Below, piece by piece: positions 1 to 32,000 of a stretch of 32,000 nucleotides of DNA (position 1 is the stretch's first letter; every line of letters starts with the position of its first letter). The notes below the pieces were generated by a model. The model was not told the DNA's origin, made no database searches, and was given only the letters and a program-made list of their open reading frames with translations. Origin of the DNA: Zestosphaera tikiterensis (lineage in GTDB: Archaea; Thermoproteota; Thermoprotei_A; Sulfolobales; NBVN01); assembly GCA_003056265.1 (NCBI GenBank), contig NBVN01000002.1, forward strand, positions 180,001-212,000, in the 5' to 3' direction. The position numbers and the translations under genes are program-made.

Positions 1-102
1 AATTTTAAACTACTAAATATTAAATAACGCGTAATTTGTTTTAACGTTACTTAAGGTTTTATAGTTGATTTCTGTTCCGTCAGCGATAAGACGATACCAT
101 AG

Positions 103-176
103 CGCCGGGGGGAGGATTTGAACCTCCGACCACCGGGTTAACAGCCCGGCGCTCTACCCGGCTGAGCTACCCCGGC
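103..176 (-). tRNA. tRNA-Asn (anticodon GTT), 74 nt, no intron, CCA not encoded
   Basis: The reverse complement folds as a canonical cloverleaf. Acceptor GCCGGGG/CCCCGGC; D arm GCTC-AGCCGGGTA-GAGC; anticodon arm CCGGG-CTGTTAA-CCCGG; variable TGGTC; T arm GGAGG-TTCAAAT-CCTCC; discriminator G. Confidence 0.9.
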
Positions 177-337
177 ACCTCCTATAGTTAAAGTTAATAC
201 TTCCTTTTTAATCTTTTCTTCTTAAGATCGTTGAAAGTATGCTTTCAAAGTTATGTGGCGTACAAGCTATATTGTTTTAGGAGGATAGGGAAAACTTTAT
301 AAGGTTTGACGTGAAGTGTAGTGTAGTAGGATGAAAC

Positions 338-670
338 ATGAGTAAGAAGGATAAAGTTGACATAATATCCCTTTGCGGAGGCCTACCTGAAGAACTCTGC
401 GTTCAGTTAGGTGCCGAGCAACAACTCGTTAAGATTAAGCTGGAGAAGAGGAAATTCGGCAAGGAAGTTACGGTAATCGAAGGTCTCGATCCTTCAGTAT
501 ACGACTTAAAGAAAGTCGCTTCAGTACTTAAATCTAAGTTAGCCACTGGAGGAACAGTTAAAGATAATCATATAGAGGTTCAAGGGGACCATCGACATAA
601 GGTGAAGCAGATCTTAGTTAATGAGTTTGGCATACCGGCGGATAGCGTTATCTTCATAGAAACTGAGTAG
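338..670 (+). CDS. sui1: Translation initiation factor SUI1 / aIF1 family protein
   Basis: 110-aa ORF with an ATG start. Size and sequence ([19 protein letters not shown] ... [22 protein letters not shown]) match the SUI1/eIF1 fold family as I recall it. Confidence 0.85.
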
Positions 671-711
671 AAGAGAAAACTTGAAGATCGATTATTATAT
701 TTAAAAACTCC

Positions 712-1653
712 CTACTCTTCCTCAGGTACTTGAATGTTTAAATACTGCGTTATTTCTTTATATCTATTCCTAACGGTAACTTCAGTAACTCCAATCACTT
801 GAGCGATGTCTTTCTGAGTTTTTCTCTCCCCATGTAATTGGGCAGCTATGTAAACGGCTGCAGCCGCTAAACCTGCTGGATCCTTACCCGCTGTAACGCC
901 TTTCTTCCTCGCTTCTTCAAGAATTTCAATAGCTTTAGCTTCTATCTTACCACCTAATCCCAACGCTGAAACAATCCTAGGTACGTAATCAGCAGCACCT
1001 GAAACAGGTATTTTAAGGCCTAACTCCCTAACTAATAACCTAAAACATCTAGCTACGTCTTTCTTAGGTGCTTTAGTGTATTCTACGATTTCATCTAACG
1101 TTCTAGGTATTTTGTAAATCCTGCAGGCCGCGTATAGAGCTGCCGCAACAACAGACTCTACCGCCCTACCTCTAACAACGCCTTTCTCAACGGCTCTCCT
1201 ATATATAGCGGCGGCTTCCTCCTTAATGTTTTTAGGCAGTCCTAACTGTTCTGTAATCCTTTCTAACTCGGTAGCGGCTTGAGTTATGTTTCTATCTATG
1301 CTATCCTGTATTCTAGTCCTTATCTGCCATTTCCTCATCCGCATAACTTCCAATCTTCGTTGAAACTCAAGCTTCTTACCTGAGGCATCTCTATCACGCC
1401 AATCAATCATAGTTGCTATACCGCTATCATGTATTGTAGGAGATAAAGGCGAGCCTGAACGCGCTCTTTTATCTCTTTCCTCAGGCGTGAAAGCCCTCCA
1501 TTCAGGACCTTGGTCAACAACCTTATCCTCTATAACCTCCCCAGTTTCCGTGCAGATATACTCTCCCCTAACTTCATCGTAGATGATCTTATCTTGAGGG
1601 CACTTGGATTCGGACTCAACATCCTTTTTTTCTTCGCGCACGATCTCTCCCAT
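712..1653 (-). CDS. tfb: Transcription initiation factor B (TFB), full length, with a cysteine-depleted N-terminal ribbon
   Basis: 313 aa. It carries the B-reader/linker signature QGPEWRAF, two cyclin-like repeats ([16 protein letters not shown] and [16 protein letters not shown]) and a C-terminal HTH. The N-terminal ribbon reads CPQD...CTET rather than CxxC...CxxC. Confidence 0.95.
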
Positions 1654-1745
1654 AGTAAACCTTAGAATACTTTCTTAGGGGGTTAATAAGCTTTTATTCT
1701 TGAATAAATCAACACTTTCACCCGTGGCTTTCATGGAATATCAAT

Positions 1746-2297
1746 TTAAGGTTTAACTAAGGTTAAAACCTTTAACAGCGTCCCGTTCGTTAAATCATAC
1801 ACTTCAGCTTTAACTTTGTTTCCTTCAATTGACAGAATAGCGTAACTCTCCATCGAAGTTAAATATCCTGAAAGAGCTCCCGGGTTTAAAACCAGACAAT
1901 CATTAACTAAGCTTAAATCATACATATGCGTATGCCCATATAATACGATATCATAGTAGCGTTGTGTGGAAGTACATAAACTATAGACTATCTTCTTAGT
2001 TAAGTCAACACTTTTAAACCCGTGAAAAGCTATAGCTTTAAACGCGTCGAATAATAACTCCATAGGTTGTTCCGTAACGTTAGGGGATATCCTCTTAAGC
2101 AGTTCTTTATCCCCGTCGTTATTCCCGAAAACTCCCATAACGTTTGGATTTACCTCGTTTAAGATCGTTTTTAAAGTGAACGGTGAGACTATATCACCTA
2201 ATATCACTACCTGATCAACATCACCTACCACACGTTTAAGCTTACCTATAGATTCTAACCTATCATGTATGTCTGAAATCACTAAAACACGCATCAT
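1746..2297 (-). CDS. MJ0936/YfcE-family metallophosphoesterase
   Basis: 183 aa with calcineurin-like phosphoesterase motifs in the right order: VISDIHD, GDIV, GNNDGD, GHTH. Confidence 0.85.
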   Translation of the reverse strand: MMRVLVISDIHDRLESIGKLKRVVGDVDQVVILGDIVSPFTLKTILNEVNPNVMGVFGNNDGDKELLKRISPNVTEQPMELLFDAFKAIAFHGFKSVDLTKKIVYSLCTSTQRYYDIVLYGHTHMYDLSLVNDCLVLNPGALSGYLTSMESYAILSIEGNKVKAEVYDLTNGTLLKVLTLVKP

Positions 2298-2347
2298 TTA
2301 GTAAAACACCGGAGGAAGTTTTTAAAGAAAAAACCTAGTTTATATGC

Positions 2348-2533
2348 TTAAGCTGGGTAGTCCTCAGGAACTTTAGCTCTGAAGTACTTACCTGTCTCTG
2401 GACTCTTGAATAACCCTATCTTAACACCTTTCCTACCCTTAGGCGCTAAGGTCCATACCTTCTCAGGCACTAACTCAACGTCCTTACCTGTTGTTGGGTC
2501 TTTAACTGTTACCTTCTTCTTTGGGGTGGACAT
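2348..2533 (-). CDS. cren7: Chromatin protein Cren7
   Basis: [61 protein letters not shown] is near-collinear with Sulfolobus Cren7 as I remember it. I trimmed the start to the ATG at 2533, because the track start at 2542 is a GTG three codons upstream. Confidence 0.9.
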
Positions 2534-2792
2534 GGTTATCACGTCAATAAAGATATGAATTCTGACACTCTTAAACTTTACTTGAGTTCTTCACAAAATG
2601 CTCGGGTTTTCATTGAAGGTTTCCATCATTTTAATTGTTGAAATACTTCAAAGTAAGTTTAAAGTTTACTGCTGTAGCCTCATGAACATGCGCATTTCTT
2701 TACTTGTTTAAATCAACCTACGATTAACTAAATAAAATGCTTTATCTTTTTAAGCTTATATGAAGTTTTAACTAAAATCGCTGAGGTGAAAC

Positions 2793-3512
2793 ATGTTGAA
2801 TAAGTTACTGCTTTTTGTTGATGTTGATGGGACTTTAACTATAGATAGGAAGACCTCCGCCATAGATCCGGAAGTCATTAACGTACTTCGTGAGTTAACG
2901 TTGGCTGGCGTGGAGGTTGTGTTAATATCTGGTAATTCACTACCTGTTTTAAGAGGTCTCTCGCTCTACTTAGGTTTAAGCGGTAAAGTAATTGCTGAAA
3001 ACGGTGCGGTAATCTACGTAGATAAACCTAAGGTAGTTTGCGAAGGTTGTGAGGATTGCGACGTAGTGTATAGGTCGTTACTTAACTATAAAGACATCTT
3101 TAAGGATGCTTGGCAGAATATGTTTAGGTTTTGTGAGAAAGCGCTTGAGTGGGTTGGAGATGAGGAAGAAGCTGAAGCAATTGCTAAGCAGCTTGTTAGA
3201 GAATTGAATTTAAACACAGTTGAAATAACGTCTAGTGGATACGCGCTGCATATCCACCCACGTAATTGCAATAAAGGTAGGGGGATAGCAGAGTTCATTA
3301 AGGAAACGTCGTCTGAAGGTTTAAAAACAATATGTGTAGGTGATTCCGACGTAGATATACCTATGAAGAATGTATGCTCACTTTTAGTAGCTGTAGGTAA
3401 TTCAGACCCGGATTTGCTTAAGGTCGCTGACGTCATTACTAAAAACCCCTCCTCTAAAGGGTTTATAGAGATAGCTATGGAAATCTTGAAGAACTTGAGG
3501 GACCAATACTGA
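2793..3512 (+). CDS. HAD-IIB family hydrolase, archaeal phosphoglycolate phosphatase-like
   Basis: 239 aa. HAD motif I is DVDGTLT, motif II is ISGN, motif IV is GDSDVD, and the archaeal PGP-like segment VIAENGAVI is present. Confidence 0.75.
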   Translation: MLNKLLLFVDVDGTLTIDRKTSAIDPEVINVLRELTLAGVEVVLISGNSLPVLRGLSLYLGLSGKVIAENGAVIYVDKPKVVCEGCEDCDVVYRSLLNYKDIFKDAWQNMFRFCEKALEWVGDEEEAEAIAKQLVRELNLNTVEITSSGYALHIHPRNCNKGRGIAEFIKETSSEGLKTICVGDSDVDIPMKNVCSLLVAVGNSDPDLLKVADVITKNPSSKGFIEIAMEILKNLRDQY

Positions 3513-3547
3513 ACTGAAGCGATAGGCGTTAAGCATGGATCTCCGCA

Positions 3548-5281
3548 CTACCTCGTAGACGCGGTTAAGTCGATAGGCATTCCTTTAGAGCCTGCTAACC
3601 TGCAGATAGCCTCGCCCCTTCTTAAGGATGTGCAGTAATAGCTTACGTCCTTATCTTCAATCCTCACGTAACGTTTTACATGCTTCCAATAACTTAAGTC
3701 GTTAGAACCCATAGCTACGAAAAGTCCGGCATTACCAACTATCACCTCACCAAGGCTTATTAAGTCTTGAGGATGTTGTGTTGCTATCCCAATAATCAAG
3801 CCGTAACTTCTTAAATACCTGATTAAACCTTCTACCTCATCACGTAACTTCGTAGAGTATATCCAAGCTTCATCAAATACTAAAAACTTAAGCGTGTCTG
3901 GGTTGTGTGGGATTTCGTTAACGCCTCTAAGGAGAAGAGCTTTTTTAACGCTTTTAAGTAATGATAAAACAGCTAAGTTAAGAACATTAACGTTTGAAAA
4001 GAAGGCCTTACTTAAGTTTAGAATTAAAACTTTATCTTCATAACCATTTAAGAAAAACCTCAGCCGATTAAACAGAGGCTCACCAACCTCATAGATTGAG
4101 AGCTCGCTTAAGACTTTACTTAGTTTAAACCTTATATAGGGATCCCTAACTAAAGCTAGGTTTTGAATAGCGTTCAATACATAATTATCGCATGAACTTA
4201 GCGAATATGTAAGCAATTCGTTAAGGGCTGAAGCAACTTCCTCGCTTAATGCGTAAGCGTTAGTTATTAAATCCGTTATGGAAGATGCCTTAACCTCTGA
4301 ATATTCGTCTTGAACTAGATTACATAAACCTAAAGCTATGTCATTACCTAAAGTCAATACCTTATAAGGAACTTGCCTTCTACTCAACCTAGTTGAGTAT
4401 TCATTCTTAATATCAACAATCAACGAGGGGATTCCATGAAGTCCGTAAAAACGTTCCACGAGTTCTACGAAGAACTCTGTTTTTCCGGAACCGGTAGGAC
4501 CTACGACAACTATATGTGGTGATACAGCATTATCTACGTTCCAGAAAACTAAGGTCTTCCTTATTAGATGTGTACCCAGTAAAACCTCAACACCTTCGAA
4601 ATTACCGCGTACTTCGTTAAATCCATCGCTAAGCATAAACGGGAGTAGCATAAAAGAGGCTGGGTTAAGAGTCATCAACGTTAGATTAACGCTTTTAAAT
4701 ACGCCTTTAAAAAGCTTAGTTAGATTTTTCAAGCTGTTAAGTTTGTTATTGCTGACTACCGTCTTTACTCCTAAACTATTCAAGCTCTTAACTAAAGCCT
4801 CTACTTTAGAGTTTAAGTTCGCATATGCTTTACTTGAATCCTCACCGCATTCCTTCAGTATAAACTCCGTTTCTATCTTCAGTGGAGGAAAGCCCTTTAA
4901 AGCGATATCCCGTATTTTCCTTAATATTCTTAACCGGCTTCTCAAGGCTTCATTAGCTGGATTACTATTCAACACTAGTTCTAACGTCTCTATCCTTCTA
5001 TTAAGCTTCTCTATGAAGTCCTCATTCCTCACAGGGCTTATTAAACTACGGATCTCAATTGAGAAGCCTAAGTTAATGCTGTTAAGGTAGCTTAACATGA
5101 AATGTTGAAGGTCTTGAGGATCTAGGTCTAGGAGTGAAACGGGTAGATCAACAACTTTTATAACTTTCTCATAGCATTTAACGTCGGACCTTCCTTTAAC
5201 GACCTCCTTAAGCTTGACGAACCTACGTATGATCCACTTAAAATAATCTCTACTTAACCTACGCTCTATCCTTAACAACAT
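3548..5281 (-). CDS. VirB4/HerA-like P-loop ATPase (FtsK-HerA superfamily), last gene of the pilus-like operon
   Basis: 577 aa. The N-terminal ~250 aa are helix-rich. The Walker A context is VSPHIVVVGPTGSGKTEFF, followed by LIVDIKNEYS (DUF87/HerA-like). Walker B is LVFDEAW, the DEAW typical of VirB4/TraC/TrbE. A downstream IGIATQHPQDL matches the TQ..D motif of conjugative and FtsK-like ATPases. Its start overlaps the upstream gene by 23 nt. Confidence 0.7.
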   Translation of the reverse strand: MLLRIERRLSRDYFKWIIRRFVKLKEVVKGRSDVKCYEKVIKVVDLPVSLLDLDPQDLQHFMLSYLNSINLGFSIEIRSLISPVRNEDFIEKLNRRIETLELVLNSNPANEALRSRLRILRKIRDIALKGFPPLKIETEFILKECGEDSSKAYANLNSKVEALVKSLNSLGVKTVVSNNKLNSLKNLTKLFKGVFKSVNLTLMTLNPASFMLLPFMLSDGFNEVRGNFEGVEVLLGTHLIRKTLVFWNVDNAVSPHIVVVGPTGSGKTEFFVELVERFYGLHGIPSLIVDIKNEYSTRLSRRQVPYKVLTLGNDIALGLCNLVQDEYSEVKASSITDLITNAYALSEEVASALNELLTYSLSSCDNYVLNAIQNLALVRDPYIRFKLSKVLSELSIYEVGEPLFNRLRFFLNGYEDKVLILNLSKAFFSNVNVLNLAVLSLLKSVKKALLLRGVNEIPHNPDTLKFLVFDEAWIYSTKLRDEVEGLIRYLRSYGLIIGIATQHPQDLISLGEVIVGNAGLFVAMGSNDLSYWKHVKRYVRIEDKDVSYYCTSLRRGEAICRLAGSKGMPIDLTASTR

Positions 5282-7499
5282 CGAATAACACCTTACTTAA
5301 GGTAAAGCCTTTAACTAGCATAAACCTAACCACATCTTTAACGGGTACTTCATATACCTTAAGGTTTTCGATAAACCCTGCTGGAATAGAAAACACGTAG
5401 ATACCGTTAGATAAGATCTCCTTAAGTGAGGCAGTGACCTCTAGAAAACCTTCATCGCCGTAGGAATGCTTTAGTAAAGCGCCACAAGCGATCACGGTTA
5501 TTTGAGGGTTATTAGATTTATAGCTAAGCTTAAGCGTACATAACTTAGCATCGCATGTAACGTCGATAAAGTTAAGCTCTAACGCAGAGTCTTTAGGTAA
5601 GGTAAAAACATAGTCAACGCATCTAACCCCGCCACGCTTGGCGTTTCTTACTTCAAAACCTAACGCATTATTTCTTACAACATCAACTTTAGGTAAGCAT
5701 CTAACGACATGGGTTTTAACCCAAATGTAGCCTTCGTAAGTTAAGTATTCGTCAATCACTATCGGCGGTTCGCAATCTTCAACGTCAACACGCACACCAC
5801 TTAATACCTTACCCCCGCAAATTACGCGTAAGGGGACTCCAGCACTAGTCGAGATACTTAACACGCCGTTTTGAAGTTCCTCTAGCCTTAAAGTAGTTGG
5901 TGGTTCCTTAACTTCTCGACAGTTATTAAACTCTACAGTGAATAATCCTAAATCTTGAATAACCCCATCAAAAAACTCCATCGATACTTTAAACTTAAGG
6001 AAGTTAGACCCGCTTTTAATAACTTCCTTAACGTTTAAGTCAGCGTTTACTAAAACATCACTATCGTTTATTACGTTAACGTGCGTTATTTTCATACCTG
6101 GGCTTAAACCAGTTATCAAGACTTTAGGGACTTCAGGGAAAGTTTTACTATAGGTTAAAGAAAGTAGCATCTTAAAGTTGGAAACGCCGTCTTTAAGCTT
6201 CCCATTTACGCTATAGCTGCAGTCCTTAACAACCACCCCCTCAAGAACCAAAGGTTTTGAAGTTATTTGGAAAGCTTTGGAGAACGTTCCTATAGGTGTT
6301 TTAAGTGCCGCAACTACATCTATAGGACTTCCGAACTCTTTAGGTTTTAAATGTATTACTTTTGAATTACCTTTAAGGTCTTCTCTGACTATGCTTACGT
6401 TACCGTTAAAGCTTATCGAAAACCATTCATTCCAAGGCTTTACTTCCACCTGTGCGTAACTCTCGCTAGAGACGTAATTCTTAATTACTGATATTTCAGG
6501 TGTTATTAAACCTTTCGTGTTTAGTAACGTTAATCCATCCTTAACCACGCAGAGAACTAAATCATTAGCTATTGGAATGCATGAATATGCTTCAACGTAA
6601 GCTACGTTTCTATTATCAACGTTTATTAACGACCACGCCATCCCTTTGGTTTTGAAAACTACTACATTTCTAAAGCACGTTAGGTTCTCTACTTTCACCT
6701 CATTACTTAACTTAAGTAGTAGGTGGTCTTTAAGCAAACAAACACCTTCCTTAGAGTTGACAACTATATCCCCTTCGTAACAGCAGAGAGAGCCGTATTC
6801 AACGCTTAAAGGGAATATAGGCTCGTATAAGTCCTTAACGTGCTTAACTATTAACACACCGTCAAAGAAGTAATTGAAGTTCCCGCAACTTATAAGCGGT
6901 TGCAACTCACAAAGAACTTCATAGGCTTCCTCACTAGTTAAAGAAACTGAGAAGCATCTATCTTCACCTTTAACCACACATATGTTTTTAGAGCAGATTA
7001 CACTTTCAATATCTGACGCTTTTATCACGTGCTCTTTATAGGATCCTGTCAACAAATCTAGCATAAGAACATAGCATTTCCTACCTCTGCAGGCGGTTAC
7101 CACAAGCAAGTCGTTAAAGGTGAAATGCTTGATTCTCCCAGGTCTAACGACTCTATCCTTAACGAATTCATAATAACCTTCAGAATTTTTACCTACGCAT
7201 ACATTTAAAACTCCGTCGAAGAGAGCGTACCTACTTAGCCTTTCAGAACATACGCCTAACCTACTTACGTCATCACTTAATTCAAAACTTACGCGACTTA
7301 TTAAATCAAATTCTAAGTTCTCATTCACTTTAAATATTGAACGTGTGGAATCGCTAGATAAAACTACTAACACAGGTAGGTAATTAAGAAGTCGTAGGTA
7401 AACATTTCTATACGTAACTTTCATATTAAGTAAGTTTTCTAAAATATCCCAGCTTACAAACCTAATTATCTCAGGCAATACCAACATCTTAAATAACAC
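5259..7499 (-). CDS. Large cysteine-rich protein of unknown function, with a propeller-like repeat region plus a beta-rich C-terminal half
   Basis: A 746-aa uninterrupted ORF that overlaps both neighbours (11 nt upstream, 23 nt downstream). I recognise no family. It has 24 Cys, 15 of them in the first ~320 aa, and about 7 blade-like repeats with 35-43 aa periodicity between residues ~90 and 330. I see no convincing signal peptide or TM helix. Confidence 0.75.
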   Translation of the reverse strand: MLFKMLVLPEIIRFVSWDILENLLNMKVTYRNVYLRLLNYLPVLVVLSSDSTRSIFKVNENLEFDLISRVSFELSDDVSRLGVCSERLSRYALFDGVLNVCVGKNSEGYYEFVKDRVVRPGRIKHFTFNDLLVVTACRGRKCYVLMLDLLTGSYKEHVIKASDIESVICSKNICVVKGEDRCFSVSLTSEEAYEVLCELQPLISCGNFNYFFDGVLIVKHVKDLYEPIFPLSVEYGSLCCYEGDIVVNSKEGVCLLKDHLLLKLSNEVKVENLTCFRNVVVFKTKGMAWSLINVDNRNVAYVEAYSCIPIANDLVLCVVKDGLTLLNTKGLITPEISVIKNYVSSESYAQVEVKPWNEWFSISFNGNVSIVREDLKGNSKVIHLKPKEFGSPIDVVAALKTPIGTFSKAFQITSKPLVLEGVVVKDCSYSVNGKLKDGVSNFKMLLSLTYSKTFPEVPKVLITGLSPGMKITHVNVINDSDVLVNADLNVKEVIKSGSNFLKFKVSMEFFDGVIQDLGLFTVEFNNCREVKEPPTTLRLEELQNGVLSISTSAGVPLRVICGGKVLSGVRVDVEDCEPPIVIDEYLTYEGYIWVKTHVVRCLPKVDVVRNNALGFEVRNAKRGGVRCVDYVFTLPKDSALELNFIDVTCDAKLCTLKLSYKSNNPQITVIACGALLKHSYGDEGFLEVTASLKEILSNGIYVFSIPAGFIENLKVYEVPVKDVVRFMLVKGFTLSKVLFDVVKDRA

Positions 7500-8949
7500 C
7501 TAAGAGGTTCAACTCCAACATAGTTATCGACGGCAAGAACGTGTTAGTAAGGTCTTCAAACACTACGTATGATGCGTAGCATGAGTAGAAAATTGACGTG
7601 ATGATTATGTAGGTGGTTATTACGGTGTTGGCTTGATGGATTATGTTAATAGTTGCTGATTGCAGTAGAGGTAATAATAAAGCTAAAGCCACTATAACGG
7701 AATTAGCGAGTGCTACAGCTTTAAACGATCTTAACGCTTCGTTAACAACCTCCTGCAACTTACTTAAGACTTCCCTACTAATAACACCTAAGCTTAACCC
7801 CTTACTTAAGCAGTAGAAGACGAAGCTTGCGACCCACGACCTACTAACGGGTTTTTGCTTTCGTAACGTCAACTCAAGAGGTGAGAACTCAAAATCTAGT
7901 TCAGAAGCCTCAACAGCTTTCTTTAAAGAGTCGAGAGGGTTTATACTGATTGATGACACGCCTGACGCTAAATCTAAGAACTTACTTAATCGACTTAACT
8001 CCCTAACGTTTTTTAAGAAGTCCTTAGTTACGTAGATTCCAAACATAAGTAAAGGCAGGCTTAAAACCAGTAAGTTAAACTTCTTGAACAGTAGGTAGTA
8101 TGTTATCGTTGGGATAGTTAGTAAGGGTAGGAGGGTTAAGTTCTTACGTGACGTAATTTTCTCGAACTTTAGATATTTAGGATATTTAGGTAAGGCGAAA
8201 AAAGAGATAGGCGCTAAAACGATGGTTAAAGTAAATACTTGATTAATGAAATTGCTTCCTAATAACGTAGTTAAAGGCACTACCACGACTGGTGTGTAGC
8301 CTAACAAAACAGCCACAACTAAGGATACGGTGGCTCTAGCTTTGATAACGTTGTAAGTGTTTGTTCGTACTTCATCAAGTATTCGCTGGCCTAAGCCCTG
8401 CATCCAGAAGACGTAGGTTCCAGAGTTAGTAGCTAGTAAGTAGTCTGTTAATACGCTATTAACTATTTTAGACTTAACCCACTTACGATACTCATTAACA
8501 CCTTTAACGATTCCTAAGAAGTCTACTAACCTACGTAGTATGTTACTCTCACGACAAAGCTTTTTAAACACATTACACCAAGCACTTAAGTTTTGAAGAT
8601 CTTTGAGAAGGTCTGAATCTTTAGATAAAGACACATAATTGGAAATCAAGAAATACTTGAATTCCTCTTCTAACTCTCTATGGTAACTTCTGGATTCCAT
8701 AATCAAATATACTGGATACAGAATAAACGGTAGTAACGCTGAAGTTAACGAAGCTAAGGCTATGGTAGGTAACGATGTAATCTTAAGTAGGAAGTGCATG
8801 CTTAAGATAGTTACTGTCAAGAAAGATAACGACGTAATTGAAATCTTCTTCATTAAGTATCTGTTAACAAACCTTAACTCAACAGGTTTTCTAGCCATGA
8901 ACAATTCTCTATGTATAAAGTCAGCGTAAACATTAATTAATGACTTCAT
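7489..8949 (-). CDS. Polytopic membrane platform protein, FlaJ/TadC/PilC (T2SSF)-like
   Basis: 486 aa. The architecture is two hydrophobic helices, a ~120-aa soluble helical segment, a cluster of TM helices, a second ~90-aa soluble segment and a C-terminal TM cluster. This is the duplicated layout of archaeal pilus/archaellum platform proteins. It overlaps the upstream ATPase gene by 17 nt. The assignment rests on architecture and context, not on motifs. Confidence 0.65.
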   Translation of the reverse strand: MKSLINVYADFIHRELFMARKPVELRFVNRYLMKKISITSLSFLTVTILSMHFLLKITSLPTIALASLTSALLPFILYPVYLIMESRSYHRELEEEFKYFLISNYVSLSKDSDLLKDLQNLSAWCNVFKKLCRESNILRRLVDFLGIVKGVNEYRKWVKSKIVNSVLTDYLLATNSGTYVFWMQGLGQRILDEVRTNTYNVIKARATVSLVVAVLLGYTPVVVVPLTTLLGSNFINQVFTLTIVLAPISFFALPKYPKYLKFEKITSRKNLTLLPLLTIPTITYYLLFKKFNLLVLSLPLLMFGIYVTKDFLKNVRELSRLSKFLDLASGVSSISINPLDSLKKAVEASELDFEFSPLELTLRKQKPVSRSWVASFVFYCLSKGLSLGVISREVLSKLQEVVNEALRSFKAVALANSVIVALALLLPLLQSATINIIHQANTVITTYIIITSIFYSCYASYVVFEDLTNTFLPSITMLELNLLGVI

Positions 8950-10258
8950 GCTGTACTAACCTCGTAAAACGCTGAGTAATTTCTAGATGTGACTTACCTG
9001 CTTTCTTAGCTTTACTTAAGATTTCTTCAAAGCTGACGTCCTCTCCATACTCGTATAGGTTATTTAGCTTAACGACGTCTTCGGATATGGAGTATATAGG
9101 TTCGTCAACGCTAACCACAGCTCTTTTTAACCCCACCCCTTTAACGTAGTTTAATGTGATTATCAAGTCAAACATTGATACTTGATAGGGTGTTAAGCTT
9201 ATCGGTGGGGACATAAGCCTTAGTAAGGCTTCCTCAGCGCTACCGCCGTGGAAAGTTGTTAATGAGCCTAAGCCCATATTAATAGCTTGAACTAAAACCC
9301 TAGCTTCAGCTCCTCTAGTTTCACCTATAACTATAAACCTATTGACGGACGACCTTAAAGCAGCTTTAGTTAGGAAGAATTGATCTATAGGGCTTTCAAG
9401 ATTCCAAGGTGATGTAGGCACTACATACTTAACCCAACTGCTGTCGTTAGGTATGTCTATCTCGGGCGTGTCTTCAATTATACATACCTTCCAATTCTTA
9501 GGTATTAACTCGTAGAGTAGCGCCTTAAGTAATGTTGTCTTACCTGAGCCAGGCGGCCCCACTATTATTACAGAGCCTCTATTCCTTAAAACATAGTTGA
9601 CTAACTGAACCACAGCCTCTTTAACCATACCATCATTAATTAAGTCCTTCAAACTTACGTAAGTTTTAAGCTTCTTTCTAATGGTTATTTCGCCTTTACT
9701 ATCCGCTATATCCGGAAGAACTAAATGTATGCGATGCCCACCATCTTCCGCCGGAAGATTAGCGTCTACTATAGGACTTGCCTTAGTTATTAACTTGCCT
9801 GCTCTTTGCGCTAACACACTTAAATGCTCGAGGAAGTCATTCATATCCTCTATGACTATATTCGTTTTAATGTAATCAACGTCCGGATCGGATTTAACGA
9901 TTAAAGAATGCCTAACCCACACAAACCCAGGACCGCTTATAGAGATATCCTCTATATATGGATCGTCTATTAAGACCTGCAACTTCTTATATTTCATCTC
10001 CTCACGTAATGTGTAGGCTATCTTAAGCTCGTTGGGATTTAATCTTAACTTTCTCTTAATTACAGCAGCTGCGTTTTTAACGTAGCTATACATGTTACTT
10101 TCTTTAGCGCTTATTAAAACCTTACCTAACTCCTCCTTCAATACGTTACTATATGGTTTATCAACGCTGTTAGTAGCTATGTACTTATAGTCTCCGGACT
10201 CCTCCTTAACTATAATTATGTTGAAGGTGCCGACTTTATATGAAGAAACTATACTCAT
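8933..10258 (-). CDS. Type II/IV secretion family ATPase (FlaI/PilB/VirB11-like pilus assembly ATPase)
   Basis: 441 aa. Walker A is IIVGPPGSGKTTLL, the Asp box is IIEDTPEI, Walker B is FIVIGETRG and the His box is LTTFHGGS, all in canonical order. A GGTG Shine-Dalgarno-like element lies ~9 nt upstream of the ATG. Confidence 0.9.
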   Translation of the reverse strand: MSIVSSYKVGTFNIIIVKEESGDYKYIATNSVDKPYSNVLKEELGKVLISAKESNMYSYVKNAAAVIKRKLRLNPNELKIAYTLREEMKYKKLQVLIDDPYIEDISISGPGFVWVRHSLIVKSDPDVDYIKTNIVIEDMNDFLEHLSVLAQRAGKLITKASPIVDANLPAEDGGHRIHLVLPDIADSKGEITIRKKLKTYVSLKDLINDGMVKEAVVQLVNYVLRNRGSVIIVGPPGSGKTTLLKALLYELIPKNWKVCIIEDTPEIDIPNDSSWVKYVVPTSPWNLESPIDQFFLTKAALRSSVNRFIVIGETRGAEARVLVQAINMGLGSLTTFHGGSAEEALLRLMSPPISLTPYQVSMFDLIITLNYVKGVGLKRAVVSVDEPIYSISEDVVKLNNLYEYGEDVSFEEILSKAKKAGKSHLEITQRFTRLVQHEVIN

Positions 10259-10302
10259 AGAAAAGCACCTTCACAAAATTTTATAATGTTTAAAAATATT
10301 TC

Positions 10303-10746
10303 TTACCTTAAGTTTACGTTAACGTTGAATTTACTGTTTAACGCGTCCACAACCTCAAACACTAACGACATAACATCACTAACGCTGTCTACGGTGATGA
10401 TGAATGTTTGCGATGTTCCTTGTTTTAAATTACTTCCACTACTACCTACTGCTGTATACGTAGCGTTTTCAACTGTCCCATCACTTAATACAGCAAATAC
10501 TTTAGATAGGGTAAAATCTCTGGAACTTCTATTACGTAAAGTTACTACGAATACCTGCTTCGTACCACTTACTTCCTTATGGTTTAAAATACCTTCAACT
10601 TCAGGTGTGAGGACGTAACTACTTACCCTAGAGGATTGCGATGTCAACCACCCTTGAAGAGCTAACGCTATAGGCACGGCTATAGCAACTAAAGTTAACA
10701 CTACGACTAAATCGCTCACGGCCTTATTCGCTTTAAACGCTTTCAT
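10303..10746 (-). CDS. Archaeal type IV pilin-like protein with a class III (PibD-type) signal peptide
   Basis: From the ATG at 10746 the protein begins MKAFKANKA/VSDLVVVLTLVAIAVPIALAL. That is a short basic leader, a small residue at -1, then a ~20-aa hydrophobic helix. A beta-rich Ser/Thr/Val domain follows, with NRS and NAT sequons. A TATA box ~30 nt upstream fits the 10746 start rather than the track start at 10788. Confidence 0.75.
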   Translation of the reverse strand: MKAFKANKAVSDLVVVLTLVAIAVPIALALQGWLTSQSSRVSSYVLTPEVEGILNHKEVSGTKQVFVVTLRNRSSRDFTLSKVFAVLSDGTVENATYTAVGSSGSNLKQGTSQTFIITVDSVSDVMSLVFEVVDALNSKFNVNVNLR

Positions 10747-10772
10747 TTTTAACACCCGTACTTTTTCAAGGG

Positions 10773-10781
10773 TATTTAAAA
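10773..10781 (-). promoter_or_regulatory. TATA box (TTTTAAATA on the minus strand) for the pilin-led operon
   Basis: It is centred ~31 nt upstream of the ATG at 10746, which implies a leaderless or near-leaderless mRNA. Confidence 0.5.
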
Positions 10782-10799
10782 GGTTCATATACCTTTACA

Positions 10800-10808
10800 T
10801 TTTAAAAA
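10800..10808 (+). promoter_or_regulatory. TATA box (TTTTAAAAA) for the divergent winged-helix gene
   Basis: It is centred ~29 nt upstream of the GTG at 10833 and lies back-to-back with the pilin TATA inside an 86-bp spacer. Confidence 0.5.
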
Positions 10809-10832
10809 CATCTAACTCTAAGAAATTGACTG

Positions 10833-11162
10833 GTGTATAGCTTGAAGGAGTTTAGACTTAGACTGAAGAAAATCTTAGAATCTATGGCTGGGAAGGTAGT
10901 CACGCCAGGCGACGTGGTGACTTTAACAGGTCTTCCAAGGTATGAAGTTCTAGCTACGATACATGTTTTAGAAGCTTTAAATTTCGTTGAGTTAATAAAT
11001 GAAAAAGGAAACTTTAGAATTTATAAATTAACTAACGCCGGTTTAAAACTTCTAAGAGTACTTGAGGAAATGTCTGAAATCGAGGTTGATATCCTTGCGA
11101 AACCCTCTGAGGAAATCCCAACACATACGACTTCAGCTACTGAAGCAACACAATCTAGTTGA
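10833..11162 (+). CDS. Small winged-helix (wHTH) DNA-binding protein, divergent from the pilus-like operon
   Basis: 109 aa with a GTG start. The segment VVTPGDVVTLTGLPRYEVLATIHVLEALNFVELINEKGNFRIYKLTNAGLKLL has the helix-turn-helix plus beta-wing pattern of MarR/archaeal wHTH proteins. The tail is acidic and Ser/Thr-rich. Confidence 0.6.
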   Translation: MYSLKEFRLRLKKILESMAGKVVTPGDVVTLTGLPRYEVLATIHVLEALNFVELINEKGNFRIYKLTNAGLKLLRVLEEMSEIEVDILAKPSEEIPTHTTSATEATQSS

Positions 11163-11377
11163 GGTAAACGCTTACAACCGAGAGCCCCGTCTTTTTAAGT
11201 CATGGATAGAAAGCTTATAGTCTTTCTTTACGTTTTTGTCGGGTTTATGCGAAGAGGTTAAGACATGAAGTCCTTGAGGGCTTCCGAGGCTGATTAATAA
11301 TGCCTCAAGAACAGGGGTTAAGACCCGACGGAAATAAGGTGAGTAAAGTCCTAGGATGACGGGCGAGGAGATCGCTA

Positions 11378-11848
11378 TTGAAGACATACACTAAGGAATC
11401 AAGCATTGCTTCCTACATCTACGTCGTTGAGTGTCTTGAAGACTTTAAACTAAGCATTAAATCTTTAGGTAACCTAAAAATAGAGCGTGGCATATACCTA
11501 TACGTAGGCTCCGCAAACATTAAAAGACCGTATTTAAGGGTGATAAGACATTTAACTAAAAACTTTAAAAAACCCAAGTGGCATATAGACTACATCACGA
11601 TAAACTGCCAACCTAAGCTAGGTGTTTTATGTTACGGCATCGATGAAAACTTCATGTGGGATTATATAGTTAAACACGGCCATATCTTCACACCATACGT
11701 TAAAGGTTTCGGAGCTTCAGATACACCACATCATAATACACACTTATTTAAGGTAGTCTCTACGGATGTAATAAACCCCTACAATGCCGTGGTTAAGACG
11801 TTCTTAAAATTGAAGGTTTGCTCACATATTGAGTTTTTAACGCCTTGA
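11378..11848 (+). CDS. DUF123 / GIY-YIG (Uri) superfamily nuclease-like protein
   Basis: 156 aa with a TTG start. Signature segments are GIYLYVGSA, RVIRHL, KWHIDYI, GFGASD and HLF, as in the archaeal DUF123 family. Confidence 0.85.
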   Translation: MKTYTKESSIASYIYVVECLEDFKLSIKSLGNLKIERGIYLYVGSANIKRPYLRVIRHLTKNFKKPKWHIDYITINCQPKLGVLCYGIDENFMWDYIVKHGHIFTPYVKGFGASDTPHHNTHLFKVVSTDVINPYNAVVKTFLKLKVCSHIEFLTP

Positions 11849-11974
11849 CCACATGGTGTAGGGGTTTAATTTTGATTTCCTTTTAAAGTTGTTTGAAGAC
11901 TCTTAAAAACGATTGAATTGTTTTAAGCATGGCTGTTTAATCTACGGAAAAGAAAAGTTCTGAAGTTTGAATGT

Positions 11975-12277
11975 TTAATCAACGAATTTTATAAGTCCTA
12001 CTTCAGCAAGTTGGTTAAGTATTAACGTTACAGGCTCGCGTAATTCTTCCTCTGAAAGCGTAGCTTCTGGTGAGGCTTTAAGTTCCTCACTTATTTGATG
12101 AATTAACTCTTCAACGTTTTTAGTTCCTTCACACATTTGCCACACGTAATAAGCACTTAACGAGAGCGCGTATGTCCTCTCCTCATCTAAGCTCACTATG
12201 TAGTTTTCTCCTTCAACACCTAACTCAATGCCTTGCTTTAAAGGCTTCTTACTTTTGATTTCTTCAAAACCTAACAT
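11975..12277 (-). CDS. PqqD-family (RiPP recognition element-like) small protein
   Basis: I trimmed this to the ATG at 12277, because the longer track ORF would overlap ssb. The segments YALSLSAYYVWQMCEGTKNVEELIHQISEEL ... ILNQLAEVGLI match the PqqD pattern. The start lies 4 nt after the ssb stop. Confidence 0.7.
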   Translation of the reverse strand: MLGFEEIKSKKPLKQGIELGVEGENYIVSLDEERTYALSLSAYYVWQMCEGTKNVEELIHQISEELKASPEATLSEEELREPVTLILNQLAEVGLIKFVD

Positions 12278-12281
12278 GATA

Positions 12282-12770
12282 CTAACCTCCGAAGTCTTCC
12301 TCCTCCCCTTCTTCAGAGCTCTGCTCTCTTCTGAAGCCGCCTCTTCTAAACGGTCTGCGTGGTCTGCGAGCACCTCTAAACTCAGGTTTGAAGCCTTCAG
12401 GAGCTTTAGGGTAGTTATCAGGTATGGAATCTGCTTCAGGAACCTCACCGCTTTGAGACTCCACTATGTTTCCTTCACCGCCAACGTTTAACTGCACCGA
12501 ACCTTTAAACACGGTTGTCCAAGCATTCTTTATCTCTACTACATCACCTTCTTTAACCTTACCCGCTATGGCCTTACCCCATAAAGTCAGCTTAACCTTC
12601 CCTGAATCGTCACCTACAACTACTTCGCTAATAGTTCTAGTTCCAGACCTTGTGTTTATAGTTTTTGGTTGTTCTACCTTAATAACGCGAGCCACGAGGC
12701 TTACGTTATTCATATTTGGTTTTAGATCCATTACCTTTATCTTCGGTTTACCTACGTTCGATCCACTCAT
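12282..12770 (-). CDS. ssb: Single-stranded DNA-binding protein, crenarchaeal single-OB type
   Basis: The segment LKPNMNNVSLVARV...TRSGTRTISEVVVGDDSGKVKLTLWGK...KEGDVVEIKNAWTTVFKGSVQLNVG is collinear with Sulfolobus SSB. It has an RG-rich linker and an acidic tail (EEGEEEDFGG). A GGAGAGG Shine-Dalgarno-like element lies upstream. Confidence 0.92.
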   Translation of the reverse strand: MSGSNVGKPKIKVMDLKPNMNNVSLVARVIKVEQPKTINTRSGTRTISEVVVGDDSGKVKLTLWGKAIAGKVKEGDVVEIKNAWTTVFKGSVQLNVGGEGNIVESQSGEVPEADSIPDNYPKAPEGFKPEFRGARRPRRPFRRGGFRREQSSEEGEEEDFGG

Positions 12771-12911
12771 TTCATTCCTCTCCTACGATTTACGGTACGT
12801 ATAGTGTTTAATAACAGGGTATTTAAATTATTATGTTTTTTACTCGCTTGATGAAAACTTTAAAGAAGCTAATTAACGCCGTGGTTAATTAACTCTAAAA
12901 ACGTTTTAAAC

Positions 12912-13139
12912 TTAAGCTTTCTCAACTAATATAGCTCCCACGGGGCAGGCAGTCCTACCCTGCTCTACACAGTCAGCTAATTCGTCTGGAACCACACCTT
13001 CAGTTACGTCACTACCTCTAAACTCCTTAACTATTTGAGATTTTCCATCTGGTCCCGCTTCGAACACTTGCGGACATAGTGCGTAGCAAACCCCATCAGC
13101 TATGCAGAGGTTCCAATCCACCTTAACTTTCAGAGGCAT
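12912..13139 (-). CDS. Small single-cluster ferredoxin with a predicted Asp-containing cluster motif
   Basis: 75 aa. The motif is C-I-A-D-G-V-C-Y-A-L-C-P ... C-V-E-Q-G-R-T-A-C-P, that is CxxDxxC...CP as in Pyrococcus-type [4Fe-4S] ferredoxins. Confidence 0.85.
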   Translation of the reverse strand: MPLKVKVDWNLCIADGVCYALCPQVFEAGPDGKSQIVKEFRGSDVTEGVVPDELADCVEQGRTACPVGAILVEKA

Positions 13140-13347
13140 TTTATTTACACCAAGATATTTTGAAGTAAGCCTAAATAAACTTAATCACTATATAAAGTAT
13201 TGAAAACATAAATATGGGTTTAACGTCAATTCAGCTTCTTTCCACTTATTAAGGAACTGACTTCCTTACTTTAGAGAGTTGCTTATCGATTTGAATGTAT
13301 ATCCACCCATTCACCTTCGAGTTAGGCCTCCGACCCACCATCCCTAT

Positions 13348-13403
13348 TCAGCTTCGAGGACTCTAGGCTATGGATTCTTCACAGCTTAACATCAGCTTCG
13401 AGG
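13348..13403. repeat. Direct 12-nt repeat TCAGCTTCGAGG (13348-13359 and 13392-13403) inside a long ORF-free spacer
   Basis: Two exact copies lie 44 nt apart. Partial copies are TCAGCTTC at 13231-13238 and CTTCGAG at about 13315-13321. Confidence 0.6.
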
Positions 13404-13571
13404 CTTCAAGACTTCAGTGGAAGACGTGATATGGGTTAATGCTTGATTGAATGTGTTGTTAAGACTTTCCTTCATACGTATGAACATCATCGCCAACAAC
13501 ACGTTATTAAGAAAGAAAGCTTATAAACTTTCTATCCCACCATACATGATGAGGCCTTCAGATGTAAGACT

Positions 13572-13778
13572 ATGTTAGGAGGGATAGGAGCAGTGAGTGA
13601 GAAAGTTACATATAAGTGTTGGAGATGCGGTTCTGAATTTACAGTTGAGGAGGGTTTAGAGACTTTCATGGCTAAGGAAAGCAGTGAAGGATATACGTTC
13701 TTAAGATGTCCTTACTGCGGCTATAGAATAATAGGTAAGACTAGACGACCTGGTTTAAAGTACGTTAAAGCCATTTAA
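13572..13778 (+). CDS. rpoP: DNA-directed RNA polymerase subunit P (Rpo12/RpoP)
   Basis: It has Zn-ribbon knuckles CWRCG and CPYCG and the family-typical C-terminus RRPGLKYVKAI. The real start is probably the GTG at 13593, which is preceded by AGGAGG. Confidence 0.85.
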   Translation: MLGGIGAVSEKVTYKCWRCGSEFTVEEGLETFMAKESSEGYTFLRCPYCGYRIIGKTRRPGLKYVKAI

Positions 13779-13820
13779 ATTACATGTTTAAATGTTTCAT
13801 TTCTTTAAGTCTCCATAATT

Positions 13821-13928
13821 TGGTGGGCCCGCGGGGATTTGAACCCCGGACCACCCGGTTATGAATCCCGTAAGGCCTGAGTTTCAGGCGCTTATGCCGG
13901 GCGCTCTGCCTGGCTGAGCTACGGGCCC
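13821..13928 (-). tRNA. tRNA with anticodon CAT (elongator Met or Ile2), 31-nt intron at a non-canonical position (32/33), CCA encoded
   Basis: In the reverse complement: acceptor GGGCCCG/CGGGCCC, discriminator A, then CCA; D arm GCTC-AGCCAGGCA-GAGC; T arm CGGGG-TTCAAAT-CCCCG. The anticodon stem CCCGG/CCGGG encloses 38 nt. Removing 13865-13895 leaves the loop CTCATAA. The intron contains the hairpin GCCTGA-AAC-TCAGGC and a relaxed bulge-helix-bulge (bulges GCA and ATT around helix CCCG/CGGG). Confidence 0.85.
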
Positions 13929-14041
13929 CCTTATCTAATTGTTTCATAGGGCTTTTAAATTTTAAAGCTGGGACGTTCTTCAAAGCTTCGGTGGCTTCAC
14001 CTTTAAAATTAGCTAGTAACAAAGTGTTTTAAGGATGGCTG

Positions 14042-15067
14042 GTGGGTGTGCTGGTTTACGCTTACCTTTCAGGTGAGCATAGGGAGTTACCTATACTTGA
14101 GCTTAAGTCGTTAATGGAAGCCGAAGATGTAGAGTATAAAGAGGTTTACGTTTTCGATCAAGTTGCGTTGATAGAGGTTCACGACGATAGACTATTTAAC
14201 GTTCTCTCCTCACGTGCCGTACTCACTAAATATGCTGGATATTTACTAGGCTTGATTGAATCAGATGGTGATGTTCACAACATCTTGAAGGCTTTAAAGA
14301 ATTCTAAACTGTGTGAGTTAGGAGGGTACAGTAAAGTAAATTTCAAGCGGGTTAAGACCTACGGTTTAGGGATAAAGTATGAAGACCTCATAACTGAAAT
14401 TAACAGGAGCTCCGCAAGCTTATGTAAGAATGTTGAAGGTAGTTATTTAGATATAATACTTACGGAAGGCGTCGCTGTCTTAGGTTTGAGGAAATTCACC
14501 AGATCTCTTGCTGACTTACGGAGTAGGGAACCAACCTCACGCCCTGTATATAGGCCAGGCACTATGACTCCGTATTGGGCTAGGGTATTCGTTAACTTAA
14601 GTAGGGCGAGCGTAAGTAAGAAACACCTACTACTAGACCCGTTCTGCGGTGTTGGGGGTTTCCTCCTTGAGTCATGTGCTATGGGTCTTAAGTATTGCGG
14701 GTTAGACATAAATGAGGATTACGTAAAGGGGGCTGTGGAAAACCTCACATACTTTAACTGCGAACCCAACGTAGTTGTTGGTGATGCTTGTAAACTACCT
14801 TTCGATAAGGTGGATGCCGTAGCTACAGACCCACCTTACGGTAGGTTAACTAAGCCGTCTGGAGTAAATGACCTGCTAGAACTTACTAAGTGCTTTATTG
14901 AAGAGTTAAGCAAAGTACTTAAGGATGGAGGTTACGCCGTCTTCGCTCAAAGATCGGACATCCCGGTGGAGGAATTCATAGAGGGGTTTGGCTTAAAACT
15001 TGTAGATAGAGTTTTAAATTGGGTCCATGGATCCTTAACGAGAAGTATATACGTCGTGAGAAAATGA
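14042..15067 (+). CDS. THUMP-domain tRNA (guanine-N2)-methyltransferase, Trm-G10/Trm11-like
   Basis: 341 aa. The N-terminal ~160 aa are THUMP-like. The SAM-binding motif is LLDPFCGVGGF and the catalytic motif is ATDPPYG. The start is a GTG. Confidence 0.85.
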   Translation: MGVLVYAYLSGEHRELPILELKSLMEAEDVEYKEVYVFDQVALIEVHDDRLFNVLSSRAVLTKYAGYLLGLIESDGDVHNILKALKNSKLCELGGYSKVNFKRVKTYGLGIKYEDLITEINRSSASLCKNVEGSYLDIILTEGVAVLGLRKFTRSLADLRSREPTSRPVYRPGTMTPYWARVFVNLSRASVSKKHLLLDPFCGVGGFLLESCAMGLKYCGLDINEDYVKGAVENLTYFNCEPNVVVGDACKLPFDKVDAVATDPPYGRLTKPSGVNDLLELTKCFIEELSKVLKDGGYAVFAQRSDIPVEEFIEGFGLKLVDRVLNWVHGSLTRSIYVVRK

Positions 15068-15954
15068 ATCCAGTAGTGTTAACTTTCTTAGGTGTTAGCG
15101 GCCCCTACCCAGGCAGTGACGACCTACCTTCAGTCCTACTAACTTACGGAAGAACCAACATACTTCTAGACGCTGGTGAAGGCATTCAAAGCAAACTCCT
15201 TAAAGTTGGGAAGAGCGTTACATCTATAAATGCCGTCTTAATAACGCATATGCACGGCGATCACGTCTTAGGTTTAGTACCGTTGATTCAGTCTAGGTCC
15301 TTAGCCGGAAGCACTACACCCTTATATTTAGTGGGTCCGGAAGGCCTTTACGAATACCTCATATGCTCTTTTAAAAACCTATATTTTGAGCCTGGTTATA
15401 AAACAGGAGTGTTTGAAGTATCGCCTCAAGCCGAAGAAGGTATATCTAAAGAGGTTGAGATCGTTGATTTAGTAAACGCTTTACCTACGCAGCCCGCAGG
15501 AGATACCCCGCTGTTGAAGTTCTCAATAAGTAAAAACTCTTTACTCAGGTTAGGTAATGACGTCTATGTTAAGCCGTTTGAAGTGAAGCACTCGATTACA
15601 GTGTTAGCGTATAGGATAGACATCAAAAGCCGGTTGGAAGGGAGAAATGTAAGCATATGCTACGTTACTGATACTCTCCCATTAGAAGAAACCGTTAAAG
15701 AATGTTATGGTGTGAATGTGTTAATTCATGACTCAACATTCGCTTCCGACTTAAACGATAAAGCGTTAGAGTATAAACACTCAACATCTATTAAAGCAGC
15801 TGAAATAGCTTTAAAGAGCCACGCTGAAATGCTCGTATTGTATCATATATCCCCGCGCTATAAAGATAAACTTAAGCTGTTATCTGAAGCTAGGTCTCTT
15901 TTCGAACACACATATATAGTTGAGAAGTACTGGAAGTTATACATTAAGGGTTAA
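15064..15954 (+). CDS. rnz: Ribonuclease Z (tRNA 3-prime endonuclease), metallo-beta-lactamase fold
   Basis: I trimmed this to the ATG at 15064, which forms an ATGA overlap with the upstream stop. Evidence includes LTFLGVSG, DAGEG, the histidine motif HMHGDH and the C-terminal HIS.RY. Confidence 0.85.
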   Translation: MNPVVLTFLGVSGPYPGSDDLPSVLLTYGRTNILLDAGEGIQSKLLKVGKSVTSINAVLITHMHGDHVLGLVPLIQSRSLAGSTTPLYLVGPEGLYEYLICSFKNLYFEPGYKTGVFEVSPQAEEGISKEVEIVDLVNALPTQPAGDTPLLKFSISKNSLLRLGNDVYVKPFEVKHSITVLAYRIDIKSRLEGRNVSICYVTDTLPLEETVKECYGVNVLIHDSTFASDLNDKALEYKHSTSIKAAEIALKSHAEMLVLYHISPRYKDKLKLLSEARSLFEHTYIVEKYWKLYIKG

Positions 15955-16391
15955 GGGTCTACTTCAGGCATAGGTCTTTCATGAATTGGATGGCCTGAGA
16001 CCGTTTTCGGCGCTAACCACTCTATAACTTCATCTATTTTATCGCTCGATATAGTAACAACTATAGGTCCTAACGGAGATTCAGAATCGTATGTAATTAA
16101 AGACACGCGACCTACGTAAGCACTTTGCTTATGTAGCTTAAATTCTACAGTAGATCCAGACTTAGATTTAATGAGCACGTTCCTTACGGCGTCAAGTATT
16201 CTCTCCTGTCTTAGGATGTCATGTAGCTTCTTTAAAGACGTGATGTTTTTAGACTCGCCAACTACTGCTTTATAAGGGTAGCTATCTATAACCTCTAACC
16301 TCTCAAATTCAAAGAGATTCTTTAAAGCTTTAAAGACTTTCTCCTCATCTTCGGTTGGTCTAAGCTCAGCCTTAACCCTCAGCAGGAACAT
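15951..16391 (-). CDS. UPF0201-family predicted RNA-binding protein
   Basis: 146 aa. The N-terminus VKAELRPTEDEEKVFKALKNLF is typical of the family, which is usually paired with a UPF0200 kinase-like gene, as it is here. The two genes overlap by 20 nt. Confidence 0.7.
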   Translation of the reverse strand: MFLLRVKAELRPTEDEEKVFKALKNLFEFERLEVIDSYPYKAVVGESKNITSLKKLHDILRQERILDAVRNVLIKSKSGSTVEFKLHKQSAYVGRVSLITYDSESPLGPIVVTISSDKIDEVIEWLAPKTVSGHPIHERPMPEVDP

Positions 16392-16932
16392 TCGCTAACA
16401 CCTTATGAATAACTTCTAAAGCTCTATTAACTAAACTCTCGAGATCCTCACCTTCGTTAACTAACATTACATCAGCTAAGGCTATAACCTCACCCACACC
16501 TAACTTAAGCTCCTTTAAATCTCTTTCAACGAACTCATCCCAGTTTTTCGGATCGTCTTCACGGCCTCTACTACTTAACCTGTAATACCTTGTTTTAGGC
16601 GATGCGTGAACAGCTACTAACAACACCTTACCCCCAGCGTTAAACTTCCTTAATTCATGAAGACTTCTAACCCCGTCTATGACGTAAACGCCGTCTTCAT
16701 TTATTTTACTCATAAGGACTTCAGCCACAACGCCAGGCCCTAATTCCTCTCTTAAACTTTTAGCGAGATTCATTAAAGAAGACCTATCAATGCTTAAACC
16801 ACGTTTAACCGCTTCTTCTCTAACAACGTCACCCATATTAAGTAACTTAGCGTTTAAAACCTCAGCTAATCTCTTAGCTACCTCCGACTTCCCAGCACCA
16901 GGCATGCCAGTAACACAGATGAAGACCTTCAA
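16372..16932 (-). CDS. UPF0200-family P-loop nucleotide kinase-like protein
   Basis: 186 aa. The P-loop is ICVTGMPGAGKSEVA with an adenylate/dephospho-CoA kinase-like layout. The only possible start that keeps the strand before the P-loop is the TTG at 16932. Confidence 0.8.
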   Translation of the reverse strand: MKVFICVTGMPGAGKSEVAKRLAEVLNAKLLNMGDVVREEAVKRGLSIDRSSLMNLAKSLREELGPGVVAEVLMSKINEDGVYVIDGVRSLHELRKFNAGGKVLLVAVHASPKTRYYRLSSRGREDDPKNWDEFVERDLKELKLGVGEVIALADVMLVNEGEDLESLVNRALEVIHKVLANVPAEG

Positions 16933-17149
16933 CTTTAACGACCTACCTTAATTAACTTACTTGACGTAGTTTTTAGCTTTTAAACAATTAAACACACATG
17001 ATTTTAAGTAAGTAATACGGCATTACTTAAATTCGCTAATGGATAAGGTATTACTTTAATAAACTTACGTCTTGGTCTGTAATACCAAAACGTATTTAGA
17101 AGGCTTTAAGTTATCTAACCCTTCACGAAAGAATTAACTTGGTGTCTTA

Positions 17150-17407
17150 ATGCCTATAATATACAAGTGTGGTGGATGTGGAGAGATTATCTACGTATTT
17201 CATAGAGTCGGTCAAGATAGCTTCGGAGTTCCTACACCTGAAGAGCTATTCTATAAAGTAGGTAGTAAATGCCCGAAATGCGGGAAACCCTTTAAAATAC
17301 CAACGTATGAAGACATCGTAATATTAGGAAGGACTAAGAAAGTCAAAGAATTCAACGCTGCACACTTAATGAACTATAGGGTTGAAGCAGCTTTAACGCA
17401 ACCATAA
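17150..17407 (+). CDS. Small zinc-ribbon protein of unknown function
   Basis: 85 aa with knuckles CGGCG and CPKCG separated by ~30 aa. I recognise no family. Confidence 0.55.
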   Translation: MPIIYKCGGCGEIIYVFHRVGQDSFGVPTPEELFYKVGSKCPKCGKPFKIPTYEDIVILGRTKKVKEFNAAHLMNYRVEAALTQP

Positions 17408-17521
17408 ACCCTTAACATTCTTAAACTCAATCGTTTAACCACCTCTTCTGTACTTTATTATGATTATACCGAAGCTCTTGATAGAATGCGTTAACGTTAA
17501 ATAACTTAATAAGTAAATCTT

Positions 17522-17580
17522 TATTGATGATGAAGGTTGAAAGCGATGAACACGTGATTGTAGGCTGGGGTCTGATTTAA
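17522..17580 (+). ncRNA. Candidate C/D-box sRNA (2-prime-O-methylation guide)
   Basis: The layout is: C box ATGATGA (17527-17533), 12-nt spacer AGGTTGAAAGCG, D-prime ATGA (17546-17549), 4-nt linker, C-prime GTGATTG (17554-17560), 11-nt spacer TAGGCTGGGGT, D box CTGA (17572-17575). The spacing matches archaeal C/D sRNAs. The internal boxes are degenerate, I see no clear terminal stem, and the candidate lies in an intergenic region. Confidence 0.45.
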
Positions 17581-17683
17581 AGCAATCGAAGATTGGAATC
17601 TCAATACAATCTTAACCTACCTAGGTCTTTGAATATGTTTCGGTTGTAGTTGAATTTATTAATGTTATATGTTGTTGTTTTAA

Positions 17684-17998
17684 ATGGTGTTAGACTTGGT
17701 TCGATGCCCTTCCTGTGGAGCTGATGTAAAGCCTGAAACGACTTGGCAGGTGGTGAGCCCCTTACCAGACGCCGAGGGTAGGATAACTATAACTGTTATG
17801 GGTACCTTTACATGCCCTTCATGCGGTCATAAATGGAAGGGTAAGGTCTCGTCGATTAAAGTAGGGCCTGAAGGTGAGGTTTCCTTCGGTGAGGAACGAA
17901 AGAAAAGAACGAGTAAGGAGAAGAAATCTAAAGGAAGTGAATACACAGGAAAAGTTATAGAGTTAGATATCTCTGAGATCTTGAGTGAGGAAGAGTGA
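17684..17998 (+). CDS. Zinc-ribbon protein with a Lys-rich then acidic tail, coupled to signal peptidase
   Basis: 104 aa. It has knuckles CPSCG and CPSCG and a tail EERKKRTSKEKKSKG...SEILSEEE. Its stop overlaps the next gene's start (GTGA). Confidence 0.65.
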   Translation: MVLDLVRCPSCGADVKPETTWQVVSPLPDAEGRITITVMGTFTCPSCGHKWKGKVSSIKVGPEGEVSFGEERKKRTSKEKKSKGSEYTGKVIELDISEILSEEE

Positions 17999-18414
17999 CG
18001 TTAAAAACAAGAAGTTTTTTAGAATTGTTGATGCTTACGCTACTTATTCTATTAATAGTATTAACGTCATCTAAGGCCATAATGTTTGCTGTAGTTGAAG
18101 GGAGGTCTATGGAGCCACTCCTTCAAACAGGTGATATAGTTTTAGTGGTTAACACGGACGTAGGAAGACTCAACGTTGGCGATGTCGTAGTTTATGAAAA
18201 AGCTGACGGAACGTACATAATACATAGAATAATAGGGATAAATAACGCTAACTCATGCTTTATAATAAAAGGCGATAACAACTTAATGCCTGATGGATGT
18301 ATAGCAAGCTCTAAAATCGTAGGGAAGGTATTGAGTGTAGGTACATCAGTCGTTAAAGTACCTGCGCTTGGATACATAACCTTACTATTTAAAGCTTTAT
18401 TTAAGACTACTTAA
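17995..18414 (+). CDS. Signal peptidase I, archaeal/eukaryal Sec11 (S26B) type
   Basis: 139 aa. It has an N-terminal TM anchor, the catalytic Ser box VVEGRSMEPLL, the His box YIIHRIIG and the GDNN box IIKGDNN. Confidence 0.85.
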   Translation: MTLKTRSFLELLMLTLLILLIVLTSSKAIMFAVVEGRSMEPLLQTGDIVLVVNTDVGRLNVGDVVVYEKADGTYIIHRIIGINNANSCFIIKGDNNLMPDGCIASSKIVGKVLSVGTSVVKVPALGYITLLFKALFKTT

Positions 18415-20422
18415 ATAAAGTTAATACTTCCTTAACGTAAGTACCGCATAAAGACGTTTTACTTAATTCTTCAACATAAGATTTGAAGTCTAACCCAGCA
18501 CGTTCCTTCCAAACGTTAAACTTACGTATTACGTTTTGATAAGCTATGCCGTGAAACTCACATAGGTTATTCCCGTTTATGACGTATTTAACGCTTCTAC
18601 TACATAAAACACATCTACGCTTACCAACACCTTCACCACTAAGTTCTAACAACTTACTTAAGTCTTTATCTTCAAGTAAGTTCTTCACACTTAATAAACG
18701 TGGCTTAAGTAGCTTAATAGCGTCTTCAATAACCTCACCTCTCTTGATTTGATTACTTATGATCTTATTGAGTTTATCTTCAAACTCTCTTGTTAGTTGA
18801 ACGCTTGATAACTCTGCGAATAAATTCATCAACACGTTAGCGATTTTAATGCCTAAATCCGTAATATCTAAGCCATTCCTAACCTGTTTTAAATATCCTC
18901 TCTTAAAAAGCGTTTCTATAATTTCAGCCCTCGTAGCTTCGGTTCCTATGTTTTCGGATTCCATCCATTTCAGTAGTGTTGATTTATTATATCTGGGCGG
19001 CGGTCTACTGAAAGTCTTAATTAAGATAGCACGCTCAACTTTAACTTTAGAACCTACCCTAACGTTTAAATCACCTAAGCCAACATAGTTTTTAAGTTGA
19101 TTAGGGTATAAACCCATCCAACCCTCCTTAAGCACTTCTTGAGTTGTGTAGGAGAAATTATATAGGGATGCCTTAAAGCTAATCTTAACTACGTTAATCA
19201 CTGCTGGATCGCTTAACGAAGCTAAATACCTACGGACTATTAAGTCGTAAATAAGGCTTTCCTTATCGGTAAGCTTCCTCCTAGGTAAGTATCCAGTAGG
19301 GTATATGGCTGGGTGGGCACTATCTTCCTTAACTCCTTCCACAGGTTCTAAAACACGTTTCTTCATTAGAACCTCGTCTATGTATTCCCTATAGTCTTTT
19401 ATATTACGTAAAGACTTGATTATGCTTAAGTGATTTAAGTCTTTAGGTAGTTTCTGTGAATTGGTTCTTGGATAGCTTATTAACTGATCAAGATAGAGGG
19501 ATTCCGCCACACGTAAAGTCTCAGACGGCGACATCTTAAAAAGTCTATAAGCCTCATACTGAAGGTCTGAAAGATTGAAAGGTGGTGGGGGGTTTAACCT
19601 CCTGCTTTCTTTAACTACGTTAACCACTTCTAGAAAGCCTACCTTCCTTAACTCCTTAAGTATGTTTTCAGCACGTGATTTAGTTAGTGGTGGTTCAAAC
19701 TCGTTTTCAAGCTTTACCTTCCTACCGTTTAAGGTTACGTAGACAGCAACGTTGAAAGATACTTCAGGTACGAAAGTCTCTATCTCCACATGTCTTTTAA
19801 GTACTTCAATAAGCGTTGGTGATTGAACTCGACCAGCACTTAACACGAAACTCTCATTAAATACTGTTTTGTAGTAATCCATTAAAGCCCTACTAACGTT
19901 AATACCCCAAACCCAATCTAACTCATGCCTACATAAACCAGCTTCAACGAGGTCTAGGTCTAAAGGCTGTAGCTTATCGAAAGCTTTAATTAACTCCTCC
20001 TTGGTTAACGAAGAGAACTTAACCCTCTTAGATTTCCTTACATCGCCGAAGTGTTTAATTATGAGGTAACCTATGACGGAACCTTCTATATCGTAATCAC
20101 ATGCGTTAATGAATTCGTCGGCGTTTTTAGCTAAACTCCTTAAAACGTTGAAGTACTCCCTCGTATGTTTTGAGTTTTTATCTACTTCCCACCTAGGAAC
20201 CCAAAAATAGTTGAAGACTGGATAACCTTTCTCATTCGTTGCTAATGAAAACAGATGTCCTGCCGCGGGAGCTACGATAGCTTTACGACCTTTGAAAAAA
20301 CCCTCCCAAATCGGTACCCTACCTAAGACTTTCCTACTCGATATACCTAAAGCTTGAGCTATCTTTGACGCAGCCTTGGGTTTCTCAGCAATTATCAATA
20401 CGTAGCTAGCGTTACTCATCAA
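18407..20422 (-). CDS. topA: Type IA DNA topoisomerase (crenarchaeal topoisomerase III-like)
   Basis: 671 aa. The Toprim start is LIIAEKPKAASKIA, the DxD region is ACDYDIEGS, the active-site Tyr region is LISYPRTNSQKLP, and there is a C-terminal Cys/His zinc motif. The 3-prime end converges on the signal peptidase gene with an 8-nt overlap. Confidence 0.95.
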   Translation of the reverse strand: MMSNASYVLIIAEKPKAASKIAQALGISSRKVLGRVPIWEGFFKGRKAIVAPAAGHLFSLATNEKGYPVFNYFWVPRWEVDKNSKHTREYFNVLRSLAKNADEFINACDYDIEGSVIGYLIIKHFGDVRKSKRVKFSSLTKEELIKAFDKLQPLDLDLVEAGLCRHELDWVWGINVSRALMDYYKTVFNESFVLSAGRVQSPTLIEVLKRHVEIETFVPEVSFNVAVYVTLNGRKVKLENEFEPPLTKSRAENILKELRKVGFLEVVNVVKESRRLNPPPPFNLSDLQYEAYRLFKMSPSETLRVAESLYLDQLISYPRTNSQKLPKDLNHLSIIKSLRNIKDYREYIDEVLMKKRVLEPVEGVKEDSAHPAIYPTGYLPRRKLTDKESLIYDLIVRRYLASLSDPAVINVVKISFKASLYNFSYTTQEVLKEGWMGLYPNQLKNYVGLGDLNVRVGSKVKVERAILIKTFSRPPPRYNKSTLLKWMESENIGTEATRAEIIETLFKRGYLKQVRNGLDITDLGIKIANVLMNLFAELSSVQLTREFEDKLNKIISNQIKRGEVIEDAIKLLKPRLLSVKNLLEDKDLSKLLELSGEGVGKRRCVLCSRSVKYVINGNNLCEFHGIAYQNVIRKFNVWKERAGLDFKSYVEELSKTSLCGTYVKEVLTLFK

Positions 20423-20443
20423 CGACCTCCACGAAACTTATCT

Positions 20444-21583
20444 TCATATAATTACTACTGGGAAGGTTGCCGTTAAAAGGAGTAAGTAAAGTAAAGTTAT
20501 AAAGCGTTTATCCCTAGAGTTAAGAACGGATAACGTGTTAGCAGCGCCAAAGTGAGGCCCCCTCCCAGATATGAGTAAAGCAATAACGCTAAACACACCT
20601 AACCAAGCCAATTCCCTAATAGCTAACGAGACTGTAATGCCCGCTAAAGCTACAATAAGTGAAGTCGTTGAATGCGTTTTAACGCTCGTTAAAGCTCTGA
20701 AGACATGACCTCCGTCCAACTGACCTATAGGGAGTAAGTTAGCGAAGTGAACTATTAGTATTAAATAAGCGGAAAGCGCTATAGGGTTCAATATTACTAC
20801 CTCCGTGGGTTTGGTTAGGAGGGCATCTATAGCTAAAGCCGATAACGGAGCTATGTTAATCGTCGATATTAAGTTGCTCTCAATAGCTTGGGAAACGACG
20901 TTCAGAGGTAATGTTGGGGATGTAACGTATCCAACTAAATAAGCTATTATCGAGAAGGTCACGCCAGCTAAAGGTCCGGAAATACCCATTAAAGCTAAGT
21001 CTTTTAAGTTTTTGGGTAAGTGCCTAATTTGAATTACCGCACCGAAGGTGCCTAGAGGTGATATGAAAGGTGCTGGGATAGGTAAGGGCGTTGTTGTGGG
21101 GACTTTCAACCTAAGGTTCGTAACGTAGTGGCTTAACTCATGAGCCATTAAAGGAGTGAGGACAACCCCAACGAAAAGTATCGTCCCCACTATAGGGTCG
21201 AAAAGCTCTATATTTAAGCCTAACTTAAGGTTAAGTAGTGAAACGCTTTCATTATAACTTAATATCGTGTAATATCCCGTAATAGCTACTGAAGCTATCG
21301 TAGCTATAAACAATATTAAAGTAAGTTGGAGTTTAGACTTCATATTGACTTGACGTTTAGCAAACCTCAGCAAAAGCATGTTATCGTGTTTTATTAATAC
21401 TGTGTTGAAACCCTTCGAAACAACCTCATCGTATATTGAGGAGAAGGCTTCATCTAAGTTAACGGCTTGATGAGGTTCTACAATGTACTCCAATACCCTC
21501 TCATCTTCGTAGGAAAGGACGTAAGTGAAAAACCTACTCATTAACTGCTCTATTTCCTCTTTAGTTAACTCCTTGCCAAGCAA
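20444..21583 (-). CDS. Site-2 protease family (M50) intramembrane metalloprotease
   Basis: 379 aa and polytopic. It has HELSHY (HExxH) and NLLPIGQLDGGH (NxxPxxxLDG). The start is ambiguous between the TTG at 21583 and the ATG at 21541. Confidence 0.85.
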   Translation of the reverse strand: MLGKELTKEEIEQLMSRFFTYVLSYEDERVLEYIVEPHQAVNLDEAFSSIYDEVVSKGFNTVLIKHDNMLLLRFAKRQVNMKSKLQLTLILFIATIASVAITGYYTILSYNESVSLLNLKLGLNIELFDPIVGTILFVGVVLTPLMAHELSHYVTNLRLKVPTTTPLPIPAPFISPLGTFGAVIQIRHLPKNLKDLALMGISGPLAGVTFSIIAYLVGYVTSPTLPLNVVSQAIESNLISTINIAPLSALAIDALLTKPTEVVILNPIALSAYLILIVHFANLLPIGQLDGGHVFRALTSVKTHSTTSLIVALAGITVSLAIRELAWLGVFSVIALLISGRGPHFGAANTLSVLNSRDKRFITLLYLLLLTATFPVVII

Positions 21584-21604
21584 GACTTACTCAACACCTA
21601 CGAC

Positions 21605-21913
21605 CTATATAGTAACCCTACCAAAAATCTTCTTCTCAAGCTCAACTAATTTACTTACAGGTAATAACTCAACCTCACCTGAAGGCAACCGCCTAACGAC
21701 AGTTATAGGGAGTACGCCCCTCTTAAGCTCTTCCTTAGCTATCTCAACAGGATCTTTAGGTAAGTTCTTAATATCTATTAAGGGTATAGCACCTAAACTT
21801 AACTGCAGCGCTCTAGCAGCTACGATCCTCGCTTTCTCATATCTAGTTAGCCTGTAGGGCTTCGCCTTAATCTGAACTTTCTTAAGCAACTCAATCAAGT
21901 CTTCACTCATCAC
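21605..21913 (-). CDS. rpoK: DNA-directed RNA polymerase subunit K (Rpo6/RpoK)
   Basis: 102 aa with the family core [21 protein letters not shown]. Confidence 0.9.
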
Positions 21914-21990
21914 ACACTACCTTATCCTAATACAGGTTTAACCTTTAAAAGAATTTAACGTTTAAAAACTTACGCATTACGTTTTAAGAG

Positions 21991-23676
21991 TTAATCGAAT
22001 TCGTACTTACCGGGTTCCGGCGCTTTCTCCCCGCCTTTCTCCTTCTCCTCTTTCTTAAGTGGGCTGGCCGCTATGACGTCATCAACCTTAAGTATTGCTG
22101 TAGCGGCTTCTGTAGCGGCTTTAATTATCTGCTTCTTAACGATTACAGGATCCATAACCTTCAAAGCCATTATATCCTCAACTACCCTACCTCCTAACAC
22201 GTCAACGCCGGCGTTAACCTTACCTTCGCTGTGTAATCTCCTTAACTCCATCACACTCTGTAACGGATCTACACCAGCTGTTTGAGCAAGTATTGAAGCG
22301 ATCTCCTCTAAAGCGTCGGCAAACGCCTGAATAGCTAACTGCTCCTTACCGCTAACTTCCTCGGCTTTCTTCCTCAACCTTAAAGCTAACTCTACCTCTG
22401 TAGCACCACCTCCGGGAACGATCTTAGGATCTCTAAGTATGTTTCTAACCGCGTGTAGAGCGTCGTTAAACGATCTCTCAGCGTCGTCTATGACCATATC
22501 GCTAGATCCTCTTATAAGTATAGTAACGGCTCTCGGGTTCTTACAGCCCTCAACGAAAGTCATCTTCTCGTTGCCTACCCTCCTCTCCTCTACTAGTTCT
22601 GCGTATCCTAGGTCGTTCGGCGTTAAGTCCCTAATACTGGTTACTATTCTTCCTCCTGTTGCTCTTTCTAGTTTTTCCATGTCTGATCTTTTAACTCTTC
22701 TTACTGCTAGTATTCCTTTCTTTGCTAGGAAGTGTTGAGCTACGTCATCAATACCCTTCTGACAAATAACAACATTAGCACCAGTAGCAGCAATCTTCTC
22801 AACCATATCCTTAAGTAATTTAGTCTCCTCCTCAAGGAAGGACTTAATCTGATCGGGAGACGTTATGTTTATCTTAGCGGTTATGTCGGGCTTCTCGATT
22901 TCTAACGGCGCGTCTATTAAAGCTATCTTAGCTTTCTCAACCCTCTTAGGCATCCCAGGATGAACAACTTCCTTATCCAACACAATACCGTCAACCAACT
23001 TAGTCTCAGCTAAAGACGCACCTTTCTTCTTCTCAATCTTTATATTATCAAGCTTGACGTCGTAAGTTCCGTCAGGCCTTCTTTCAGCGGCTTTCAAAGC
23101 CGCCTCAATACTTAAGTCAACCATGTAATCAACTATGTCCGGCGTGGCTATGTATTTAGAAGCTAACGTGGAATACACGATTTTCTTAAGCTCTTGCTTT
23201 GTTTTCTCAAGTTCTTCAGGCTTACTTAAATCACCAACGAACACTTTCTGACCTATCTCGTCAAGCAACTCTAAAGCTAGTGAAGCTGCTTTCTTATAGC
23301 CTTCAATAATTATAGTTGGGTGTATGTTCTGATCCAGTAGTGACTCAGCCTTAGCTAATAACTCACCAGCTAACACAACAGCTGATGTAGTTCCGTCACC
23401 TACCTCAGCATCCGTGGCTTTAGCTGTTTCAACTAATAACTTAGCTGCCGGATGCTGAACCTCCATCTCCTTAACTATAGCTGCTCCGTCGTTCGTTATA
23501 GTGATGTCGCCGAAGGAATCAACCAACATCTTATCTAATCCTCTAGGGCCTAAGCTAGTTTTAAGTATCTCCGCTAAAGCTCTAGCAGCAACTATGTTGT
23601 TTCTTAACGCTTCCCTACCGTACGATCTTTGCGTACCTTCCTTAAGTATTACTACAGGTATTCCGTAAACACTCAT
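21991..23676 (-). CDS. ths: Thermosome subunit (group II chaperonin)
   Basis: 561 aa with [41 protein letters not shown] and a Lys/Glu-rich tail. Confidence 0.97.
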
Positions 23677-23798
23677 GAGTTAACCCCATAAAACACACAT
23701 TAACTGGTTCTATATAAGCTTTTCGGTCTTTAAAAACGAAAGACTTATTAACCACAAACACATCCTCAAGTAGGGGTTTTAATCACGTAAATAAAGAT

Positions 23799-25196
23799 CT
23801 AACCCTTCTTTAAAATACTAGCGCATTCCTCAACACAGCTGATTAAATCCTTCTCGTGTAGTTTCTTAATTCTCTCATTAGACCATATTAGAAGGTGGGA
23901 ACCCTTGTCAGGGTCGATTAAATACTTCAGTGAAGCAGTAGCTAAAAACGAGGTAACTTTATATATCTCTTCGTTTAAAGCAGTTGCGAATCTGAAAGTC
24001 GTTATTCCTAAGCTCTTCAGAAGGAAGAGTTGATTAGTTAAGTAGAACGAATACTTACTTATGTCGTGAGACATATGAATAAATTCTGGGACGTTAGCCT
24101 CCCAAAATATAATTACCGACGGTTTCAAAGCCTTAGCTAGCGAAAGCTCTAAAGCGTAGAGTTCGTCTACGCTATAGCTAGCCGGGTTTAAAGACTTCAC
24201 TTCAAAGTATGTCTTGATGATCTCCTCAGCTAAGTCTTTAGGAACTCCAGAGCTTATTAAAGCGTTTAAAGCGTTTCCAAACCACTCACTAGGTGATGAG
24301 CTGTAACTCACTATTAAGAGTTTACCCAACCTATTGAGTTTAGCTAGCGAAGCTAGTAAAGGCACCCACAACTGGTAGGTGGGCCTTACCTCATGAGCTA
24401 CGTAAACATAAGAACCTTTAGGTAAGTTCCCTAAAGACTCGCTTAAAGCTTTACACGGCATTCTTAAAGTTTCACTTGAGGGTGGGGGTACTTCAGCAAG
24501 TACTGGCGGGAACCAAAACTCAACGCCAAAACCCTCCCTTATAGTGTAGGGGACTTCAGAAACTTCTATCTGCGCCCCACGCATCTTAACTAAATGTGCT
24601 TTCCTCACAAGCAATCCATGGGTTTGCTCCTGTCTTAAAGTTATTAAAGCATCAGCAACGTACTCTACATCGCTGACTGAGGCATCACCATCGAGAATCT
24701 CAACAGTTAACACCAACACGCCCCTTAAAGCTTTAGATAACGTATATATGAAGTTCTGAAGCCATGCCCTCCTAGATATATCCGAAGCTAAAACCCTTAA
24801 AACAGGCGTTATAGAGTCGATAATTAAGATCCTAGCTTTCATTTCATTAACTACGTTAGTTATTAAGTTGAAGAGATCCTCAACATGCTCAAGAGTTCCA
24901 GGGATGGGCACGTTAATAAACTTCATTAAACCCCTATCCTCCAACTCTTGGAAGTTCATCCCAAGACCTAACATATTCGTGTAATGCTTTTCTTTAAACT
25001 CCTGCGTGGATATATAAACACATGGGTAACCCCTTGAAGCATTAATAAAGCAAATCCTAGAAGCTAAGGTTGTCTTACCGGTTCCAGGACCACCAACTAT
25101 AGCTACGATACCACCTAACTTAATAGCTGACGTAAACCTACGGTCTAACTCCTCAACACCGAAAACAAAATACTCGTTTAATCCCTCCACACCCAT
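23799..25196 (-). CDS. KaiC/RadA-like RecA-superfamily ATPase with a degenerate second domain
   Basis: 465 aa. The first domain has Walker A VGGPGTGKTTLA and Walker B ILIIDSIT. The C-terminal half has similar length and layout but no P-loop; the equivalent position reads YVAHEVRPTY. Confidence 0.75.
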   Translation of the reverse strand: MGVEGLNEYFVFGVEELDRRFTSAIKLGGIVAIVGGPGTGKTTLASRICFINASRGYPCVYISTQEFKEKHYTNMLGLGMNFQELEDRGLMKFINVPIPGTLEHVEDLFNLITNVVNEMKARILIIDSITPVLRVLASDISRRAWLQNFIYTLSKALRGVLVLTVEILDGDASVSDVEYVADALITLRQEQTHGLLVRKAHLVKMRGAQIEVSEVPYTIREGFGVEFWFPPVLAEVPPPSSETLRMPCKALSESLGNLPKGSYVYVAHEVRPTYQLWVPLLASLAKLNRLGKLLIVSYSSSPSEWFGNALNALISSGVPKDLAEEIIKTYFEVKSLNPASYSVDELYALELSLAKALKPSVIIFWEANVPEFIHMSHDISKYSFYLTNQLFLLKSLGITTFRFATALNEEIYKVTSFLATASLKYLIDPDKGSHLLIWSNERIKKLHEKDLISCVEECASILKKG

Positions 25197-25270
25197 ATTA
25201 TCAAACCTGCGTAAAACGTTATCCTCCTAAGTTAAATATTTATGGAACATGTATAAATATTTTTTAATTA

Positions 25271-25711
25271 TCAACCACACACAAACTCAACGTAGCTGTC
25301 AACGCCTTCAAAAATCTTAACTAAGAATTCATATCCCTTACCAACTAACGCTTTAGAAACTTCATCGCAGACATACTTAGCTAAGCATTCAGCAGTAATT
25401 AACGAACAATCTAAAGAAACTAAACGCGTTTTAAAAGGCCCTTCAAACCTAACTTTATTTAAGTCTGAAGCAGGTATTAGTAAAGAATAATCTAAAGACT
25501 TAACCAACCCCTCAATCAATTCCTTAAGCTTAAGGAAATCAACAACCCAATAACTGCTAACATCTAAAGAACCAGAAACACAGACCTCAACGCTGAATGT
25601 ATGTCCGTGAAGAAGTAAAGAACCGCCAACCGGTGTGTAGTGAGCTGAGTTAAAATAAAACCCACCAACACAATCACGAAACTTCATCACATTAACCACC
25701 TGACTTACCAC
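25271..25711 (-). CDS. 6-pyruvoyl-tetrahydropterin synthase / QueD (COG0720) family protein, atypical active site
   Basis: The Zn-ligand histidines are present (NSAH, LHGH), as are VVDF and SLDYSLLI. The Cys of the QueD Cx3HGH motif and the His of LDHxxLN are absent. An alternative ATG at 25687 would remove the 20-nt overlap with the upstream gene. Confidence 0.75.
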   Translation of the reverse strand: MVSQVVNVMKFRDCVGGFYFNSAHYTPVGGSLLLHGHTFSVEVCVSGSLDVSSYWVVDFLKLKELIEGLVKSLDYSLLIPASDLNKVRFEGPFKTRLVSLDCSLITAECLAKYVCDEVSKALVGKGYEFLVKIFEGVDSYVEFVCG

Positions 25712-26852
25712 CTCTAAATATCTTCTTCAAATCTTCAACATTCCAAGACATCTTAGGAACATACTCCTCCCACTTCCTATAGGGAATCGTGTACTTACCC
25801 GTAAAACTAAGTAACATAAGCCGAACCCTATCGTTAATTACCTCAAAACCCCACTCCATACCCAACAACTCAAGAAACTTAAGCAAATACTTCACAAGAA
25901 AGAACGGAGAAACAACAAAAACAACACCCTCACCCCTATCCAACCTTAAACCAGCACTAGCGAAAAGAGGATGCGTAACTAAACCCTCCAAAACACGAGC
26001 AACAGTAAAAACATCACGTGACTTAATAACAACCATGAAAGAACAGCCTAAAACCTCATCGTAAATAGGTAAGGTTGCTATCCTAACACCTCTAATAAGG
26101 TAAGGTATATGTTCTGAAGCATGCTTACGAACCTTACCCAACGGAATCCCTAAAGAACTAGCTATCTCACTTAAAGAAGCTAAAGGATCTTTCTCCAACT
26201 CCTTAATTATACCTAAATCAATAGCGTCAAATCTAACTCTACTCGCATCTTCAAGTCCTAACATTAACGAATTCCCTACATAATAATCAGAGAAAACCTT
26301 ATCCATATAGTTCTTCAATTTAACGAAGGAATCCTCACTCAACGCCTTAGATAAATCCATTAAACTATCAACTCCATATAGAGACGCTAACGTTCTGTTT
26401 CTAATTCTTTCATGAATCTCTATGACGTCGTTTACATTATTCGCAACCTCTGAAGGCAAATTACTTAACAGCTCAAAATCTTTAGGAACATAAAAAGAAT
26501 ATGCATACCCACTGGGTACGATTTCTGTAACACTTCTTAAAAATCTTAACTCAGCTTTAGATGCGAGCTCTTCTCTTGAATAATCCGTAATTATCATGGC
26601 TACTTTTAAGTTTAGTCTACTCATGAAATACTCTATAGTTAGATATAAGCTCTCATTTTGCCTTAGCTTATAAAGCAACTTTAACTTGTTGATTGCTGTT
26701 CTAGTATCTATGTTTAATTTCGTAGCTATATACTTAGCTATTTTAGACCTACCGATAACCCTTACACTGTAAAGGCTCTCTAGTAATCTTGGTTCAAGCA
26801 TCTTCTTCCCTAACCACAATATATTTTCTATGTTAATTCTTAAAAGAGGCAT
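25692..26852 (-). CDS. Two-module HTH protein (Lrp/AsnC-like HTH plus ligand-domain-like repeats), predicted regulator
   Basis: 386 aa. The second module shows a clear AsnC-type HTH (DAIDLGIIKELEKDPLASLSEIASSLGIPLGKVRKHASEHI). The first has a weaker HTH-like stretch (RSKIAKYIATKLNIDTRTAINKL). The function is not recognisable. Confidence 0.55.
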   Translation of the reverse strand: MPLLRINIENILWLGKKMLEPRLLESLYSVRVIGRSKIAKYIATKLNIDTRTAINKLKLLYKLRQNESLYLTIEYFMSRLNLKVAMIITDYSREELASKAELRFLRSVTEIVPSGYAYSFYVPKDFELLSNLPSEVANNVNDVIEIHERIRNRTLASLYGVDSLMDLSKALSEDSFVKLKNYMDKVFSDYYVGNSLMLGLEDASRVRFDAIDLGIIKELEKDPLASLSEIASSLGIPLGKVRKHASEHIPYLIRGVRIATLPIYDEVLGCSFMVVIKSRDVFTVARVLEGLVTHPLFASAGLRLDRGEGVVFVVSPFFLVKYLLKFLELLGMEWGFEVINDRVRLMLLSFTGKYTIPYRKWEEYVPKMSWNVEDLKKIFRGGKSGG

Positions 26853-27095
26853 ATCATATTAGTTTAAGTATTTGTTCTATTTCAAGTAAAGTTTACCCTC
26901 TCTGAAACGAAGCTTACTTTGGTGGTAATAAAATGAAGGCTGAAACCTTAGTAAAGGTGGTTAAAACACTAAACAATCCTTACGTAGTATTAGCTGTGAG
27001 TTTCGCAATAGCTCTCAGTAGCAAGAAGCTAATTCAACCTCTAGGAGATCCCATGCCTAAAGATCCATCACCGTTTTAAGATATTGTAGTGTATT

Positions 27096-27317
27096 TTAAG
27101 TTCCGTTTATTTTTTTGATTATGAATTCAGCTACTTCTTCACTGTCTAGAAGTTGTACGAGTAGTTTCTTTAGTTTTTGTTTACCGTTTTCTTCGTTTAC
27201 TAAGTCTTTCAGTTTTTTATTGTATGTTCTTAAAGACATGAAATCTAGTACGTAGTAGAGTCCCGGTGCGAGCGTGTTCAACTTATGTATGTTTACCACC
27301 TCTCCCATACCCATCAT
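27096..27317 (-). CDS. Hypothetical 73-aa protein
   Basis: An ORF in an AT-rich patch. It is Lys/Glu-rich and predicted helical, with no recognisable family. It may not be real. Confidence 0.35.
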   Translation of the reverse strand: MMGMGEVVNIHKLNTLAPGLYYVLDFMSLRTYNKKLKDLVNEENGKQKLKKLLVQLLDSEEVAEFIIKKINGT

Positions 27318-27445
27318 TTACTATGTTGTGCTAATAGCTATATTCACTATGTGTAATTAACTATGGTTTTCATATACAGTAAAGTTTATAAATGGTTCTT
27401 ATTTTGTTTCCCTTGAGTTTCTTTCCTAATTTAATGAAATGTTTA

Positions 27446-27943
27446 TTAAGTGTTTTGAGGTTCTTTCTGTAAAACCATGAAGGTTTCAGTTGATTCTACT
27501 TCTTCTATTGAAGGTAGGTATTTCAGGAGGAACTTAGATAGTTCTTCCCAAGTCCTTACCCAAGCCCTAAGTATTATGTCGTAAGCTCCAGTCACTATCG
27601 ACGCCTCCTCTACCAACGGTAGGTCATTCCTACTCCTAGTTTCGTTTACTATCTTCCTAGCTAGCTGTATCTGATCTAACTTTACGCCAACGCCTTTCCT
27701 TACTTTAATCATTATATACGCGTAGTAATTGAAGCCTAAGCTTTGAGGGTTTATATCCACAGTGTATTTCCTAATAACACCACGTTCTTCAAGCTTCTTG
27801 ATTCTCTGCATTATCGTTGTACGTGGCTTCCTTAAGTTCTTAGCTATATCGCTTACTTTAGATCTTGAGTTGTTTTTAAGTGCTTCAATTATCTTTAAGT
27901 CTAACTCATCTAAAGCCTCGTTTTTAACCTCTTTTAAGGGCAC
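27446..27943 (-). CDS. Lrp/AsnC-family transcriptional regulator
   Basis: 165 aa. The HTH is LDLKIIEALKNNSRSKVSDIAKNLRKPRTTIMQRIKKLEERGVIRKY, followed by a RAM-like C-terminal domain. The GTG start overlaps the upstream gene by 10 nt. Confidence 0.9.
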   Translation of the reverse strand: MPLKEVKNEALDELDLKIIEALKNNSRSKVSDIAKNLRKPRTTIMQRIKKLEERGVIRKYTVDINPQSLGFNYYAYIMIKVRKGVGVKLDQIQLARKIVNETRSRNDLPLVEEASIVTGAYDIILRAWVRTWEELSKFLLKYLPSIEEVESTETFMVLQKEPQNT

Positions 27944-29166
27944 CCAACCACCCCAGGCGGCTTAGGGAACGGCACCGCCTCCCAAACATATCTAAGCTTT
28001 AGTAAATATCTTGTATATCTCTCAACACCCAACCCAAAGCCTGCTGTAGGAGCTATCCCAGCTTTCAACGCGTTTAAAAACCATGAATACCTTTCTAGGT
28101 CCTCATTTAACTCACGCAACCTATTAACTACATATTCATACCTATACTCTCTTTCACCACCGTCTATAACTTCACCGTAGCCTTCAGGAAGTATTAAGTT
28201 AAAGTCTCTATTCACCGTCGGATCCCTCTCATCTTTTAAGTAGTAGAAGCCCCTACTACTTGATGGGAACCCAACAATCCAAAACGGTTCTTTAAAAGCT
28301 TTGCTTAAGCCCTCCTCAGCTTCCTGAGGTAACTCGCCCCCCGCGCTAACTTCATACCCTAAACCCCTAACCACCTCTAACACTTCTTTAAAGCTTAACC
28401 TCCTGTACGGTGGTTTAAAACACTTAAGGTCTGGATTAAACTCACTTACTATGTGGTTAAGCCTTTCCTTAACATCTAAACACGACTCGTAAACAAGCTT
28501 CTCACCAAGTTTAATCACGTCATCTACAGTCGCTCCAGACCACTCAAGATCTAACTGAGTAAACTCCACTAAATGCCTTCCAGTACTTAAGTTATGTGGG
28601 GGTTCCTCCCTTACGTTCCTAGCCATGAAGTATATCTTACCTAAAGCTGTCGCAGCCACTTGCTTAAACATAATCGTGCTTGAGGTTAACTCATACTTAA
28701 AACCGTAGAGTTCCGTAGTTAATTTTCTAGCACCTCTTAATCCAGGATCGCTTACTGGGGAGATTACCGGTGGGAGTAACTCAATAAAGCCTTCTGAATC
28801 CAACACGTTTCTAAAAGACTTAATTAACTCGTGCTGTACTTTAAGCACTTTCCTATACTTAGGTAGTTTAATAGTTAAATACGACATCTTAGAAAACCTT
28901 TCAGGGTTTGAAGGATCTAACGCATCAACACCTAACGAATTCACACCCACGTTAACAAGCTCTACAGAACCTTTAACGCAGTCCCTACCCACGAAACCCT
29001 CAATTAAAACCTTAACTAAGGCTTCGTTACCGTTACGTATAAGTTCACGTAACTTACCAACGATTTGAGGTGGTTTTACGTAAACCTTAAGCGTTTCAAC
29101 ACCTTTCTCGACTGTAAGTAAGCCTTCCTCAACCTTCACAACCCTACCTACGAAAAAACCCTCCAT
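27934..29166 (-). CDS. Divergent class IIb aminoacyl-tRNA synthetase paralog (Asp/Asn-tRNA ligase family)
   Basis: Motif 1-like GFIELLPPVISP, motif 2-like GRHLVEFTQLDLE and motif 3 GFGLGVERYTRYL are present, along with LILPEGYGEVIDGGERE. I trimmed the start to the ATG at 29166, because a TATA-like element at 29199-29207 lies inside the longer TTG-initiated track ORF. Confidence 0.75.
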   Translation of the reverse strand: MEGFFVGRVVKVEEGLLTVEKGVETLKVYVKPPQIVGKLRELIRNGNEALVKVLIEGFVGRDCVKGSVELVNVGVNSLGVDALDPSNPERFSKMSYLTIKLPKYRKVLKVQHELIKSFRNVLDSEGFIELLPPVISPVSDPGLRGARKLTTELYGFKYELTSSTIMFKQVAATALGKIYFMARNVREEPPHNLSTGRHLVEFTQLDLEWSGATVDDVIKLGEKLVYESCLDVKERLNHIVSEFNPDLKCFKPPYRRLSFKEVLEVVRGLGYEVSAGGELPQEAEEGLSKAFKEPFWIVGFPSSSRGFYYLKDERDPTVNRDFNLILPEGYGEVIDGGEREYRYEYVVNRLRELNEDLERYSWFLNALKAGIAPTAGFGLGVERYTRYLLKLRYVWEAVPFPKPPGVVGCP

Positions 29167-29198
29167 TGAACTTAACACCGGGTTTAGAAGATCCTCCC

Positions 29199-29207
29199 AT
29201 TTAAAAA
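29199..29207 (-). promoter_or_regulatory. TATA-like element (TTTTTAAAT on the minus strand) upstream of the aaRS paralog
   Basis: It is centred ~37 nt upstream of the ATG at 29166. Confidence 0.35.
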
Positions 29208-29398
29208 GGGATATGACATTATGACTTAATATTAGATAATATTTAACTTTATGATTTAATATACTCAATGATGAAAGGTATTTTATCGTTTAATCAAGTT
29301 GTTATTAAGTCATTTAGACTTTACGACATATTTTTTGTATTAAGTATTTCCCTTAAACGTTATTACCTTTTTAAACTACCTAACGTGGTGGTTAGTTA

Positions 29399-30550
29399 AT
29401 GCACATATATGAGCTTCCTACACCAGCCGTTCTCGTAGATTTAAACAAACTTGAAAATAACGTAAGACGTGCTGCTGATTTAGCTAGGAAATACAATAAG
29501 AAGTTATGGCCTATGGTGAAGACGCATAAATCCCTATATATAGCTAAGTTACAGAAGGAATACGGTGCTGAAGGTTTTCTATGTGGTACGTTAGATGAGG
29601 CTGAAGCGTTGGTTGAAGCTGGGTTAAGTAAAAACTTAATGTTAGGTTATCCGATAGTCGATAAGGAAAACCTCCTACGCGTTATTAAACTCGTTGAGAA
29701 TGGTGCTCGCGTGATTTTAAGAGTAGATAGTGTTGCTTCAGCTGAGTTAATAGATAAAACGTTAACGCAACATAACGTTGTGGTAGATTACGTAGTTAAG
29801 GTTGACGTAGGTCAAAATAGGTTGGGTGTAAAGCCTGAGAAGATAGTGGACTTCGTTAAATCTTTAAGTAGGTTTAGAAGTTTAAAGTTTGTTGGGATAG
29901 CTACACATCCAGGCCATGCTTACAGAGCTTTAAACGCTGAGGAAGTGCGTAAAGTGGCTAAAGACGTAGCTTTAAAGTTTGAAAACGTCGTTAAATCTTT
30001 AAGGGATGCTGGCTACGAGTTAGAGTTTATAGGTACTGGATCCACACCAACTTTTAGATTTGACGTTAACGAACCTATATACACTCACTTATTCCCAGGT
30101 AATTACGTATATTACGATAGAATCCAAGCGTTAGTTTTCGGTTCCGCTGAACTCAACGATTGCGCCTTAACGGTTTTAGCTACTGTTATATCCATCCCAG
30201 AACATTCCGAAGGTAGGTTAGCTGTAATTAACGCGGGAAGCAAAACGTTAAGCGTTGATAGGGGAGCTCACGGCATAGAATCTATTAAAGGGTACGGCCA
30301 TATAGTCGAACATCCTAAAACCACAATAGTAAGCCTATCGGAGGAAATAGGCGTGGTTGACATAAGTACAGACCCCACAGTTAAAGTCGGGGAGAAGGTA
30401 AACATAATACCTAACCACTCATGTATAGTTAGCAACGCAACAAGTTATTTAATCGCACATAGAAACGCACGAGTTATGAAACTAATCAAAGTAGATATGA
30501 GGAATAACGTAAAAACCCCTGAAATCATTTCCTCACTACAATTCCTTTAG
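29399..30550 (+). CDS. Fold-type III PLP enzyme, D-threonine aldolase / D-serine dehydratase (DSD1)-like, alanine racemase N-terminal domain family
   Basis: 383 aa. The N-terminus PTPAVLVDLNKLENN and the lysine motif PMVKTHKS are as in this family. The C-terminal beta domain has HSC. Confidence 0.75.
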   Translation: MHIYELPTPAVLVDLNKLENNVRRAADLARKYNKKLWPMVKTHKSLYIAKLQKEYGAEGFLCGTLDEAEALVEAGLSKNLMLGYPIVDKENLLRVIKLVENGARVILRVDSVASAELIDKTLTQHNVVVDYVVKVDVGQNRLGVKPEKIVDFVKSLSRFRSLKFVGIATHPGHAYRALNAEEVRKVAKDVALKFENVVKSLRDAGYELEFIGTGSTPTFRFDVNEPIYTHLFPGNYVYYDRIQALVFGSAELNDCALTVLATVISIPEHSEGRLAVINAGSKTLSVDRGAHGIESIKGYGHIVEHPKTTIVSLSEEIGVVDISTDPTVKVGEKVNIIPNHSCIVSNATSYLIAHRNARVMKLIKVDMRNNVKTPEIISSLQFL

Positions 30551-30979
30551 ATGCATACACCAGCATACTATCATTTATCAACTTGAAAGAATGAAGAATG
30601 TTTTATAAATCATCTAGCTTATGAACCTATAATAGTTACATCGTAAGTTAAACCTTAAAGATCCAAGCTAAGGAGTGACCTCAACAGGTATTAACCTATG
30701 ATGTAGCCTAAATATAACTCAGTCTTCTTTAAGTAAGCTACGACACCAACTTTAAACCTTCATCTATATCAAGAACCTCAGTTACGGTCTTGGAACACTA
30801 TAGTTCTTTTCTTAGTGACACATGAGTTCATAGTCAGATCAGCATACAACATCAATTAGAACCCTTAAACATTTTAACGGATACCCTCTTTAACATCGAA
30901 AGAAGAAATTGGAAACCTTTTAGTCGTCTATCATATTAAGAACTAAGAACTAAGGTTAGGGATGAATTAAGAACTTTTA

Positions 30980-31056
<77 letters not shown>

Positions 31057-31126
31057 TCTAATGCTTTATTGAATTAAGGTTAATTAATTTTTCTGCTGAC
31101 GTAAGGTGTTTAAGCAAGTTAAAAAA

Positions 31127-31540
31127 TCATAATGTTGTTTGGGATCTATCAACGTAACCTACTCTATATTTCCTCGGTTTAAGTATGTTTAAAACTGCTT
31201 CAAACCCCCTCCAAGGTTCTGTGTGTTGACCGCATGTGTATATGTCTACGGTTGCGTATTCGTATTCTACCCACGTATGTATCGCTATGTGTGACTCAGT
31301 AACTAAAGCTATCGCTGAAACCCCTCCTTTCCTACCTCCGAATCTCCAAGACTTAACCTCTACTAACGTAGCTCCGGAAGCTTTAACTGCCTCAAGGACT
31401 GTATTACGTATTAATTCCTCATCGTTTAGAAGTTCTTTTTTAACGCCGTAGAGGTTTGCGTATAGATGCTTACCGATAATTAACTCATCGTTTATATTTA
31501 ACCTATCCTTACTGCCGCCCTCCCTCACTTCCCACGTCAC
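31127..31540 (-). CDS. speH: Pyruvoyl-dependent S-adenosylmethionine decarboxylase family proenzyme (SpeH type; could be the crenarchaeal arginine decarboxylase paralog)
   Basis: 137 aa. It has GKHLYANLYG, the self-cleavage region ALVTESHIAIHTW and VDIYTCG. The start is a GTG. Confidence 0.85.
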   Translation of the reverse strand: MTWEVREGGSKDRLNINDELIIGKHLYANLYGVKKELLNDEELIRNTVLEAVKASGATLVEVKSWRFGGRKGGVSAIALVTESHIAIHTWVEYEYATVDIYTCGQHTEPWRGFEAVLNILKPRKYRVGYVDRSQTTL

Positions 31541-31649
31541 GCCTCTCTACATCATGATTTTCATCGCAGGAGAGTTTATAAACTTATCCCCACATACGCT
31601 GAAGGCAATTAATTTATTCCCACACGCGGATATTAAGTAGGTGGATATA

Positions 31650-32000
31650 GTGAGTGATGTGAAAGTGGAGAAAGGTGGGCAGGCATACTTCATAAGGTTT
31701 CCAGACGGTAGTAAGGCTTGGCTAGCTTTTAAGGAGGAAGGTGGTAAGCTACACCTTATAGAGACTTACACACCAGAACAGCATAGGGGTAAGGGATATG
31801 CTGCGAAACTTGTTGAAGCTGCTGTGGAAGACGCTGAAAAACGAAATCTAAAGATAGTCCCTATCTGCAGCTACTCAGTTCATTACTTCATAAGAAATAA
31901 AGAGAAAAGACACTTACTGGACGAGCCTTACGCCTCAATGAGTGAGGAAGAACTTCAGAACTACTATAAAGAAAGACTAAACGCTGAGAAAAGCAAGCAT
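31650..32000 (+). CDS. YjdJ-type GNAT-like acetyltransferase domain protein, 3-prime end beyond the window
   Basis: The frame is open from a GTG cluster (31641/31650/31659) to the window edge. The segment HRGKGYAAKLVEAAVEDAEKRNLKIVPICSYSVHYF matches the small GNAT-like family with the P.CSY motif. It is absent from the ORF track because no stop occurs before the window ends. Confidence 0.65.
   Translation, partial: MSDVKVEKGGQAYFIRFPDGSKAWLAFKEEGGKLHLIETYTPEQHRGKGYAAKLVEAAVEDAEKRNLKIVPICSYSVHYFIRNKEKRHLLDEPYASMSEEELQNYYKERLNAEKSKH

Follow-up and report, generated by a model that had tools for sequence, protein, structure and literature searches.

An operon-like gene cluster of Desulfurococcales joining type IV pilus genes to a CedB-like ATPase and a cysteine-rich orphan: a candidate for pilus-coupled DNA transfer

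DNA exchange in Sulfolobales depends on two machines, the Ups type IV pilus and an importer derived from a type IV secretion system (Ced). What, then, could be the function of a locus in which the genes of a pilus and a relative of the Ced motor lie end to end? The question is raised by a stretch of 32,000 nucleotides (the window), which is chromosomal DNA of Zestosphaera tikiterensis, a hot-spring archaeon that belongs to the Desulfurococcales and not to the Sulfolobales. Between positions 3548 and 10746, its minus strand carries five tightly spaced open reading frames, read directly from the sequence (Table 1).

Table 1. Products of the five clustered genes and of their divergent neighbour (window positions)
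Product	Length (aa)	Position	Strand	Basis or remark
Winged-helix (MarR-like) protein	109	10833..11162	+	divergent from operon, beside pilin gene
Type IV pilin precursor	147	10303..10746	-	class III signal-peptide motif
FlaI/TadA-type (PilB-family) hexameric assembly ATPase	441	8933..10258	-	T2SSE and FlaI profiles
Polytopic membrane protein (presumed platform)	486	7489..8949	-	topology and position only
Cys-rich orphan	742 (746 from GTG 7499)	5259..7487	-	no family or PDB sequence match
Soluble CedB-like ATPase, VirB4/HerA superfamily	577	3548..5281	-	NCBIfam CedB, Foldseek

An earlier note had placed five minus-strand genes here, and all five reading frames were confirmed at the coordinates it gave, as were three of its four junctions. 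The pilin stop (10303) is separated from the ATG of the assembly ATPase (10258) by a 44-nt gap that contains a GGTG; the ATPase and platform genes overlap by 17 nt (ATG 8949, TAA 8935-8933), and the orphan and CedB-like genes by 23 nt (ATG 5281, TAG 5261-5259), with a GGTG 8 nt upstream of the start. The fourth junction, an 11-nt overlap between the platform and orphan genes, holds only if the orphan starts at GTG 7499. The start is probably ATG 7487, which leaves a 1-nt gap: this codon stands in a TAAgATG context with a GGTG 9 nt upstream, and it fits both the 742-residue public model (P0015) and the ortholog start MLVLPE. The intergenic spacing across the operon ranges from -23 to +44 nt. 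A ribosome-binding-like GGTG precedes the pilin, ATPase, orphan and CedB-like starts, and GAGGT precedes that of the platform. For the pilin, a start at 10746 is favoured over 10788, since a TATA-like box (10781-10773) falls inside the longer reading frame, which is unlikely to be real. The five genes are thus packed in the manner of an operon and would, we infer, be read as a single transcript; a promoter motif of the Orc1-2/UV type (ANTTTC) is not conserved across the compared loci.

The adjacency is not peculiar to this genome; it recurs in uncultured relatives and is conserved across many lineages and in two chromosomal contexts. The complete module occurs in the same order in eight sequence-distinct, syntenic loci, referred to as clade 1 (the window, L001, L003, L004, L006, L014, L019 and L020), and four more contigs (L010, L012, L013, L018) agree with it up to their ends. 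In the far more diverged clade 2 (L021-L023), this gene order is retained in other chromosomal surroundings, and two genes (196 and 379 aa) stand in place of the single CedB-like one. Such a recurrence of gene set and order, in eight loci and again in a divergent clade, is far beyond chance, and the maintenance of the order in a new neighbourhood argues for selection on the gene set and not for inherited synteny alone. Between the window and L001, the orphan, the platform and the CedB-like ATPase have diverged at co-varying rates (24, 32 and 33% identity), while the T2SSE-type ATPase is 57% identical and the flanking TFB and SUI1 proteins 79 and 80%. The genes that flank the module are housekeeping genes (SUI1, TFB, SSB and Cren7). 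The module is best explained as an operon of the chromosome that has been inherited vertically within a Desulfurococcales lineage. The earlier note had not recognised the arrangement as a named system; in the literature searched, we found no published account of it and no paper that catalogues it. The divergently transcribed winged-helix protein is 51-83% identical in all clade-1 loci, where its gene always adjoins that of the pilin, and is probably the local regulator. Its Pfam MarR_2 match is weak (E 0.0036). A TATA-like box at 10800-10808, 25-33 nt ahead of the GTG start, suggests that its transcript is leaderless.

The first two genes of the operon are those of a type IV filament and, with the polytopic membrane partner encoded by the third, make up a simple pilus machine of the archaeal type IV kind. 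In the pilin, the class III motif NKA/VSDLVVVLTLVAIAV (the slash marks the cleavage site) is followed by a hydrophobic helix and then by a beta-rich, Ig-like domain; the protein thus has the [KR][GA] pair, the cleavage site and the hydrophobic helix of about 20 residues by which such pilins were recognised. The corresponding motif reads RKG/VSDLVVIL in the orthologs and KG/LSELVV in clade 2. The class-III-signal pilin of the earlier note is supported. Profile matches are weak: the clade-2 homolog matches Pfam Pilin_N over nearly its full length at E 0.24. Matches to the solved archaeal pilins 8rey and 8fk7 are colinear but marginal. No prepilin peptidase (PibD/FlaK, A24 family) was found in the 32-kb window. 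The second protein, described earlier as a FlaI/PilB-type ATPase, is upheld as such by Pfam T2SSE (PF00437, E 5e-23, 81.8 bits against a cut-off of 24.9), by the NCBIfam models FlaI (182 bits), TadA (127), BasE (111) and VirB11 (107), and by its closest solved structure, Sulfolobus acidocaldarius FlaI (E 1.9e-36). Across 10 homologs, no variation is seen in its Walker A, Asp box, Walker B and His box motifs.

The third protein is presumed to be a platform of the FlaJ/TadC type. A hydropathy scan delineates six to eight transmembrane segments, pairs of which flank two soluble domains, both helical and about 105-125 aa long, and in the compared loci the gene always lies directly downstream of the ATPase gene, overlapping or abutting it. 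Topology and position thus fit the FlaJ/TadC-like platform proposed earlier; profile support was not obtained, as neither the window protein nor nine relatives matched T2SSF, FlaJ, TadC or CedA in Pfam, NCBIfam or PDB sequences. No internal repeat is detectable in it by hhalign.

The fourth protein is all-beta, contains 24 cysteines and has neither a transmembrane segment nor a signal peptide. Its description as a large orphan is borne out, for it matches nothing in Pfam, NCBIfam, PHROGs, PADLOC or PDB sequences. An HMMER profile search of 1.84 billion proteins gave 19 representatives of the family, none of them a Sulfolobales protein; the named members all come from Desulfurococcales or from Thermoprotei metagenome genomes. 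The relatives align with it colinearly at 17-26% identity, Cys pairs being conserved among them, and homology extends to the 798-aa protein of clade 2 (hhalign 96.7%, E 3e-10). Wherever a contig reaches far enough to judge, the family was found only together with pilus genes. AF2 gave no usable model of the orphan (pLDDT 36). We propose that the orphan is a cytoplasmic adaptor between the platform and the CedB-like ATPase.

In the last protein, an alpha/beta domain at the N terminus is followed by an ATPase domain at the C terminus, with Pfam matches to DUF87, HerA_C and AAA_10. The earlier note had assigned it to the VirB4/HerA group, pointing to a DEAW Walker B and a TQ..D motif. The two motifs are indeed found, as LVFDEAW and ATQHPQD, along with a Walker A GPTGSGKT, and none of the three varies among relatives. 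The best scores fall in the CedB, HerA and VirB4 families; more precisely, the protein is CedB-like. It matches the NCBIfam CedB model with 198 bits (E 2e-58, model positions 72-577 of 590), as against 26 bits for CedD and 16.7 bits for VirB4 (TIGR00929, cut-off 643). The equivalog cut-off of the CedB model (NF041017) is 700 bits; true CedB (P0007) reaches 782, the orthologs of the window protein 212-250, and identity with CedB as an equivalog was therefore rejected. The protein is best described from these scores as a CedB homolog whose function may have diverged. The N-terminal transmembrane anchor of CedB is absent, the first 230 residues being free of transmembrane segments; CedB orthologs without such a segment have been mentioned (PMC11823120). 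The AF2 model (pLDDT 72.5) has as best Foldseek matches the DndH C-domain, R388 TrwK/VirB4, the VirB4 C-terminal domain and HerA. Its alignment with R388 TrwK/VirB4 spans about 605 columns (E about 1e-11), and the VirB4 C-terminal domain is matched with a TM score of 0.67, HerA and DndH scoring similarly. Since the catalytic motifs are invariant in both, the two ATPases of the operon are likely to be active.

The module resembles several known systems in part. With Ced (CedA, CedA1, CedA2, CedB and CedD, present in Sulfolobales, Desulfurococcales and Acidilobales), it shares the broad taxon of its host and a motor of apparently VirB4-like fold that is nearest to CedB over both the N-terminal and the ATPase domains. 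It differs in that this motor scores far below the CedB cut-off and is devoid of the anchor, and in that a class III pilin, a FlaI-type ATPase and a presumed platform take the place of CedA (the VirB6-like channel) and CedA1 (the VirB2-like pilin), neither of which occurs in the window or in the available flanks of the other loci (up to 10 kb on each side). The Ups operon (upsX-upsE-upsF-upsA-upsB, Sulfolobales) likewise combines type IV pilus genes (ATPase, platform and class III pilin) with a large cytoplasmic protein of about 80 kDa in which no domain is recognised; it has another gene order, two pilins instead of one and another lineage, the orphan has no detected similarity to Sulfolobales proteins, and cedB is a separate locus in Sulfolobales, whereas here the CedB-like gene lies inside the operon. 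Bacterial type IV secretion operons, whose products build a pilus, also bring together a VirB4-family ATPase, an ATPase of the T2SSE/VirB11 superfamily and a polytopic membrane protein. Here, by contrast, the pilin is of the class III type and not VirB2-like, the assembly ATPase is FlaI-type with an N-terminal domain and not VirB11, and homologs of VirB3, VirB6, VirB8, VirB10 and VirD4 are lacking. Bacterial competence (the ComG/T4P pseudopilus, ComFA and ComEC) is alike in concept, a type IV filament being used with a separate cytoplasmic ATPase for DNA uptake. This is analogy only: ComFA is a DEAD-box protein unrelated to VirB4/HerA, and the operon has no ComEC-like channel.

Taken together, pilus-coupled DNA transfer from one operon, in the manner of Ups plus Ced, appears to be the most likely function, with a probability that we put at roughly 45%. 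The five proteins would form one envelope machine, in which the pilus would contact a partner cell or DNA, the orphan would tether the soluble CedB-like hexamer to the platform, substituting for the transmembrane anchor of canonical CedB, and the CedB-like motor would drive DNA across the membrane. For CedB, the nearest named family, the one function that has been characterised is that of an ATPase for DNA import (PMC9905601, PMC11868833, PMC11823120). UpsX, the product of a gene in the Ups operon, is cytoplasmic, has a mass of about 79 kDa and no recognised domain, and promotes DNA exchange and not piliation (PMC3892339); these properties offer a parallel to the orphan, by analogy only, given that the HMMER profile search found no similarity in Sulfolobales. 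Ups is reported to be absent outside Sulfolobales, which leaves room for another pilus. Against this reading stand the lack of a CedA/VirB6-like channel protein and of a VirB2-like pilin in the locus, the low CedB score, a platform in which homology to T2SSF/FlaJ is not detectable, and an ANTTTC motif that is not conserved. A tentative extension of the reading, to which we give less weight, is that the products would assemble into one hybrid nanomachine, in which the pilus and a translocase of the VirB4 type share a membrane platform and are bridged by a lineage-specific Cys-rich adaptor. It would then be a previously unrecognised class of archaeal apparatus for DNA uptake or exchange, an evolutionary chimera that unites type IV filaments with type IV secretion.

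It is also possible, though less likely, that the second ATPase serves the filament and not DNA, in pilin extraction or insertion, in retraction, or as an accessory ring of the FlaH/FlaX kind with the orphan as its scaffold. During pilus biogenesis by type IV secretion systems, VirB4 cooperates with VirB11, an ATPase of the T2SSE family, and extracts or inserts VirB2 pilins, and the assembly ATPase of the window does score on VirB11 models; to our knowledge, PilT is absent from archaea. The locus, moreover, holds no channel or DNA-processing gene, and recruitment of a second P-loop ATPase is known for archaeal machines of the type IV pilus kind, as with FlaH or with KaiC-like proteins (PMC4858521). 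Weighing against this, class III pilins are assembled by a FlaI-type ATPase and a platform alone in Ups, Aap and Bas, and the nearest family, CedB, is a DNA-import motor. We know of no type IV pilus with a VirB4-family ATPase. That the operon is instead a machine for protein secretion or surface display with two ATPases, akin to the bindosome or to T2SS, is improbable: secretion and assembly variants of type IV pili do exist (the Bas bindosome, on whose BasE model the assembly ATPase scores 111 bits), but the locus offers no candidate secreted substrate or binding protein, the orphan has no signal peptide and, as far as we know, VirB4/CedB-type motors do not occur in T2SS-like systems.

Two further explanations concern an independent two-gene module and a mobile element. 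HerA-family ATPases are often paired with a large partner (Sir2-HerA, DUF4297-HerA, NurA-HerA); such pairs are among the Foldseek matches, and an ERCC4 nuclease gene adjoins the clade-2 loci. The orphan and the CedB-like ATPase might accordingly be an independent two-gene module, for defence (HerA plus effector) or DNA repair, that merely lies beside a pilus operon. A weak HerA_antiphage match was obtained, at 31 bits against a cut-off of 800, and a HerA_antiphage equivalog with a Sir2/DUF4297 effector was rejected. This explanation too we consider rather unlikely, because in each locus the start codon of the orphan touches or overlaps the stop codon of the platform gene, its association with the pilus genes persists in the second chromosomal context and is the only setting in which the orphan family is seen on contigs of sufficient length, and PADLOC returns only weak, generic P-loop matches, with none for the orphan. 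As VirB4-like ATPases are a hallmark of conjugative elements, and as a tRNA gene is present at 102-176, an integrated conjugative or other mobile element was considered as well. It is very improbable: an integrase, a relaxase and TraG are all missing, housekeeping genes lie on either side, chromosomal synteny is kept although the module proteins are only 24-57% identical to those of the window, the GC content is unremarkable, and no relative was found in viral contigs.

The pilus-coupled transfer system that we favour would make the operon a candidate route of DNA exchange in Desulfurococcales hyperthermophiles. Its joint encoding of a pilus core, a CedB-type motor and a large adaptor-like protein, conserved in two deeply diverged Desulfurococcales clades, provides a concrete, testable model of the physical coupling of a pilus to an importer, and, Zestosphaera tikiterensis being cultured, work on piliation, cryo-EM and transcripts is feasible. 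Neither the 2016 census of archaeal type IV pili nor the 2019 analysis of the TFF superfamily lists a VirB4-family ATPase among the accessory components of such archaeal systems, and the operon adds one. Should the hybrid machine prove true, a single operon would perform the tasks that are divided between Ups and Ced in Sulfolobales.

The archaeal type IV pilus (T4P) core, an apparently active CedB-type ATPase and a large, family-restricted protein form a conserved, tightly packed gene set. The five minus-strand ORFs reported for it in the earlier note were confirmed with two small coordinate corrections. Direct reading of the sequence gives a 44-nt gap, with GGTG inside, between the pilin and ATPase genes and a 17-nt overlap between the ATPase and platform genes; the orphan and CedB-like genes overlap by 23 nt, with a GGTG 8 nt 5' of the CedB-like ATG. 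These junctions stand as first described, but the 11-nt platform/orphan overlap requires a GTG start at 7499. The ATG at 7487 (context TAAgATG, with GGTG 9 nt before it) is the likelier start: a protein begun there is the public model of 742 aa, and its N-terminus agrees with that of the orthologs, MLVLPE. At the head of the run, a TATA-like box falls within a longer version of the pilin ORF, and the start at 10746 is favoured, judging from the sequence, over that version. A second TATA-like box is suitably spaced for leaderless transcription of the divergent gene, which encodes a winged-helix protein (the probable regulator). All five genes would belong to a single transcript.

Coordinates of the features discussed (in the window unless another locus is named)
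Feature	Locus	Coordinates	Strand	Remark
Pilin gene	window	10303-10746	-	147 aa
FlaI-type ATPase gene	window	8933-10258	-	441 aa
Platform gene	window	7489-8949	-	486 aa
Orphan gene	window	5259-7487	-	742 aa; 746 aa from GTG 7499
CedB-like ATPase gene	window	3548-5281	-	577 aa
Probable winged-helix regulator gene	window	10833-11162	+	109 aa
TATA-like box	window	10781-10773		within longer pilin ORF
Second TATA-like box	window	10800-10808		spacing suits divergent gene at 10833
PqqD-like / SSB ORFs as listed	window	11975-12448 / 12282-12770	-	overlap 167 nt
Rfam tRNA match	window	13824-13928	-	105 nt, 53 bits
KaiC-like ATPase gene beside winged-helix-domain ORFs	window	23799-25196 and 25692-26852	-	13 kb from operon
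Pilin gene region	L003	2517-3040		pilin ORF 82 aa
Split CedB-like gene	L021	7382-9140		196-aa and 379-aa ORFs
Split CedB-like gene	L023	7382-9140		196-aa and 379-aa ORFs

The CedB-like protein of 577 aa shows 100% identity to a hypothetical protein that Zestosphaera tikiterensis encodes on a 644-kb contig, which makes the window chromosomal DNA from the Desulfurococcales and not from a member of the Sulfolobales. Its GC content is uniform and both flanks are of a housekeeping nature, with tRNA-Asn, SUI1, TFB, metallophosphoesterase, Cren7 and HAD hydrolase genes on one side and DUF123, PqqD-like, SSB, methyltransferase, topoisomerase, thermosome and AspRS-type synthetase genes on the other. 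The PqqD-like ORF, which as listed runs into the SSB ORF, probably has its real start further inside, its orthologs being about 102-106 aa long. The Rfam tRNA match, not called by ARAGORN, is probably an intron-containing tRNA gene. KaiC-family ATPases, one of which is encoded elsewhere in the window, have been proposed as regulators of archaeal T4P (PMC4858521).

The adjacency extends well beyond one genome. On contigs with CedB-like homologs, the five genes recur in unchanged order. Among the window-like loci (clade 1), eight copies are complete (the window, L001, L003, L004, L006, L014, L019 and L020) and four contigs are consistent up to their ends (L010, L012, L013 and L018). These loci share SSB, PqqD and DUF123 upstream and metallophosphoesterase, Cren7 and HAD downstream, a neighbourhood kept although the module proteins are just 24-57% identical to those of the window. 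The regulator, 51-83% identical between loci, is in each case transcribed away from the pilin gene. When a metagenome scan was anchored on this protein, the pilin gene adjoined it in 9 of 10 matches, the tenth (L015) ending at a contig edge there, and the full gene set was found on each contig of sufficient length. In clade 1 the orphan, platform and CedB-like proteins diverge much faster (24%, 32% and 33% identity, respectively, between the window and L001) than the T2SSE ATPase (57%), TFB (79%) and SUI1 (80%).

L021, L022 and L023 make up a far more distant second clade, with a pilin, a T2SSE ATPase of 501 aa, a platform protein of 484 aa and an orphan homolog of 798 aa (hhalign 96.7%, E 3e-10). 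Its CedB-like gene is split into an N-terminal-domain ORF and an ATPase ORF. The locus, which lacks the winged-helix regulator, lies between an ERCC4/XPF-type nuclease gene and ThrRS. The gene set therefore persists through relocation to a new chromosomal place, and this persistence makes the best case for functional coupling.

The pilus motor was assigned to the FlaI/PilB type in the earlier note, and profile searches and the nearest solved structure agree: it matches Pfam T2SSE (E 5e-23), ranks FlaI first among NCBIfam models (182 bits, ahead of TadA 127, BasE 111 and VirB11 107) and is closest, among solved structures, to Sulfolobus acidocaldarius FlaI (E 1.9e-36). All four catalytic boxes are unchanged across ten homologs. 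The pilin gives marginal profile matches; its cleavage region (slash, cleavage point) reads NKA/VSDLVVVLTLVAIAV in the window and RKG/VSDLVVIL in orthologs, followed by a beta-rich domain. The pilin ORF is short in L003, a 73%-identical relative, where the signal-peptide part (MKTFKVGKAVSGLVVVL...) is still readable upstream in a different frame. One of two things explains this: a frameshift or an error of assembly, or decay of the pilin gene to a pseudogene. The third protein, in which TM pairs formed by 6-8 hydrophobic segments flank two soluble helical domains, is encoded invariably right after the ATPase. Topology and position thus fit the proposed FlaJ/TadC-like platform and suggest that role, but neither this protein nor nine relatives matched the T2SSF, FlaJ, BasF or CedA profiles, and comparison of its N- and C-terminal halves by hhalign gave no signal of a T2SSF-type internal duplication (P 0.15).

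The last protein of the run is indeed of the VirB4/HerA type, with DUF87, HerA_C and AAA_10 domains. Its best NCBIfam model is CedB, matched near end-to-end (198 bits, E 2e-58, model positions 72-577 of 590; CedD 26 bits, VirB4 17 bits). T4P-linked relatives reach 212-250 bits on this model, the cut-off of which is 700 bits, and P0007 of locus L008, a true CedB carrying a TM segment at its N-terminus, reaches 782; the T4P-linked proteins are without a TM segment. An AlphaFold2 model (seven relatives, pLDDT 72.5) matched the DndH C-domain, Sulfolobus HerA and two VirB4 structures: R388 TrwK/VirB4, across about 605 alignment columns, and the C-terminal domain of the Thermoanaerobacter protein, at TM 0.67. 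Relatives show no change in Walker A, Walker B or the ATQ sensor, and the enzyme is apparently active.

The large protein keeps its orphan status, with no match in Pfam, NCBIfam, PHROGs, PADLOC or PDB sequences, a 20-sequence profile included. Word-indexed searches returned a single 69% relative, and a complete HMMER scan, over 1.84 billion representatives, only 19 family members; those that are named come from uncultured Desulfurococcales/Thermoprotei (terrestrial springs, Guaymas vents) or Zestosphaera. The protein is predicted to be all-beta, with neither TM segment nor signal peptide detected. It contains 24 cysteines (3.2%, against 0.2-1.3% for most proteins encoded nearby) and its orthologs 22-23; some ten are at conserved positions, in closely spaced pairs that could be disulfides or metal sites. 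Its AlphaFold2 model reached a pLDDT of 36, because the alignment held just two sequences. The density of N-glycosylation sequons ranges from 0.13% to 1.7% across orthologs and is therefore uninformative on localisation.

The earlier note's reading, a pilus-coupled translocation apparatus with two motors, is supported in composition and linkage, and its mechanism stands as a proposal. The parts would form a single complex, in which the orphan and/or the platform would keep a soluble CedB-like hexamer at the membrane. DNA would be the substrate, on three grounds. The sole characterised function of CedB, the nearest named family, is DNA import (PMC9905601, PMC11868833, PMC11823120). The Ups operon offers a close parallel: its UpsX, a cytoplasmic, domain-less protein of about 79 kDa, promotes DNA exchange, not piliation (PMC3892339). 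Ups is, besides, reported absent outside the Sulfolobales. Two observations count against DNA transfer: the locus holds no channel or VirB2-like pilin gene, and a UV-type promoter motif is not conserved across loci. The motif of UV/Orc1-2 promoters, ANTTTC, lies 5' of the TATA box of the pilin gene at just two loci, the window and L003; it is absent from the other 12 intergenic regions and was dropped from consideration.

The main rival has the VirB4-like ATPase working for the filament, in pilin extraction after the manner of VirB4/VirB11 systems, in retraction or as a FlaH/FlaX-like accessory ring. There is little support for secretion, defence or a mobile element, and the last two were rejected: PADLOC was unsupportive, a search of viral contigs found no relatives, the flanks are housekeeping and the window bears no mobile-element mark.

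The 2016 census of archaeal T4P loci names no HerA/VirB4-type partner and describes Desulfurococcales loci as simple or with untraceable minor-pilin-like extras. VirB4 serves only as an outgroup in the 2019 TFF superfamily study, and the Ced/Ted papers give CedB partners of the VirB6 and VirB2 kinds and a locus separate from that of Ups. TM-less CedB orthologs receive passing mention and could include the present proteins. No description of the T4P, CedB-like and orphan arrangement was found in the literature searched (the 2016 Ced paper lay outside this coverage). What is new here is the conserved combination of T4P and Ced-type parts, together with a new protein family. Zestosphaera tikiterensis, which is in culture, hosts a nanoarchaeote, Candidatus Nanoclepta minutus (St John et al. 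2019, as cited in PMC11467010), and, as pure speculation, a pilus-linked translocase in a DPANN host might touch on host-symbiont contact.

Follow-up and report, generated by a model that had tools for sequence, protein, structure and literature searches.

The gene at positions 5259 to 7487 on the minus strand of the window, i. e. of the whole 32,000-nucleotide stretch of DNA analysed here, encodes a UpsX-like protein and lies between the gene for a type IV pilus platform protein and the gene for CedB, the motor of DNA import. With this position, the locus points to UpsX-type proteins as a link between the pilus machinery and DNA import. The cooperation of the Ups pilus with the Ced import system, which comprises CedA, CedA1, CedA2 and CedB as well as CedD/CedE (PMC9905601, PMC11868833), has been posed as an open question in the literature (PMC9905601, PMC11823120, PMC11868833). 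UpsX itself has remained unexplained and without an assigned domain since the ups operon was first described. In a survey from 2026, UpsX is still entered as 'unknown', and the Ups system is said to occur in Sulfolobales alone (PMC13705601). In S. acidocaldarius, UpsX is induced by DNA damage and contributes to DNA exchange, not to piliation: the ΔupsX mutant has normal pili and aggregation and exchanges about half as much DNA (PMC3892339). The protein is predicted to be cytoplasmic, it was found in the cytosol and membrane fractions and not on the pili, and a part of it shifts to the membrane after UV (PMC3892339).

An uninterrupted reading frame covers positions 5259 to 7499 on the minus strand and ends with a TAG stop codon (5261-5259), and the plus strand is rich in stops in this region. 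The earlier note had assigned 746 amino acids to this frame, which is the length obtained from a GTG at 7499. The frame stands, and it belongs to the minus strand, but the true start is likely the ATG at 7487, giving 742 residues, since the homologs all begin with M-[KRI]-[VIL]-P-x-[LI]. The seven recurring motifs described in that note are all present in the translation (at residues 92, 127, 167, 210, 238, 274 and 307), and so are the 24 cysteines, 15 of which lie between residues 84 and 317 in the repeat region; the pairs C303/C313 and C557/C572 are conserved. As no 19-residue window exceeds a Kyte-Doolittle value of 1.5, the protein has neither a transmembrane segment nor a classical signal peptide, in agreement with what had been noted, and the same holds for the more than 40 homologs inspected, in which no Sec, Tat or class III signal and no transmembrane segment was found.

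The gene encodes a real, conserved protein of about 742 residues. Searches with the single sequence returned nothing from Pfam, NCBIfam or the PDB sequences, and neither did Pfam searched member by member with 22 sequences or the PDB searched with the family profile; within these databases the protein indeed belongs to no recognised family. A word-indexed search of 5.8 billion proteins found only two matches, the protein itself and one relative with 69% identity. The idea of an orphan protein has nevertheless to be given up: homologs are encoded in most genomes of the uncultured Desulfurococcales family (f1) of the source organism, itself a metagenome-assembled genome, namely in 21 of the 27 sampled ones and always as an open frame of 670 to 820 amino acids, and they are also present in sister families. 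Among 1.8 billion proteins, they are found in 20 representative clusters, and a comparison with a four-sequence alignment assigned the lineage to uncultured Desulfurococcales or Desulfurococcaceae MAGs.

Moreover, the family is linked by profile comparison to UpsX. When the alignment of 22 family members was compared with 22 UpsX sequences using hhalign, the match reached 97.7% (E 1.5e-12) over 557 collinear columns that span residues 82 to 670 of the 675 residues of UpsX, and the C-terminal helices of the two proteins were paired (UpsX residues ~640-670). A control with the reversed sequence gave P 0.53. The relation is bridged by an 823-amino acid protein (L068) from another family that is matched by both HMMs (9.4e-16 and 1.6e-10), and intermediate families align both to the side of our protein and to the UpsX side (99.5% and 98.3%). 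The identity of the UpsX set was verified by the curated NCBIfam models for UpsX, UpsF and CedB and by the presence of the ups operon and of the EndoIII-ParB-GT-helicase neighbours. The curated UpsX model (NF046072; cut-off 550 bits), on which S. acidocaldarius UpsX scores 688 bits, did not match the protein at E<=1 and found nothing at E<=10 in its genome and in four genomes with homologs; thus, the homology rests on the profile-profile and bridging evidence. Judged from these comparisons, the protein belongs to the UpsX superfamily as a very distant and deeply diverged member, and the parallel to UpsX drawn in the earlier note turns out to be stronger than proposed, i. e. a remote homology.

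The gene is the fourth in a conserved chromosomal operon of five genes for a class III pilin, a FlaI-like ATPase, a UpsF-like platform, the UpsX-like protein (X) and CedB, and its position between the platform and the VirB4-like ATPase had been read correctly. One single base separates the stop codon of the platform gene from the ATG of the UpsX-like gene, and the 3' end of the latter overlaps the start of cedB by 23 nt. The junctions of the operon are translationally coupled, and the protein is co-translated with the pilus set and CedB. The order pilin-ATPase-platform-X-CedB sits at a fixed chromosomal locus and is kept in most sampled genera of f1 (it is rearranged in genus g11) as well as in the families f3, f4 (genus g65) and f6. 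The platform (486 amino acids; 7489-8949, minus strand) is a divergent, polytopic membrane protein that has no Pfam or T2SSF match in searches of the genome, of individual members and of the PDB. Using hhalign, it is related to UpsF (93.1%, P 3.1e-7, 181 columns, residues 88-271 collinear with 75-258), and the match to the FlaJ-like protein of the same genome is weaker (P 1.6e-3). S. acidocaldarius UpsF is likewise missed by Pfam, and hhalign alone links it to the operon platform. The ATPase (441 amino acids; 8933-10258, minus strand) is of the FlaI/TadA/VirB11 class (Pfam T2SSE 5e-23; NCBIfam FlaI 1.8e-53). In a tree of the secretion ATPases, the operon ATPases form their own long-branched clade among the T2SSE paralogs, and UpsE groups with a BasE-like paralog and not with them. 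The tree did not resolve the operon ATPase as the sister of UpsE, and we therefore avoid describing the pilus as orthologous to Ups. The pilin (10303-10788, minus strand; true start probably at 10746 or 10755) has a class III signal peptide (..KANKA/VSDLVVVLTLVAIAVPIALAL.., cleavage at the slash) followed by a beta-rich globular domain of about 110 amino acids. Its cleavage motif [KR][GA]/VSDL is invariant in an alignment of 18 homologs, it has no significant or specific similarity to UpsA and UpsB, and it is the single pilin of the operon in place of the two of Ups. Only X and the platform thus make the operon pilus 'Ups-like'. A divergently transcribed winged-helix (MarR-like) protein (10833-11162, plus strand; weak Pfam MarR_2 match) is a candidate regulator with a conserved position: f1, f3 and f4 keep its gene beside the operon, and in an Acidianus-like genus it neighbours upsX. 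The UV-promoter motif A(N)TTTC known from Sulfolobus occurs once (10827-10822) upstream of the pilin gene of the window; it was dismissed, since conservation was lacking across 16 homologous loci.

The downstream gene (3548-5281, minus strand) encodes a VirB4/HerA-class ATPase of 577 amino acids. Its best NCBIfam match is CedB (2.3e-58; 198 bits, below the equivalog cut-off of 700 bits), followed by HerA_antiphage (9.6e-8) and CedD (2.5e-6), and its best match in a presumed S. acidocaldarius genome, which is reciprocal, is the protein to which the CedB model gives 823 bits. It is the sole CedB-like copy and the only strong CedB match in the genome; CedA1 (PDB 8DFU, E 1.3e-24), next to a CedA-like protein, and a CedD-like protein are encoded elsewhere. 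In presumed Ignisphaera genomes, cedB is preceded, without pilus genes, by the gene for an 813-amino acid protein with a homologous C-terminal part; this suggests that the X-CedB pair can persist when the pilus genes are gone. On the other hand, f10 and f11 have X-like proteins without detectable CedB, indicating that X does not strictly depend on CedB. A co-loss of X and CedB in genus g11 had been considered and was withdrawn after a broader profile had found a divergent X-like gene there, which adjoins pilus genes and has a weak CedB-like ATPase in its vicinity. The same gene neighbourhoods bear on the idea that the protein is only a structural or assembly part of the pilus basal body: it would then be a cytoplasmic scaffold with a role like that of the archaellum accessory proteins and no direct relation to CedB, and the adjacency of cedB would reflect co-regulation. 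The close spacing to the platform gene, the order X-ATPase-platform-pilin in Sulfolobaceae and in g11, and the f10 homolog, which has pilus genes nearby and no clear CedB, are in line with this idea. However, the overlap with cedB, the Ignisphaera loci that have lost the pilus genes and the normal pili and aggregation of the S. acidocaldarius ΔupsX mutant (PMC3892339) all argue against it, and we consider a purely basal-body role unlikely.

According to an AlphaFold2 model (pLDDT 84 for the full-length protein; 88 with a pTM of 0.84 for the N-domain), the protein would consist of three parts: (i) Residues 1-342 (6462-7487), with the seven motifs and 15 of the 24 cysteines, are predicted to form a beta-propeller. 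The propeller fold proposed earlier was recovered, but exactly seven blades were not: the 31 to 32 strands of the model, 31 of them in residues 4-328, suggest that eight blades are probable, and the seven motifs map onto successive beta-hairpins. In a Foldseek search of the PDB, the top 50 matches of the N-domain were without exception propellers, with 466 matches at E<=1e-3; the TM-scores are low (0.37-0.45, all below 0.5), the best being those to the eight-bladed BamB, Cdc4/Fbw7, Tako8 and AztD. The N-domain resembles the eight-bladed BamB, the Cdc4/Fbw7 WD40 domain and AztD with a Foldseek probability of 1.00 (E 1e-7 to 1e-5), but at only 9-13% identity and without WD40 or PQQ sequence repeats, and in the model this likeness is one of fold class only. 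At the level of sequence, the repeat is not significant (profile self-comparison P 0.13), and none of the 22 family members has a Pfam match to the WD40, PQQ or Kelch repeat families. (ii) Residues 343-715 (5343-6461) would fold into a stack of three to four beta-sandwich (Ig-like) domains, as had been anticipated for this portion. Conservation within the family is highest here, with the invariant positions P351, W352, P382, L385, G386, G429, P451, C557, C572 and P575; DSSP finds this portion to be all-beta, and the block pLDDT values are mostly 84-95 for residues ~340-600, with 77 in one block, and lower past residue 600. (iii) Residues 716-742 (5262-5342) make up the C-terminal amphipathic helix (DSSP H716-741) that hhalign aligns to UpsX. 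The full-length model matches the ectodomains of plexin, integrin alpha and BT4673, i. e. propellers with an Ig-like stalk, and the Ig-like part also matches RAGE and Ig arrays.

This resemblance to integrin alpha, plexin and bacterial surface proteins, together with the richness in cysteines and their conserved pairs, would fit an extracellular or pilus-associated adhesin that is exported non-classically and analogous to PilY1, a comparison that had been made in the earlier note. PilY1 of the bacterial type IVa pili is indeed also a large pilus-associated protein with a beta-propeller. However, PilY1 is secreted and found on the pilus or its tip, and its propeller is C-terminal and follows a vWA-like region at the N-terminus, whereas the propeller of our protein is N-terminal and export signals are lacking in all homologs inspected. 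Moreover, Pfam PilY1 and Neisseria_PilC match neither the protein nor the 22 members, the top 50 structural matches do not include PilY1, and hyperthermophilic Crenarchaeota commonly have many cysteines and intracellular disulfides. The analogy to PilY1 thus finds no support, and with UpsX fractionating with cytosol and membrane (PMC3892339) an adhesin is very improbable.

We infer, with somewhat more confidence than doubt, that the protein is a cytoplasmic or membrane-peripheral adaptor between the base of the Ups-like pilus and the CedB motor. It would most likely lie at the cytoplasmic side of the membrane and, as a scaffold, recruit, position or activate CedB at or near the pilus base, and DNA import would thereby be coupled to pilus-mediated cell contact. 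Such a role fits the ΔupsX phenotype, since the loss of an accessory on the Ced side would leave the pili normal and reduce DNA exchange (PMC3892339). Against the adaptor stand the modelled architecture of a propeller on an Ig-like stalk, which is typical of extracellular receptors, and the observations that upsX and cedB are unlinked in Sulfolobaceae and that X occurs without detectable CedB in f10 and f11. The link to cedB and the DNA transfer defect of the ΔupsX mutant (PMC3892339) could also reflect a protein that, like some propellers, binds DNA itself: at the membrane it would take up incoming or outgoing DNA, single-stranded or damaged, and pass it to or from CedB rather than connect proteins with each other. 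In most loci, an ssb gene is found a few kb upstream. As neither Pfam nor NCBIfam revealed a nucleic acid-binding domain in the single protein, nor Pfam one in the members, and as the structural neighbours found by Foldseek are not specifically DNA-binding folds, we regard direct DNA handling as quite unlikely. To return to the adaptor, it is tempting to speculate further, and this is a tentative idea that may well be wrong, that UpsX-type proteins in general are the missing physical link between the two halves of DNA exchange in crenarchaea. They would dock the VirB4-like import motor CedB to a type IV pilus, either onto its base or beside it, so that Ups and Ced would be a single hybrid machine of type IV pilus and type IV secretion, of which the ancestral arrangement pilin-ATPase-platform-X-CedB has been kept in uncultured Desulfurococcales and split in Sulfolobaceae.

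Our work gives evidence of UpsX-like and UpsF-like proteins far beyond the Sulfolobaceae. The model of this distant member suggests a likely fold for the UpsX superfamily, a propeller with an Ig-like stalk and a C-terminal helix, and the conserved and translationally coupled UpsX-like-CedB gene pair provides a specific hypothesis, i. e. that UpsX binds CedB/CedD and works with them in DNA import. With respect to the Ced system, the protein is encoded next to a component, the CedB of its genome, whereas no UpsX-like protein is listed among the Ced components and cedB lies apart from the ups genes in model Sulfolobales. With UpsX of the Sulfolobaceae ups operon (Saci_1493; NF046072; arCOG05986), the protein shares the N-terminus M-K-[IVL]-P, the absence of a signal peptide and of any database domain, the C-terminal helix, and a similar size (650-710 amino acids for UpsX against 740-810, within a superfamily of soluble proteins of ~650-820 amino acids without transmembrane segments). 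In both cases, the gene is part of a type IV pilus operon that also codes for a secretion ATPase, a UpsF-type platform and class III pilin(s). However, the two are only 10-14% identical, and they differ in their genetic context: The UpsX-like gene is the fourth (pilin-E-F-X-cedB) rather than the first in the operon (X-E-F-A-B), it is accompanied by one pilin gene rather than two, it belongs to uncultured families of the Desulfurococcales type whereas Ups is described as exclusive to Sulfolobales (PMC13705601, PMC11823120), and it is coupled directly to cedB, from which upsX is unlinked in the Sulfolobaceae.

Our analysis shows that the fourth gene of the pilin-ATPase-platform-X-CedB operon in the Zestosphaera tikiterensis window encodes a conserved, soluble propeller/Ig protein that is homologous to UpsX of the Sulfolobus UV-pilus (Ups); its gene is translationally coupled both to a type IV pilus core and to the cedB of this genome. 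The earlier note had presented the open frame at 5259-7499 as a 746-residue orphan. The frame is present and uninterrupted, but its strand and start codon had to be set right: it exists on the minus strand only, the plus strand being stop-rich there in the window translation, and 746 residues are obtained if it is read from the GTG at 7499. All homologs (21/21) share the N-terminal start M-[KRI]-[VIL]-P-x-[LI], and the ATG at 7487 (MLVLPEII...) fits this motif. For this reason, the protein most likely begins there and comprises 742 residues. Inspection of the sequence bore out the seven motifs (residues 92, 127, 167, 210, 238, 274 and 307) and the 24 cysteines, 15 of them in the repeat region (residues 84 to 317), and the absence of a membrane segment or classical signal peptide held as well, with no 19-residue window being sufficiently hydrophobic. 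Two pairs of cysteines, C303/C313 and C557/C572, are conserved.

The supposed orphan status, however, is refuted by homologs in most sampled genomes of the same family. As a single sequence, the protein matched nothing in Pfam, NCBIfam or the PDB sequences; Pfam, run member by member over the 22 family sequences, and a search of the PDB with the family profile were also without a match. Among 5.8 billion proteins, a word-indexed search returned, besides the protein itself, a single relative (69% identical); with HMMER, run exhaustively on 1.8 billion cluster representatives, 20 matches were obtained. Six-frame searches revealed open homologs of 670-820 aa with 21-29% identity in 25 of 36 and then in 21 of 27 genomes sampled from the family, and, when 201 genomes of the order were searched with a profile, weaker matches within frames of 670-820 aa emerged in five other families including the Sulfolobaceae.

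The predicted structure well supports a beta-propeller as the N-terminal domain. With the 22-sequence alignment, AlphaFold2 modelled the full-length protein at a mean pLDDT of 84 and residues 1-342 alone at a pLDDT of 88 (pTM 0.84); the domain model has 31 short strands, and the seven motifs map, one after the other, to beta-hairpins in successive four-strand units. Foldseek matched the domain to 466 PDB chains at E<=1e-3, the best 50 of which are all beta-propellers; the best TM-scores were obtained with the eight-bladed propellers BamB, Cdc4/Fbw7, the designed Tako8 and AztD, even if these scores are low (0.37-0.45). Of the seven-bladed propeller proposed before, the propeller stands and the number of blades probably does not: the strand count and the best matches suggest eight. 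At the sequence level, the blade repeat was not detectable by profile self-comparison (P 0.13). Residues ~345-715 are predicted to form three to four beta-sandwich domains, as had been suspected for the C-terminal part, and these are followed by an amphipathic helix (residues 716-741). With the full-length model, Foldseek matched proteins that combine a propeller with an Ig stalk, among them plexin, integrin alpha and BT4673. An exported adhesin is the least likely of the readings considered for the protein, since no homolog has an export signal and the richness in cysteine that might suggest it is also usual in intracellular proteins of hyperthermophilic Crenarchaeota. The proposed analogy to PilY1 finds no support either.

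The parallel to UpsX, in contrast, can be upgraded to homology. In the compared Sulfolobaceae genome, which we take to be S. acidocaldarius DSM 639, the matching family heads a cluster X(675 aa)-T2SSE-membrane protein-two pilins that is followed by EndoIII-ParB-glycosyltransferase-helicase. Curated NCBIfam models identify this X as UpsX (688 bits) and the membrane protein as UpsF; the best match of the window's ATPase in the same genome is CedB (823 bits). In an hhalign comparison, the 22-sequence family alignment and an alignment of 22 UpsX sequences matched at 97.7% probability (E 1.5e-12) over 557 collinear columns, covering UpsX residues 82-670 of 675 and thus propeller, sandwiches and C-terminal helix, whereas reversed UpsX sequences gave P 0.53. 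Both family HMMs match one 823-aa protein of another family (9.4e-16 and 1.6e-10), and an alignment of intermediates from three families reaches 99.5% against the target family and 98.3% against UpsX. Moreover, an N-terminal M-K-[IVL]-P motif is common to both. Since the curated UpsX model does not match the protein, we regard it, on these profile comparisons, as a remote relative in the UpsX superfamily outside the UpsX equivalog.

All five operon genes lie closely packed on the minus strand. The first encodes a 161-aa pilin with an archaeal class III (prepilin) signal (..KANKA|VSDLVVVLTLVAIAVPIALAL..) that is invariant in 18 homologs; it is followed by a FlaI/TadA/VirB11-class secretion ATPase, the 486-aa polytopic platform protein (7489-8949), the UpsX-like protein and a 577-aa CedB-like ATPase (best curated match CedB, 2.3e-58). 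One base separates the platform stop from the ATG of the UpsX-like gene, which in turn shares its last 23 nt with the start of the CedB-like gene. Upstream lies a small, divergently transcribed winged-helix gene, and housekeeping genes (SUI1, TFB, Cren7, SSB, ferredoxin) flank the operon. The five genes, the winged-helix gene and most flanks recur in largely the same arrangement at every family locus fetched; judged by this gene order, the operon is therefore chromosomal and vertically inherited rather than a mobile element. The platform-family profile matches UpsF (93.1%, P 3.1e-7) and, more weakly, the FlaJ-like protein of the same genome (P 1.6e-3). Neither the platform protein nor S. acidocaldarius UpsF (5662-7176 of locus L109) is matched by the Pfam T2SSF model, and Pfam-based surveys will thus overlook this branch. 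We do not call the pilus an Ups ortholog because the secretion ATPase forms its own clade in the tree and the single pilin has no specific similarity to UpsA or UpsB.

Two observations concern the pilin gene. The sequence AATTTC (10822-10827, minus strand) precedes the TATA-like TTTTTAAAA by about 15 nt and fits the A(N)TTTC element known from UV-inducible promoters of Sulfolobus; a comparison of 16 homologous loci showed no conservation, and the match is thus probably due to chance. In the window's closest relative, the source of the 69%-identical protein, the pilin gene (L001:2565-3040) is in two fragments with frames of 129 nt and 315 nt, and gene callers give just an 82-aa product; it may be frameshifted or truncated in that metagenome contig.

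The CedB-like gene of the operon is the only one in the genome, and its contig also carries a CedD-like gene. Another contig (C2:128209-129865) encodes a two-helix protein of 99 aa that matches CedA1, the Ced pilin of Aeropyrum pernix (PDB 8DFU, E 1.3e-24); next comes a CedA-like membrane protein of 448 aa, which contains a large non-membrane insert and is presumably the long form of CedA. Thus, the membrane half of Ced and cedB are on different contigs.

Beyond the target's own family (f1), the operon occurs in families f3, f4 (genus g65) and f6. CedB-like genes were found in f1, f3, f4, f6, f13 and once in f7, while the remaining sampled families yielded none. A merged profile detected members of the UpsX-like superfamily in f1 (40/45), f13 (43/44), f6 (12/12) and f3 (1/1); matches were sparse in f4, f10 and f11, and the other orders of the class gave practically none. 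As f10 and f11 have X-like proteins without a clear CedB, the linkage of X and cedB is, on this sampling, frequent but not universal. In genus g11 of f1, the genes are rearranged to X-(623 aa)-ATPase-platform-pilin, and a weakly CedB-like gene is close by. In a genome that is presumably Ignisphaera aggregans (L133) and its congener (L134), the winged-helix gene, the gene of an 813-aa protein and a split cedB stand one after another, and the pilin, ATPase and platform genes are all absent from between them; similarity of the 813-aa protein to the target family is confined to its C-terminal ~185 columns (92%, P 5e-7).

The split form, in which two consecutive overlapping ORFs encode an N-terminal part of ~200 aa and an ATPase part of ~370-400 aa, was seen at six loci of f4 and f6 (L068, L072, L073, L133, L134, L135); being consistent across many genomes, it looks like a genuine two-gene form and not a sequencing error. 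At three loci from genus g11 and families f10 and f11 (L137:10681-12552, L069:4948-6825, L138:11380-13308), an ORF of 620-640 aa takes the place of cedB after the UpsX-like gene; one of the three has a hydrophobic start and no Pfam match. Two loci of Sulfolobaceae genus g25 (L070, L071) carry upsX beside the small winged-helix gene, then a protein of 409 aa with marginal similarity to secretion ATPases (2e-6) and no match in Pfam, and then directly EndoIII-ParB-GT-helicase. They lack upsF, upsA and upsB, an absence that has reportedly been published for Acidianus.

We consider it most likely that the UpsX-like protein would serve, on the cytoplasmic side, as a scaffold or adaptor and recruit or activate CedB at or near the pilus base. 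UpsX is predicted to be cytoplasmic, and about a third of it relocates to the membrane after UV (PMC3892339). The ΔupsX mutant has normal pili and aggregation, but its own contribution to DNA exchange drops to about half (PMC3892339); the requirement for CedB and CedD is confined to import (PMC11868833). That the protein is purely a scaffold of the pilus base seems unlikely to us, and a factor that handles DNA is slightly less probable still. In the literature to October 2026, from which the 2016 PNAS Ced paper lay outside our search, we found neither a link between UpsX and CedB nor a fold for UpsX.

Published accounts restrict Ups to the Sulfolobales, list UpsX (arCOG05986) as an unknown protein and regard Aeropyrum as devoid of Ups (PMC13705601, PMC11823120, PMC9905601). 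The protein studied here is a very divergent variant of this known but unexplained protein, and its operon context is new and informative: upsX of S. acidocaldarius comes first in a cluster with two pilins, whereas the Zestosphaera gene comes fourth in an operon with one.
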